A stretch of 64,000 nt of DNA from assembly GCA_963845185.1 (NCBI GenBank), contig CAWJRG010000009.1:544001-608000 (forward strand). Reading direction: 5' to 3'. Positions 1 to 64,000 of this stretch are shown piece after piece; the first letter of the stretch is position 1, and each line of letters opens with the position of its first letter. The notes under the pieces are model-generated. The model was not told the DNA's origin, searched no databases, and saw nothing but the letters and a program-made list of their open reading frames with translations. Source of the DNA: an uncultured bacterium. Lineage in GTDB: Bacteria; Oederibacteriota; PGYV01; CAWJRG01. The position numbers were made by a program, and so were the translations under genes.

Positions 1-1
1 G

Positions 2-3000
2 ATAATATTTTTTATTTTTTACGCAATTATACTAATGCCTTCCATGGCTTTTGCTACGACAACTGTCCAGAACATGGCAGTCTCACCGGGCACTGTATCC
101 GCAGGCCAGAATGTAACGATAACATTTTCATTTATGAGCACAAATACAGGCTGTAAAATATCATATTTCGCGGCTTTATCAAACCAGTGCGCCCTGCAAA
201 ACGCGGGTACAGCGGGCCAGTCCATACTTGTTTCAGAATCAGGCATGGATGTATTAAACACAAGCGTTAACGGCGGCAGGACCAGCCTGTGCAACGGGGA
301 CAATACCTATCACGCTACAACAGAAACCACGTGCGGCATGGAAACAGGCGGGGGGCCTATTTACATGACCGTGCCGTCAAGCTGGGCAAACGGCACATAT
401 TACGCGATAGTTGCGGTCAGGGACTGCAATATATACATGAACCCGGCATGCTGCTCAAATATGGACAACCAGTATTGCGTGTCATTTAATGTGGGTGTGG
501 CGGGTTCGCCGACAAATACGCCCTTGCCGACGAGGACAACGACGCCCACGCCCGTGCCTGTCGGGGTTATAGTCAATGTGGCGCAGATAGGTTTTGGCAA
601 TTCCAGCAGCGTTTCTTTTAATGTTTTATCGCCAACGCAGACAAGCACGCAGCAGTCAAACCCGACTTTTACACGGACCTCAACAATGACAAATACAAAG
701 ACAAGCACACCATCTTTTACATTTACATGCACAAATACATTCACTCCAACAAACACATTTACCGTAACAGGCACAAATACGCCGCAGAACACGGTTACAT
801 TAACCGCTACAGGCACAAGCACGGCATTGCCTACAGCTACAAATACGGCAACGCCTACACTTTCGGCGACAAGGACAAATACTGTGACCCCGACATATAC
901 GGCTACGGCGACAAATTCGCAATTGCCTACAGCTACGCGCACAAATACACCGACATATACAGTTACCTTAACGTGGACAAGCACGTTGCAGAACACGGTT
1001 ACATTAACCGCTACAGGCACAAGCACGCCATTGCCTACAGCTACAAATACGGCAACACCTACACTGTCAGCGACAAGGACAAATACTGTTACGCCTACAT
1101 TTACCAGTACAACTACCGTGACTTATACAAATACCCTGACATGGACAAACACGCCACAAAATACAGCAACATTAACAGCTACAGGAACAAATACGTTATT
1201 GCCGACAGGAACAAACACACAATCTCCTTCACCTTCGGCTACGGTGAGCATGACAGCTACGAGGACGAGCACAGCGACAAATACGCCGACATATACAGCC
1301 ACCCTGACATGGACAAACACACCACAGAACACAATAACTTTGACAGCTACAGGAACAAATACACCATCAGCTACAGCTACATTTACAGCAACAAAGACAA
1401 GCACAGCAACAAATACACCGACATATACAGTTACCTTAACGTGGACAAACACACCACAGAACACGGTGACTTTAACCGGGACAGAAACGAATACACCCTC
1501 AGCTACAGCTACATTTACAGCGACAAGAACAAATACATTGACATATACGGCTACGATGACGTGGACCAACACACTGCAGAATACAATAACTTTAACAGTT
1601 ACAGGAACGGATACATCCTCAGTTACGCCTACGTTTACGGTGACAAAAACAAACACTGCATCTAATACACCGACATATACATGTACAATGACAGGCACAA
1701 GTACGGTGACGTTGACATTTACACTGACAAATACGCCTTCATTAACAGTAACAGCAACTTTCACAAGAACAGTTACACCGACATTTACCAGTTCACCTGT
1801 GGTATCACCTACACCCACATTTACGAATATAATATTCACATGGACAATAACGCAAACATTTACCATATCCCCGACAATTACAATGACAAACACGTTATTG
1901 CCCACAGGAACAAACACAGCAACGCCTTCATTAACGGCGACAAGGTCAAATACGGCAACACCAACATTCACTTCGACACCCACGGCAACATATACAGTCA
2001 CCCTGACGTGGACAAACACACCGCAGAACACGGCAACTTTAACTGAGACAAGCACAAATACCCAGCTGCCAACAGGGACAAATACAGCAACGCCTTCATT
2101 AACGGCAACAAGGTCGAGCACGGCAACACCGACTTTAACTGTAACATCTACGGCGACGTATTCAGTCACCCTTACATTGACAAATACGCCGCAGAACACA
2201 GCGACTTTTACAGCAACAGAAACAAACACATCTTCTGCGTCGCCTACATTTACAATGACAAGGACAAATACTGCCACAAATACCCAGACAAACACACCTT
2301 CATTTACAACAACACTGACTTTTACAAGAACAGTTACATTGACATTTACCAGTTCACCCGCGGTATCACCCACACCCACATTTACGAACATAATATTCAC
2401 ATGGACAATAACGCAAACATTTACAATATCCCCGACAATTACCATGACAAACACGCCGATCCCGACAGAAACAAATACAGAGACGCCTACTTTTACAGCA
2501 ACACGGACAAACACAGCAACGATGACTTTAACTACGACATTGACGCAGACATATACAATTACTTTAACGTGGACAAGCACAGCGCTAGATACTGCTACTT
2601 CAACGGAAACAGGCACAAATACAATATTGCCAACATGGACAAGCACAGCGACATTAACGTTCACAGATACAAGGACATACACTGCGACAATTACGCCGAC
2701 ATATTCAGCAACATTGACCTGGACAAACACGCCGCAGAACACAACAACCTTAACTGTTACTGCTACAAATAGCTGCGCCTGTACAGGGACTCCGACTTAT
2801 ACAGCAACTATTTTTACGCCTACAATTACTCCTACATATACAGTGTCATTGACAATTACCCTGACAAACACGCCTTCGCCTACAGCAACATATACAGCTA
2901 CACCTACGGGAACAAAGACAATAACACCAACATGGAGCCCGACGAATACACCGACACTGATAGATACACCTACATTCACCGGTACAGCAACTGCCACAAT

Positions 3001-4054
3001 TACACTTACGTTTACAGGAACATCGACATTTACAGCAACAATTATATACACACTTACCAATACTGAAATTGTATCGGAAACACCGACTTATACAGCCACA
3101 ATTTACACGCCGACAATTTCGCCGACATCTACAATAACACCAACAATAACATTAACGGAATCGCCTTCATTAACAGATACGGCAACGTACACTACAACAG
3201 GAACAAAGACATGGACAAATACACCATTACCTACGCTTACAAATACGCCACAAAACACCGCAACAAGTACAGTCACGCCTACTGTAGGAGCAAATCTTGT
3301 AGCGGCTATTACTGTATCGCCGGGGAGTGCAATGATCGGCCAGGATATAACTGTAATAATGCAAGTAGTAAATACAGGGACAAATGGCGTGGATAACTTA
3401 CAGCCTTCAACGCTGGCTCAAACAGGCGGTGGAACAGCTGTCCTTGTAAGCGGGCCCAGCCCTGCAAGTACTGCAATAGCCTCGGGGACAGCAGGATCAT
3501 TTACGTGGATATATACAGTGACTTCTGTGGCAGGGAACATAACATTCAGCGGCAGTGCAAGCGGCACAGACGCGGTAAACGGCATAATAGTTTCAACTTC
3601 ATCAGTGTCGAGTAATCCTTTAATATGCGTTACAGCCACAGCAACATTAGCAAATTCGATTACAGTTACCATAACGGCGACAAATACAATAACGCCGAGT
3701 ATTACGGCGACCAATCCAGTGGCGACAGCCAGCTTTACACCGACAAACCAGGTTACTGTTTTGACTGTCACTGCTACTATTGTTATCGCAGAACCGCCAC
3801 GGATATATCCAAACCCGGTGAAAGACAGGTTTAGATATGTATTTACCCTGACAGAAGACGCGGATATAGAAATAACAATATATACAGCGGCATACAGGCT
3901 GATAGCAAAATTTGACCAGAGACAGAGCGCAGGGTTAAACACTATTGTAATAGACACACAAGGTATGGCAAACGGAACATATTTTATCGTATATAAGCAA
4001 AAAGGGCAGACAACAAATACCAGAAGAATTGATAAATTTATTGTTTTAAAATAA
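2..4054 (+). CDS. Giant secreted Thr-rich repeat protein (Cys-rich N-terminal domain, ~950-aa TxTx repeat region, Ig-like domain, T9SS/FlgD-Ig-like C-terminal domain); 5' end probably upstream of the window
   Basis: The frame is open from base 2 (IIFFIFYAIILMPSMAFA, signal-peptide-like); the ORF track starts it at 35. C-terminus IYPNPVKD...IEITIYT...GMANGTYFI resembles secretion-system C-terminal sorting domains. Confidence 0.85.
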   Translation: MIFFIFYAIILMPSMAFATTTVQNMAVSPGTVSAGQNVTITFSFMSTNTGCKISYFAALSNQCALQNAGTAGQSILVSESGMDVLNTSVNGGRTSLCNGDNTYHATTETTCGMETGGGPIYMTVPSSWANGTYYAIVAVRDCNIYMNPACCSNMDNQYCVSFNVGVAGSPTNTPLPTRTTTPTPVPVGVIVNVAQIGFGNSSSVSFNVLSPTQTSTQQSNPTFTRTSTMTNTKTSTPSFTFTCTNTFTPTNTFTVTGTNTPQNTVTLTATGTSTALPTATNTATPTLSATRTNTVTPTYTATATNSQLPTATRTNTPTYTVTLTWTSTLQNTVTLTATGTSTPLPTATNTATPTLSATRTNTVTPTFTSTTTVTYTNTLTWTNTPQNTATLTATGTNTLLPTGTNTQSPSPSATVSMTATRTSTATNTPTYTATLTWTNTPQNTITLTATGTNTPSATATFTATKTSTATNTPTYTVTLTWTNTPQNTVTLTGTETNTPSATATFTATRTNTLTYTATMTWTNTLQNTITLTVTGTDTSSVTPTFTVTKTNTASNTPTYTCTMTGTSTVTLTFTLTNTPSLTVTATFTRTVTPTFTSSPVVSPTPTFTNIIFTWTITQTFTISPTITMTNTLLPTGTNTATPSLTATRSNTATPTFTSTPTATYTVTLTWTNTPQNTATLTETSTNTQLPTGTNTATPSLTATRSSTATPTLTVTSTATYSVTLTLTNTPQNTATFTATETNTSSASPTFTMTRTNTATNTQTNTPSFTTTLTFTRTVTLTFTSSPAVSPTPTFTNIIFTWTITQTFTISPTITMTNTPIPTETNTETPTFTATRTNTATMTLTTTLTQTYTITLTWTSTALDTATSTETGTNTILPTWTSTATLTFTDTRTYTATITPTYSATLTWTNTPQNTTTLTVTATNSCACTGTPTYTATIFTPTITPTYTVSLTITLTNTPSPTATYTATPTGTKTITPTWSPTNTPTLIDTPTFTGTATATITLTFTGTSTFTATIIYTLTNTEIVSETPTYTATIYTPTISPTSTITPTITLTESPSLTDTATYTTTGTKTWTNTPLPTLTNTPQNTATSTVTPTVGANLVAAITVSPGSAMIGQDITVIMQVVNTGTNGVDNLQPSTLAQTGGGTAVLVSGPSPASTAIASGTAGSFTWIYTVTSVAGNITFSGSASGTDAVNGIIVSTSSVSSNPLICVTATATLANSITVTITATNTITPSITATNPVATASFTPTNQVTVLTVTATIVIAEPPRIYPNPVKDRFRYVFTLTEDADIEITIYTAAYRLIAKFDQRQSAGLNTIVIDTQGMANGTYFIVYKQKGQTTNTRRIDKFIVLK

Positions 4055-4068
4055 CACACTAAAAATAA

Positions 4069-4096
4069 TTGACAAAATCGCAGAATAGTGTAAAAT
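4069..4096 (+). promoter_or_regulatory. sigma70-type promoter of the gap operon
   Basis: TTGACA (4069-4074), 16 nt, TAAAAT (4091-4096). Confidence 0.55.
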
Positions 4097-4117
4097 TTCA
4101 CATAACCAAAATCCAAA

Positions 4118-4150
4118 GCAGGGAACGGCGACAAAAAGTGCCGTTCCCGC
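4118..4150. repeat. REP-like palindrome in the gap leader
   Basis: GCAGGGAACGGC...GCCGTTCCCGC inverted repeat. Confidence 0.55.
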
Positions 4151-4160
4151 AATTATTTAA

Positions 4161-5204
<1,044 letters not shown>

Positions 5205-5271
5205 TTAAAAAAGTGTTTTAGGTTTTTAATCATAGAGATATTTATTAAGATAATTAACGGAGGTAATTTTT

Positions 5272-6498
5272 ATGGCTAAGTTAACCATTGAAGATTTGGG
5301 AAACAGCGGAGAACTGACAGGCAAAAGAGTATTGATGCGCGTTGATTTCAACGTGCCTCTTGACGAGAAACGCAACATAACTTCTGACAAGAGGATAACA
5401 GCGTCTTTGCCGTCCATAAAATATGTAATCGAAAAAAAGGGCAGGCTTATCCTGATGTCCCATCTCGGCAGGCCAAAAGGCAAGAAAGCCCCTGAATTCT
5501 CGCTTGACGTGGTGGCTAAAAAATTGTCCGAACTGCTCGGAAAAGAAGTAAAGTTTGCGCCTGACTGCATAGGGCCTGAAGTGAAAAAAATGGCGGATTC
5601 TTTAAAGGACGGCGACGTGATGCTGCTTGAAAACCTCAGGTTTTACAAGGAAGAGGAAGGCAATGACCCGGAGTTCGCGAAAAAACTCGCGGAACTCGGA
5701 GAAGTCTATATAAACGACGCATTCGGCACGGCACACAGGGCGCATGCGTCCACCGAGGGCGTGTGCAAGTACATGAAAAAATGCGCGGCAGGCTTTTTGA
5801 TGCAGAAAGAACTGCAGTTCCTCGGCCAGATACTGACAAACCCGGCAAGGCCTTTTCTGGCAATACTCGGCGGGGCAAAAGTAAGCGATAAAATAATGGT
5901 TATAGAAAACCTTCTTAACAAGGTAAACTCCCTGATAATAGGCGGAGGAATGGCGTACACGTTTCTGAAAGCCCAGTCAAAAGAAATAGGCAATTCACTT
6001 TGCGAAAACGACAAGATTGACACGGCAAAGGATATAATTAAAAAGGCGCTGGACAAGGATGTTGCTATTTACCTTCCTATAGATCATATAGTGGCTAAAA
6101 GGCCTGCCGGCATACCGGATTTTATAGAATCCCTGAAAAAAGCCGAATACAAAGAGGTAATGAGGGATACCATAGACGAAGGATGGGAAGGTGTTGACAT
6201 AGGGCCAATGACAATAGAAAAATTCAAAAATGTCATAAAGAAATCTAAAACAATATTCTGGAACGGGCCTATGGGAGTATTTGAAGTCGAGCAGTTTGCA
6301 AAAGGCACACTTGAAATAGGAAAGGCAATGGCTGAGTCAGGCGCGGTTACCGTGGTAGGCGGCGGAGATTCGGCGTCTGCCTTAAAAAAGCTTAAACTTA
6401 CGGATAAAATGACTCATGTATCTACTGGAGGAGGCGCTTCGATGGAATTTATGGAAGGAAAAGAGCTTCCAGGTGTGGCAGCGCTGACTAATAAATAA
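5272..6498 (+). CDS. pgk: Phosphoglycerate kinase
   Basis: RVDFNVP, SHLGRP, NDAFGTAHRAHAS, STGGGAS. Confidence 0.99.
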   Translation: MAKLTIEDLGNSGELTGKRVLMRVDFNVPLDEKRNITSDKRITASLPSIKYVIEKKGRLILMSHLGRPKGKKAPEFSLDVVAKKLSELLGKEVKFAPDCIGPEVKKMADSLKDGDVMLLENLRFYKEEEGNDPEFAKKLAELGEVYINDAFGTAHRAHASTEGVCKYMKKCAAGFLMQKELQFLGQILTNPARPFLAILGGAKVSDKIMVIENLLNKVNSLIIGGGMAYTFLKAQSKEIGNSLCENDKIDTAKDIIKKALDKDVAIYLPIDHIVAKRPAGIPDFIESLKKAEYKEVMRDTIDEGWEGVDIGPMTIEKFKNVIKKSKTIFWNGPMGVFEVEQFAKGTLEIGKAMAESGAVTVVGGGDSASALKKLKLTDKMTHVSTGGGASMEFMEGKELPGVAALTNK

Positions 6499-6570
6499 AT
6501 TTGTATTGGTCTCTGACTGTAAATTTTGATAAAATTTTTTAGCAGATAGACAAATAATAGGAGGTTTAAT

Positions 6571-7332
6571 TTGCGGATTCCTTTAATAGCCGGTAACTGG
6601 AAAATGTATAAGACAATAGATGAAGCTGTGGAGCTGATAAAGACCTTAAAAACGGTTTTAAAAGACGTTCCGCCACAGCAGGTTGAGATAGCTGTTTGCC
6701 CTCCTTTTGTTGATTTACAGGCAGTGGCAGCGCTTGTCGAAGGCACGAATATAATACTTGGAGCACAAAATATGTACGCTGCACAGGAAGGTGCATTTAC
6801 AGGTGAAATATCGCCATTAATGCTCCGCGAAGTCGGGTGTGAATATGTTATAATAGGGCATTCGGAAAGAAGGACTTATTTCAAGGAAACAAATGAGGAT
6901 GTAAATAAAAAAGTAAAAATTGCGATAGAGCACGGCTTGAAGCCTATTATGTGTGTCGGAGAAACCCTTCAGGAAAGGGAAAAAGGCGTCACAAACGACG
7001 TTGTAAAAGACCATGTTCTGGGAGGGCTTAAGGACATACCAAAAGAAAAAGCGCAGGGTATAGTCATAGCATATGAACCTGTATGGGCCATTGGTACAGG
7101 CAAAACAGCCACGCCCGAACAGGCGCAGGAAGTCCATAAATATATCAGGGGCTTGCTTGCAGGTTTATACGATGATAAAACTGCTGAGATAATGCGGATA
7201 CAATACGGCGGAAGCGTAAAGCCGAACAATGCAAAGACATTGATGGCACAGCCGGATATTGACGGCGCGCTTGTGGGCGGAGCATCCCTCGATGCAGGTT
7301 CGTTTGAACAGATTATAAAATTCTATAAATGA
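6571..7332 (+). CDS. tpiA: Triosephosphate isomerase
   Basis: AGNWKM, IIGHSERR, AYEPVWAIGTG, YGGSV; TTG start after AGGAGG. Confidence 0.99.
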   Translation: MRIPLIAGNWKMYKTIDEAVELIKTLKTVLKDVPPQQVEIAVCPPFVDLQAVAALVEGTNIILGAQNMYAAQEGAFTGEISPLMLREVGCEYVIIGHSERRTYFKETNEDVNKKVKIAIEHGLKPIMCVGETLQEREKGVTNDVVKDHVLGGLKDIPKEKAQGIVIAYEPVWAIGTGKTATPEQAQEVHKYIRGLLAGLYDDKTAEIMRIQYGGSVKPNNAKTLMAQPDIDGALVGGASLDAGSFEQIIKFYK

Positions 7333-7368
7333 TTTCGCACGGATGATTTAGAAAATATCCATGCAATC

Positions 7369-7528
7369 ATACCGCTTGTCTGGGTAGTTTTTATATTAAA
7401 TGAATTATGGATACTATCCGTCAAATAATCCACCGGATTATTTAACTGACCGCTCGGGACTTGAGCGGGTATAAGAGTCCGTAAAATTTTGTCCTTGCTG
7501 TTGACGCTCGACAAAATCAACGGACTCT
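7369..7528 (+). ncRNA. Candidate structured leader RNA motif, copy A (before secG)
   Basis: ATACCGCTTGTC...GGACTTGAGCGGGTAT stem, then AGAGTCC-GTAAA-ATTTTGTC/CTGTTGACG/GACAAAAT-CAAC-GGACTCT stem; matches copies at 45076 and 47716. Confidence 0.65.
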
Positions 7529-7543
7529 AAAAGAGGTGAGAAT

Positions 7544-8020
7544 ATGCTTTATTCAATAGTATGGTTTTTACACGTAGTAATCACATTTCTTCTTATAATC
7601 GTCGTTCTGTTGCAGACAGGTAAAGGTTCTGAAATAGGTTTTGCCCTTGGTGCAGGCACTGCACAGACAATGTTTGGCGCAAGCGGGGGCAGGACATTCA
7701 TAACAAAGTTTACCGTAATTCTCGCAGTTTCCTTTATGTGCACTTCGATATTCCTGGCCATATACCAGTCAAAAAGTCTGGAAGGGTATCATGGTGTTAT
7801 TAAGCCTGTAAAAAGCTCGGGAATGCCCGAAGCTCCAGGAGCCCAACAGCAGGCACCGGCATCGAATGAACAGGGAAATGCAAATGAAATGGCAGTCCCA
7901 AATAATAAAGAAGGCGGAAAATCCCAGGCAAATTCACAGCCTGCGCCCGCGAATAAACCAGTAGTTCCGTCCGGTCAGAATTCAGGGTCAAATCCGCAAC
8001 TGCCGGTGGAAGGAAAGTAA
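7544..8020 (+). CDS. secG: Preprotein translocase subunit SecG with a long Pro/Gln/Asn-rich C-terminal tail
   Basis: Two TM helices, VLLQTGKG...G-rich loop...FITKFT; canonical position after tpiA. Confidence 0.93.
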   Translation: MLYSIVWFLHVVITFLLIIVVLLQTGKGSEIGFALGAGTAQTMFGASGGRTFITKFTVILAVSFMCTSIFLAIYQSKSLEGYHGVIKPVKSSGMPEAPGAQQQAPASNEQGNANEMAVPNNKEGGKSQANSQPAPANKPVVPSGQNSGSNPQLPVEGK

Positions 8021-8103
8021 TTTAAAGTATTTTGTATCCGTGTTTAACTTTTAGCAGGCTTGCTTTTGGCACATTTCTATAATTCAAAATATCAAGGGGT
8101 ATT

Positions 8104-9732
8104 ATGAAAAAAACTTCAATTCTGATTTTATCGCTGCTTATAATATTAATCTTTTATTCCTGCAATCAAAAACCAAAATATATCATGAAAAAAGACTATG
8201 TTGACAAACCGGCATATGGCGATATGCTGGTTGATTCAACTTCAAGCGACCCGATAGCGTTAAATCCTGTACTTGCCTCTGATTCAGCATCTTTTGCAGT
8301 TATAGACATGATTTTTAATGGTCTTGCCAAGTATGATAAGGATTTGAACCTCGTCGGCGATTTGGCCAGCAAATGGATAATTTCGCCTGACGGTAAAATG
8401 ATCACTTTTTACTTAAAAAAAGGCGTGAAATGGCAAGATGGAGTTGAATTTACTGCTGAAGACGTAAAATTCACTTATGAAAAATTTGTTGATCCCAAGA
8501 TTAAGACCGCATATAGCAGCATGTTTCAAATGGTAGATAAGGTTGAAATTATTGATAAATATAAATTTAAAGTATTTTATAAGGAGCCTTTTGCGCCAGC
8601 TCTTGAAACATGGGGAATATCCATATTGCCCAAGCACCTTTTAAGTGGCAAGGATTTTAATACTGCTGAATTCAATAGAAATCCTGTAGGAACAGGCCCT
8701 TATAAGTTTAAAAAATGGATTACAGCCCAAAAAGTTGAACTTGTTGCCAATAAAGAGTATTTTGAAGGAGAACCATATATACAAAACCATACTTTTATGA
8801 TAATACCTGACGAATCAGCCCAGTTCATGAACCTTCAAGCAGGCAATATTGATTTTATGGGATTAACACCAGACCTTTATTTTACAAAAGCAGCGACAAA
8901 AGAGCTAGAGCAAAGCTTTAACAAATACAATTATCCATCATTTTCATACACTTATATCGGATATAATGAAACTAATCCTTTATTTACAAGTAAAAATGTG
9001 AGGCAGGCATTATCATATGCTATTAATAAAGATGAGATTATAAAAGGTGTCAGGAGAGGCCTTGCTATGCCTATTACAGGTCCTTTTATACCTGGTTCCT
9101 GGGCTTATAATACAAAAGTCAAGAGTTATGACTATGATCCTGAAAAAGCAAAGAAAATGCTTGAAAAAGAGGGTTGGAAACAGGAAAAAGACGGTTTTCT
9201 TTATAAAGACGGCAAAAAGTTCTCTTTTACACTTATGACAAATCAGGGAGTGAACGAAAGAATGCAGATTGCCACTATAGTCCAGCAGCAATTTGCCAAA
9301 CTGGGAATAGAGGTTAACATTAGGGTTATTGCCTGGAACGTTTTTATACCTGAATATATAGACAAAAAAAAATTTGAAGCAGTAGTAATGGGCTGGCAAT
9401 TATCGCGAGACCCCGACTGCTATGATATATGGCATTCATCAAAAACAAAAGAAGGCGAGTTTAATTTTATATCCTATAAAAATCCTGAGGTGGATAAGCT
9501 GCTTGTTCGGGGCAGAACAACCTATGACAAAAGCAAAAGAAGAGCTATTTACCATGAAATACATAAACTTATAGCAGAGGATTGCCCATATACATTTTTA
9601 TACACGCCATATGAACTGCCCATTATTCATAAAAGGTTTCACGGCATAGCACCGGCTCCTGCAGGAATTGGATATAATTTTATAAAATGGTATGTGCCGG
9701 CTGAAATACAAAAATATGAAATGATGCGATAA
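8104..9732 (+). CDS. ABC peptide-binding lipoprotein (SBP family 5, AppA/OppA-like)
   Basis: Lipobox-like FYSC, LASKW...FYLKKGVKWQDG...FTAEDVKFT, PVGTGPYKF. Confidence 0.92.
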   Translation: MKKTSILILSLLIILIFYSCNQKPKYIMKKDYVDKPAYGDMLVDSTSSDPIALNPVLASDSASFAVIDMIFNGLAKYDKDLNLVGDLASKWIISPDGKMITFYLKKGVKWQDGVEFTAEDVKFTYEKFVDPKIKTAYSSMFQMVDKVEIIDKYKFKVFYKEPFAPALETWGISILPKHLLSGKDFNTAEFNRNPVGTGPYKFKKWITAQKVELVANKEYFEGEPYIQNHTFMIIPDESAQFMNLQAGNIDFMGLTPDLYFTKAATKELEQSFNKYNYPSFSYTYIGYNETNPLFTSKNVRQALSYAINKDEIIKGVRRGLAMPITGPFIPGSWAYNTKVKSYDYDPEKAKKMLEKEGWKQEKDGFLYKDGKKFSFTLMTNQGVNERMQIATIVQQQFAKLGIEVNIRVIAWNVFIPEYIDKKKFEAVVMGWQLSRDPDCYDIWHSSKTKEGEFNFISYKNPEVDKLLVRGRTTYDKSKRRAIYHEIHKLIAEDCPYTFLYTPYELPIIHKRFHGIAPAPAGIGYNFIKWYVPAEIQKYEMMR

Positions 9733-9821
9733 TTAAAAAAATAACCTTCTATTTCGGGGAGATAGGCACTAATATCCCGTTTGAAAAGCTTAATTTTTAA
9801 ATTGTTTACTGGAGGTGAGGT

Positions 9822-11057
9822 GTGAAAAGGGCAGGTTACAGGCAGTCAAATACACGCTTAACATCTGCTTGTGCGTGTGCAATGGCTGTTCTTGCTATTG
9901 TTTTATGCCTTTTTAAAAATTCTATGGCTGAAAACCAAAAAATTAGACTTGTCTGGCAGAGGCCGGTTGTGCCGTCGCAATATTCCGAAGCCTGCATGGC
10001 AATACATGACAATGAAATTTATTGTAATAATGCACGATTAAGCATTAAAACAGGAAATATAAAACATATCTTTCGCACGGAAACCATGCTGGGGGCAGGT
10101 ATAGAAATCATTGGTTTCGCCGCGGGGACAATCATATTTGCTGCAAAGAATTACTTTGATGAGGAGGAAGAAAACCCAGGTTGTGAATTTTCTTGGCACG
10201 CATTTGATTTAAGAACAAACAGATTGCTGTGGACAACCGCAAATGCAATAACCGGTCATTTTTTCAATGTCCGCACGAAAACACGGCCGGATGCAATACT
10301 TGCGGTATGCGGCGATACCGCGCTTCTCGTAAAGGGAGATGAACAGGAGCAACTGGAGGCACTGAACGCAAGAACGGGAAAAACAATCTGGCTAAAGCAT
10401 GATATGGCCGTATATGATATGGTTGCGGAAAATGACCGTGTTTTCATAACAACAAATGACAATAAAGCAATTGCGTTATCATTGGCAGATGGGAAACTTA
10501 TATGGCAAGCAAAACTGCTTGGAGACCGGATAGAAAAAATATCGCTCGGCAAAAAGCTGATATATATACCTTGCAGCAGGTCTGAAAACGAAGAAAGCCT
10601 GCTGACGGCTCTGGACAAGGAGACAGGCAAGCAGGTCTGGAAAAAAACATTTTCGAAAACAAACCTGTTTCCGGCAGCAGTATCCGATGATATGCTATGC
10701 ATAACAGAGCAGCCGGTTGCCGACTTTAAACCGGGCAGTTTTCTTGCCCTGGACGCTGTCAACGGACAAGAAAAATGGAAATACGAAATAACCGCGGATT
10801 ATAACGGGCATGATTTTCAGCCAGTTATAACGGAAGATAAGGTTATAATATGGTCGGGGGATCCTGAATATATGAGGAAAAACGGCTCAAGCGGCGATAT
10901 CAGCATGCTGTGCCTGAACCGTTATGACGGGAAATTGATATGGAAATACAAGCCGCCTGAAAAGGAAAAATACATATATTCCAGGCTAATTGTTTGTGGA
11001 AAATATATTTTTTTCAACGACACGGAAGATGTATATTGCATAAAATCAGGTATTTGA
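9822..11057 (+). CDS. Secreted PQQ-like/BamB-type beta-propeller repeat protein
   Basis: Repeated AL(D/N)xxTGKxxW motifs; N-terminal hydrophobic segment; GTG start after GGAGG. Confidence 0.8.
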   Translation: MKRAGYRQSNTRLTSACACAMAVLAIVLCLFKNSMAENQKIRLVWQRPVVPSQYSEACMAIHDNEIYCNNARLSIKTGNIKHIFRTETMLGAGIEIIGFAAGTIIFAAKNYFDEEEENPGCEFSWHAFDLRTNRLLWTTANAITGHFFNVRTKTRPDAILAVCGDTALLVKGDEQEQLEALNARTGKTIWLKHDMAVYDMVAENDRVFITTNDNKAIALSLADGKLIWQAKLLGDRIEKISLGKKLIYIPCSRSENEESLLTALDKETGKQVWKKTFSKTNLFPAAVSDDMLCITEQPVADFKPGSFLALDAVNGQEKWKYEITADYNGHDFQPVITEDKVIIWSGDPEYMRKNGSSGDISMLCLNRYDGKLIWKYKPPEKEKYIYSRLIVCGKYIFFNDTEDVYCIKSGI

Positions 11058-11233
11058 TAGGTCAGTGCTGGATGCGGAAGAAATCAGTATTAAGATACGC
11101 AATTAATTTCACCCGTGTATTAAATTATAATTTAAGGCGAGAGGTTTTAAATATATTGCATTTTTTTTTGTTTATTATATAATAACGCGTCATTTCACAT
11201 CTGATTCATTACATAAACACAAGGAGAATATTT

Positions 11234-12889
11234 TTGAAGATAGTGCTTTATCTAAAGGATAAAATTACAAAGATAATTAAAGAAAAATACAGCGTTGAAA
11301 ACGCTGATTTTGACGTAACAAGGCCGCCGGAAAACCAGGCTGCTGATTATGCTGTAAACGCGGCTTTTATACTGGCGAAAACCGCAAAAAGGCCGCCGAT
11401 GGAAATAGCCGGAGAACTGGCTGCTTTGTTGAAGAATGACAACGATATCATTGCCGCTGGCACAACGAACGGATATGTAAATATTACGCTTAAAAATGAG
11501 GTTTATCTTGAAAATTTAAACGAGCTTTTAACTGAAACTGATTATTTCAGCAATAATACGGGAAAAGGCAAAAAAATAAACCTTGAATTTGTAAGCGCAA
11601 ACCCGGTGGGGCCTTTAAATATAGTCAGCGGCAGGGCCGGTGCATACGGCGATGCAATGGCCAACCTCCTTTCTTATTCGGGCTATAAAGTGCACAGGGA
11701 ATACTATTACAACGACCATGGCAGACAGGCACATCTATTTGCGGCATCCATTTTAATGAGGTATCTTGAACTTTTTGGCCTGTCCACCGAGATACCCGAA
11801 GACGGGTATAAGGGCGATTATGTAATAGATATAGCGAAAAAAATAAAAGATGAGAACGGCTCGCACCTGTTTTTTATTAAAGACAACAAAGTGCATGTTA
11901 AATTCAAGTTCTTCGTGAAATACGGCCTTGATTATGTATTAAACTGGCAGAAACAAACTCTCGAAAAATACGGTGTCAATTTTGACGAATGGTTTTCCGA
12001 AAGCCGGCTTTTTGAACAGGGTACGGTTGATGAATCAATGAAAATTATTGAATCAAAAGGTTTGCTTTATGAAAATGAGGGGGCTTTATGGTTTAGGACA
12101 ACAGATTTTGGCGATGACAAGGACAGGGTGGTGAGAAAAAGCGACGGAGGATATACTTATTTTGTGAGCGACATAGCGTATATGTACAACAAGATAAAAA
12201 GGGGCTTTGATAAAATGATAACCATACTCGGGCCGGATCATCACGGGTATATATCAAGGCTTGAGTCAATAATACAGGCACTTGGATATCCGAAAGAAAT
12301 GTTCCAGGTGATAATACTTCAGCAGGTTAACCTGATTGAATCGGGTGAAAAATTGAAGATGTCAAAAAGGGAAGGAAAGTTCGTGATGCTTGACGAACTG
12401 CTTGACTCTGCGGGAAGAGATGCTGCACGGTATTATTTTATAATGAGAAATTTCAATTCCCATCTTGATTTTGACATGCAACTGGCTAAGGAGCAGTCTG
12501 AAAAAAATCCAGTATTCTACGTACAGTACGCATATGCCAGGGTATGTAATATATTAAAACACGCGAAAGAAAAGGGATTTGAATCTGAAAAATACCAATT
12601 ACGTGAAATAGATTTTTCATATCTTGAGCCAGAGGAAAAAGAATTGATATTTCATATTGTGGATATCCCGGCGGCAATAAAAGAGGCGGCTGACAAATAT
12701 TCACCCTCTTTTTTAGTGCAACATATATACGACCTTGTGGCAAAGTTTCATTCTTTTTACAACAAGCACAGGGTTGTTTCGGAGAATATAAAAGATACTC
12801 AGAAAAGGCTTTTCATAATGCTTGCATTAAAAAGGGCTTTATACGAAAGTTTCACTATTATAGGTATTACCGCAAGGGAGAATATGTGA
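11234..12889 (+). CDS. argS: Arginine--tRNA ligase
   Basis: EFVSANPVGPL, DKDRVVRKSDG, DHHGY, KMSKREG, YVQYAYAR. Confidence 0.97.
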   Translation: MKIVLYLKDKITKIIKEKYSVENADFDVTRPPENQAADYAVNAAFILAKTAKRPPMEIAGELAALLKNDNDIIAAGTTNGYVNITLKNEVYLENLNELLTETDYFSNNTGKGKKINLEFVSANPVGPLNIVSGRAGAYGDAMANLLSYSGYKVHREYYYNDHGRQAHLFAASILMRYLELFGLSTEIPEDGYKGDYVIDIAKKIKDENGSHLFFIKDNKVHVKFKFFVKYGLDYVLNWQKQTLEKYGVNFDEWFSESRLFEQGTVDESMKIIESKGLLYENEGALWFRTTDFGDDKDRVVRKSDGGYTYFVSDIAYMYNKIKRGFDKMITILGPDHHGYISRLESIIQALGYPKEMFQVIILQQVNLIESGEKLKMSKREGKFVMLDELLDSAGRDAARYYFIMRNFNSHLDFDMQLAKEQSEKNPVFYVQYAYARVCNILKHAKEKGFESEKYQLREIDFSYLEPEEKELIFHIVDIPAAIKEAADKYSPSFLVQHIYDLVAKFHSFYNKHRVVSENIKDTQKRLFIMLALKRALYESFTIIGITARENM

Positions 12890-12953
12890 AATATTGGGAA
12901 TGATTTTAACGAAAGCCCAAAACCAAATACCCGATATATTTCAGGGAGGATAA

Positions 12954-13940
12954 ATGGAAGAAAAAGAGATTGAAAAAGATATTAAAGAGATAAAGAAACA
13001 AAATGAGTCTTTGTCCGGCGAAATAGCGAGCATAAAGCAGGAAATAGTAAATCTTAAAAAGATAAAGGATGAAATACAGGAACGATATGAAGACCTTTTG
13101 CGTAAGGAAGAATCCTTTTTGAACGACGTCAACGACCAGATAGAACGCGAAATATTTGTTGTCGTGCTCGGCACAATAAAAAAATATGTCAACAAGGAAA
13201 TGGTTGCACTTAAATTGCTGCGCAGGCGCATAAGAGCTCAGGTAAGGCACCAGGTAAAAAGAGAAACTGACAAGGAAGTAAGAAACCTGCTGCCAGGCAT
13301 AAAGAAAGAAATGCAAAAAATAGCACTCGATATATTAAATCAGCTGAAACGGCAGACGGGCAAACAACTTGAAAAAGAAGTGCAGGAGCAGGTTAAGGAA
13401 ACAGCACAGATATTGATTGAGAAAATGGAAGAAAGCGAAATAAAAGCTATAACAGACGCATTGACAGGCGTTTTTAACCGCAGGTATTTTGAGACAAGAA
13501 TAGAGCAGGAATTGAAACTTGCCAAAAGGTTTCAGAACCAGCTTTCCCTGATAATGCTTGATATAGACCATTTTAAAGATATAAATGACACTTACGGGCA
13601 CCAGACAGGGGATCTTGTGCTGCAGGAAATAGTTACGGTAGTGAAAGGAACTATAAGCAGCACGGATTTTCTTTTCAGATACGGCGGTGAGGAATTCGCT
13701 GTAATAATGCAGGAAACACCGGTGGATAAGGCGTTCGAGATTGCCGAGAACATGAGAAAAGCCGTGCAGGAACATACTTTTTACGGCGGAAATAAAGTAA
13801 TAAACGTCACAATAAGTCTCGGAGTTGCCGAATATCCAGCACACGCAATCATAAAACACGTGCTTGTAGAAAAGGCCGACGACGCTCTTTATTATGCCAA
13901 ACAAACAGGCAGGAATAACACGAAAATAGCTGTTAAATAA
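12954..13940 (+). CDS. Diguanylate cyclase with N-terminal coiled coil
   Basis: DALTGVFNRRYF, DIDHFKDINDTYGH, RYGGEEF. Confidence 0.93.
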   Translation: MEEKEIEKDIKEIKKQNESLSGEIASIKQEIVNLKKIKDEIQERYEDLLRKEESFLNDVNDQIEREIFVVVLGTIKKYVNKEMVALKLLRRRIRAQVRHQVKRETDKEVRNLLPGIKKEMQKIALDILNQLKRQTGKQLEKEVQEQVKETAQILIEKMEESEIKAITDALTGVFNRRYFETRIEQELKLAKRFQNQLSLIMLDIDHFKDINDTYGHQTGDLVLQEIVTVVKGTISSTDFLFRYGGEEFAVIMQETPVDKAFEIAENMRKAVQEHTFYGGNKVINVTISLGVAEYPAHAIIKHVLVEKADDALYYAKQTGRNNTKIAVK

Positions 13941-13960
13941 TCCTTATATTCAAGGTAAAA

Positions 13961-14743
13961 ATGGACAAAAAAAATTTTAAGTGTACGGTTGCATATAAAG
14001 GCACGGTTTACTACGGATGGCAGAAACAGAAAAATTTTCTGACAATCCAGGGGATAATAGAATATGCGCTGGGAAAAATATTTGCAAAAGAAATAAGCAC
14101 TTATGCAGCCAGCAGGACAGATGCTGGCGTGCACGCCTTTGGCCAGGTTTTTAATTTTAAAACAGAAACTTCGTTAGAGCCTGAAAATATAAAAAATATT
14201 TTAAACGACCTGCTTCCTGAAGACGTGGTGATAAAAAACATAGAAGAAGCAGATTCCAGTTTTAATCCGCGCCAAAATGTGAAAAAAAAATTCTACAGGT
14301 ATTTGATCTTCAACGCCAATTTTTTACATCCTGTTTATAAAGGCCTGTGCTGGCAAGTCATAAAACCCATAAAAATCGACGAAATTATGAAAATTCTGCC
14401 GGCCTTTTTAGGTATAAAAAACTATTTTTCTTTTTCAAAATCCGGTTCTGATGATAAACAGTTTGAACGTACGATTGATAAAATAAGGGTAAAAAGGAAA
14501 AACAAGTGGGTTTATTTTGATTTTGAGGGGCAGAGTTTTTTATACCAGATGCTGCGTAAAATCACAGCGGTTTTGGTGATGTTTGCACATGGCAAAGTGA
14601 GCAGGGAGACAATTGAAGAAATGTTCAAAAAAGAGGACAGAACAATTTCGGGGCATATAGCGCCACCTGATGGGCTGTATCTTATGAAAATAACTTACGA
14701 TAAAAATCGGCGTACAAAAATTTCGGCTGCATATGACAGGTAA
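13961..14743 (+). CDS. truA: tRNA pseudouridine(38-40) synthase
   Basis: YKGTVYYGWQ, ASRTDAGVHA, FLYQMLR, APPDGLYL. Confidence 0.96.
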   Translation: MDKKNFKCTVAYKGTVYYGWQKQKNFLTIQGIIEYALGKIFAKEISTYAASRTDAGVHAFGQVFNFKTETSLEPENIKNILNDLLPEDVVIKNIEEADSSFNPRQNVKKKFYRYLIFNANFLHPVYKGLCWQVIKPIKIDEIMKILPAFLGIKNYFSFSKSGSDDKQFERTIDKIRVKRKNKWVYFDFEGQSFLYQMLRKITAVLVMFAHGKVSRETIEEMFKKEDRTISGHIAPPDGLYLMKITYDKNRRTKISAAYDR

Positions 14744-14796
14744 TAAAGTTTTGCAAGCACCGGATTTGAAGTCTTTATTTCTTAAAAGGAGATAGT

Positions 14797-17397
14797 TTGG
14801 ACAAAACATTTTATATTATTGACGCTAATTCTTTTGCGTACAGGGCTTTTTACGCCCTTCCGCCGCTTACTACAAAAGACGGCATTGAAATACAGGCTGT
14901 TTACGGGTTTTACAACATGCTGCAGAAAATTATGAAAGAAAAAAAGCCAGATTACATAGCTTTGACTTTTGATTATCCCGGGCCCACCAAACGGCATAAG
15001 ATGTTTGCCGAATATAAAATCCAGCGTGAGAAAATGCCTGAGTCACTGCAAATCCAGATGAAAATTATAAAAGAAATAGCCGGAAAAGGCAAAATCCCTG
15101 TTTTTGAAAAAGAAGGTTATGAAGCAGACGATATAATAGCCGCTGTGGCGGATATTTCCCAAAAAACAGCAAACGTGGTTGTCCTCACGGGCGATAAGGA
15201 TATTTTGCAGATAGTAAATAAAAATATCAGCGTAATGAAAATAAAAAAAGACGGCGATATATATTTTACACCCGAGAAAATGAAGGAAGAATACGGAATT
15301 GAACCGGCAAATATAGTCGATGTGCTTGCTTTAATGGGTGACTCATCTGACAATATACCCGGGGTAAAGGGCATAGGTGAAAAAACAGCTTATACGCTTG
15401 TCCGTGAATTTAAAACCGTCGAAAATCTTATTGAAAATTCTAGCAAAATCAAGCGGGAAAAAATTAAACAACTTGTAGAGGCCAATGTCGAATCTATAAA
15501 ATTAAGCAAAAAACTTGCTGAATTAAAGCCCGATAAAGAACTGATAGATTTAATAAATTTTGATATAAACGAATGCGCATCAGAAAAGATAAATAACGAA
15601 GGCTTGAGTGCGGAATTTCTGAATTATAATTTTAAAACACTTGTTGGCAACAAAAGCCCTGTAGACGCTGAAATCAAAATGAATAAGGAAGTTAGCAAAA
15701 TAAATGATTTTGAGGAAATAACCGGTTATATTAAAAAAGCCGAAGAAATTACAATATTCTTTTCGGGGGTGGAGGATGATATTGAAATTATATCTGCCGG
15801 GGTAAATGATAAATTTTATTATTTTATAAATGATTTTAAAGCCTTACCTGAAGAAATAAATAAAAAAAATATAATAACGAACTCGGTAAAGCATATTTTC
15901 CGGCATTTAAAAACTACAATGAATAAACCGGTGTATGACCTTACGATTATGAGTTATCTGCTTGACCCGGATAAAACGTACAGGGATTTGTCATATGTGT
16001 TGACGGCGTATTTGGGCAGGACATTTCTTTCTTTTGAGGATGTTGCGGGCAAAGGCGTAAAGAAAATAACGCTGCAGGATGTGGACGAAAAATTGCTTAA
16101 AAAATATGTCTTTTTACTGCTTGATTCGGCAGGTGAAGCAAAAAACAAACTTTATAATGAAATAGAAAGCAATAATTTAAAGAAGGTTTATGAAAATATA
16201 GAAATCCCGCTTTCGAGGGTGCTGGCCGATATGGAAAAAAACGGTATAAAGATAGATACGGCATACCTTGATGAACTCATAACAAAAACGGGCAATTCCA
16301 TAAAAGAACTTGAAAAAGGTATTTATGAAGACGCGGGCACTGAATTCAATATAAACTCGCCAAGGCAAATCGGCGAAATACTTTTTGAAAAGTTAAATTT
16401 ACCAAAAGGGAAAAAGATAAAAACAGGATATTCGACGGACGTGGATGTCCTGGAATCGCTTTCCGGGATACATCCGGTAGTGGAAAAAATCCTGCGGTAC
16501 AGGTCTTTGAATAAATTTAAAAACAGCTATCTAGACGTGATAAAGGGATATGTTGATAAGGACAATAAAACTTATCCGGTATATAACCAGACCACTGCAG
16601 CTACCGGCAGGCTATCAACATCAAGGCCTAACATACAAAGTACGCCTGTTCGCGGGATTGAGGGCAGGGAAATAAGAAAGATTTTTATACCGCTTGAGGA
16701 TAAGCAGATTGTTATAAGCGCGGATTATTCGCAGATTGAGTTGAGAATCCTTGCACACTTTTCAAAGGATAAAAAACTAAAGCAGGCCTTTGTGGAAAAT
16801 ATAGATATACATACGCTTACGGCTTCGGAAATATTTGAAGTCCTGCCAGGGTTTGTAACAAAAGACCAGCGCAGGGCAGCTAAAACTATTAATTTCGGTA
16901 TAATATACGGCATGAGCCCTTTTGGACTTTCAAAAGAACTGAGAATTTCAAACCGAGATGCGCAGAGGTACATAGAAAAATTCATTTTAACTTTTCCGGG
17001 TGTAAAAACATACCAGAATGATATAATAGATGCGGCCAGAAAAAACGGTTTTGTGGAAACTCTGACCGGAAGGCGAAGATACATGGCAAATATTAACAGC
17101 GCAAACAGGACAATAAGGGAATTCGCGGAACGGGCAGCCATAAATGCGCCCATACAAGGGACTGCCGCGGATATAATTAAAATAGCGATGATAAACATAT
17201 TTGACAAATTTTCAAAGTTTAAGTTAAAAACAAAGATGATTCTACAAATTCACGATGAGCTTGTTTTCAGCACTGTGCCCGAGGAGAAGGAAAAAGTCAA
17301 AGAAATAGTTAAGGAATCCATGGAGACCGCGTTGAAAATTGATGTGCCGCTTGTTATTTCAATGGGGGAAGGAAAAAACTGGTATGAGTGCGGGTAG
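14797..17397 (+). CDS. polA: DNA polymerase I
   Basis: 5' nuclease domain (EADDII, GDSSDNIPGV), ADYSQIELRILAH, AKTINFGIIYG, QIHDEL; 3'-5' exonuclease region looks degenerate. Confidence 0.98.
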   Translation: MDKTFYIIDANSFAYRAFYALPPLTTKDGIEIQAVYGFYNMLQKIMKEKKPDYIALTFDYPGPTKRHKMFAEYKIQREKMPESLQIQMKIIKEIAGKGKIPVFEKEGYEADDIIAAVADISQKTANVVVLTGDKDILQIVNKNISVMKIKKDGDIYFTPEKMKEEYGIEPANIVDVLALMGDSSDNIPGVKGIGEKTAYTLVREFKTVENLIENSSKIKREKIKQLVEANVESIKLSKKLAELKPDKELIDLINFDINECASEKINNEGLSAEFLNYNFKTLVGNKSPVDAEIKMNKEVSKINDFEEITGYIKKAEEITIFFSGVEDDIEIISAGVNDKFYYFINDFKALPEEINKKNIITNSVKHIFRHLKTTMNKPVYDLTIMSYLLDPDKTYRDLSYVLTAYLGRTFLSFEDVAGKGVKKITLQDVDEKLLKKYVFLLLDSAGEAKNKLYNEIESNNLKKVYENIEIPLSRVLADMEKNGIKIDTAYLDELITKTGNSIKELEKGIYEDAGTEFNINSPRQIGEILFEKLNLPKGKKIKTGYSTDVDVLESLSGIHPVVEKILRYRSLNKFKNSYLDVIKGYVDKDNKTYPVYNQTTAATGRLSTSRPNIQSTPVRGIEGREIRKIFIPLEDKQIVISADYSQIELRILAHFSKDKKLKQAFVENIDIHTLTASEIFEVLPGFVTKDQRRAAKTINFGIIYGMSPFGLSKELRISNRDAQRYIEKFILTFPGVKTYQNDIIDAARKNGFVETLTGRRRYMANINSANRTIREFAERAAINAPIQGTAADIIKIAMINIFDKFSKFKLKTKMILQIHDELVFSTVPEEKEKVKEIVKESMETALKIDVPLVISMGEGKNWYECG

Positions 17398-17989
17398 GCA
17401 AAAAGTAATCATAGGGGTTACGGGAACAATAAGGTCCGGGAAAACCGAAGCATGCAGGCATCTTGAAAAAGCCGGCTATTATGTTATAGATGTGGATGAA
17501 TTTGCCCATAAATTATATAAAAAAGGCAACAGGCTGTGGAATATATTAAAAAATGAATACGGAAGTGTGATACTAAGTAAAACCGGGGAAATTGACAGAG
17601 AAACACTTGCAGAAATTGTATTTGAAACCAAAAAAAAATACCGAACGTTTGCCTCGCTTATATTTCCTTTTTTGAACGATATGCTTTTAAGGTATATCAA
17701 AAAACTCAAAAAAAGAGTTATTGTACTTGATATGGCTGTGCTTTTTGAGTCGGGATTTTACAAATATGCTGATTTTATATTAATAATCCGGGTCAATAAC
17801 AGTATATGGATAAAAAGAATGAAAAAGAGACAAAACATAGAAAAGGCCAAAAAAATCATGGGTTTTCAGAATATATTTTCGATATCAAAAAAGATTGCAT
17901 TAAGCGATATTGTCATATATAATGATAAAAGTAATAGAGAACTCGGTAAAAACATAAAAAGGGCCGTAGAAAATTTACTCAGGAGATAA
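17384..17989 (+). CDS. coaE: Dephospho-CoA kinase
   Basis: IGVTGTIRSGKT P-loop, GEIDRETLA, DMAVLFE; ATG 17384 overlaps the polA end (canonical polA-coaE). Confidence 0.9.
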   Translation: MSAGRQKVIIGVTGTIRSGKTEACRHLEKAGYYVIDVDEFAHKLYKKGNRLWNILKNEYGSVILSKTGEIDRETLAEIVFETKKKYRTFASLIFPFLNDMLLRYIKKLKKRVIVLDMAVLFESGFYKYADFILIIRVNNSIWIKRMKKRQNIEKAKKIMGFQNIFSISKKIALSDIVIYNDKSNRELGKNIKRAVENLLRR

Positions 17990-17995
17990 TTAGTA

Positions 17996-18862
17996 ATGAA
18001 TCTCAAGGAAAAAGAAGAGCAAATAAAGAAAATAGTGGACAGAATGAAGGCTTTGCCTACACTTTCTATAGTTGTTGCTAATGCAATTCAAGTTGTTTCT
18101 AATCCTTTGACCTCTGCTTCCGATTTAAGCAGGATAATATCGGTTGACCAAGCCTTGACGGCTAAAGTTTTAAGGCTTGCAAATTCAGCATTTTATGGGT
18201 TTCCTTTTAGAATTAAAAATATAACCCAAGCCATAGCTATCCTGGGGTTTGATACCATCAGAAACTTGGTACTTACGGTGTCAGTATATAAAATATTCAC
18301 GAAAGATATTAATATAGAGTTTTCACACCAGGAATTTTGGAAACACTGCGTGGGCGTGGCAATATGCGCAAAATTACTGGCAAAAAGAATAAAATATAAG
18401 TCAATTGAAGGTGCATTTACCGCAGGGCTTTTGCATGATATAGGAAAAAATTTCTTTGAAGAGTATATGACAAATGAATTTCAGCAGGTTTTAAAATATG
18501 TAAAGGAACACAATACAAGCATTTATAACGCTGAAAAGGAAGTGATAGGGGTTGACCATGCGACTGTTGGGAAATGGATGGCTGAAAAGTGGAACCTGCC
18601 CCAGGAACTTGTCGCGGGGATAGGATATCATCACAATCCTAATGAAGAAAAAGAAGAATATGTAATAGCAACAATAATAAATGCAGCAAATATATTATGC
18701 AAACAAAAAGGGATAGGTTTCTCGGGGGATAATTCGATAATGCCTTTGAACAGAGAGAATAGAAACCTCCTTAACCTTGATGAAAATAATGAAAAGGCAC
18801 TTATTGAATCGCTTGATGGCGAGCTTAAAGAGGCTGAGGCATTTTTATCAATACCACAGTAG
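17996..18862 (+). CDS. HDOD domain protein
   Basis: LPTL, DQALTAKVLRLANSAFYG, FWKH, GLLHDIGK, HATVGKWMAEKWNLP. Confidence 0.93.
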   Translation: MNLKEKEEQIKKIVDRMKALPTLSIVVANAIQVVSNPLTSASDLSRIISVDQALTAKVLRLANSAFYGFPFRIKNITQAIAILGFDTIRNLVLTVSVYKIFTKDINIEFSHQEFWKHCVGVAICAKLLAKRIKYKSIEGAFTAGLLHDIGKNFFEEYMTNEFQQVLKYVKEHNTSIYNAEKEVIGVDHATVGKWMAEKWNLPQELVAGIGYHHNPNEEKEEYVIATIINAANILCKQKGIGFSGDNSIMPLNRENRNLLNLDENNEKALIESLDGELKEAEAFLSIPQ

Positions 18863-19036
18863 TGATGTCATAAATGGCAGCTGAAAGTCATAAAATATAT
18901 ACTATGGGGATTTGTGGAGCCAGAGGTTATAGGTTAAAAATAAAAGATTAAAATTCCAAGCTTAAAACCAAAAGCAGAAACAACTGTATTTGCTAAGAAA
19001 TTTTCACAGAACAATGACGCAGGAGGTCGCAATATT

Positions 19037-20170
19037 ATGCCTGACAGTGAAGGAACCAGCGAACTAAAAGATTATATAAAAAATTTAGAGGTCATAAATG
19101 AAGGGTTAAGGCAATCGTTTGAGGATTTGACTACCCTTTACCGTCTTGTTGACATCATTACAGAAGCCAAAACACTTGAACGAGTTTTAAATTCCTTGAT
19201 GGATCTTACAGCTGAAATAATATCCTATGTCGGTGCCGAGCTTTTTTTAATAGACGAAAAAACAGGCGAGCTTGATGTGGGAATAAAAAGGAATATAAGC
19301 AAAAGTATTGAAGCAAAAATAAACCTTCAAAATAAAAGAAAAGTAATTGACTGGGCTTTAAAAGAGGGCAGAACAATAGCCATGCCGGATATTGAGGAAG
19401 AAATACCGGAGTCTCAGAAAATGACCATTGTGTTGGTGCCTTTAATTGCCCACGACAAGTCAATAGGCATACTTGATATCATTACCGATACAGGAGAAGG
19501 TAATATCACCAGCAGGGATTTATCACTGCTGACAGTACTTGCCAAACAGGCAGCTCTTGCAATTGAAAATGTCAAGCTTTATGAGAGTATGAAGAAGGAT
19601 CAGATCAGCATAATAAGGGCGCTTGCATCGACAGTTGACGCAAAGGATCATTACACACTCGGCCATTCACAAAAAGTTTCCGAGTTATCTGTATCAATAG
19701 CCGAAGAACTCGGGCTGCCGGAAAGGGAAATTGAAATAATTCAATATGCAGGGCTTTTACATGACGTAGGAAAAATAGCGATACCTGATGAAGTGATAAA
19801 AAAACCGACAAAGCTTACAGCAGAGGAATTTGAGATTGTAAAGAATCATCCTGCTGTCGGCGCAAAAATTATAAAAGAAATAGAGGCTCTTTCGCCAATG
19901 GTGCCTATAGTGCTTCACCATCATGAGCGCTTTGACGGGAAAGGATATCCCAACGGGTTAAAGGGGGAAGAAATACCTATCGGAGCTCGCATAGTTCTTG
20001 TCGCTGATGCATTTGATACAATGGTATCAGCAAGAGCATACAGGGATATGATGCCGAATGAGCTGGCAATTTCCGAACTGCGTAAAAACGCAGGGACCCA
20101 ATTTGATCCAAATGTGGTGGACGCTTTAATCATACGTTTGAGGAAAAAAGCGGTGGATAATGAGCGATAG
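19037..20170 (+). CDS. GAF + HD-GYP cyclic-dinucleotide phosphodiesterase
   Basis: GAF (VPLIAHDKSIG...QAALAIEN), DAKDHYTLGHS, LLHDVGK, HHERFDGKGYP. Confidence 0.95.
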   Translation: MPDSEGTSELKDYIKNLEVINEGLRQSFEDLTTLYRLVDIITEAKTLERVLNSLMDLTAEIISYVGAELFLIDEKTGELDVGIKRNISKSIEAKINLQNKRKVIDWALKEGRTIAMPDIEEEIPESQKMTIVLVPLIAHDKSIGILDIITDTGEGNITSRDLSLLTVLAKQAALAIENVKLYESMKKDQISIIRALASTVDAKDHYTLGHSQKVSELSVSIAEELGLPEREIEIIQYAGLLHDVGKIAIPDEVIKKPTKLTAEEFEIVKNHPAVGAKIIKEIEALSPMVPIVLHHHERFDGKGYPNGLKGEEIPIGARIVLVADAFDTMVSARAYRDMMPNELAISELRKNAGTQFDPNVVDALIIRLRKKAVDNER

Positions 20171-21620
20171 TTTTTCATTCGAAAAATTATTCTATAAAGA
20201 AAACGACAGCATCCCTTTTATAGTAGCCAACATTATTTTAATAGCATTTATAACCGTGGTTTTATTTATAATTGCATTGGACCCAAGAAAAGCACTTATA
20301 ATGATTCTGGGATATTTTTTAATTGTCTATGCTTTCTATACTATGGGAAAAGGTATATGCGTTATATACGGAATAATTTACAATTTTTTTATACTTGCCC
20401 TAATGCTTACCGCCCATAAAAACGCAAGTGCTCTATGGGGATATTTTTTTATTATGGTTTCAAGCATAGGTCTTATTTTTCAGGTTATAAGTTATATTAA
20501 TGAAATAGAAGAAGAAAAGAGTTTAATTGAGATAAAAGAAACTGAATTTTTAAAGGAAATGAACGACACCAAAAAAAATATTGAAAAAAATAGAAATATG
20601 ATGGAAGGAAACGAAACAAGGATAGAAAACTATAACCTATTGAATAAAATAGCCCAGAAGCTTTCCAGCACGCTTCGCAGGACAGATATTGTGAAAATAA
20701 TTTCTACTGAAATGTCGCGGATAGCTGGAAATAAAAAAATCAATTTTCAAGTCATTATCTGGGATGAGGATGCGCAGGCATATTTTCCGGTAGAAACGGA
20801 TAATATTGAATACGGCACAATGAAAATTTATAAGAAAGACGCTTTTGATGAGTGGATATTTACTAATAAATTTACTCTGCTGATCAAGAATATCGACGAA
20901 GATTTCAGGTTTAAAATGCTTGAAAAGGAAGATTTGAAATTTAAATCCATGGTAGCTGTTCCGCTTGTGGAAGAAAAAAAAATTATTGGAATTTTAAAGT
21001 TTATGGCGGAGGAAGCCAATGTATTCGACACAGAAGACGCCAGACTTTTTAATTATCTTGGCGATGTGTGCACAACAGCTGTTGAAAACGCTATTCTTTA
21101 TAAAAAAACCGAGGATCTTGCAATAAAAGACGGACTCACAGGGCTATTTATACGAAGATATTTTATTGAAAAACTTGAAGAAGAAGTAAGAAGGGCAAGA
21201 CAAAGCGGAAGTACTTTTTCCTTTTTAATGATTGACCTCGACCATTTCAAGGAATGCAATGATACTTACGGGCATCTTGCGGGCGACAGCGTATTAAAAG
21301 ATCTGGGAACATATTTAGGAAGCTTTGTAAGAGATGTGGATATAATAGGCAGGTATGGAGGAGAGGAATTCGCCATTATACTTCCCGATACTTCCTTGAA
21401 TGGCGCAAGGTTTGTAGCGGAAAGAATCAGGGCCGATTTTGAAAAGCACCAACTAAAAATATCCGACGAGAAAACTATAAAACTTACATTGAGCATTGGC
21501 GGTGTTGAATTCAAAAAGGACCATAAACTTATGGAAATAGTAAACATGGCCGACAAAGCGCTATATTACTCAAAAGGAAACGGCAGAAATATGGTAACTT
21601 TCTGGGAGGACATAAATTGA
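20160..21620 (+). CDS. Membrane-anchored GAF-GGDEF diguanylate cyclase
   Basis: About 4 N-terminal TM helices, GAF, RDVD I-site and RYGGEEF. Confidence 0.92.
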   Translation: MSDSFSFEKLFYKENDSIPFIVANIILIAFITVVLFIIALDPRKALIMILGYFLIVYAFYTMGKGICVIYGIIYNFFILALMLTAHKNASALWGYFFIMVSSIGLIFQVISYINEIEEEKSLIEIKETEFLKEMNDTKKNIEKNRNMMEGNETRIENYNLLNKIAQKLSSTLRRTDIVKIISTEMSRIAGNKKINFQVIIWDEDAQAYFPVETDNIEYGTMKIYKKDAFDEWIFTNKFTLLIKNIDEDFRFKMLEKEDLKFKSMVAVPLVEEKKIIGILKFMAEEANVFDTEDARLFNYLGDVCTTAVENAILYKKTEDLAIKDGLTGLFIRRYFIEKLEEEVRRARQSGSTFSFLMIDLDHFKECNDTYGHLAGDSVLKDLGTYLGSFVRDVDIIGRYGGEEFAIILPDTSLNGARFVAERIRADFEKHQLKISDEKTIKLTLSIGGVEFKKDHKLMEIVNMADKALYYSKGNGRNMVTFWEDIN

Positions 21621-23041
21621 ATAGACCCAGGATAAACCTGCTAATACTTAGCTTGATTTTATACACAGTAACTATCATCAGCAATAAATTATTGGTTAAA
21701 GATTCTGATTATAATTCACTTGTATTAAGCCTGCCACTTCTAATGCCTGAAATCAGGAGGAGATTTGATAAAATAGGGGCTTTAGTTTTCAGTATAATTT
21801 TAGTTGCCGCAACGCTTGTCCTTGCTTTGCCTTCGATAAATGTCATTTCACGTGAAATTTTCATTATTGTTTTTCTTTTTTTTCTCACGCTTTATTTTTA
21901 TCCGGATTTTTTTACGGCGTATATAAGAAAAATAAATCAAAAAGAATTATCGCTTCAGCAAAAAATACATGAGCTTAAAAAGATGAAAGATGAAATTGGA
22001 TCGCTATCCAAGATTAACGAAGACCTAGAAAAAGAAATAAAGGATGTAACTTCACTTTATGGCATGATAAAAGAATTAGGTTCCCGGTCCCTGACGCTGA
22101 CAGACAGCATTGGCAATATAACGGAGACTATAAAAAGAATAATCAAATATAACTTCAAAATAAACCTCGATGAAATAAATTTTTTTATGATTGTGAAAAA
22201 AGGAAACATTTTTTCGGTAGCGCAGTCATTTGGGTACGATGAGAATTATTTGAAAGAAAACGAAAAAACAATAATTGAGGCCGTACTGAAAAGAATATCC
22301 GATAAGCGCGATATGATATATAGCAATAAACTTGACAATAAAGAATGGGATAAAAACGAGGCTTTTTTTAATAAAAGTGTGTTATACGTTCCTTTTTATG
22401 TGGAAAATAAACTGCTTGGAGTTTTATTCTTTTCCGGGAGCAAAGAAAATATTTTTGACGAAAAGCAAATTGCAAGCATAAGAATTTTAACAAACCAGAT
22501 TGCGATATTACTGGAAAAAGTTTCTCTTTACGAAGAAGAAGCTATGATGTCAAAAATAGACAGTTTAACAGGACTTTATGTACACAGAGAATTTCAGGAA
22601 CGGCTTGAAAATGAATTAAAGCGAAGTTCCAGATACCAAAAAGAACTGGGGCTTATAATGGGAGATATTGATTTTTTTAAAAAGATGAACGATTATTACG
22701 GGCATCTGGCAGGCGATTATGTACTTAAAACAATAGCACTTATTTTAAAAAATAATACGGACCCGGCAGATTCAGTGGCTAGATATGGCGGCGAGGAATT
22801 TGTTATTATTTTGCCTGATTCAGACAAGAAAAAAGCTTTTTTAAAAGCAGAATCAATTAGAAAAGTAATTGAGGATTATGGATTTGCATATAAAGGGACA
22901 AAAATGGGCGTAACAATGAGCTTTGGTGTTGCGGCATATCCTGGCGATGCTATAACGCGAAGATCATTAATTGATAAAGCAGACAAGGCACTTTATAAAG
23001 CTAAAGAAACAGGCAGAAATAAAGTATTAAAAAGCGAATGA
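21617..23041 (+). CDS. Membrane-anchored GAF-GGDEF diguanylate cyclase
   Basis: N-terminal TM helices, GAF, DSLTGLY, RYGGEEF without RxxD. Confidence 0.92.
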   Translation: MNRPRINLLILSLILYTVTIISNKLLVKDSDYNSLVLSLPLLMPEIRRRFDKIGALVFSIILVAATLVLALPSINVISREIFIIVFLFFLTLYFYPDFFTAYIRKINQKELSLQQKIHELKKMKDEIGSLSKINEDLEKEIKDVTSLYGMIKELGSRSLTLTDSIGNITETIKRIIKYNFKINLDEINFFMIVKKGNIFSVAQSFGYDENYLKENEKTIIEAVLKRISDKRDMIYSNKLDNKEWDKNEAFFNKSVLYVPFYVENKLLGVLFFSGSKENIFDEKQIASIRILTNQIAILLEKVSLYEEEAMMSKIDSLTGLYVHREFQERLENELKRSSRYQKELGLIMGDIDFFKKMNDYYGHLAGDYVLKTIALILKNNTDPADSVARYGGEEFVIILPDSDKKKAFLKAESIRKVIEDYGFAYKGTKMGVTMSFGVAAYPGDAITRRSLIDKADKALYKAKETGRNKVLKSE

Positions 23042-23317
23042 ATGCATTAACAAAATTTAAGCCTATAATTACATGATATGCATAAAAATGAAGGGGCAAA
23101 TATTTTCGGACATAACAAAATATTTTTTTAGTTAAAGCTTTTGAGAATATGATGCATAATTATTCACCGTGGTTGAGTAATAATACACTGGATAATCATT
23201 TTTTTGTTCTAATTTTTTTTGAAATATTAATGCGTTAAAAATCAAATTTAAGGGCGTTGTGCGCTTATAAATATTTATTTTAGATAGCAGTTATTAATAT
23301 ACATGCCAAAAATATCC

Positions 23318-23342
23318 GCAACTTTTTTATAATTCAGTCGTA
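23318..23342 (+). promoter_or_regulatory. Putative ECF-sigma promoter upstream of the sigma gene
   Basis: GCAAC-16 nt-CGTA, matching the AAC/CGT pattern of ECF promoters; similar copy at 23951. Confidence 0.55.
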
Positions 23343-23373
23343 CTAATAAGAAGTCGAAATATAAAGGTGAAAA

Positions 23374-23964
23374 ATGGATATTGAAAAAGAAAATGAATTA
23401 ATTGAACAATCAAAATCAGATCCGAAAGCATTTGAAAAGTTGTTTGATAATTATTATCATGCCGTTTTTAGATATGCAGCACACAGAACGGGAAATATAG
23501 AAGTCTCAAGCGATATTGCGGCTGAAACATTTTTTAAAGCATTTAATAAAATTTATACTTATAATCCTAAAATAGCCCCGTTTTCGGCATGGCTTTTTAA
23601 AATAGCCAATAATGAAACAAATTATTATTTCAGGAAACACAAATATACACCCTTTTCTTATAATGCCGCAGTTGAAGATGGTGGATTCAGGGAACCGGCA
23701 TCGCCAGTCGATATTGAAAAGGAATTTATGGATGCGCAGGAAGAAATGGAAAAAAACAAGGATTTTTTACAGGTAAAGGAAGCTATATGCAAATTACCCG
23801 CAAGATATCAGGAGGTAATAGTTCTTAAGTTTCTGGAGGATAAAAAAATTTCCGAAATCAGTTTAATCCTGAATAAAAAAGAAGGAACAATAAAATCACT
23901 TATATCCAGGGGTTTGGCAAGATTGCGAAAATATTTTTCCCGAAAAAGACGCAACCATTTATAA
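23374..23964 (+). CDS. ECF RNA polymerase sigma factor
   Basis: AFEKLFDNYY, DIAAETFFKAF, FSAWLFKIANN, region 4 LPARYQEVIVL...EGTIKSLISRG. Confidence 0.95.
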   Translation: MDIEKENELIEQSKSDPKAFEKLFDNYYHAVFRYAAHRTGNIEVSSDIAAETFFKAFNKIYTYNPKIAPFSAWLFKIANNETNYYFRKHKYTPFSYNAAVEDGGFREPASPVDIEKEFMDAQEEMEKNKDFLQVKEAICKLPARYQEVIVLKFLEDKKISEISLILNKKEGTIKSLISRGLARLRKYFSRKRRNHL

Positions 23965-23975
23965 TCTGAAGCATA
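23951..23975 (+). promoter_or_regulatory. Second ECF-promoter-like motif ahead of the anti-sigma gene
   Basis: GCAAC-16 nt-CATA, sharing the TTTATAAT spacer core with the 23318 copy. Confidence 0.45.
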
Positions 23976-24013
23976 TATTAAGTAACAGCAAGAATAACGA
24001 AAGGCGGCTTTAA

Positions 24014-24841
24014 ATGGAAGAAAAAGATATAATTAAAAAGCTGGAAAAAGCAAGGCTTTCAATGCATGGGTTTAAAGCCCACGGCGCCAGAGTTAAAGCA
24101 GTGCTTTTTAGCAGGAAAATTAAAGAGGAAAGAAAATATATACCCGAATATTTTAAAATTTTAACAGCCATGGCTGGCATGTTTGTTTTGGCAATTGCGT
24201 CTTATTATGTAGTTGATAACATGGATAAAGGTAATAAATTCAATAAAAACGGTGGAATCTGGTCAACCTACAGCGATGTTCAGGAAGGTGGAGATTCAAA
24301 GGTATGGCCTCCGCCGGCTTCAGCAACTGGAAATGATTTTGTGATGTCAAAGCCCGGTTACGGAGGAGAGGGTTACGCAGTAAGGATTACAGGCATGACA
24401 GGCTCCAAACTCGGCTTAAATTATAATTATTTTGGCGTGGTAAACAGATTTAGCAGTGATTCTTCCTGCCCCAAATGTAAAGGTGCAAATATTAAAAAAT
24501 ATTCCGGCATAATGTTCAGGATTAAGGGAAAAATACTGTCAGGCAATCTTTTTTTTATACTGCCTTATGAAGGCAATGAGTGCGTAGCTGAAAGGCTTAC
24601 ATGCAAGAGTTTGACCGGCTATGCGGATTACGAAAAGGACATTACAAATGAAGTCAAGCAAAACTGGAACTTTATTGTTATTGATTTCAGAAGAGATTTA
24701 AGGCAACCTTATTGGACGCCAAACAATGCAGTTGTGCCGATTGAGAAAGTACTTGAAAATGTTCACCTTTTCAAGTGGCAGTTTAAAAACGGGGACGGCA
24801 ATTTAGTGGATATTTGGATTGATAATGTCCGACTTTTCTAA
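24014..24841 (+). CDS. Putative anti-sigma factor with an extracytoplasmic CIA30/CBM11-like carbohydrate-binding domain
   Basis: Short basic N-terminus, single TM, GGIWSTYSD...YSGIMFRIKG...QPYW...DIWIDNVRL; follows the ECF sigma gene. Confidence 0.7.
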   Translation: MEEKDIIKKLEKARLSMHGFKAHGARVKAVLFSRKIKEERKYIPEYFKILTAMAGMFVLAIASYYVVDNMDKGNKFNKNGGIWSTYSDVQEGGDSKVWPPPASATGNDFVMSKPGYGGEGYAVRITGMTGSKLGLNYNYFGVVNRFSSDSSCPKCKGANIKKYSGIMFRIKGKILSGNLFFILPYEGNECVAERLTCKSLTGYADYEKDITNEVKQNWNFIVIDFRRDLRQPYWTPNNAVVPIEKVLENVHLFKWQFKNGDGNLVDIWIDNVRLF

Positions 24842-24941
24842 CGTAAAGATTGAAAAAAGACCGAAAGGAGGCATGTACAGAGTTTAAATCTAGATTATTT
24901 GCGAAGTAATTAATTTGCTGAAGAAAATACTGAAAAAAATG

Positions 24942-24970
24942 TGGACAAAAAAAAATATATTACTTATAAT
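24942..24970 (+). promoter_or_regulatory. sigma70-type promoter of the glycoside hydrolase
   Basis: TGGACA-17 nt-TATAAT, poly-A run in the spacer. Confidence 0.55.
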
Positions 24971-25010
24971 AACAGCACTTAATTGAAAAATATAAAAAGG
25001 AGGAAGGAAA

Positions 25011-27332
25011 ATGAAAAAAAGCAAGAAAACATTATTTTTATCGGCAATTGTTTTTTCTTTATTGTTTATTTTATGTTTTAGTAAGATAGCGTTTGCTGCG
25101 GACACCACGCAAGATGCAAAAGCAGTTGAAGCAATGAAAGCAAGCCATAATATTGTACTGTGGAATTTCGAAGATGGCACAACAGATGGGTGGCATGGTG
25201 CAGGCGCAAAATGGGGAAAAGCTTCCTCGGTCAACAACAAATCTGATTTTGTAAGCGAAGGAAAATACTCTTTGGAAATTAATTGTAAGGGTTCGACGGA
25301 CTGGAACCAGGATGCTGCGGTCAATGATGGGCCGTTTCCGAAAGAGTTTCAAAAACTTGTCGAGATCACAATGGATGTATTCGTGCCAGCAGAGACATTA
25401 AAAGGAATGGAATATGCCGAGCTTTATTTCGTGATTTCTGGCGCTGCAAATACATGGTATCAGCTCAAACAACAGTTAAATCAGGGCTGGAACAATCTGG
25501 TATTTAAGGTTGACACGGCAAATGTAAGAGGAGAGATATGGCATACGTATATTGTAGTAAATTCAACCGAGCCTTTTAACGGGCCAATCTATGTTGACAA
25601 TGTAAAAGCAAGGGTACAGGGACCATTGGGCGAAATTAAAGGTAAAGCCATTGATAAAGACAGTAAACAGCCATTAAAAGGAGCATGTTTTGTAATTGGT
25701 GATACTTTGGTTAAAACCGACGACGGTGGAAATTTTCAGGCAAATGTATACGAGGATGAATATAGTAAATTGGCAATTATTATGCCGGGATATATGGATA
25801 AGACAATGGATAAAGTTGTTGTTTGGGGTGGAAAAACCACTGATTTAGGAGAAGTTTTAGTCACTAAGAAAAGCGAGCCTAAAGAAGAGCAGGTAAATGT
25901 TACAGTAGATGCGTCAAAGGTTATAAGGGAATTTGATCCGCACAAGGTTTATGGCAACAACGCAGCAGTGTGGGATAAAAAAGACGGATTTGTTGACAAT
26001 ATTGCACTTGAAAAAATAAGAAAATCAGGTGCCACACTTATTAGGTTCCCTGGCGGTGATTACGGCAACCTTTATAACTGGAAAACAGGTGAGGTTTATA
26101 AATGGGATGGTTCTGTTTCATGGACGCCGGAAATGAATTATTATATGTTTATAGCCTTCATGAAAAGGCTTGACCCAATAAATGCCGAAGTACTTCCAAC
26201 CTTAAATGTAATGACACCTCCAAACAAGACATTAGTGGAAAGAGTTAAATTTCAGATAGAATGGCTTAAGGACATGAGGGAAAAAGGTCTTAAATTCCGG
26301 TACGTTGAAATCGGAAACGAGCCTGATAACAAGCCTGCGGTAAAAGCACCATCCGATATGAAAAAATTGGCGAAGAAAAAAGACGGTACGGAATTCTGGA
26401 CAAGTATTGATGATTACTGCGCTGTTTTTAACGAAGCAGCAAGCATTATAAAAAAAGAGATTCCTGATGTAAAAATTTTGGGTCCAGTTCCAATGCAACC
26501 AATGAATCAACTTAGATTGGAAGGAGAGCCATGGAAAGCCGAAGGCGACCCAAAAGCGCCTTTCTGGCTTGAAAGGTTTTTAAAACTTTCGGGTAAATAT
26601 GTAGATGTCTTGGTGACACATGAATATCCATTATGGGCAAATAACAGCACTGTGGCACTTTTGAAAAGGCCGCAGGAAACATGGCCGGTATATATGCCGA
26701 AAATAAAAGCATGGATGAAAAAGTACGTGCCTGAAAAAGCTGACACTATGGAAGTTGCCTTAACCGAATGGAACTCGGGGCAAGAAAATCCGACAACGGC
26801 ACAGCTTATAAACGGTTTGTTTGCGGCAGACTATCTTGCATCTTTTATTAAGTCGGGTGGAGATATAGCTTGTATCTGGGACATGTATACACAGAAAGCT
26901 GGCCAGGGTGGAGGGCACGGAGTTCTTGATGAAGAGTTTGATCCTAGCAATAAATATGCGGAAAGGTCATCTTACTGGGCGCTATATATGATGTATAACA
27001 TGTTGGGTAAAAAAATGGTTAAAGCAGATTCAAATAACCAGGATCTTTCCGTTTACGCTACAATGCTTGACGACGGAAATTTGGCGATAATGGCTATAAA
27101 CAAAACAAGCTTGTCGAAATGCAAGGCAACAATAGATATTTCCGGCTTTAACGTGGGAAATGGCACTGCGGATGCTTGGCAATTTTCAGATAAGGAATAT
27201 GTATGGAGCACAATGCTTTTTAGGGCAATTATTAACTCGGGCCCATCTCAGTTCCAGATTAACAATGTGAAAAACACGTTTACTGAAGATTTCCCGCCTT
27301 ATTCAATCACGATATTGCATATAAAAAAGTAA
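25011..27332 (+). CDS. Secreted multi-domain clan GH-A glycoside hydrolase (GH44/GH51/GH79-like) with N-terminal CBM-like and carboxypeptidase-regulatory-like domains
   Basis: Signal peptide (AFA), WNFEDGTTDGW, IRFPGG, EIGNEP acid/base, ALTEWN nucleophile, C-terminal PPYSITILH. Confidence 0.8.
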   Translation: MKKSKKTLFLSAIVFSLLFILCFSKIAFAADTTQDAKAVEAMKASHNIVLWNFEDGTTDGWHGAGAKWGKASSVNNKSDFVSEGKYSLEINCKGSTDWNQDAAVNDGPFPKEFQKLVEITMDVFVPAETLKGMEYAELYFVISGAANTWYQLKQQLNQGWNNLVFKVDTANVRGEIWHTYIVVNSTEPFNGPIYVDNVKARVQGPLGEIKGKAIDKDSKQPLKGACFVIGDTLVKTDDGGNFQANVYEDEYSKLAIIMPGYMDKTMDKVVVWGGKTTDLGEVLVTKKSEPKEEQVNVTVDASKVIREFDPHKVYGNNAAVWDKKDGFVDNIALEKIRKSGATLIRFPGGDYGNLYNWKTGEVYKWDGSVSWTPEMNYYMFIAFMKRLDPINAEVLPTLNVMTPPNKTLVERVKFQIEWLKDMREKGLKFRYVEIGNEPDNKPAVKAPSDMKKLAKKKDGTEFWTSIDDYCAVFNEAASIIKKEIPDVKILGPVPMQPMNQLRLEGEPWKAEGDPKAPFWLERFLKLSGKYVDVLVTHEYPLWANNSTVALLKRPQETWPVYMPKIKAWMKKYVPEKADTMEVALTEWNSGQENPTTAQLINGLFAADYLASFIKSGGDIACIWDMYTQKAGQGGGHGVLDEEFDPSNKYAERSSYWALYMMYNMLGKKMVKADSNNQDLSVYATMLDDGNLAIMAINKTSLSKCKATIDISGFNVGNGTADAWQFSDKEYVWSTMLFRAIINSGPSQFQINNVKNTFTEDFPPYSITILHIKK

Positions 27333-27352
27333 AGATAAACAGTAGAAAATAT

Positions 27353-27392
27353 AAGCCCTCTTTGCGGAAACGCCGAGAGGGCTTTATATTTT
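27353..27392 (+). terminator. Intrinsic terminator
   Basis: AAGCCCTC...GAGGGCTT stem followed by a T-rich tract. Confidence 0.75.
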
Positions 27393-27467
27393 TATATTCA
27401 TTTTATTCCGGAAAATTTCCAATTTTTTTGACAGAATTTCGCTAAATAGTAAAACAATTGAAAATTA

Positions 27468-27495
27468 TTGACAAAAATACCGATTTTTATATAAT
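27468..27495 (+). promoter_or_regulatory. sigma70-type promoter of the polyamine operon
   Basis: TTGACA-16 nt-TATAAT. Confidence 0.65.
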
Positions 27496-27537
27496 TAATC
27501 ACGCGTTTATGATGTTACAATACGAAGAGGAGATAAA

Positions 27538-28044
27538 ATGAAAAACGGAAATAAATCTAAAGTACCTAATCAAGGCATAAGCCAAATAATCCCGACAAAA
27601 TTTTTTCTTGTGGCAGGACATTCCGAAGGCATGACGCCTCTTAATGCTTTTGACAGCGCACTTCTTGATGCGGGCATTGGCAACACTAATCTGGTAAAGA
27701 TGAGCAGTATACTGCCACCCGGAGCGAAAAAAATTAAACCGATAAAATTACCTTTAGGAGCGCTCGTGCCCGTAGCTTATGCATCAAAAGTCAGCACACA
27801 GGTTGATGAAATTATATCTGCAGGAGTGGCTGTTGCGATACCAAAAGACCCTAAGAAAAACGGGCTGATTATGGAGTATTCAGGTGCAGGACACAAGGAA
27901 GAAATTGAAAGAATAGTCCGCCATATGGCTGAAGAGGGCATGAGATACAGGGGATATTCGATTAAGGAAATACAGAGCATAGCGGCACAACATAATATTA
28001 AAAAAATAGGTGCTGCATATGCTGCAGTAGTGCTGTGGTGGTAA
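27538..28044 (+). CDS. pdaD: Pyruvoyl-dependent arginine decarboxylase
   Basis: [27 protein letters not shown] (SS autocleavage site), GLIMEYS. Confidence 0.93.
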
Positions 28045-28886
28045 AAGTGAAAGAAATTAGCAGGAAATGGGCTCGTGAAATTTACAAGGATACGGCCTTA
28101 TCTTATGAAATAATCAAAAAGCTTTACGGCAAGCGAAGCAAATTTCAAATGGTGGAGGTCTATAAGACAAAAAAACACGGAAATTTAATGGCGCTTGACG
28201 GTTGTTTTATGCTGACTGAAAAAGAAGAATTTGTTTATCATGAAATGATAGCACATATCCCGCTCTTTTCTCATCCCAACCCACAAAATGTACTAGTTAT
28301 AGGAGGAGGCGACGGAGGTACAGTAAGAGAAGTCTTGAAGCACAAAACAGTCAAGAAAATAGATTTTGTCGAGATTGACGAAGATGTTTACAAAGTTTCT
28401 TTAAAATATTTTAAAACTCTTACGGATCCGGTTAAAGATAACAAAAAAGTTAATTTTCTTTTTGGGGATGGCATAAAATTTGTTACTGAAACAAGCAATA
28501 AATATGATGTTATTTTGATTGATTCAACAGATCCTTCGAATATAAGCGGCGGGCTTTTTGGTACAGAATTTTTTAAAAATATCTACAGAATTTTGAATAA
28601 AAACGGTATTATGGTAAGCCAGTCTGAAGATCCGTTTTTTGATGGGCATATAATAAAAAATGTTCATTCCCGCCTAAAAAAAATATTTAAGCATGTGAGG
28701 CTTTATCTTGCTTTTATTCCGACTTATCCATCCGGTTGCTGGAGTTTTATTTTTGCCTCAAAGCGCCTTACCCCCGATGTAATAAGAAATAAATTTTTAA
28801 ATAAATTTAAGACAAAATACTATAACTCTGAACTCCATAAAGCGGCTTTTATTTTGCCGGAATTTGTAAAGGGGCTTACAAAATGA
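28035..28886 (+). CDS. speE: Polyamine aminopropyltransferase
   Basis: [43 protein letters not shown]. Confidence 0.96.
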
Positions 28887-29734
28887 AACTAACAAAAGAA
28901 ACTAATTTTATTGGTTGTGATTACGATTTTGAAGAATCCCAACTTGTATTGGCAGGAATTCCTTATGATGGTACTTCTTCGTTTAGGCCGGGATCTCGTT
29001 TTGCGCCGGATAGCATCAGGAAATTTTCATATTCAATAGAGACTTTTTCACCAGATGCCGTTCTTGATATTACTGATTTTAAAATAAGCGATATTGGAAA
29101 TGTGGAATTACCTTTTGGCAACAGGGAAGAGGTTATTGGTGATATAAAAAATCTTGCTGCATATATATTAAAAAACAAAAAAAAAGCTGTATTCATGGGT
29201 GGTGAACATCTTTTAAGCTATCCTGTCATAGAAAAGTATAAAGAAAGGTATAAAGACCTGAAAGTCATATATTTTGATGCGCATGCTGACATGCGTGACG
29301 ATTATTTGAATGATAAACTATCACATGCATGCGTAGCCAGGCGTATTACAGAAAATATAGGTAAGGAAAATATTTTTATGTTCGGCGTCAGGTCCTTTGA
29401 GAAACAAGAATTTAATTATATAAGGAACAACAATATTTTTTGCGATTCAAAATGTGAACAAATATGGAACGTTATCGATACTGTAAAATCTTTTCCTGTT
29501 TATCTATCACTTGACCTCGATGTTTTTGATCCGGCATGCCTGCCGGGACTTGGCACGCCTGAAGCCGGTGGTATTTTTTATAATGATTTTGTCGAAATCC
29601 TTGAAGGCTTGTCTGAAATTAAAAATATAGTAGCAGCTGACGTAGTTGAATTATCCCCGACTTTTGACCCATGTGGAAATTCTAGTGTTTTTGCCGCAAA
29701 AGTCATGAGGGAACTTATTTTACGTTTAATTTAA
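28883..29734 (+). CDS. speB: Agmatinase (ureohydrolase)
   Basis: GGEH, DAHADMRD, SHAC, DLDVFDP, GTPEAGG. Confidence 0.95.
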   Translation: MKLTKETNFIGCDYDFEESQLVLAGIPYDGTSSFRPGSRFAPDSIRKFSYSIETFSPDAVLDITDFKISDIGNVELPFGNREEVIGDIKNLAAYILKNKKKAVFMGGEHLLSYPVIEKYKERYKDLKVIYFDAHADMRDDYLNDKLSHACVARRITENIGKENIFMFGVRSFEKQEFNYIRNNNIFCDSKCEQIWNVIDTVKSFPVYLSLDLDVFDPACLPGLGTPEAGGIFYNDFVEILEGLSEIKNIVAADVVELSPTFDPCGNSSVFAAKVMRELILRLI

Positions 29735-29735
29735 A

Positions 29736-32111
29736 ATGACTAGAAAAGATAAATTACTAATATCGACTTTCTTGTTGTTCTCTTTTTTAATATTTTATCC
29801 CCAATACATTTCAAATAAAATAATAGCTTGGCTTGACATGACATATTATTTTTTCCCGTTCAGGTTTATAGTTGCGGAATTAGTCAAATCCAATATTTTA
29901 CCTTTATGGAATCCATATATATACTGCGGAAACCCGTTGATGGCTAATATGCAATCCGCGGTTTTCTATCCACTTAATGTCTTTTTCTATATAATGCCAA
30001 TGGATTTGGCCCTTAAAATAACTACGTTTATATCTTTTTTTTTATTTGCATTTTTTACCTACGCTTTCCTAAGACTACATAAAATATCGGAAGAGGGAAG
30101 TTATATTGGAGCAGTGTCTTTTGTTTTTACTTTTTACATTACTGCTAAAGCAGTTGAACTAGCTGATTTTAATGTGCTTTTGTGGATGCCTGCGGTCTTG
30201 TATTTTACGCGAAAGTATTCTTTTAAGAAAAGGATTTTTGATGCTATATTTCTGGTAGGAACACTTTCTATGTCTTTTTTAGGAGGGCATCCGCAAGTTT
30301 TTTCTTGCGTTTATTTCATTTTTTTTGCCTTATTTTTTTACCATCAACTTTTCGATAGCAAGGATTTTCGTGGCAGTATAAAACCGTTTTGCTTAATAAA
30401 TGCCTTATTTTTATTTATTGTATTATTGCAGCTACTGCCTACAGTAGAATTTATGAAATTATGCAACAGAATAACAACTGGTGTGGATTTTTTAAGAAGT
30501 CAACAAAGTTTTATGGAATTAGAACATTTTATATTATTTATTTTCCCGCCTGCCACGATTTTTATTTCGAAATATACTAGTTTTTTAAATTGGGTATCGC
30601 TTATAGAACTGGGAATTTTATCTATTTTACTGTTTGTTTTGGGAACCTGGAAAACAACCGAAAAAAGATATAGGAATTTTCTTTTTGTTTTATTTGTTTT
30701 TTCATTTTTTATTTCATTCTTGGGAAATATGCCTTTTTACAAATGGATATACGATACGGTACCTCTTTTGAAAATGATAACCTATCCAAGTAAGATTAAT
30801 GTATTATGGTTTTTTATAACCTGCATGATGGTAGGTTACGGTTATGATATTTTATTTCAAGCCAAATCTGTAGAAACTAAAAATTTTAGGATACTAGTTT
30901 ATTCAGCTGGATTCTTTATTTTTGTTCTTTATTTGATTTGCAGCGTTTATGAAAGGCAAATCCTGTGGTATTGGAAAAAGTTATTCGACCCGTTAATTAA
31001 ATTTCAAAAATTATACGAAATAACTGAAAATTATGAAATTTTTCTTCGCAGTTTTTTTATTTATATGTTTATGCTGTCAGTGTCGTGTTTTTTTGTATAT
31101 TTAATTTCAGCAAAGGGAATTAAACAACAATATATACAAATAGCCGTAATATTATTTGTAATTTTTAATATTTTTATTTATCATTGGGGCGGATTTGAAG
31201 TTTATGTTGATTATAAAATTTTTACTACGGAATCAAAAACTATAAATTTTCTTTTTAAAGACAAGGAAATGAAATTTCGAAGAATTCTTGCTCCGGGAAT
31301 AAAAAACAGGATTGAGTTTGAAACAAGAGGAACCGATTCGGAATCTATATTTGCCTATATTTTTGATACTTTAACCCCGAACATTGGCATGGCAAATCAC
31401 CTTATTAATGTTGATGGTTTTGATTCGCTTGTAATTTCGAATTTTAGCATGTTTAAAAAAAACTTGGCCAGGCTTGATAAGCCATGGGATAACGATGCTT
31501 TTAAAATATTAGGTGCTAAATACATATCAAGCAGATCATTGATAAATGGTAAAAAAATAAAATTTAGTTTTTCGACGGCAACAAATATTTATCAATATAA
31601 AAATCCTGCAGATATTATATTTTTTGTGCCTGCCGTCAATAGCGACATATTATTTACTGATAATGAAAAGAATATTATTGACGAAATGTTTAACAAGCCT
31701 TACAACTGTTTTAATAAGATTTTTTTAAATAAGGAATACGAAAAATACTTTAAAGATGTTTTAAACCTGAAATCTTCACAAGGAAGCGATAGAACGACAG
31801 TAATTAAATACAACATGGTCAATGTAAATACATACTCTGTTTTTGCTAAAATAAAAGAGCCCGGTTTCTTGATTTGTACGGATAATTATTATCCGGGATG
31901 GAATGTATATGTTGACGGCAAAAAAGAAAAATTGTTAAAAGCGGATTTGACATTTAAAGCTGTATTTTTGAAGGCAGGCGAACATTTTATCAAATTTATA
32001 TATGAACCGATTAATTTCTATATTTGCGCGTTTGTATCAGTTATTTCTCTTTTTATTTTGATTCTGTTTGGATTATTTTACTATAAAAAGGATATAAATT
32101 ATGCAAACTAA
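29736..32111 (+). CDS. YfhO-family polytopic membrane protein (GT-C glycosyltransferase-like)
   Basis: PLWNPYIYCGNPL, FYPLN, GGHPQ, QLLPTVE, C-terminal DNYYPGWNVYVDG...GEHFIKFIYEP. Confidence 0.85.
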   Translation: MTRKDKLLISTFLLFSFLIFYPQYISNKIIAWLDMTYYFFPFRFIVAELVKSNILPLWNPYIYCGNPLMANMQSAVFYPLNVFFYIMPMDLALKITTFISFFLFAFFTYAFLRLHKISEEGSYIGAVSFVFTFYITAKAVELADFNVLLWMPAVLYFTRKYSFKKRIFDAIFLVGTLSMSFLGGHPQVFSCVYFIFFALFFYHQLFDSKDFRGSIKPFCLINALFLFIVLLQLLPTVEFMKLCNRITTGVDFLRSQQSFMELEHFILFIFPPATIFISKYTSFLNWVSLIELGILSILLFVLGTWKTTEKRYRNFLFVLFVFSFFISFLGNMPFYKWIYDTVPLLKMITYPSKINVLWFFITCMMVGYGYDILFQAKSVETKNFRILVYSAGFFIFVLYLICSVYERQILWYWKKLFDPLIKFQKLYEITENYEIFLRSFFIYMFMLSVSCFFVYLISAKGIKQQYIQIAVILFVIFNIFIYHWGGFEVYVDYKIFTTESKTINFLFKDKEMKFRRILAPGIKNRIEFETRGTDSESIFAYIFDTLTPNIGMANHLINVDGFDSLVISNFSMFKKNLARLDKPWDNDAFKILGAKYISSRSLINGKKIKFSFSTATNIYQYKNPADIIFFVPAVNSDILFTDNEKNIIDEMFNKPYNCFNKIFLNKEYEKYFKDVLNLKSSQGSDRTTVIKYNMVNVNTYSVFAKIKEPGFLICTDNYYPGWNVYVDGKKEKLLKADLTFKAVFLKAGEHFIKFIYEPINFYICAFVSVISLFILILFGLFYYKKDINYAN

Positions 32112-34104
32112 TTTCAGGAAAAGATTAATATCAATTATCTATTTATTAATTGCATTTATTTTGGTTTGGATCGCCAGTGTTAATATGGTTGCGCCCACAT
32201 TTAATTCCGACGATAGCCCGGAAACAACAGTTGCTTTTCAAACTATGGGAATTCAGCATCCTCCCGGTTATCCTCTTGACACTTTAATAGGTAAAATATT
32301 TACAATGATTCCTGTTGGTAACGTAATGTTTAGAAGCAATCTCATGGCAATGTTTTTTAATATTATAACAGCTTTTTTTATATTTATTTTTGTCAAAATA
32401 AATCTTCGCATTGATACCAAGGAAAGCCTGGTCAATTATATCTTTGCTGGGTTATCGGCTCTTTTCTATTTATTCAGTAATTCGGTTTTTTTACAATCGA
32501 CTTTTGCCAAAGGCAGTATTTACACTCTGAATTCTTTTTTTACTATTACAATAGTGGCGCTTCTATTAAATCTAAAAAAGAACATTAAATACTTTTTTCT
32601 TTTTTCGTTTTTATACGGGTTATCATTAGGCAATCACTGGCAAAGCATTATAGTGATTTTTCCGGCGGTTGCTTTTTACCTTTTTATTAACTGGAAGTAT
32701 TTAAACGCAGGAGCCATTGTTAAAAGCATTTTTTTCTTTATGATTGGGATTTCAATCTATATTTTTATTTTTATAAGAAGCACGGAGCAGCCAATTTATT
32801 CATGGGGGGATATTAAAAGCCTTAAGGATTTTATTTGGCTGATAAGTAGAGCCCAGTATTCTACAGTGGAAGGAGTACATACAATACATAACACAATAAA
32901 TTTATTAAGGTTCTATATTAATGACCTTTTTTCGAGTCAATATCCATTTTTTATTGCCATATTTTTATTCCCGGGAGGTTATTTTCTGTTAAAGAAATTG
33001 CGAACAGAAACAATTACGATCTTAATTGCTTACTTATTCCTCATCGCAAGCGTAGTAAGGTTTGCAACACCGCCGCCGAATACGGAATGGCTTATTAAAG
33101 CATATTTAATTTCGTCCTATATTTTTATTGCAATATTCATGTCAGCAGGAATATGTTATATAATAAATTCCATAAAAGGATTAAGTAATATAGTAAAACT
33201 TTCAGTTTATTTGTTGGTAACTGTTATTATTATTATTTCGCTAAGGCTTCATGTGCCTGATTATTCACGATATTTTATAGGGTATGATTATTCGGAAAAT
33301 ATTGTTAAAAGTATGCCCCAAGGTTCAATATTTATTGCTGAAGGAGACATGAATATCGGAGCGGCGCTCTATGAACGTTTAATCAAAAAGGAAAATTTTA
33401 TATCCATAATACCTGTTGTACTTGGTTATTCGTGGTACCGAGATCAATTGATGCGTATTTATGATGGTGATTTAAAGCTTGCGCCGCTTGCGCCCAATAT
33501 GATAGAGGAGCTTAATAATATTATGATGAATAACAAGGAAAAGAATATTTATTATTCTAATGTGTACACAAAAGAATGGCAAAAACTTTTACTGAAACCT
33601 GAGGGAATCGTTTATAAGGTCTTGACGGATACCTCGATTAAAAACTATGTCAGCGATGCAAATTTTAATATCTACTCGTACAGGGGTATTATTGATAATG
33701 GGGTAAAATACGATGATTTTACAAAAAGGCTCGTTGTCGAAAATTATGGGGTTAGTTATTATATGACAGGCGATATTTTTAGGAAATCAGGCAGGAATGA
33801 TGTGGCTGTAAAATTATATAAAAATGGCTTTGTTTTTTTGCCGAGCGATTCTGCCTTGCTTAATATAGGTATTTGTTATTACACCATGAAAGATATGCCA
33901 AACGCTGAAAAATACTGGAGGGAAGCATTAGAATTGAACCCACGCTTGTCTGTTGCTTATTCAAACCTAGCTTTCATTTATTTAAATAAAAATGAAACTG
34001 CGAAAGCCTTAGAATATGTTGATAAAGCTTTGGAATATGACCAAAATAATTCGTCTGCACGCCAGTTAAAAGACGTGCTTAATAAAGCTGGTATTCATAG
34101 ATAA
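32101..34104 (+). CDS. DUF2723/TMEM260-like GT-C glycosyltransferase with C-terminal TPRs
   Basis: DDSPE...GIQHPPGYPL, LGNHW, WGD, EGD, TPR repeats. Confidence 0.85.
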   Translation: MQTNFRKRLISIIYLLIAFILVWIASVNMVAPTFNSDDSPETTVAFQTMGIQHPPGYPLDTLIGKIFTMIPVGNVMFRSNLMAMFFNIITAFFIFIFVKINLRIDTKESLVNYIFAGLSALFYLFSNSVFLQSTFAKGSIYTLNSFFTITIVALLLNLKKNIKYFFLFSFLYGLSLGNHWQSIIVIFPAVAFYLFINWKYLNAGAIVKSIFFFMIGISIYIFIFIRSTEQPIYSWGDIKSLKDFIWLISRAQYSTVEGVHTIHNTINLLRFYINDLFSSQYPFFIAIFLFPGGYFLLKKLRTETITILIAYLFLIASVVRFATPPPNTEWLIKAYLISSYIFIAIFMSAGICYIINSIKGLSNIVKLSVYLLVTVIIIISLRLHVPDYSRYFIGYDYSENIVKSMPQGSIFIAEGDMNIGAALYERLIKKENFISIIPVVLGYSWYRDQLMRIYDGDLKLAPLAPNMIEELNNIMMNNKEKNIYYSNVYTKEWQKLLLKPEGIVYKVLTDTSIKNYVSDANFNIYSYRGIIDNGVKYDDFTKRLVVENYGVSYYMTGDIFRKSGRNDVAVKLYKNGFVFLPSDSALLNIGICYYTMKDMPNAEKYWREALELNPRLSVAYSNLAFIYLNKNETAKALEYVDKALEYDQNNSSARQLKDVLNKAGIHR

Positions 34105-34138
34105 AAGCAAGGCATCAAAAATCAAAAGGAAACATAAA

Positions 34139-36226
34139 ATGAGAATAATTTTCGCTTTTATATCGTTGATAATATTTTTTGTTTTCCTTAGAACAGCGCC
34201 ACCTACAATTTACCTTGGCGATAGCGGCGAAATCGTAGCTGCCGCATATAATATGGGTATAGGTCATCCACCGGGCTATCCTTTATTTATGCTTGGGGCT
34301 AAAATAGCTTCTTTTGTGCCATTGGGTGATATTGGTTTCAGAATTAATCTTTTTTCTGTTTTTTTAGGCATACTTTGTTTTCTGTTATTTTATTTAACAG
34401 GCGTCGAATTTGTAAAATTCCTCTTTAAAATAAATAAAAAAGGGATACTGCCTGTTAAATTAACAGCACTTGCCTTGGCGCTTATATATACCTTTTCAAA
34501 TATTTTTTGGTTCCAGGCAGTTCATGCAAAAGGCGCTATATATACCTTTATGCATCTCGCAGTCTTACTTGCCATTTTTGTAGTTTTAAAATTTAAAACA
34601 ACAAAAGAAAATAAATATTTTTATCTTGCTTTTTATTTGGCCGGCTTTTTAACCGTTGTTCACCAATCAACGCTGCTTTTTACGGTTTTTATAGTTGCCA
34701 TTCTACTGGCAGACAATATAAAAAAATTATATTATAAACGAACTTTTTTAGGAATACTGTTTTTTTTGACAGCAGCGATCTCGCCGTATCTATATTTATT
34801 TATCAGAATGAAAACCAGGGCTGCTGTTCAGTGGTCAAATATAAGCACATTTTCTCAGCTAATCAGCCATATTTTAAGAAGAATTTATTTTCCTAACAGT
34901 AGTTATATTTGGGTTTTACCAGATGTTCTGATTTTCAGGCTTAAATACTATATGGAGGAATGTGTTAGAAATTATAATATATTAGTAATATTTTTTTTAA
35001 TCGGGCTTTTTATTTTATACAAAAAAAACAAAAAATTGTTTATAGGTATATCCGGATTTCTTGTTTTAAACTATACTGCGCTTGTTTTAGGCGTTAACAC
35101 GGTCGCCGGTTTTGCGCCGAATTCCATATCACCATTTTTTATGTATACAACAAAAAATTTTTACATGATGAACGAGATTCTAGCCATGATTATTAGTATT
35201 GCTGGACTTTATGGAGCTGTTGAATTATTCATACGAAACGACAATTCAAAAAAAACACCATTGTTTATATTTTTGTTTATGGTACCTGTGGCCATGGTTT
35301 TGGGTAATTATAAATTAAACGACCTTTCCAGGAATTATCTTACCTACGACCGTGCAGAAAATATTTTTAAAACACTGAAAAACGGTGATATTTTATTTGC
35401 GAATGAAGATTTTGATGTATTTTCAATACTTTATACTCAATATGTTAGGCGCGCTTATAGAAATATACGCACAATTGACATGGCTGGAACTTTTCTGGAC
35501 ACATCAATATACAAAGATTTGAAAAACTCCGAAATAAAAGTTGTTTTTAATAATAAGGTGCCGGGAGCTGAGAAGTTCAAGTTTCAGCTAACACAGATGA
35601 TTAAAAATAACGCCGAATTGGATATTTTTAAACAAAACCCTAGAAAAGTTTACTATGCTTCTTTTACCGAATATACAAAAGAAAAATTCAGGACTAAGCC
35701 ATATAGCGTAATATTCAAATTATATAAAGAAGATGAAAAAACTCCTGATTCGGAACGATTACTAAAATTTTGTTCAATAAGAGACTATTACAACAATAAG
35801 AACCTGGATTTATATTGTAAGGATGTACTGGCTAGGTATTTTTTGCAGAAAGCGCGATTTGCAGCTGTAAATAGCGATATTGAGGTCTTTGAGAAGTATC
35901 GGCAGGTAGCTGAGGAATTGGCAGGCGAATGCGGTGACATATTAAACCTTATATGTTCAATTTACCTATATGATCTAAAAAAACCGGAATATGCTGTAAA
36001 ATATATGGAAAAAATTCTAGAATTGGATCCTTATGATTATAAATCCTTAAATGTTTTAATAAAACTCTGCATGGAATACGATCCGGAAAAGGCAATTGAA
36101 TGGCTAAAATATTTATATTCCAAAATAGATGACGAACAGCAAAGGAATAACATTTTAGTAACGATAACCAAAATAAAAGAAATGCTAGAAAAGGAAACTA
36201 ATGGAGCCGGAAGTAACCTGCATTAG
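34139..36226 (+). CDS. DUF2723/TMEM260-like GT-C glycosyltransferase with C-terminal TPR-like region
   Basis: YLGDSGE...GIGHPPGYPL, FRINLFS, FWFQA, YLYLFIR. Confidence 0.85.
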   Translation: MRIIFAFISLIIFFVFLRTAPPTIYLGDSGEIVAAAYNMGIGHPPGYPLFMLGAKIASFVPLGDIGFRINLFSVFLGILCFLLFYLTGVEFVKFLFKINKKGILPVKLTALALALIYTFSNIFWFQAVHAKGAIYTFMHLAVLLAIFVVLKFKTTKENKYFYLAFYLAGFLTVVHQSTLLFTVFIVAILLADNIKKLYYKRTFLGILFFLTAAISPYLYLFIRMKTRAAVQWSNISTFSQLISHILRRIYFPNSSYIWVLPDVLIFRLKYYMEECVRNYNILVIFFLIGLFILYKKNKKLFIGISGFLVLNYTALVLGVNTVAGFAPNSISPFFMYTTKNFYMMNEILAMIISIAGLYGAVELFIRNDNSKKTPLFIFLFMVPVAMVLGNYKLNDLSRNYLTYDRAENIFKTLKNGDILFANEDFDVFSILYTQYVRRAYRNIRTIDMAGTFLDTSIYKDLKNSEIKVVFNNKVPGAEKFKFQLTQMIKNNAELDIFKQNPRKVYYASFTEYTKEKFRTKPYSVIFKLYKEDEKTPDSERLLKFCSIRDYYNNKNLDLYCKDVLARYFLQKARFAAVNSDIEVFEKYRQVAEELAGECGDILNLICSIYLYDLKKPEYAVKYMEKILELDPYDYKSLNVLIKLCMEYDPEKAIEWLKYLYSKIDDEQQRNNILVTITKIKEMLEKETNGAGSNLH

Positions 36227-36438
36227 GCTGAAATATTTTTATAGTTATGTATATCCGGATGCCAAAGGGCATAGGAGACTACATAAATATTTTTTTAAAT
36301 AACTGCAGAATGCAATAAATACATTATATAAAGGTGCAATTGGCGAAAAATTAGCTGCGGAAATAAAAGAACGGCTAACATACTGGTTTATTCTGCATAT
36401 CCGGAAAAGTGGCATAAAACTCAGTTCATATGTGTTGA

Positions 36439-36462
36439 AAAAGCAGCTCCTATGCTGCTTTT
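36439..36462. terminator. Hairpin, possible bidirectional terminator
   Basis: AAAAGCAGC-TCCTAT-GCTGCTTTT perfect 9-bp stem. Confidence 0.6.
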
Positions 36463-36480
36463 AAGCTAAAAACATGCATA

Positions 36481-36509
36481 TTGACAAAGATTTAAATAGC
36501 GGATATAAT
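36481..36509 (+). promoter_or_regulatory. Consensus sigma70 promoter
   Basis: TTGACA-17 nt-TATAAT. Confidence 0.8.
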
Positions 36510-36546
36510 TAGCCCATAAAATTTCGGAAAATGAGGAGGCATATAA

Positions 36547-37002
36547 ATGAAGATAGGACATGCAGTAAAAATAACAAATCTTGATTACTTTAACGATCCT
36601 AACGCTAAAAAAAGAAGCAAATCATTGGTTGGGAAAGTAGGTAAAATAGTCAATATTACGCTTGGTGTTTTTAAGGTGCAATTTGACGACGGCGAGGTTG
36701 ATTTTTTTGACGGAAGGGAACTTGAATTCGCTGAAAAATTGGAACCAAGGGCTATTGACCTTGTTTTTGTATCCTGGCAAAAAGAGGGAAAAAGCGTATA
36801 CGACACAGAAGAGGGCGACAAACTTTTTATAGGTGATTTTCATCATGGAACAATTTTTAAAGGAACTATTGAACTTGACGAAGAAGAAACAAGTAGAATA
36901 AAACAGGCTTGGAAAGCAGGAATACATCCTGTTTTTGATATAAGGGTAAGGGAAGAAGATGACAAAAGAAAAAACAGGCGGGAAGATAAGCCTAATTCCT
37001 GA
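36547..37002 (+). CDS. Hypothetical protein (SH3/KOW-like N-terminal half)
   Basis: Consensus promoter and GAGGAGG RBS; GKVGKIV...FKVQFDDGE pattern. Confidence 0.7.
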   Translation: MKIGHAVKITNLDYFNDPNAKKRSKSLVGKVGKIVNITLGVFKVQFDDGEVDFFDGRELEFAEKLEPRAIDLVFVSWQKEGKSVYDTEEGDKLFIGDFHHGTIFKGTIELDEEETSRIKQAWKAGIHPVFDIRVREEDDKRKNRREDKPNS

Positions 37003-37090
37003 TAGAATTTTGGCTGCTAATCCCTTTTGAAAACCGAAATCCTTTAAATATTTCAAATATAATGAATATAAATTTTGTATATTATTTAGT

Positions 37091-37167
37091 GGGCGCATAG
37101 CTCAGTTGGTTAGAGTATCAGCTCGACAAGCTGAGGGTCACTGGTTCGATCCCAGTTGCGCCCACCA
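37091..37167 (+). tRNA. tRNA-Val (GAC)
   Basis: GGGCGCA/TGCGCCC acceptor stem, D arm, TCAGC-TCGACAA-GCTGA anticodon arm, GGTTCGAT T loop, encoded CCA. Confidence 0.95.
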
Positions 37168-37189
37168 TAATTTAATAGGAGACAATACA

Positions 37190-39304
37190 ATGAAATTTAA
37201 GATTAACTTGAATGGTAAATGGAAATTCAAAGTTCAGGGTAAAGAAACAAAAATTAAGGTGCCATCAAACTGGTATTTGCAGGGGCATGATATTTTCGGC
37301 AAAGCAGAGTACTCGAGGGATTTTATAGTTAAAAAAATCAAATCAACTAATTATTTTGTTATTTTTGACGGTGTTGATTATTTCACCGATGTCTATATCA
37401 ACAACAAGCCGGCAGGCAGGCATGAAGGGTATTTCCAACGATTCAGATTTGACATAACAAAATTGCTGAAAGATGGAAAGAACGAAATAAAAGTTATTGT
37501 CGATTCTCCCAAGGAATCTGAAGAAATATGGCCAGATAAAAAGATACTTATCAAGGGCATATTTAACCATCACGATACCAGGCCGGGCTCATGGAGTAAA
37601 AAATTCGGGCAGGATAAAAATACAGGCGGTATATGGAATAATGTTTATATTACTGCAGTTAATTCTGTTGAGATTGAAAGAGTCAAGATAACGCCTTTGT
37701 TAAAAGACGATGAAAATTGGAATGTGTCGCATGAATTGCTTATAAATAATTACACAGGAAAAGCACTGGAATGTGCAATAAACGCGCTGATTGTCTCGGT
37801 TAATTTCAGGGGAGCTTCAAAAGAGATTAAAAACAGCGTATTGCTGCAGCCCGGTGTGAATAAAATCCAATTAAGTAATGACATGAAAAATCCGGCTTTG
37901 TGGTGGACCTGGGATTTCGGCAAGCAGAATCTTTATAAGTTTACTTACCTTATTAACGCAGGAGGTATTAAAGACAGTTATTCGGACATCAGCGGCATAA
38001 GGGAATTTAAACGCAGAGAGGACAAGTGCTGGTATTTAAACGGCAAAAGAATATTTCTGCGCGGAACGAATATCATACCTACGCAGTGGCTTTCCGAATA
38101 CACCAATGCCAAGATAAGAAAAGACGCTGAACTTTTAAAAGGTGCTAACATGAATATAGTGAGGATTCATGCCCACGTCAACAGGGAAGAACTTTACAGG
38201 GAAATGGACAGGGCAGGCATTATGGTGTGGCAGGATTTTGCCCTTCAGTGGGCATATGAAGAAACCGAGGAATTTACACGCAATGCATCAGCACAGATAA
38301 AGGACATGGTAAACCAGCATTATAACAGGCCTTCGATAACAATTTGGTGCTGCCATAACGAGCCGTTTGTTAATTTAAAACAACTCGACCCTGTTCTTGT
38401 GACAAAAGTAAGGGAAGAAGACCCTGTGAGATATATTGAAAAGGCTTCGGATTTCGGACAGCATTTTTATCCTGGCTGGTATGTTGACGCGACGCCCGGG
38501 AATTTCAGCAGGGACATGTTGAATGCGAAAAAACAGCTGCTTGCATCCGAATACGGGGCACAGGCACTGCCTTGCCTTGCCTCCATGAAAAAAATATTCA
38601 AACCGTGCGAGCTTTTTCCTCCTGACCTGGAAAAGTGGATGTACCATGATTTCCAGCCAGAACAAACATTTAATCAGGCTCACATTAACATAGGAAAAAA
38701 TATAAGTGAATTTATCGAAAATTCCCAGCAGTACCAAGCAGATCTTTTAAAAGATATTACCGAGACATTCAGGAAAGCAAGGTACGAAGTTGTCGGCGGT
38801 TTGCTGCAGTTTATGTTTTCCGAATGCTGGCCGTCTATAGCATGGGGGGTTGTCGATTATTTCAGGGTGCCTAAAAAAGGATATTATTATTTAAAAACAG
38901 CTTTTCAGCCGGTTTACCCCGGATATGTGCTGACAAGAAAAAACAAGTCAAAAGGAGAAAGAATAAGCTGGGGGACTTTATGGGATTCATTTTTTATAAT
39001 AAACGACCTTCCTTATCCGTTGAAAAATATTACTGCGAGAATGAAGTTTATTGATGCAAAAGGGAAAGTTTATTATGATGTTAAAAGTGTTGCGAAAAAT
39101 ATTCAGGCAGATTCCATGATTTATCCTTTTGAAGAAAAAGAGTTGCGTGCTGGAGAAAGGGACTCCTTTGAGATACCTGAAGATTCGGCTGCAGGCCAGC
39201 ATAAAATTGTAATTGATTTATACGACAAGAGGAATAAAAAAATGGCGCATAATTATTATGATTTTTTTGTTAATGAGCACTATGTGGCTCATAAATACAG
39301 ATAA
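37190..39304 (+). CDS. Glycoside hydrolase family 2 (beta-mannosidase-like)
   Basis: LNGKWKF, FDGVDY, NIVRIHAH, WQDF, WCCHNEP, SEYGAQ; start at ATG 37190 after AGGAG (the track start 37106 lies inside the tRNA). Confidence 0.9.
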   Translation: MKFKINLNGKWKFKVQGKETKIKVPSNWYLQGHDIFGKAEYSRDFIVKKIKSTNYFVIFDGVDYFTDVYINNKPAGRHEGYFQRFRFDITKLLKDGKNEIKVIVDSPKESEEIWPDKKILIKGIFNHHDTRPGSWSKKFGQDKNTGGIWNNVYITAVNSVEIERVKITPLLKDDENWNVSHELLINNYTGKALECAINALIVSVNFRGASKEIKNSVLLQPGVNKIQLSNDMKNPALWWTWDFGKQNLYKFTYLINAGGIKDSYSDISGIREFKRREDKCWYLNGKRIFLRGTNIIPTQWLSEYTNAKIRKDAELLKGANMNIVRIHAHVNREELYREMDRAGIMVWQDFALQWAYEETEEFTRNASAQIKDMVNQHYNRPSITIWCCHNEPFVNLKQLDPVLVTKVREEDPVRYIEKASDFGQHFYPGWYVDATPGNFSRDMLNAKKQLLASEYGAQALPCLASMKKIFKPCELFPPDLEKWMYHDFQPEQTFNQAHINIGKNISEFIENSQQYQADLLKDITETFRKARYEVVGGLLQFMFSECWPSIAWGVVDYFRVPKKGYYYLKTAFQPVYPGYVLTRKNKSKGERISWGTLWDSFFIINDLPYPLKNITARMKFIDAKGKVYYDVKSVAKNIQADSMIYPFEEKELRAGERDSFEIPEDSAAGQHKIVIDLYDKRNKKMAHNYYDFFVNEHYVAHKYR

Positions 39305-39356
39305 TGTAAGCTTGGATTGAAAAAAACCTTTATTCAAAACTTAAATAGAGGCAGAT

Positions 39357-40571
39357 ATGGCAACGGATGATACAAAAAAATCAATACAGTTGTTAATGCT
39401 TTTCGGGCTTATAAGTCTTTTTGGGGATATTGTATATGAAGGTGCAAGGAGCGTAAATGGTCCATACCTTAAAACCCTTGCCATGAACGCAGCGATGGTA
39501 GGCTTTATAACCGGGCTTGGGGAATTCGCCGGTTACGCGCTGCGTCTTTTGACAGGCTTTTATTCCGATAAAACAAAAGCTTACTGGTTTTTTACTTTTT
39601 TGGGTTACGGTCTTATAATTGCAATACCAATGCTTTCCTTGACCGGTGTATGGCAGATAGCGGCTGTTTTAATGGTCATGGAAAGGGTTGGAAAGGGAAT
39701 AAGGGCGCCTGCCAAAGATTCCATCGTGTCAAGCGCGGCAAAAAGAATAGGCACAGGTAAGGGGTTTGCAATACAGGAGGTTATGGACCAGTTTGGCGCG
39801 ATGATTGGGCCGCTTATTTTCGCAGGATATTTTGCGCTGACCGGAGGCGGTTCGAAAAACGCACTGGACTACAGGCACGCTTACGGTCTGTTCTGGATTC
39901 CATTTCTTCTTGTTATGTTCTTTGCCGTAATTGCTTATACACGCGTGCCTGACCCGAGTAAACTGGAGCCTCCAAAGAAGGCGCAGGAACCGGACCGCAT
40001 AACAAAACTTTTCTGGATTTATAATATATTTTCTTTTATTACATCGCTTGGTTTTATAAGTTATGCCTTAATCGGTTTTCATTTTAAAGCGGATAACGTG
40101 ATAAGCGATGCCATGATACCTGTATTTTACGCAATCGCCATGGCAGTTGACGGCGCGGCAGCTTTTATAATCGGAAACTTATATGATAAAATAAAAGATA
40201 AATCAGGGCATCCCGGCGGCGGTCTTACAACCCTTATAATGATACCACTGCTTTCCGCAATCATTCCTTTTCTTGCTTTTACGAAGAGCGCATATCTTGC
40301 ACTTGGGGCAGCAGTATTGTGGGGTATAGTAATGGGCTCGCACGAAACCATAATGAAAGCAGCCATCGCAGATATAACACCTATTAAGAAAAGGGGCACT
40401 GGTTATGGAATATTTAATTTTTCCTACGGCATGGCAATGCTTGCGGGCGGTTATCTTGCCGGCCTTATGTATGATATTTCCATACCTGTTTTATGCTGGG
40501 CGGTCGCAGGCCTGCAGACAATAGGTCTTGGTATGTTTTTTGTTATGAAAAAAGAAATACAGAGTAATTAA
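39357..40571 (+). CDS. MFS transporter
   Basis: About 12 TM helices, DIVYEGARS, ERVGKGIRAPAKD. Confidence 0.92.
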   Translation: MATDDTKKSIQLLMLFGLISLFGDIVYEGARSVNGPYLKTLAMNAAMVGFITGLGEFAGYALRLLTGFYSDKTKAYWFFTFLGYGLIIAIPMLSLTGVWQIAAVLMVMERVGKGIRAPAKDSIVSSAAKRIGTGKGFAIQEVMDQFGAMIGPLIFAGYFALTGGGSKNALDYRHAYGLFWIPFLLVMFFAVIAYTRVPDPSKLEPPKKAQEPDRITKLFWIYNIFSFITSLGFISYALIGFHFKADNVISDAMIPVFYAIAMAVDGAAAFIIGNLYDKIKDKSGHPGGGLTTLIMIPLLSAIIPFLAFTKSAYLALGAAVLWGIVMGSHETIMKAAIADITPIKKRGTGYGIFNFSYGMAMLAGGYLAGLMYDISIPVLCWAVAGLQTIGLGMFFVMKKEIQSN

Positions 40572-40625
40572 GTTACGTAGGTTTTATTACAGTATGGCTT
40601 CATCATAATGTATAAAGGGGATTAA

Positions 40626-41897
40626 ATGCCAACAACAGAACAGATTAAAAAATTATTAAAAACTGGATTAGACTCAAAAACTTTTTATTTAATAAAAAAA
40701 ACAGGCGCTTTTGCCGATAAAGAAGGCATAAAAGCATATATTGTCGGCGGCATGGTGCGCGATATGCTCCTTAAAAGAAAAACACTTGATATTGATATAG
40801 TTGTCGAAGGCGATGGTACTGAATTTGCGAGGCGCCTTGCCGACAGTTTACGTGGAGCATATAAGAAATTCGACAAGTTTAAAACAGCAAAAATTTTCCT
40901 CAAAAACAGGCGGATAGACATAGCGAGCGCAAGGACTGAGATATACGCAAACCCTGCTGCTCTGCCTGACGTTGATTTTACTGATTTAAAAAAAGATTTA
41001 TTCCGTAGGGATTTTACAATAAATGCCATGTCTGTATGCATTAACAGGGGAAGATTCGGCGAGTTTATAGATTATTTTTACGGGTATAAGGATTTAAAAA
41101 CAGGAATTTTAAAAACGCTTCATGATAAAAGTTTTATGGATGACCCTACACGGATACTGAGGCTTGTTAGGTTTGAAACGAGGTTTGATTTTAAAATAGA
41201 GCATAAGACTTTGTTGCTTTTAAAAGATGCGCTAAAAAAAGATATATTTGACATAGTGCCGGGAGAAAGGTTAAGAGACGAGATTTTGATATTGCTCGAC
41301 GAAAAAGATCCGTTAAAAGCATTGTTGCGGCTTCAACAGCTAAAAATACTAAAAAAATTAAATAAAAATTTCTTTATAGATTCAAATACAATAAAATTAT
41401 ATAAAAAATTGGAAACTATAAAATTCAGGGAAACCGAAAGCGATTCCATTATTATTCTCTTCATGGTTTTTACAACGGAACTGGATATTAAATCTATCAT
41501 TGACTTATTAAACAGATTAAAATTCAGCAATGACTGGAAAAAGATAGTGCTTGATGCTAAGCGTGATAGTGCCAGGGTTTTAAAGAGCCTCGATGCTAAA
41601 AAAATAAGAGACAGCAGAATATATGATTTGTTAAAAAAATATAGGATTGAAACCCTGCTTTATTTTGCTTTAATTTCAGACAATAAAAAAGTAAATGACA
41701 GGATAAAACTATATATTAAGGTTTTAAAAAACTCCAAGATTGCCATATCCGGAAAAGACCTTAAGGATATGGGCGTAAAAGAAGGGCCAAAATACGGCAA
41801 GATACTTGATAAAGTAATGGCAGCAAAAATCGACGGAAAGGTAAAAGGAAGAGCGCAGGAGCTAGCACTGGCCGGGAGATTATTTAAAATTGAATAA
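40626..41897 (+). CDS. tRNA nucleotidyltransferase (CCA/A-adding family)
   Basis: VGGMVRD...DIDIVV, ARTEIYANPAALP, DLFRRDFTINAM, DDPTRILR. Confidence 0.9.
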   Translation: MPTTEQIKKLLKTGLDSKTFYLIKKTGAFADKEGIKAYIVGGMVRDMLLKRKTLDIDIVVEGDGTEFARRLADSLRGAYKKFDKFKTAKIFLKNRRIDIASARTEIYANPAALPDVDFTDLKKDLFRRDFTINAMSVCINRGRFGEFIDYFYGYKDLKTGILKTLHDKSFMDDPTRILRLVRFETRFDFKIEHKTLLLLKDALKKDIFDIVPGERLRDEILILLDEKDPLKALLRLQQLKILKKLNKNFFIDSNTIKLYKKLETIKFRETESDSIIILFMVFTTELDIKSIIDLLNRLKFSNDWKKIVLDAKRDSARVLKSLDAKKIRDSRIYDLLKKYRIETLLYFALISDNKKVNDRIKLYIKVLKNSKIAISGKDLKDMGVKEGPKYGKILDKVMAAKIDGKVKGRAQELALAGRLFKIE

Positions 41898-41899
41898 AA

Positions 41900-41928
41900 G
41901 TAGAGACGTTGCGCCGCAACGTCTTTAC
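41900..41928. repeat. GTAG-headed REP-like palindrome
   Basis: GTAGAGACGTTGCG-C-CGCAACGTCTTTAC. Confidence 0.75.
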
Positions 41929-41956
41929 TGTAATGGTTTTATGAAGGAGGTTGAAC

Positions 41957-42457
41957 ATGGAAACATTTAATGCAATCAAAGGCAGGCGCAGCATAAGAAA
42001 GTATAAAAAGGGGGCAGTTATTGATAAAAAAACACTTGAAGAAATTGTTGAGACAGGAAAGTATGCGCCAAGCGCAAGAGCGGAATATCCTTGGCAATTT
42101 ATAATCATCACTGAACCGGATCGTATTAAAGAATTAACTAAAATAGTTGGTCAGTACGGCAAATTTATGGTAAATGCTGCGGCTTCCATAGTTGTAACTA
42201 GCAAAGACGCGAAATATTATCTCGAGGATGGCTCGGCCGCGACACAGAATATACTGCTTGCCGCGTACGCAAAAGGCATAGGAACATGCTGGATTGCAGG
42301 CGATAAAAAGGATTATTGCCCAAAAGTGATGGAATTCATCAATGCGCCTGCAGGCTACAAACTTGTCAGCATAATATCAGTAGGCGTACCTGACGAAAAA
42401 CCCAAGAAACTGAAACCTAATAACAGTGAAATAATACATTGGGAAAAATTTAAATAA
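41957..42457 (+). CDS. Nitroreductase family protein
   Basis: RRSIRKY, APSARAEYPW, ATQNILLAAYAKGIGTCWI. Confidence 0.93.
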   Translation: METFNAIKGRRSIRKYKKGAVIDKKTLEEIVETGKYAPSARAEYPWQFIIITEPDRIKELTKIVGQYGKFMVNAAASIVVTSKDAKYYLEDGSAATQNILLAAYAKGIGTCWIAGDKKDYCPKVMEFINAPAGYKLVSIISVGVPDEKPKKLKPNNSEIIHWEKFK

Positions 42458-42582
42458 GACAGATGACATATTCTTTGTAATCAATTGCAATATAAGGTAT
42501 TAGCGATTTTCAAAATGCCTTTCAAAACGCTTGACAGTTTGCTGGTTTTATTATAATATTTGTTATTCCTGAATTAACTTTG

Positions 42583-42722
42583 AATCGGGAAATTTTTTGT
42601 TTGTGGAACCCCGCCGACAGGATTCGGCGGTCTTTAAAAACCACCGGAGGTCTATCATAAGTTCCCTCCGGAAAGGCATAATACATCCCCCAACTGGGAG
42701 TTGGGGGATTTCTTTCTGGATT
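42583..42722 (+). promoter_or_regulatory. Structured rplM-rpsI leader (candidate ribosomal-protein autoregulatory RNA)
   Basis: Hairpins CCGCCGA/TCGGCGG, CCGGAGG/CCTCCGG, ATCCCCCAACT/AGTTGGGGGAT downstream of TTGACA at 42531. Confidence 0.5.
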
Positions 42723-42742
42723 AAAGGAGGACTTTGAATCAG

Positions 42743-43168
42743 ATGAACAGTTACATGGCAAAAACAGAGGAAATAAAAAGAAAATGGTATGTAATAGACG
42801 CCAGCGATAAAATACTCGGAAGGCTGGCGAGCAGAGTAGCAAGCATTTTAAGAGGTAAACACAAACCTATTTTTACGCCCCATGTGGACACGGGTGATTT
42901 TGTTATAGTAATCAACGCGGCTAAGGTGAAACTTTCCGGGAAGAAAGAATCGTTAAAGACCTATATTTCACACAGCGGTTATCCGGGCGGCTTGAAAATG
43001 GAAAAATTCGAGCATTTAAAACAGAGATATCCGGAAAAAATAATAGAGCTTGCCGTAAAAGGCATGCTTCCCAAAGGCAAGCTGGGGAAGAAAATATATC
43101 AAAAACTTAAAATATATAAAGGCGCTACGCATCCTCACAAGACGCAAAAGCCTGAAGTTCTAAATTAA
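42743..43168 (+). CDS. rplM: 50S ribosomal protein L13
   Basis: [36 protein letters not shown]; alternative TTG start at 42734. Confidence 0.99.
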
Positions 43169-43181
43169 GGAGGAAATAAAA

Positions 43182-43571
43182 TTGAGCTCAGTATTAACTG
43201 CAACAGGAAGAAGAAAGACATCAATCGCTAAAGTATGGCTTAAAAGCGGCGACGGCAAGATTACCGTAAACAAGAAAGACGTGAAGGTTTTTTTTAACAG
43301 GGATACACATATAGCGCATATTATGGAGCCTCTGGAGGCGACATCAACCGTTGGAAAATATGACATAAATTGCACGGCGATGGGAGGAGGGCAGACAGGC
43401 CAGTCAGGCGCTATAATGATGGCCATAGCAAGGGCGCTTTCCAAATCAGACGAAAGCATGAAAGTAATTCTCGCAAAGGGAGGGTTTTTAACAAGGGATT
43501 CCAGGATGGTTGAAAGAAAGAAATACGGCAGGATGAAAGCAAGAAGGAGATACCAGTTCTCAAAAAGATAA
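43182..43571 (+). CDS. rpsI: 30S ribosomal protein S9
   Basis: TGRRKTS, GGGQTGQ, TRDSRMVERKKYG, QFSKR. Confidence 0.99.
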   Translation: MSSVLTATGRRKTSIAKVWLKSGDGKITVNKKDVKVFFNRDTHIAHIMEPLEATSTVGKYDINCTAMGGGQTGQSGAIMMAIARALSKSDESMKVILAKGGFLTRDSRMVERKKYGRMKARRRYQFSKR

Positions 43572-43604
43572 TTGCGGATTCTTCTTCACGAAAAAATATA
43601 ATAC

Positions 43605-43635
43605 AAAGGCGGCCTTCATGGCCGCCTTTTGTTTT
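43605..43635 (+). terminator. Intrinsic terminator after rpsI
   Basis: AAAGGCGGCC-TTCAT-GGCCGCCTTTT. Confidence 0.85.
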
Positions 43636-43646
43636 AGAGGTGCAGG

Positions 43647-43820
43647 ATGCTTAACACAAGAAATTTAAGGCACGGCAAGAAGCCTTTTATGGCTGCCAGG
43701 TTTAAGGATGCGGCGAAATTCGGCAAAGGCGCAGTGCCGAAAGGATACGCAAGCACAAAAAAGCAAAAACAATTTAATCAACCAACACAAAAATCCGATA
43801 GTTCCGCAAATCAAAAATAA
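43647..43820 (+). CDS. Small basic hypothetical protein (57 aa)
   Basis: ATG after GAGGTG; MLNTRNLRHGKKPFMAARFKDAAKFGKG...; below the ORF-track length cutoff. Confidence 0.45.
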   Translation: MLNTRNLRHGKKPFMAARFKDAAKFGKGAVPKGYASTKKQKQFNQPTQKSDSSANQK

Positions 43821-43848
43821 TACTTAATTTCATGGTGGGTTTTATTGA

Positions 43849-43877
43849 TTGACAGAGCCATAAACAGGGGGTATAAT
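43849..43877 (+). promoter_or_regulatory. Consensus sigma70 promoter
   Basis: TTGACA-17 nt-TATAAT. Confidence 0.8.
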
Positions 43878-43915
43878 TTTATACGGTAATTGATTCTAAT
43901 TTCAGGAGGGCAAGT

Positions 43916-45046
43916 ATGAAAAAACTTTTCATATCAGTTTGTTTTACTTGGTTTTTATTTATGTTATTCACTATGGGGTGCAGCAAGAAAAGTCCAACTC
44001 AAGCAGAACCTACTAACACGCCATATGTAATCACAGCAACATTCACAAACACACCAAATATGACAGCAACCACACAGACTGCAGCAACGCAAACAGTTAT
44101 TGCCTTAAAAACAGCTGGCCCTTCAGCACAAGCTACAGCAACAGCCCAGGTACAACAAACAGCAACCATGACTGCGATGTTTGTAACACAATGGGGTAGC
44201 GTTGGAAGCAACAACGGACAACTTTATCATCCTTTTGGAGTAGCAGTAGACAACAGTGGTGGAAGTAGTAACGGAGATGTATATGTTGCAGATAATGGTA
44301 ATAACAGAATTCAAAAATTCAGCAATACAGGTGCATTTATAGCCTCATGGGGAATTGTTGGTGGGCAGGCGGGAAGTGGTGATGGGCAGCTTAATTGGCC
44401 TCAGGGAGTAGCTGTAGATAGTGGTGGAAATGTGTATGTTTCAGAAGTAGGTAATGATCGAATACAAGAATTTAATAGCGCAGGAACATATATAACTAAA
44501 TGGGGTAGTAGCGGAAGCGGCAACGGGCAGTTTAATTATCCCGTTGGAGTTGCGATAGACAATATTAGTGGAGATGTATATATTGCCGATACTGGGAATA
44601 GCAGGATCCAAAAATTCAACAGTACAGGAACATATATAACACAATGGGGTGGTTCTGGAACAGGCAATGGACAATTTAAGGGTTTCGGAGTGGCAGTTGA
44701 CAGCAACGAAGATGTTTATGTCGCAGATACAAGTAATAACAGAATTCAAAAATTTGATAGTACGGGAACATATATAACACAATGGGGTGGTTCTGGAACT
44801 GGTAACGGGCAGTTTAACCAACCCACAGGGGTAGCAATAGACAGCAACGGAAACGTGTATGTTGCAGACTCTGTTAATAGCAGAATACAAGAATTTAACA
44901 GTACAGGTACATATATAACACAATGGGGTAGTAGTGGAACCGGTAATGGGCAATTTGTTAGTCCTTATGGAGTAGCAGTAGACAGTAGTGGAGATGTTTA
45001 TGTTGCTGAATGGACTAATAACAAAATTGATAAATTTCATCCATAA
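43916..45046 (+). CDS. NHL-repeat (6-bladed propeller) lipoprotein with Thr-rich linker
   Basis: Lipobox TMGC; six repeats of F..P.GVAVD..G.VYVAD..N.RIQKF. Confidence 0.93.
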   Translation: MKKLFISVCFTWFLFMLFTMGCSKKSPTQAEPTNTPYVITATFTNTPNMTATTQTAATQTVIALKTAGPSAQATATAQVQQTATMTAMFVTQWGSVGSNNGQLYHPFGVAVDNSGGSSNGDVYVADNGNNRIQKFSNTGAFIASWGIVGGQAGSGDGQLNWPQGVAVDSGGNVYVSEVGNDRIQEFNSAGTYITKWGSSGSGNGQFNYPVGVAIDNISGDVYIADTGNSRIQKFNSTGTYITQWGGSGTGNGQFKGFGVAVDSNEDVYVADTSNNRIQKFDSTGTYITQWGGSGTGNGQFNQPTGVAIDSNGNVYVADSVNSRIQEFNSTGTYITQWGSSGTGNGQFVSPYGVAVDSSGDVYVAEWTNNKIDKFHP

Positions 45047-45075
45047 GGTTTTTAGGTTTAAGTAGTAAAATCTGA

Positions 45076-45172
45076 TACCGCTTGTCCGGTTTGAAACCGG
45101 ACTTGAGCGGGTACATGATTTCGTAATACTTTGCTTGCACCTGTTGACGGCTTGTCAAAGTAAACGAAATCA
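45076..45172 (+). ncRNA. Candidate structured leader RNA motif, copy B (before FGE-domain gene)
   Basis: TACCGCTTGTCCGG...CCGGACTTGAGCGGGTA, then TGATTTC-GTAATA-CTTTG/CTGTTGACG/CAAAG-TAAAC-GAAATCA. Confidence 0.65.
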
Positions 45173-45185
45173 AGGGAGGCGGTCA

Positions 45186-46158
45186 ATGAAAAAAGTTTTA
45201 ATTCCAGTGTTAATTCTCATCGTAATTTTAATTTCAATTACTTGCTCAAAAAAATCCTCACCTACTTCCCCTGCGGCAACAGCGATTCCAACAATTAACT
45301 ATTTGGCGCTTGTGTCGGTTCCTGGCGGGACATTTACCCAAACTGACGGCACAAATATGTTCAGTAATACAATTTCCACTTTCAGTATTGGAAAGTATCA
45401 AGTCACATATGAATTGTGGTACACAGTATATCAATGGGCTATTGCTAACGGTTATACCTTCCAAAACTCAGGTACCGAAGGCAGCGTAGGAACAGCCGGC
45501 GCAGCACCAACCACTTTAAATCAACCAGTAACTACTATAAATTGGCGGGATGCCATAGTGTGGTGTAATGCTTACAGCATGAAAACCGGATTAACGCCTT
45601 TGTATTATCAAGATTCAGGTTTCACTACATTGATCAAAGATTCTACAAACGGAGCATATGGCAGCAGTATAAATACAACAGCAGGAAGTTTTGATAACCC
45701 ATATGTGGATTGGAACGCAAACGGATATAGGTTACCAACAGAAGGAGAATATCAATACACGGCAAGTTATATAGACGGAACGAACTGGACGCCGTATAAC
45801 TATGCCAGCGGCGCAACAGACGCCTATACCGACACCACGGCAACCGCGCTTGTAGCGTGGTATAGCGGGAATTGCAGCAATACGCAGGCTATAGGCACAT
45901 TAGCCGCGAATAAGCTTGATATCTATGGATGATATGTCAGGTAATGTTTGGGAATGGTGCTTTGATTGGTATGGAGCATATCCAACAACTTCAGAAGTAA
46001 ATTATACAGGACCTACAAGCGGATCTGCTCGTATGAATAGGGGCGGTGGTTTTGTTGATGCCGCAGTAAACTTACAAGTGGGCTACCGCCACACTAGTTT
46101 TATGCCAGGACCGTATCAAGCGTTAGTCAACTACGGCTTTCGCATTGCACAGCATTAA
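45186..46158 (+). pseudogene. FGE-sulfatase (SUMF1/C-type-lectin fold) lipoprotein, frameshifted near 45927
   Basis: Lipobox SITC; VPGGTF, VTYELW, PVTTINWRDAIVWCN, GYRLPTEGEY in one frame; DMSGNVWEWCFD...RGGG...GFR continues in another frame. Confidence 0.85.
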
Positions 46159-46193
46159 TAATAAATATAATTAGTTTAAAAGGAGGATTCAAT

Positions 46194-46643
46194 ATGAGTA
46201 AATTAATCAAGAAATGCGAACATCCGATATTCAAATTTGAATTATATGATGATTGTATTATTTATAAAAGGACGAACTCGGCGGGTAATAAATTTATTGG
46301 AGCATTAACTGGATATGAAATGTTAAAATCTGATATAAATCAAACCATATTTTTAAAAGATATTACGGATATTGAAATAAAGAAAACTACTTGGTTGGAA
46401 CCTGGTTATTTTAGAATAAAAGCAGGCGGTGTCACACAAGTTGAAATTGTTTATATAAAGGATTTTTGTGAGAAGCTGCAAGAAGATATTAATAAAATAA
46501 AAAATGATTATAGTCAACGTACCAATATTGCATCGGGTAAAAGCGATTTAAATGATTTAGAAAAATTGGCCGAATTAAAATCAAAAGGGATTATAACTGA
46601 AGAGGAATTTCAAGCGAAGAAAAAACAAATACTTGGTTTATAA
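46194..46643 (+). CDS. SHOCT domain protein
   Basis: C-terminal DLEKLAELKSKGIITEEEFQAKKKQIL; strong RBS. Confidence 0.88.
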   Translation: MSKLIKKCEHPIFKFELYDDCIIYKRTNSAGNKFIGALTGYEMLKSDINQTIFLKDITDIEIKKTTWLEPGYFRIKAGGVTQVEIVYIKDFCEKLQEDINKIKNDYSQRTNIASGKSDLNDLEKLAELKSKGIITEEEFQAKKKQILGL

Positions 46644-46701
46644 ATAATAATTGCTGTTTTAATCTTATCTCAAAATGATGAATGCGGAGAGGAAAAAATA
46701 A

Positions 46702-47280
46702 GTGGAAACAGAAAAAGTTTGGTATGCTGCGTATGGTTCGAATATATTTTATGATAGATTTTTATATTATATTAAAGGTGGGAAATTTGAAAAAGAGAAT
46801 GGAACATCTAAGTATTATCCCAAGTGCGAGGGCGATTCCGAGCCATCTGATAAAATTTTTAAAAGGGTAAATGGGTTTTCACTTATATTTGGAAACGAAT
46901 CAGGGACATGGATAGAAAAGAATGAAAGAAAACCAGGCGTGGCATTTATTGATGAAAAGAATGATTGTTCAACATTTGTTTATATGAAGTATTATTTGAT
47001 TTCAAGATTGCAGTTTGAACATTGTTGGGAACAAGAAGTAAAAAGCCCGGAATGGTATGGAAAAAAAATCCCTCTTACAAAGAGGGGTGACATCCCTGTT
47101 TATACTTTTTCTTATGAAATAAGACCTGAAATCAATAAACCTTCTGATAGATATTTAACAACGATAATAAAAGGGCTAAAATCAGAGGGACTTGAAGATG
47201 AAAATATAATAGAATATATGATTGGGGCGCAAGGCGTCGGCCGTTCAAAAGAACAATTGATAAAATTACTTGCTATATAG
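46702..47280 (+). CDS. Gamma-glutamylcyclotransferase-like protein
   Basis: VWYAAYGSN N-terminus, PSDRYLTTIIKGL C-terminus. Confidence 0.7.
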   Translation: METEKVWYAAYGSNIFYDRFLYYIKGGKFEKENGTSKYYPKCEGDSEPSDKIFKRVNGFSLIFGNESGTWIEKNERKPGVAFIDEKNDCSTFVYMKYYLISRLQFEHCWEQEVKSPEWYGKKIPLTKRGDIPVYTFSYEIRPEINKPSDRYLTTIIKGLKSEGLEDENIIEYMIGAQGVGRSKEQLIKLLAI

Positions 47281-47327
47281 TTTTGCCGGAAGGAACGAAA
47301 AGATGTGTAAATAATTTTAAATTTTAT

Positions 47328-47356
47328 TTGACATTAACCAATATTTTTGTTATACA
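47328..47356 (+). promoter_or_regulatory. Promoter of the ilv-leu operon
   Basis: TTGACA-17 nt-TATACA with an extended TG. Confidence 0.6.
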
Positions 47357-47387
47357 TATATCAACTCAAAACAGGAGGCTGTTGAAA

Positions 47388-47522
47388 ATGAAAGCAGGAA
47401 GAAGCAAGAAAAATTTCAAAAATTCTCCTGCTATAATTCTGCCCTCCGCTTTGAATCCGAAGACACTAACACTCGTAGTAGTACTCTTATTGGTCGTTCT
47501 GCGACTTACAGTCGTCCTGTAA
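47388..47522 (+). CDS. ilv-leu operon leader (attenuator) peptide, 44 aa
   Basis: AGGAGG RBS; ends ...AIILP...TLTLVVVLLLVVLRLTVVL; immediately upstream of the branched-chain amino acid operon. Confidence 0.8.
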   Translation: MKAGRSKKNFKNSPAIILPSALNPKTLTLVVVLLLVVLRLTVVL

Positions 47523-47715
47523 TATCGGGCGAAAGTAAGCGCAGGATAAGGCTAAAACCCCGAAAAAACCCCTTATTTTACGCTTACGCCCGAATAAACA
47601 GGATTGTTTTATAGGGCAAAAAAGCCTTGTTTTTTAGCTGTTTCGTATGGTAATATATAACGCTTTTCAATAAATATTGGATTGCGGGTATATAAAAGAT
47701 ATTGAGATATAAGAA

Positions 47716-47813
47716 GCACCACTTGTCCTCGGCTTTACAGCCTCGGACTGGAACGGGTGCAAGCAAGAGTAATATTTTGCTGCGCCCTGTTAGCTTGCAA
47801 AATAAACTCTTGC
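47716..47813 (+). ncRNA. Candidate structured leader RNA motif, copy C (before ilvD)
   Basis: GCACCACTTGTCC...GGACTGGAACGGGTGC, then GCAAGA-GTAATA-TTTTGC/CTGTT/GCAAAA-TAAAC-TCTTGC. Confidence 0.6.
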
Positions 47814-47827
47814 ATAGGAGGCTTATT

Positions 47828-49507
47828 ATGAGAAGCGATAAAATGAAAAAAGGAATAGAAAGGACGCCGCATAGGGCGCTTTTTAAAGCAATTGGATACA
47901 CTGAAGAGGAATTGAAAAGGCCTATTATCGGAGTTGTCAACTCATTTAATGAAGTAATACCCGGACATATACATTTGAATACCATATGCCAAGCAGTAAA
48001 AGACGGCATTAGGATGGCAGGCGGTACTCCTATGGAGTTTCCGACAATAGGAATTTGCGACGGAATTGCCATGGGGCTTGAAGGCATGAAATATTCCCTT
48101 GTCAGCAGGGAACATATAGCAGACAGTGTTGAGATAATGGCCAGTGCTTATCTTTTTGACGGGCTTGTGTTTATACCGAACTGCGACAAGATAATTCCGG
48201 GTATGTTAATGGCAGCGGCGCGATTGAATATACCGGCAATATTTGTGTCCGGCGGGCCCATGCTCAAAGGCAGATTCAAGGATAAAGTTTACGATCTGAT
48301 TTCCGGCGGTTATGAATCAGTCGGCGAGTTTATGGCAGGCAAGATAGACGAAGAGACATTGAAAATCAGGGAGGATATCATGTGCCCGACCTGCGGCTCG
48401 TGCTCGGGCATGTACACGGCAAACACGATGAACTGCATGACCGAAGCAATAGGCATGGGGTTGCCTGGGAACGGCACGATACCGGCTGTGTATTCGGCAA
48501 GAATCAGGCTCGCCAAAGAAACAGGCATGAAAATAATGGAGCTGTTGGAAAAGGACATTAAACCGCGGGACATAATGACGGAAAAGGCGTTTAACAACAC
48601 TTTTACTGTTGATATGGCCCTTGGCGGGTCTACCAACACGGTTCTGCATCTTCCGGCCATTGCCAATGAGTGCGGAATAAAATTCGACCTGGCAAAGATT
48701 AACGCGATATCGGAAAAAACACCGACACTTTGTAAACTGTCGCCTTCAAAACTTCCGTCAGGCGGCCAGCACCACATAGAGGACCTTTGCGCGGCAGGCG
48801 GCGTGCAGGCAGTCATGAAAGAACTTTCGAAGAAAAAACTTATAAATCTCGACCTGATTACCGCGACAGGCAGAAAAGTAAAGGATAATTTAAAAACCAC
48901 GCAGAACATGGATGCGAATGTAATCAGGACGCCTGAAAACGCATATTCGCAGCAGGGCGGCCTTGCAATACTTTTTGGAAACCTGGCACCTGAAGGAGCT
49001 GTAGTCAAACAGTCGGGCGTGGCGCCTGAAATGATGAAGCAGGAATGCAAAGCAAGGGTTTTTGATTCTGAAGACGACGCACAAAAAGCAATATTCGGAA
49101 AAAAAATAAAGCCGGGCGACTGCGTTGTCATAAGGTACGAAGGCCCAAAAGGAGGGCCGGGCATGAGGGAAATGCTCGGGCCAACTTCGGCAATAGAGGG
49201 CATGGGGCTTGATACGCAGGTATCTCTTATAACAGACGGCAGGTTTTCCGGCGGCACAAGAGGAGCGGCGATAGGCCACATATCCCCAGAAGCAATGGAA
49301 GGCGGGCCCATAGGTTTGATAAACGAAGGTGATATTATATCAATAGACATAGCGGCGAAAAAAATAGAACTCAAAGTAAGCGACGAGGAACTGGAAAAAC
49401 GGAAAAAAGAATGGAAACAGCCGCCTTATAAAATAACAGAGGGCGTGTTATATAGATATGCGCAGATGGTGACATCTGCAAGCACAGGTGCGGTTTTTAA
49501 GAAATAA
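47828..49507 (+). CDS. ilvD: Dihydroxy-acid dehydratase
   Basis: [42 protein letters not shown] 47828 after AGGAGG. Confidence 0.98.
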
Positions 49508-49684
49508 GCGGTTGTTTTTATGAACGGCGCGAAGATACTTATTAATTCTCTGCTGTGCGAAGGAGTGGATACGATATTTGGTTATCCAGGCGCAGCTATT
49601 ATAAACTTGCTTGATGAATTGTATAAAATCGAACCCAGAGCCCGGGATTCAAATGGCATGGGCCGAAAAAAAAGGAGTGAAGAT

Positions 49685-51358
49685 ATGAAAGGCTCCAAAA
49701 TACTTCTTGAAAGCTTAAAGAAAGAAGGCGTGGACACGATATTCGGCTATCCTGGCGGAGTTGTGCTGCCTTTATTTGACGAGATATATTCCGAAAAAGA
49801 AATAAACCTTTATCTTGTGCGGCATGAGCAGGGAGCTGCACACATGGCTGACGGATATGCACGCTCGTCCGGCAAGGTTGGTGTATGTCTCGCTACATCA
49901 GGCCCTGGTGCGACAAACCTTGTTACCGGCATTGCGACAGCATATATGGATTCCATTCCTATAGTTGCCTTGACGGGTCAGGTTGCCACAAACCTCATTG
50001 GAAATGACGCTTTTCAGGAAGCTGACATTACAGGCATTACACGGCCAATTGTAAAGCATAATTACATTGTAAAAGATGTGCAGCATCTCGCGCAGACTGT
50101 GAAGAATGCTTTTTATATAGCTAGGACAGGCAGGCCCGGGCCTGTTGTCATTGACTTGCCAAAGGACGTGTTTACTACAGAGGCGGATTTTGTTTATCCT
50201 GAAAGGCCAAACCTTCGCGGCTATAAGCCGACTTATGAAGGCAATAAAATGGCCATAAAAAAGGCTGTAGAAATGATTGACAAATCCGAGAAGCCGCTTT
50301 TATATGTGGGCGGTGGCGTGGAGCTTTCAAACGCTTCTTCTGAACTTATGGAATTTGTTGAAAAGACAGGCATACCGTTTACGACAACTTTGATGGCAAT
50401 GGATGTCGCTCCGTACGATCATCCGCTGAACATGAATATGCTCGGTATGCACGGTACAAAATACGCGAATTACGCCGTGCAGCAGGCTGACCTTTTGATA
50501 GCGGTAGGCGCGCGTTTTGACGACAGAGTTACAGGGAAGGTGGAGGAATTCGCATCTCACGCAAAAATAATTCATATAGACATAGACCCGTCATCCGTCA
50601 GCAAGATTATAAGGGTTGACGTGCCTGTCGTTGGCGACGCTAAATATGTTTTAAAGGAAATGACCACTATGGTGAAAAAAATAGACAGAAAAAAATGGGA
50701 CGAACAGGTGCAGCAGTGGAAGAAGGAATTCCCGCTTGTGTACAAACAAAACGGCGACATCATAAAACCGCAGTATGTCATTGAGAAGATTTCCGAGATT
50801 ACAGGCGGAGACTGTATAATAACAACCGAAGTGGGTCAGAACCAGATGTGGACCGCTCAGTTTTTTAAATTCAAAAGGCCAAGGACTTTTTTAACGTCAG
50901 GAGGCCTTGGCACTATGGGCTACGGGTTCCCGGCAGCTCTGGGCGCGCAGGCCGCAAACCCGGGAAAACTGGTAATAGACATTGCGGGCGACGGCTCCAT
51001 ACAGATGAATATACAGGAAATGGCAACAGCCGTTAAATATAACCTTCCTGTGAAAATAGCGATATTAAACAACGGGTACCTTGGAATGGTAAGGCAGTGG
51101 CAGGAGCTTTTTTACGGCAAGAGATATTCGCACACGCATATAGAGCACAGCGTTGATTTTGTTAAACTAGCCGAAGCCTACGGTGCGAAAGGCATACGCG
51201 TTGACAAAAAAGACGCGGTTGAAAGCTCGTTAAAGGAAGCGTTCAACCATAAAGGCCCGGTCATGATTGATTTTGTGGTGGAACAGGAAGAAAACGTTTA
51301 TCCCATGGTGCCGACAGGCGCTGCTTTACATTCAATGCTGGACGGCGGATTGGCATAA
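49685..51358 (+). CDS. ilvB: Acetolactate synthase large subunit (in-frame upstream remnant extends the ORF to 49520)
   Basis: [49 protein letters not shown] before ATG 49685. Confidence 0.96.
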
Positions 51359-51410
51359 AATTTTGCAGGCAAAATTTTCGGAAGGTTGATAACCGAAAAA
51401 GGAGAAAAAT

Positions 51411-51908
51411 ATGGAACTAAAGAAAACGATTTCAATTCTAGTGGAGAACCAGCCCGGTGTGCTTGCCAGGATAGCAAGCCTTTTCTCAGGCAGGGCTTTT
51501 AATATAGACAGCCTTGCGGTCGGAGAAACCGAGGACCCGACTACTTCCAGGATGACTATAGTGGCGAAAGGCGATGAGCAGGTTTTGGAACAGATAATGA
51601 AACAGCTTAACAAGCTTATAGACGTAATCAAGGTTGTTGACATGACTGCGGAAACCCATGTTGAGAGAGAGCTTGCGATAGTAAAAATAAACGCAGGCAA
51701 AAAAAAGGCAGACCTCTTGAACATATTCAAGCTTTTCAAGGCAAAGGTACTGGATGTAGCAAAAGATGCGTATATTGTGGAGGTTACAGGCTCTGACGAA
51801 AAGATTAATTCATTCCTGGAATCAGTGGAGGAATTCGGAGTGAAGGAAATGGTAAGGACAGGCACAATAGCGATGACAAGGACAAAGAAGGCGAAAGCAA
51901 ATAAATAA
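51411..51908 (+). CDS. ilvN: Acetolactate synthase small subunit
   Basis: VENQPGVLARIASLFSGRAFNIDSL, QLNKLIDV. Confidence 0.97.
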   Translation: MELKKTISILVENQPGVLARIASLFSGRAFNIDSLAVGETEDPTTSRMTIVAKGDEQVLEQIMKQLNKLIDVIKVVDMTAETHVERELAIVKINAGKKKADLLNIFKLFKAKVLDVAKDAYIVEVTGSDEKINSFLESVEEFGVKEMVRTGTIAMTRTKKAKANK

Positions 51909-53027
<1,119 letters not shown>

Positions 53028-53062
53028 AAGCCTGCTAAATAAATAAAACAGAAGGTGATGTC

Positions 53063-54595
53063 ATGAGTACCAATGAAAAGATATTAATTTTTGATACAAC
53101 TTTACGCGACGGCGAGCAGGTTCCAGGAGCATCTCTAACAAAAACAGAAAAATTAGAGATAGCGTTTCAGCTCGAAAAGCTTAATGTGGACATTATAGAG
53201 GCTGGATTTCCTATATCTTCTCCGGGCGACTTGGAATCTGTCAGGGAGATAGCTACGCTCGTCAAGAAGCCTATAATAGCAGGGCTTTGCCGTGCGGTAA
53301 AAAAAGACATTGATGCCTGTGCTGAAGCTTTTAAAAAGGCAAAAAAGCCAAGGATACACACATTCATCGGTACTTCACCTCAGCATGTAAAGTTTATCAC
53401 CAGGACAACTGACGAGGAAGTTTTAAGGCGCTCAATAGAGTCTGTCAAGTACGCCAGGACTCTGTGCGATGATGTTGAGTATTCTGCAATGGATGCTACA
53501 AGGACAGGTTTTGATTACTTGTGCAGGATAGTCGAGGAGACAATAAAGGCAGGCGCACAGACAATAGACATACCTGACTCTGTAGGCTACACAACCCCAG
53601 AGGAATACGGTGCCTTAATAAAAAAGCTAATGAACACGGTACCAAACATAAACAAGGCAGTGATAGCAGTGCATTGCCATAATGACCTTGGCATGGCGAC
53701 TGCAAACTCGCTTGCTGCTGTAATGAACGGAGCACGCCAGATCGAATGTACCATAAACGGGCTTGGCGAGAGGGCCGGAAATGCGTCGCTTGAAGAAGTA
53801 GTTATGGCGCTCAAGACAAGGAAAGATGTTTATGGTTTTGACACAAACATAAAAACAGAGGAGATATACAAAGCATCAAAAATGGTCACGCATCTGACAG
53901 GCATTCCTGTGCAGCCAAACAAGGCTATAGTAGGTGCAAATGCTTTTGCGCATGCCTCGGGTATACACCAGGACGCCATACTTAAGGACGAGTCGACTTT
54001 CGGCATAATGACGCCGAAGTCAATAGGTATACCGGGCCACGAGCTTGTGCTTACTAGCCGCTCAGGCAGGCATGCGCTGGCACACAGGCTTGAGTACCTT
54101 GGCTTTAAGGTAAAGGAAGAGCAGCTTAACGACATATATACGAAGTTTTTGACCATAGCAGACAAGAAAAAAGAGGTATTTGACGAGGACCTGCTTTCTT
54201 TGATGCCGTCTGAAGGGCAAAAGGGTGCAGATATTTATAAATTAAATTATTTGTACGCAGCCACAGGCACAAGCATGATACCTACAGCCACGGTTGAAGT
54301 AAAAAAAGGAGATAAAGTTTCCAGGCAGGCTTCTTTAGGGGACGGCCCGGTTGACGCGACTTTCAAGGCCATTAACGAGATAGTGAAGGAACACGTTGTC
54401 CTGCTTGATTACCAGATAAAATCAGTGACAAAGGGTGAGGAAGCCCAGGGCGAAGTAACTGTCAGGGTAAAAAAAGGCAATACTGAGGTAAACGGCAGGG
54501 GCGTTTCGACCGATATTATTGAAGCGAGTGCAAAGGCTTACCTCGACGCGCTGTCAAAGCTGGAAAGAGCAAAGGCAGTGAAAATAAGAAAATAA
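53063..54595 (+). CDS. leuA: 2-isopropylmalate synthase
   Basis: DTTLRDGEQ, HCHNDLG, GERAGN, HASGIHQD, regulatory GDGPVDA. Confidence 0.96.
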   Translation: MSTNEKILIFDTTLRDGEQVPGASLTKTEKLEIAFQLEKLNVDIIEAGFPISSPGDLESVREIATLVKKPIIAGLCRAVKKDIDACAEAFKKAKKPRIHTFIGTSPQHVKFITRTTDEEVLRRSIESVKYARTLCDDVEYSAMDATRTGFDYLCRIVEETIKAGAQTIDIPDSVGYTTPEEYGALIKKLMNTVPNINKAVIAVHCHNDLGMATANSLAAVMNGARQIECTINGLGERAGNASLEEVVMALKTRKDVYGFDTNIKTEEIYKASKMVTHLTGIPVQPNKAIVGANAFAHASGIHQDAILKDESTFGIMTPKSIGIPGHELVLTSRSGRHALAHRLEYLGFKVKEEQLNDIYTKFLTIADKKKEVFDEDLLSLMPSEGQKGADIYKLNYLYAATGTSMIPTATVEVKKGDKVSRQASLGDGPVDATFKAINEIVKEHVVLLDYQIKSVTKGEEAQGEVTVRVKKGNTEVNGRGVSTDIIEASAKAYLDALSKLERAKAVKIRK

Positions 54596-54596
54596 A

Positions 54597-54670
54597 GTGT
54601 TAAGTGGGAAGTGGTAGGTGGTAAGCAAAAGATTTTTCACACACCACTTAGCACATACCACATATCACTT
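54597..54670. repeat. Degenerate heptamer-repeat hairpin between leuA and leuC
   Basis: (T/G)A(A/G)GTG(G)-type 7-mers facing CACTTAG/CACATAC/CACATAT 7-mers. Confidence 0.55.
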
Positions 54671-54687
54671 CGATAAGGAGCAAAACA

Positions 54688-55947
54688 ATGAAGATGACCA
54701 TAGCTGAAAAAATATTAGCCGCGAAATGCGGCAAGAAATATGTGGAGCCGGGCGAGCTTATCATAGCCAATGTCGATATAGTATTGGCAAACGACATTAC
54801 CGCACCTTTTGCCATAAAAGAATTCAGGGCATCGGGCGCGACAAAAGTATTTGACAGGAAAAAAATAGTGCTTTTGTCCGACCATTTCACTCCGAATAAG
54901 GATATAAAATCAGCGGAGCAGGCAAAAATTCTGCGTGACTTTGCGCATGAACAGAAGCTCACGCATTATTACGAGCAGGGAGAGGTAGGCATAGAGCACG
55001 CCTTATTGCCTGAGCAGGGAGTTGTGGTGCCGGGCGACCTGGTTATTGGCGCAGACTCACACACGTGCACCTACGGCGCGCTTGGGGCTTTTGCCACAGG
55101 CGTCGGCTCGACTGATGTTGCATTTGCCATGATTACAGGCAAGCTCTGGTTTAAGGTCCCACAATCCATAAAGTTTATTTATAACGGTAAGCTAAAAAAA
55201 TGGGTAAGTTCAAAGGACCTGATACTTTATACCATAGGAAAGATAGGCGTGGACGGAGCCCTTTACAGGGCAATGGAGTTCACAGGACCGGTGATTGACA
55301 GCCTTTCTGTTGATGCAAGGCTCACCATGTCAAACATGGCAATAGAAGCAGGTGGCAAGGCAGGGCTCATGGAAGCTGACGCCAAAACCATAGCCTATGA
55401 AAAAACAAGGGCCGAGAGAAAGTGGAAGGTTTACAGGAGCGACAAGGATGCCAAATATGAGAAGGTTATAGAGTTTGACTGCTCAAAAATAGAGCCGCAG
55501 GTGTCTTTCCCGCACCTGCCTGAGAATACAAAGCCCATATCAAAGGTTGGCAACATAAAAATAGACCAGTCTGTTATAGGTTCCTGCACAAATGGCAGGA
55601 TAGAGGATTTAAGGATAGCAGCAGGCATTTTAAAGGGCAAGAAGGTGAATTCCAGGGTCAGGTGCCTTATTTTCCCGGGCACACCCGCAATATACCTCCA
55701 GGCGCTTAAGGAAGGCCTGATAGAGGCCTTTGTGAAGGCTGGCGCAGTGGTTTCTCCGCCTACATGCGGCCCATGCCTTGGCGGGCATATGGGCATACTT
55801 GCAAAGGGCGAGACAGCCATTTCCACCACAAACAGGAACTTTGTAGGCAGGATGGGCAGTCCGGGAAGCTTTGTTTATCTTGCTTCACCTGCAATAGCTG
55901 CGGCGAGCGCAGTACTTGGCAGGATTGCTTCGCCTGAAGAGCTGTAA
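54688..55947 (+). CDS. leuC: 3-isopropylmalate dehydratase large subunit
   Basis: [42 protein letters not shown]. Confidence 0.97.
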
Positions 55948-55948
55948 A

Positions 55949-56025
55949 TACGTGCAACGTGCGACGTGAGGCGTGCGACGCAAAGATAGTTTTTCGCAGT
56001 ACGTGGCACACAGCACGCATCACAT
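55949..56025. repeat. Heptamer-repeat hairpin between leuC and leuD
   Basis: ACGTGCA/ACGTGCG/ACGTGAG/GCGTGCG followed by GCACACA/GCACGCA. Confidence 0.55.
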
Positions 56026-56059
56026 TTAAAGTAAAGAATAAAGCAAAAGGAGAATGCTT

Positions 56060-56557
56060 ATGAAGATAACCGGAAAGACGTGGAAGTTCAAGGATGACAT
56101 TAACACGGATTTGATCATACCTGCAAGATATTTGAATACTTCTGACCCTGTAGAGCTTGGCAGGCACTGCATGGAAGACGAGGACAAGGACTTTGTGAAG
56201 AAGATAGCCAAAGGCGACATCATAGTGGCAGGCAAGAACTTTGGCTGTGGCTCGTCCAGGGAACATGCTCCTGTGACCATAAAGGCAGCAGGCATATCCT
56301 GCGTCATTGCAAAGGACTTTGCCAGGATATTCTACAGGAACTCGTTTAATATAGGACTACCCATATTCGAGTCAGAAGAGGCGTCAAAAAATATATCCCA
56401 GGGCGATAAGGTCGAAATAGACGCTAACAGCGGCATTATAAAGAATCTGACCAAGGGTGAGGAATATACGGTAAAGCCGATACCGCCTTTTATGCAGGAG
56501 CTGGTCAGTGCAGGCGGCCTCATGGCATACGCAAAGAAGAAATTCACGATAAAGTAG
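56060..56557 (+). CDS. leuD: 3-isopropylmalate dehydratase small subunit
   Basis: [34 protein letters not shown]. Confidence 0.97.
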
Positions 56558-56566
56558 ATGGTTTTC

Positions 56567-56657
56567 CCTTCTCCCCTTGAGGGAGAAGGTGAGGATGAGG
56601 GGTGCGGAGAAAAGGATTTCACCCTCACCCTGGCCCTCTCCCGTCGAGGGAGAGGGA
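56567..56657. repeat. CCCTCTCCC/GGGAGAGGG-type double-hairpin REP element
   Basis: CCTTCTCCC-CTTGA-GGGAGAAGG and CCCTCTCCC-GTCGA-GGGAGAGGG in inverted arrangement. Confidence 0.75.
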
Positions 56658-56705
56658 ATTGATTGAGAATAACACATATCACACACTCTCGAGAGGAGAA
56701 CAGAA

Positions 56706-57773
56706 ATGGCAAAGAGTTACAACATTGCAGTAATGGGCGGAGACGGAACAGGCCCTGAAGTAGTAGCAGAAGGTCTTAAGGTTCTAAATGCGGCATCATC
56801 CAAGTATGGTGTAAAGCTTAATTACACCAAATATGACTTCGGCGGGGAAAAGTACTTGAAAACCGGAGTATTGCTTCCGGAGTCAGGCATAGAAGAGCTT
56901 AGAAAGCACGATGCCATATATCTTGGCGCCATAGGTCACCCGGACGTAAAGCCGGGTATCCTTGAGCCGGGAATACTCCTGAAGCTTCGCTTCGCGCTCG
57001 ACCAGTATATCAACCTGCGTCCTGTAAAGCTTTATCCAAACGTGGAAACACCTTTGAAAGACAAAGGGCCGGAGCAGATTGACTTTGTGGTCATCAGGGA
57101 AAACAGCGGAGGCATTTACACAGGCATGGGTGGCGTGACAATGAAAGGCACACAAAACGAAATAGCGACACAGCTCATGGTTTATTCAAGGCCCGTAGTT
57201 GACCGCTGCATTAAATACGCTTACGAGCTTACCAAAAAGCGCAACAAAAAGAAAATGCTGACGCTCGTGCATAAAACCAACGTTCTCACTCACTGTGGCG
57301 ACCTGTGGGTAAGGGCGCACAAGGAAATGGGCGACAAGAACTACCCGGATATAAAGCAGGATTACGCGCATGTCGACGCGACAACAATGTGGTTTGTGAA
57401 GAACCCGGAATTTTTTGACGTCATTGTCACCGAGAACCTGTTTGGCGACATAATCACGGACCTTGGCGCCATGATACAGGGCGGCATGGGAATAGCAGCA
57501 GGCGGAAATATAAACCCTGAAGGCGTATCCATGTTCGAGCCTATCGGCGGTTCTGCGCCGAAGTACACAGGCAAAAACGTCATTAACCCGCTTGCGGCAA
57601 TAAACGCAGCGACAATGATGATGGAAACGCTCGGCGAAGAAAAGATGGCTGCTGCCATGGAAAATGCGGTTGTAGACGCGCTGAAATCCGGCAAAATTAA
57701 GAGCATGTCAGCCGGTAAGATGGGCATGAGTACTACCGAGATGGGTGACTTTGTAGCATTGTTAGTGAAATAA
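56706..57773 (+). CDS. leuB: 3-isopropylmalate dehydrogenase
   Basis: GDGTGPEV, NLRPVKL, IRENSGG, HKTNVL, NLFGDIITD, FEPIGGSAP. Confidence 0.95.
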   Translation: MAKSYNIAVMGGDGTGPEVVAEGLKVLNAASSKYGVKLNYTKYDFGGEKYLKTGVLLPESGIEELRKHDAIYLGAIGHPDVKPGILEPGILLKLRFALDQYINLRPVKLYPNVETPLKDKGPEQIDFVVIRENSGGIYTGMGGVTMKGTQNEIATQLMVYSRPVVDRCIKYAYELTKKRNKKKMLTLVHKTNVLTHCGDLWVRAHKEMGDKNYPDIKQDYAHVDATTMWFVKNPEFFDVIVTENLFGDIITDLGAMIQGGMGIAAGGNINPEGVSMFEPIGGSAPKYTGKNVINPLAAINAATMMMETLGEEKMAAAMENAVVDALKSGKIKSMSAGKMGMSTTEMGDFVALLVK

Positions 57774-57830
57774 AATTTGGCATCATTAGGAATTCGGCAT
57801 TTGGCAGGTATGTTGAAAAACGCTGGAATG

Positions 57831-57928
57831 TGTCATTGCGAGCCCCGCTTTTATTTTTATGGGCGTGGCAATCTCATTTTTGCTTTTAATTGCGAGATTG
57901 CTTCGTCGCTTCGCCCCTCACAATGACA
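57831..57928. repeat. GTCATTGCGAG-type intergenic palindromic element
   Basis: TGTCATTGCGAG...GGCAATCTC...GAGATTGCTTCG...CTCACAATGACA. Confidence 0.75.
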
Positions 57929-57982
57929 TCGCAAAATAGTTTTTAACATATGTTAGACATTAATTAGGAAAGGAGTTTCTTT

Positions 57983-58900
57983 ATGAAAAAACTTTTACCT
58001 ATTATTTTACTCATATTTTGTTTCAGTATTTTTTCTTATTCAAATGACGCTGAAAAATATTTAAAAGAAGGTTTTGCTAAAGGCGAATTAGGCGATTACA
58101 AAGACGCTATTGATGATTATAATAAAGTAATAGATATTGATCCTGAAATTCCACTGGCTTATTTTAACCGAGGGACAATTGAAAAAGATTTGGGCAATTA
58201 CACCGAAGCGATAAAAGATTTTGATAAAGCAATAAAGCTTAATCCTAAATATGATGAAGCTTATATTAACCGTGGTATTGTTAAGAGAGATATAAACGAT
58301 AAAAAAGGCGCAATCAAAGATTGTAATTCGGCTATTCGAATCGAGCAAATAAATTTGATTACAAGGAAAATGTTTGCATTTATTAGTAAAATAATAGGTG
58401 ACAAGGATGGTGCAATTGAAGAATTGAAATCGGTGATAAAATTTAAACAGAATGAAAGTAAGGCTTATAATGCTCGGGGTATAGCAAAATACGATTTGGG
58501 TAATTATAAAGGTGCGATGGAAGATTATATTAAGGCAATAGCGCTTGATTCAACATATGCGGAGCCTTATGGCAACCTTGGGAATGTTAAAGTTAAAATG
58601 AGTAATATTAAAGGAGCAATGGAAGACTATACAAAAGCAATAGAACTTGACCCAAAGTATATGCATGCTTTTTGCGGTCGCGGTATTGCTAATGATTTAT
58701 TAAACGATGATAAAGCTGCAATTAAAGATTATGACAAGGCAATACAGCTTGACGCACAGTTTTCGATAGCTTATTACTACCGCGCGGTTGCTAAATATAA
58801 ATTAGGCGATAAGAAAGGCACGATTGAAGATTTAAATAAGGCAGGAGAATTGGGGTTTAAACAAGCGTATGACAAAATTAAGGAAATTAAAGGCAAGTAA
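57983..58900 (+). CDS. Secreted tetratricopeptide repeat protein
   Basis: Signal peptide; repeated AYxNRG...AIxDYxKAIxLDP. Confidence 0.92.
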   Translation: MKKLLPIILLIFCFSIFSYSNDAEKYLKEGFAKGELGDYKDAIDDYNKVIDIDPEIPLAYFNRGTIEKDLGNYTEAIKDFDKAIKLNPKYDEAYINRGIVKRDINDKKGAIKDCNSAIRIEQINLITRKMFAFISKIIGDKDGAIEELKSVIKFKQNESKAYNARGIAKYDLGNYKGAMEDYIKAIALDSTYAEPYGNLGNVKVKMSNIKGAMEDYTKAIELDPKYMHAFCGRGIANDLLNDDKAAIKDYDKAIQLDAQFSIAYYYRAVAKYKLGDKKGTIEDLNKAGELGFKQAYDKIKEIKGK

Positions 58901-58970
58901 AAGAATTATCAATTCGGCATTCGAATCTAAAATCCCAAATGCCAAATGGTAAATACTGGAGGATTGTGTC

Positions 58971-59990
58971 ATGAGTAAAGAATATAACGTCGCCATCATG
59001 GGCGCGACCGGAGCAGTGGGAAAAGAACTGCTCTCAATAGTTGAGGAAAGGAAATTTCCGGTAAAGAGCTTAAAGCTCCTTGCTTCCGAGAGGTCAAAAG
59101 GCAAGGAAATGACCTATCAAGGCAGGAAATTGAAAGTTGAAGTGCTTGATTCCAACTCATTCAAAGGAGTTGATATAGTGCTGGCGTCAGCCGGCGCGTC
59201 TGTTTCAAAACAGTTTTTAAAGGACATGATGGACGCAAAAGTGCTGTGCATAGACAATACTTCCGCATTCAGGATGGAAAAGGACGTGCCGCTCGTGGTT
59301 CCGGAGATAAACCCGGAAGACTGCAAATGGAACAAGGGATTGATAGCAAACCCGAACTGTACGACCATAATAGCCATAGTGCCGCTTAAGCCTTTGCACG
59401 ACGCGGCAAAGATAAAAAGGATGGTTGTATGCAGTTACCAGGCGGCATCCGGAGCCGGTGAAAAAGCCATGTTTGAGCTGGAACAACAGGCAAAAGACTG
59501 GGCAGCAGGGAAACCCATGAAAGTTGAGAAGTTCCCGTACCAGTTGCTTTGGAACGTGATACCCCACATAGATGTTTTCATGGAAAACGGATACACCAAA
59601 GAGGAAATGAAAGTAGTTAACGAGACCAGGAAAATAATGCACGCGCCTGATATGATGATATCGGCAACTACGGTCAGGGTGCCGGTATTGCGCGCGCATT
59701 CAGAGTCGATAATAATCGAAACCGAAAAAAAGCTGACGCCAGACGAGGCCAGGGCGCTTATGTCAAAGGCGCCGGGCGTAACTGTCCTGGATGAACCCGC
59801 GAATAAAAAATACCCGATGCCTTTGATTGCGTCGGGCAAGGATAATGTATTTGTCGGCAGGGTACGCGAGGACATTTCCTGCGAAAAAAACGGCCTGAAT
59901 TTGTTTGTTGTCGGCGACCAGATAAGAAAAGGCGCGGCTCTGAACGCCGTGCAGATAGCCGAAATAGTTTATAAAGAGGGTTTGAAGTAA
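58971..59990 (+). CDS. asd: Aspartate-semialdehyde dehydrogenase
   Basis: GATGAVG, DNTSAFRM, ANPNCTT, YQAASGAG, KGAALNAVQIAE. Confidence 0.98.
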   Translation: MSKEYNVAIMGATGAVGKELLSIVEERKFPVKSLKLLASERSKGKEMTYQGRKLKVEVLDSNSFKGVDIVLASAGASVSKQFLKDMMDAKVLCIDNTSAFRMEKDVPLVVPEINPEDCKWNKGLIANPNCTTIIAIVPLKPLHDAAKIKRMVVCSYQAASGAGEKAMFELEQQAKDWAAGKPMKVEKFPYQLLWNVIPHIDVFMENGYTKEEMKVVNETRKIMHAPDMMISATTVRVPVLRAHSESIIIETEKKLTPDEARALMSKAPGVTVLDEPANKKYPMPLIASGKDNVFVGRVREDISCEKNGLNLFVVGDQIRKGAALNAVQIAEIVYKEGLK

Positions 59991-60003
59991 AAATGTTTTT
60001 AAA

Positions 60004-60073
60004 GTAGGGGCGATTCATGAATCGCCCAAAACGAAAGAATCGACAAGTAGGGTAATTCGTGAATTACCCCTAC
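60004..60073. repeat. Two GTAG-headed REP palindromes
   Basis: GTAGGGGCGATTCATGAATCGCCC and GTAGGGTAATTCGTGAATTACCCCTAC. Confidence 0.8.
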
Positions 60074-60085
60074 AAATAAAAAACC

Positions 60086-60122
60086 AAAACGGCGGATGCA
60101 GGAGACTGCACCGCCGTTTTTT
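60086..60122 (+). terminator. Intrinsic terminator after asd
   Basis: AAAACGGCGG...CCGCCGTTTTTT. Confidence 0.75.
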
Positions 60123-60165
60123 GTTTATCTGCCTGCGCAACAAATATTTGTAGAGAAGGGGCTTG

Positions 60166-61779
60166 GAGTCTGTCTCAAAAGCCTCTTAATTCTTTGACAT
60201 AAATGGTATAATGGTTTCAAAATTTAGCGAAGGAGAAACCAAATGCCAACGATAAGAGCCGATAGAAATCAAATGTATCTACTGCCACCGGCAATAGAAG
60301 ATTGGGTTTCAAAAGATCATTTAGCTCGATTTGTCGTAGAATTCGTAGAAGAATTACCGCTTGAAGAGATGGGTTTTAAAATGGAAGAAGAAACCGGAAG
60401 ACCGGGATATTTTGTAGATCTTTTACTTGGGGCATGGATGTACGGCATACTGGAAGGAAAAAAGAGCAGCAGAAAAGTTGAAAAAATGACTTACGATTCA
60501 ATGGGGATGATATGGATAACCGGGAATAATCATCCCGACCATAATACGCTATGGAGATTTTTTAAAGGAAATAAAGAGCAGATAAGGGTTTTACTGAAGG
60601 AGACGGTGCGTGTGGCAACAAACAACAATTTGGTTGGTTTTGAAATCCAAGCCGTGGACGGCACAAAAATACAGGCAGATGTAAATAAGGAAAAGACCAA
60701 AACAATAAAAGACATGAATAAAAAAATACAAGAATTAGACAGAGAAATAGACAAAATAATGGTGGAAATTGAGAAAAATGACGAACAAGACGATGAAGAG
60801 GGCAAAAGTAAGTGCGGAATGCCAAAAGAATTGCAGGAAAAGGAGAAACTGCGTCAGGTAATAAGAGAACATATAGAACGTATGAAAAGTGAAGGAAAAA
60901 CAACTGAAAACCCCACAGATAGAGACAGCCGGTTCATGATGACAAGAGGTAAAGGACTGCAACAGGCATATAACTCACAGGTTGTTGTGGACGCAAAGAA
61001 ACAGATAATTGTGGCAGAGAATGTGACAAACAAGGAATCGGATGCTCACATGCTGAATGATATGATAGAAAAAGCAGAGTCGAATACCGGACAAAAATCA
61101 GGAGTAACGCTTGCGGATGGAGGGTATTATTCACCGGAAGAACTGGCAAAAGCCAAAGAAGAAAAAAGGAATATAATTGTTAACTTGCCGGAGGATGACA
61201 GCGATAGGCCGTATGGCAAAGCGCATTTTAAATACGACAAAGAAAAAAACGAATATGTATGTCCTAAAAATGGCAGGCTTGAATATACCAGTATAAGGAA
61301 GAAGAAAAACGGAAAAGAGACAATGATATACCGATGCGGGGATCATAGGGATTGTATTTATAAATACGAATGCAGCAAGGTAAAATCCGGAAGGATAATA
61401 GAAGCAAATAAGCATGAGTATGAGGAGATAGTGTCAATATACAGAGAAGAAGCTAGGGTCAATAACTGGAAAGAACAGCTTCGAAAGAGAAAAACAATAG
61501 TTGAGCCATTATTGGGACGTATAAAAAACGTACTTGGTTTTACAAGATTTAGTGTTAGAGGAATCGAAAGCGTAAAAACACAATGGTCTTTTATATGCGC
61601 CGCCCATAACATAAAGACAATGTATGCCTTGTGGAGGGAAGGTAAGGTTAAATTAAGGTTCGCAACCTGACAAGAAAAGAACCACAAATCGAAAAGAAGA
61701 GAAATAATAAAGATAGGGGCTAAAAAACGCGATAAGTGTAGGCAATGCAAGGCGTTTAAAAGAGTTTTGAGACAGACTC
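60166..61779 (+). mobile_element. IS1182-family insertion sequence, copy 1
   Basis: Terminal IRs GAGTCTGTCTCAAAA / TTTTGAGACAGACTC (may extend by one G/C); contains the transposase. Confidence 0.92.
60243..61670 (+). CDS. IS1182-family DDE transposase
   Basis: LLPP.IEDWV..DH.ARFV, GRPGY, SSRKVE, PDHNTLWRF, AVDGTKIQA, AYNSQ, LADGGY, RKTIVEP. Confidence 0.95.
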   Translation: MPTIRADRNQMYLLPPAIEDWVSKDHLARFVVEFVEELPLEEMGFKMEEETGRPGYFVDLLLGAWMYGILEGKKSSRKVEKMTYDSMGMIWITGNNHPDHNTLWRFFKGNKEQIRVLLKETVRVATNNNLVGFEIQAVDGTKIQADVNKEKTKTIKDMNKKIQELDREIDKIMVEIEKNDEQDDEEGKSKCGMPKELQEKEKLRQVIREHIERMKSEGKTTENPTDRDSRFMMTRGKGLQQAYNSQVVVDAKKQIIVAENVTNKESDAHMLNDMIEKAESNTGQKSGVTLADGGYYSPEELAKAKEEKRNIIVNLPEDDSDRPYGKAHFKYDKEKNEYVCPKNGRLEYTSIRKKKNGKETMIYRCGDHRDCIYKYECSKVKSGRIIEANKHEYEEIVSIYREEARVNNWKEQLRKRKTIVEPLLGRIKNVLGFTRFSVRGIESVKTQWSFICAAHNIKTMYALWREGKVKLRFAT

Positions 61780-61815
61780 CAAGCTCCTTCTCCGGCAAAT
61801 ACGAGAGGCAGCAAG

Positions 61816-63429
61816 GAGTCTGTCTCAAAAGCCTCTTAATTCTTTGACATAAATGGTATAATGGTTTCAAAATTTAGCGAAGGAGAAACCAAATGCCAAC
61901 GATAAGAGCCGATAGAAATCAAATGTATCTACTGCCACCGGCAATAGAAGATTGGGTTTCAAAAGATCATTTAGCTCGATTTGTCGTAGAATTCGTAGAA
62001 GAATTACCGCTTGAAGAGATGGGTTTTAAAATGGAAGAAGAAACCGGAAGACCGGGATATTTTGTAGATCTTTTACTTGGGGCATGGATGTACGGCATAC
62101 TGGAAGGAAAAAAGAGCAGCAGAAAAGTTGAAAAAATGACTTACGATTCAATGGGGATGATATGGATAACCGGGAATAATCATCCCGACCATAATACGCT
62201 ATGGAGATTTTTTAAAGGAAATAAAGAGCAGATAAGGGTTTTACTGAAGGAGACGGTGCGTGTGGCAACAAACAACAATTTGGTTGGTTTTGAAATCCAA
62301 GCCGTGGACGGCACAAAAATACAGGCAGATGTAAATAAGGAAAAGACCAAAACAATAAAAGACATGAATAAAAAAATACAAGAATTAGACAGAGAAATAG
62401 ACAAAATAATGGTGGAAATTGAGAAAAATGACGAACAAGACGATGAAGAGGGCAAAAGTAAGTGCGGAATGCCAAAAGAATTGCAGGAAAAGGAGAAACT
62501 GCGTCAGGTAATAAGAGAACATATAGAACGTATGAAAAGTGAAGGAAAAACAACTGAAAACCCCACAGATAGAGACAGCCGGTTCATGATGACAAGAGGT
62601 AAAGGACTGCAACAGGCATATAACTCACAGGTTGTTGTGGACGCAAAGAAACAGATAATTGTGGCAGAGAATGTGACAAACAAGGAATCGGATGCTCACA
62701 TGCTGAATGATATGATAGAAAAAGCAGAGTCGAATACCGGACAAAAATCAGGAGTAACGCTTGCGGATGGAGGGTATTATTCACCGGAAGAACTGGCAAA
62801 AGCCAAAGAAGAAAAAAGGAATATAATTGTTAACTTGCCGGAGGATGACAGCGATAGGCCGTATGGCAAAGCGCATTTTAAATACGACAAAGAAAAAAAC
62901 GAATATGTATGTCCTAAAAATGGCAGGCTTGAATATACCAGTATAAGGAAGAAGAAAAACGGAAAAGAGACAATGATATACCGATGCGGGGATCATAGGG
63001 ATTGTATTTATAAATACGAATGCAGCAAGGTAAAATCCGGAAGGATAATAGAAGCAAATAAGCATGAGTATGAGGAGATAGTGTCAATATACAGAGAAGA
63101 AGCTAGGGTCAATAACTGGAAAGAACAGCTTCGAAAGAGAAAAACAATAGTTGAGCCATTATTGGGACGTATAAAAAACGTACTTGGTTTTACAAGATTT
63201 AGTGTTAGAGGAATCGAAAGCGTAAAAACACAATGGTCTTTTATATGCGCCGCCCATAACATAAAGACAATGTATGCCTTGTGGAGGGAAGGTAAGGTTA
63301 AATTAAGGTTCGCAACCTGACAAGAAAAGAACCACAAATCGAAAAGAAGAGAAATAATAAAGATAGGGGCTAAAAAACGCGATAAGTGTAGGCAATGCAA
63401 GGCGTTTAAAAGAGTTTTGAGACAGACTC
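61816..63429 (+). mobile_element. IS1182-family insertion sequence, copy 2
   Basis: Same IRs; flanked by CAAG/CAAG direct repeat; offset 1650 bp from copy 1. Confidence 0.92.
61893..63320 (+). CDS. IS1182-family DDE transposase (identical to copy 1)
   Basis: Identical 475-aa translation. Confidence 0.95.
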   Translation: MPTIRADRNQMYLLPPAIEDWVSKDHLARFVVEFVEELPLEEMGFKMEEETGRPGYFVDLLLGAWMYGILEGKKSSRKVEKMTYDSMGMIWITGNNHPDHNTLWRFFKGNKEQIRVLLKETVRVATNNNLVGFEIQAVDGTKIQADVNKEKTKTIKDMNKKIQELDREIDKIMVEIEKNDEQDDEEGKSKCGMPKELQEKEKLRQVIREHIERMKSEGKTTENPTDRDSRFMMTRGKGLQQAYNSQVVVDAKKQIIVAENVTNKESDAHMLNDMIEKAESNTGQKSGVTLADGGYYSPEELAKAKEEKRNIIVNLPEDDSDRPYGKAHFKYDKEKNEYVCPKNGRLEYTSIRKKKNGKETMIYRCGDHRDCIYKYECSKVKSGRIIEANKHEYEEIVSIYREEARVNNWKEQLRKRKTIVEPLLGRIKNVLGFTRFSVRGIESVKTQWSFICAAHNIKTMYALWREGKVKLRFAT

Positions 63430-63595
63430 CAAGCCGCATCTCTGCGTGAATAAAAGAAGATACGGGGGATTTCTTTCCGAATTAAAATTCCTTGATTCGT
63501 ATATCCGGTTGTAATATAATTATATTCAGTAATTCTGGAATTTAAGAGTTATGTGATCACAATTTGTGACTTCAAGTTAAAAAAAGGGAGGATAG

Positions 63596-64000
63596 ATGAA
63601 AGAACTAATACCAGTGGAAGTAATAGCGCAGAAAATTTACTTAATCAGGGGCCAGAAAGTAATGCTTGATTCAGACCTTGCGGAATTATACGGAGTTGAA
63701 ATAAAGGCATTAAATCAGGCAGTAAAAAGAAATAAGGACCGCTTTCCGGAAAATTTTATGTTTCAGTTAACAAAAGTAGAATATGATTCTTTAAGGTCAC
63801 AATTTGTGACCTTAAAGAGAGGGGAACACAGGAAATACCTTCCTTATACCTTTACCGAGCACGGAGTCGTCATGCTTTCCAGCGTACTTAACAGCAGGAG
63901 GGCGATACAGGTGAGCCTGATGGTTGTCGAGGCCTTCGTTAAGCTGCGCCAGATGCTCTCGACAAACAAAGAACTTAGCCATAAGCTCGAGCAACTGGAA
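63596..64000 (+). CDS. ORF6N (KilA-N-like) DNA-binding protein, 3' truncated by the window end
   Basis: [44 protein letters not shown]...NQAVKRN..RFP..FMFQL...[17 protein letters not shown]. Confidence 0.92.

Follow-up and report, generated by a model that had tools for sequence, protein, structure and literature searches.

An expanded two-hairpin repeat family that commonly ends at the Shine-Dalgarno sequence in the genome of an uncultured bacterium

Introduction

Small folded repeats carried in bacterial mRNAs are already known. The gene-less elements derived from IS200/IS605 and the REP/RAYT repeats are hairpin repeats without terminal inverted repeats (TIRs) or target-site duplications (TSDs) that are mobilized as single-stranded DNA (ssDNA), a process that depends on a Y1 HUH transposase and on a target tetranucleotide of fixed sequence located 5' of the insertion. 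The attC sites of integrons are imperfect hairpins in which a paired base is combined with extrahelical bases and with a terminal structure whose length varies widely. [quoted passage not shown] In the sections of the same review that deal with REP2, the IR elements of Borrelia plasmids are named as similar, and the mode of REP2 proliferation is given as unknown (PMC3184786). The pneumococcal BOX (composed of boxA, boxB, and boxC), RUP, and SPRITE elements are folded interspersed repeats with about 100 copies, and BOX and RUP possess TIRs and TSDs and are tied to IS transposases, according to the parts of the study that describe them (PMC3049150).

As far as that description of REP2 goes, REP2 is the closest described analogue of the element analyzed here, since it is also a small intergenic repeat with two stem-loops and no TIRs that lies directly before ORFs. 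Measured against the same description, the present element differs in having no promoter and unique flanks, and the Shine-Dalgarno (SD) sequence is not demonstrably part of the unit, as the junctions within a tandem array lack it; furthermore, it is present in at least 121 copies, many of them intercistronic, its stems covary, and relatives carry copies that are not leaders. It resembles the pneumococcal repeats, which in their published outline are modular, mosaic, tightly folded, co-transcribed with their neighbors, and thought to affect expression, and which, like the present element, are expanded in one species and rarer in relatives (PMC3049150). Unlike BOX and RUP, it lacks TIRs, TSDs, and a Y1 transposase, and the sections of that study on BOX report no placement flush with the SD sequence (PMC3049150). 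It differs from the IS200/IS605 and REP/RAYT elements in that its genome has no PF01797 match and that there is no conserved 5' target. Like attC sites, it occurs in many copies that are oriented as the ORFs are and lie just upstream of the next one, whereas it differs from them by the lack of an integron integrase, by its dispersal before core genes with conserved synteny, and by the absence of R box AAC/GTT termini. Open papers searched with phylum names, with repeat, SD, and MITE terms, and with the core motifs contained no description of the element.

Results

Copies in the window

The window, i.e., the whole stretch of DNA analyzed, comprises 64,000 nt. Copy B of the element and its surroundings contain the following features.

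43916..45046, + strand: NHL-repeat gene upstream of copy B, on the same strand
45076..45113, + strand: hairpin P1 of copy B, with basal stem UACC/GGUA, distal stem GUCC/GGAC, a variable tip, and a conserved asymmetric internal loop (5' GCUU versus 3' UUGAGCG)
45115..45173, + strand: hairpin P2 of copy B, with a covarying basal stem of 9 bp, followed by a conserved internal loop (GUAAUA / UAAAC), then an inner stem and finally a variable tip
45173..45188, + strand: SD sequence AGGGAGG at 45173-45179, flush with the end of P2 (45173), and ATG at 45186-45188
45186..46158, + strand: FGE-sulfatase-family lipoprotein gene (PF03781) downstream of copy B

The NHL-repeat gene stops 29 nt before copy B, which thus fills the intercistronic spacer. 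The lipoprotein gene is split into two ORFs (45186-45932 and 45916-46158), of which the first matches positions 5-179 and the second positions 180-254 of the PF03781 profile. The covariance model scored copy B at 84.1 bits (45076-45173), and the predicted fold of -40.6 kcal/mol corresponds to a z of -7.0 against 200 shuffles; the reverse strand folds equally well (z = -7.7). When Rfam 15 was searched, the whole window yielded only a tRNA at the gathering threshold, the region 44900-45300 around copy B yielded no match at E ≤ 10, and six loci from relatives yielded none at E ≤ 1, in agreement with an earlier sequence-only reading that had recognized no known family. An informal by-eye comparison revealed no resemblance to K-turns, loop E, tetraloop-receptor motifs, or the loops of the hairpin ribozyme.

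The two other copies, A and C, have the following surroundings.

6571-7332: tpiA (PF00121, TIM), upstream of copy A
7370..7529, + strand: copy A, in the tpiA-secG spacer, with the P1 5' arm starting at 7370, the P1 3' arm at 7456-7471, and P2 at 7473-7529
7532..8020, + strand: SD sequence AGAGGTGA at 7532-7539, ATG at 7544, and secG at 7544-8020 (PF03840, SecG)
47716..47815, + strand: copy C, with the P1 base variant GCACC/GGUGC and a P2 of the GCAAGAG/CUCUUGC subfamily
47816..49507, + strand: SD sequence AGGAGG at 47816-47821, ATG at 47828, and ilvD at 47828-49507 (PF00920, PF24877)

In copy A a second repeat, termed module X (approximately 7382-7446), is nested in place of the P1 tip, and the copy thus split scored 60.8 bits at 7448-7529. 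Copy C scored 83.3 bits at 47717-47815, and the z of its fold against shuffles was -4.8. With filters switched off, copies A, B, and C were the sole real covariance-model matches in the window. The 5' flank of each of the three is single-copy in the genome, so that the repeat has a sharp 5' boundary. The sequence-only reading had reported a motif present three times and abutting the SD sequence each time; all three copies indeed exist and fold, and P2 abuts the SD sequence in each of them (ATG at 45186, 47828, and 7544), but they are part of a set of at least 121 near-full-length copies in the genome.

Structure and covariation

Twenty-two copies from this genome were aligned with 6 from relatives in MAFFT without consulting the structure, and from these 28 sequences RNAalifold derived 27 pairs forming two hairpins. 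In its general form, P1 is built on a 4-bp base, above which come an invariant asymmetric internal loop (5' NCUU versus 3' UKGARCG), a distal stem of 4 bp, and a tip that is free; 1 to 3 nt further on, P2 begins with a basal stem of 9 bp and continues through a conserved internal loop (GUAAKA / YAAAC) and an inner stem to a likewise free tip. Across genera, all 28 of the aligned copies have the same nucleotides in the P1 loop. The P1 basal pair, in contrast, covaries (UA in 21 rows and CG in 6), and 7 of the 9 pairs of the P2 basal stem have changed on both sides. Paired cells amount to 93.1%, as compared to 72.2% in column shuffles, of which none of 500 reached the observed value, and to 32-40% after sliding of the partners. 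Double changes are carried by 19 of the 27 pairs, cells changed on both sides number 141 where 40 were expected, and the covariation score is 0.49, as compared to 0.13. The two-hairpin structure is maintained by compensatory change, which bears out the shared architecture with covarying stems proposed from the three window copies.

Among the 432 cells of the P2 basal stem, G-U pairs and A-C mismatches were found 9 times each, and the 28-copy alignment contains approximately 13 and 14 of them, respectively. G-U pairs are thus not in excess over A-C mismatches; the helices are maintained by Watson-Crick pairing whichever strand is read, which does not demonstrate that the sense RNA fold is under selection.

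The length of the P1 tip is free, ranging from 6 to more than 90 nt with nested inserts included. The 5' end of the element reads YACCNCUUG, while the 3' end is subfamily-specific and pairs with alignment columns 48-54. A linker tetranucleotide covaries with the 4 nt preceding GGAGG (e.g., CAAG...CUUG and UAAG...CUUA), and the end of the helix coincides exactly with the SD core. In the P2 tip, CUGUU is present in only 46 of 121 copies, and the others include UUCG-type tips; the suggested pseudoknot between this P2-loop motif and P1 is therefore not general.

Copy number and placement

A regex scan of the assembly returned 83-126 sites, the covariance model at least 149 matches at E ≤ 0.001, and nhmmer 174 matches, of which 121 were near full length. 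Copies are located on 8 of the 11 contigs, before core genes, with covariance-model matches on C1, C5, C6, C8, C9, C10, and C11. Placement was counted on a crude map of 2913 ORFs. The strand is shared with the gene on the 3' side in 101 of the 121 copies (83%), and the commonest distance between the end of the element and the start codon is 13-14 nt. The link to start codons seen in the window thus holds genome-wide, and the random orientation, unlinked to starts, that would indicate a MITE or REP according to the sequence-only reading was not seen. By an automatic rule requiring an ORF of ≥50 amino acids, at least 73 of the 121 copies end 0-4 nt before an SD sequence followed by a start codon on the same strand. 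Of the other 48, 9 precede a further array unit, 1 precedes a second repeat, and 38 were unclassified, with an SD sequence and start codon that the ORF map had missed being visible by eye in at least 12 of these 38. A start codon lies 5-25 nt past the element in 84 copies, 63 of which have an upstream gene on the same strand; in 27 of these 63 the upstream stop is ≤60 nt from the element, so that many copies are intercistronic rather than 5'-terminal leaders. Nearly all copies are sense-oriented and occupy the short gap between a preceding stop or promoter and the SD sequence of an unrelated gene, and most are therefore placed for co-transcription with the downstream gene.

The 84 downstream genes are of mixed and unrelated function, as had been noted for secG, the FGE lipoprotein gene, and ilvD, and comprise housekeeping as well as envelope and lipoprotein genes. 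With names read mostly from the N-termini, they include lysA-, argG-, purQ-, pyrB-, metK-, and ilvD-like genes, fabD-, atpA-, rplC-, hpf-, murC-, and glpK-like genes, and lipoproteins. Signal-peptide-like N-termini are not enriched among them (30 of 84, as compared to 914 of 2913 ORFs genome-wide).

A promoter inside or attached to the repeat was rejected for this genome, where no conserved -35/-10 boxes exist, consensus scans performed at chance level, and flanks are unique. An insulator that exposes the SD sequence was considered on the basis of partition-function calculations for 73 element-bearing genes and 250 controls, in which predicted SD accessibility was 0.515 as compared to 0.488 in controls (p = 0.34), a gain that is weak or absent; for positions -14 to +3 the predicted values were 0.548 and 0.503 (p = 0.02).

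Copies in related genomes

The covariance model matched 13 of 99 genomes of the phylum, namely, 13 of 24 in the order to which the window belongs and none of the 75 outside it. The copy numbers in these 13 genomes are >149, 18, 6, 4, 4, 3, 2, 2, 2, 1, 1, 1, and 1. A scan with the P1 pattern gave, among the matches listed, single matches in unrelated phyla, for which approximately 400 chance matches are estimated in the 596 Gb scanned.

No other genome among those compared belongs to the same family, so comparisons with orthologous sites are distant, at about 75% amino-acid identity. The ilvD orthologues of all five relatives inspected have ordinary short leaders devoid of the element. Likewise, in five of five relatives from three families, the tpiA-secG junction measures 13-30 nt, holding only a stop, an SD sequence, and an ATG; in this genome it measures 211 nt and holds copy A. 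The element was also absent from all 120 metagenome loci retrieved with a degenerate ilvD-start pattern (nhmmer, E ≤ 0.01), and no recent empty site was found among them, the closest ilvD being 87% identical at the amino-acid level.

The relatives' copies (1-18 each) are mostly not leaders, and none of those in G014, G023, G020, and G019 is. In 20 of the 20 copies examined in these four genomes, a stable hairpin of -8.5 to -28.7 kcal/mol begins ≤25 nt after P2, in most cases flanked by an A-run and a T-run, and in most of them an AT-rich -10-like box is located 1-3 nt before P1. The arrangement of box, element, and hairpin looks like a small transcription unit; with a palindromic box and bidirectional terminators, however, its transcribed strand is unproven. 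Because the box lies only 1-3 nt from P1, a normal start site would cut off the covarying basal stem. At 11 of 12 loci of the f10 family, the long ORF closest to the P2 end is encoded on the opposite strand. A copy in the spacer between a TPR gene and RadC is common to four genomes, syntenic, and antisense to both genes, and another in the fabG-acpP spacer is common to five relatives and antisense to the operon, with its P2 end overlapping the fabG stop; this genome has none in the fabG-acpP spacer and one copy before fabD. Two SD-flush copies were found in G001. No meaningful conserved protein neighbor emerged in relatives, the neighbors being TPR, RadC, Fer4, PGM, GatB, L19, and a DEAD helicase.

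Repeat behavior and mobility features

The copies are mosaics, in which discrete P1-tip types and P2 subfamilies occur in mixed combinations. Contig C9 carries a tandem array of 7 units with a 100-bp period, at whose junctions no SD sequence is found. Module X, a second repeat that likewise forms two hairpins, occurs about 50 times and lies nested within the tip of P1 (copy A being an example), within that of P2, or in the stretch separating P2 from the SD sequence. A search with P2 only identified 115 copies, and P1 was present in 114 of them; across these 115 copies the P1 core deviates from consensus in about 1.3-2.3% of cells, whereas the stem pairs broken in collapsed variants lead to an estimate of roughly 4% per nucleotide.

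There are no terminal inverted repeats, since the 3' end pairs internally and not with the 5' terminus. TSDs were absent at 72 junctions, of which 46 share 0 nt, 15 share 1, 5 share 2, 2 share 3, 3 share 4, and 1 shares 6. Among 74 solo copies no conserved 5' target oligonucleotide was detected, the only signal being purines at positions -1 and -2 (0.84 and 0.53 bits). The Y1 HUH transposase family PF01797 has no match in this genome (G000; 10 candidates scored, 99.4% complete), and 8 matches each in G014 and G001. The best match to the integron integrase model TIGR02249 reached 89.6 bits against a cut-off of 265, with none of five genomes exceeding it, and instead of a contiguous cassette array of accessory genes, ilvD and tpiA-secG were found with neighbors that are kept in relatives. 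As no mobilizing enzyme was found, it is from the distribution only that we infer the copies to be mobile. The alternative of a MITE or REP, which the sequence-only reading had kept in view, fits in part: the family behaves as a recently amplified mosaic repeat, but the features that define MITEs are missing.

The genome also contains a group II intron of about 1.9 kb, to which a reverse transcriptase present in six copies in this genome and in none of four relatives tested belongs. The intron copies are 99.3-99.9% identical and match RF02005 (100.4 bits) and RF00029 (49.1 bits), with an ORF matching PF00078. All six are inserted one base after the ATG of lipoprotein-type genes, and the last bases of the intron provide an SD sequence together with an ATG whose reading frame continues into the downstream exon. 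One intron copy has the two-hairpin element just upstream, and the start region of the copy B gene resembles an unoccupied intron site. No sequence link between the intron and the two-hairpin repeat was found.

Discussion

Within an uncultured phylum, the element represents a family of modular hairpin pairs of approximately 100 nt to which a single order is host. Its low-copy state is old, as seen from the 1-18 copies in 12 sister genomes, and the family has expanded in this genome to at least 121 near-full-length copies that are mutually little diverged, with the unoccupied state preserved in relatives at two orthologous sites, ilvD and tpiA-secG. This distribution does not agree with the lineage-wide cis-acting RNA that was initially envisaged, given that relatives have few copies, mostly non-leaders, and lack the element at both of these sites. 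The explanation that we favor, and to which we assign about an even chance, is that of a recently expanded, non-autonomous structured repeat that is co-transcribed as a leader or as an intercistronic module. The element would be copied and pasted in trans by an enzyme of the host or of a mobile element, which may recognize P1 in its folded form, a hairpin marked by the invariant 4x7 asymmetric loop. The SD-flush placement could result from a preference for SD-proximal insertion combined with survival only where no gene was broken. Two stable mRNA hairpins are probably a tolerated or mildly useful leader, and they could separate the RBS from upstream sequence and translation or buffer mRNA decay. 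A bias in orientation and position as extreme as the one observed is, however, not typical of selfish repeats, and a P1 loop that is invariant across the order, together with covarying stems, also fits a functional RNA.

Such a functional RNA would be a module in which the P1 and P2 loops bind a lineage-specific protein or the ribosome, so that some 75-85 mRNAs would form a post-transcriptional regulon and the free-standing copies in sister genera would act as small-RNA decoys, an idea that follows the logic of the Csr/Rsm system. We regard this as possible but doubtful. The invariance of the P1 loop in all aligned copies across genera, the covarying stems, the helix that ends at the SD core, and the linker that covaries with the bases before GGAGG are all in its favor, as are the post-P2 hairpin in each of the 20 relatives' copies, the -10-like box in most of them, and the synteny of some of these loci, such as the TPR-RadC spacer, across four genomes. 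Yet near-identical, arrayed, and nested copies fit amplification better than some 80 independently kept operators, G-U pairs are not in excess over A-C mismatches, and no partner protein is known. In the relatives, moreover, the -10-like box is palindromic and too near P1, the terminators are bidirectional, the transcribed strand is unproven, and the fabG-acpP copy is antisense in five genomes. A more far-reaching version, which we consider slightly less probable still, would have the element as a working RNA device, a leader that can be moved from gene to gene and onto which the 30S subunit or a lineage-specific protein docks right at the SD sequence, thereby placing some 75-85 mRNAs, including those of essential operons, under one post-transcriptional control, with the copies of sister genera serving as decoy small RNAs.

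The absence of wobble bias favors selection on a folded ssDNA hairpin, in which case an ssDNA recombinase would use P1 as a site for recombination or transposition, in the manner of attC or REP. P1 indeed has a paired base, unpaired extrahelical bases that could mark the strand, and a variable terminal structure; the tip length is free, up to and beyond 90 nt with nested inserts; both strands fold equally well, with strictly Watson-Crick stems; relatives carry antisense copies (fabG-acpP, TPR-RadC, and 11 of 12 f10-family loci); and TIRs and TSDs are lacking, as in attC and IS200/IS605-type elements. Nevertheless, we judge this explanation to be improbable, because the best integron integrase match is far below its cut-off (89.6 versus 265 bits), this genome has no Y1 transposase, the 5' side shows no conserved target tetranucleotide other than purines at -1 and -2, the copies are dispersed before core genes and not organized in cassette arrays, and the 83% same-strand bias would require an additional explanation. 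Less probable again is that the element is a riboswitch responding to a global signal, or else a ribozyme that cleaves itself and acts as a natural insulator before the RBS. Two adjacent helical domains with conserved internal loops and a 1- to 3-nt joint immediately 5' of the SD sequence have the appearance of such an RNA, and the lack of matches to known families leaves room for a new class, as had been suggested at the outset. However, there is no expression platform and no alternative fold sequestering the SD sequence, whose accessibility is near that of controls; seven identical units stand in tandem, and repeats are nested; unrelated essential genes lie downstream, including within tpiA-secG and before an L3-like gene; placement is antisense in relatives; and no Rfam ribozyme or riboswitch matched at E ≤ 10. 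Near-identical copies before some 75-85 unrelated genes, arrayed and nested, make a global-signal riboswitch unlikely, and a ligand-sensing switch formed by the two hairpins is likewise unlikely.

A bolder variant of the portable-leader reading concerns the spread of the element: the group II intron, which has six near-identical copies here and itself homes into SD-ATG sites, could supply a reverse transcriptase that produces new copies from an RNA template, which would make the repeat a bacterial SINE-like element aimed at RBSs. Against this variant stands G001, which has SD-flush copies but no match to the reverse transcriptase.

We know of no small folded repeat that has been described to land so consistently in the few bases before the RBS, and this placement holds even inside essential gene pairs such as tpiA-secG. 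If the placement is targeted, it would imply an insertion mechanism of a new kind that reads translation-initiation regions. If it is selected, the element would be a portable RNA module that benefits or controls the translation of many genes at once. In either case, the element is a natural part that is compact, at about 100 nt, and tolerated before dozens of genes; it is a candidate expression insulator, and it offers a handle on gene regulation in a candidate phylum without cultured members.

Arrays and additional repeat modules

The main element, a repeat of approximately 100 nt composed of the hairpins P1 and P2, also occurs in tandem. On the minus strand of contig C9 of the window's own genome, G000 (positions 916483-917175), seven near-identical units are arranged with a period of exactly 100 bp, and smaller arrays of two to three units each were found in the relative G014. 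Copy A, located in the tpiA-secG spacer, contains a second two-hairpin repeat, module X:

window 7382-7446, module X, inside copy A

Module X is present in about 50 copies across the G000 genome and reads GGGTAG…CTACCC, followed by GTCAAATAGTCC…GGACTATTTGAC. Most copies are nested within the main element, in the tip of P1 or of P2, or lie in the gap between P2 and the Shine-Dalgarno (SD) sequence, and in every case the orientation is that of the host element.

Composite repeats, in which extra modules accompany the main element, were observed genome-wide, for example on G000 contigs C5 and C9. These modules include a unit of about 90 nt (CTTGACAGAGTTTGATTTTG … CATGGAG), a GTTTTCAATTTTCAAT tail 3' of one P2 subfamily, and a AGGGAKGGAGCRTATTAGAG tail. 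P2-like hairpins without P1 were seen in the relatives G003, G021, and G008.

A syntenic copy in relatives

Five relatives share a syntenic main-element copy in the fabG-acpP spacer, where its P2 end and the stop codon of fabG overlap; the corresponding spacer of G000 lacks the element.

Main-element copies in the fabG-acpP spacer, all antisense to the fab operon
L042, relative G019
L044, relative G009
L045, relative G017
L046, relative G016
L058, relative G021

Other features of the window and a group II intron

The sole Rfam match within the window is a tRNA gene:

window 37091-37164, tRNA gene

The FGE-sulfatase-family gene 3' of copy B consists of two overlapping ORFs (45186-45932 and 45916-46158), which match positions 5-179 and 180-254, respectively, of the family's Pfam profile; the split reflects either a frameshift or an error in the assembly.

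Outside the window, G000 carries six copies of a group II intron, each of about 1.9 kb and with mutual identities of 99.3-99.9%; the intron was present in none of the four relatives tested.

Group II intron copies in G000 (RT, reverse transcriptase)
C9, about 699945-701856 (locus L305:246-2157), intron copy
C9, 811636-812325, RT domain
C9, 845477-846166, RT domain
C10, 383780-384469, RT domain
C10, 832145-832834, RT domain
C11, 62007-62696, RT domain

In all six cases the intron has inserted into a lipoprotein-type gene, 1 base 3' of that gene's ATG (…GGAGGCGGTTATGA/GTGCG…, slash at the insertion point), and the start of the gene behind copy B (window 45173-45195) looks like an empty site of this type. 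At its 3' end the intron supplies an SD of its own together with an ATG that matches the reading frame of the exon downstream, a combination that could allow the host gene to be translated even when the intron is not spliced out.
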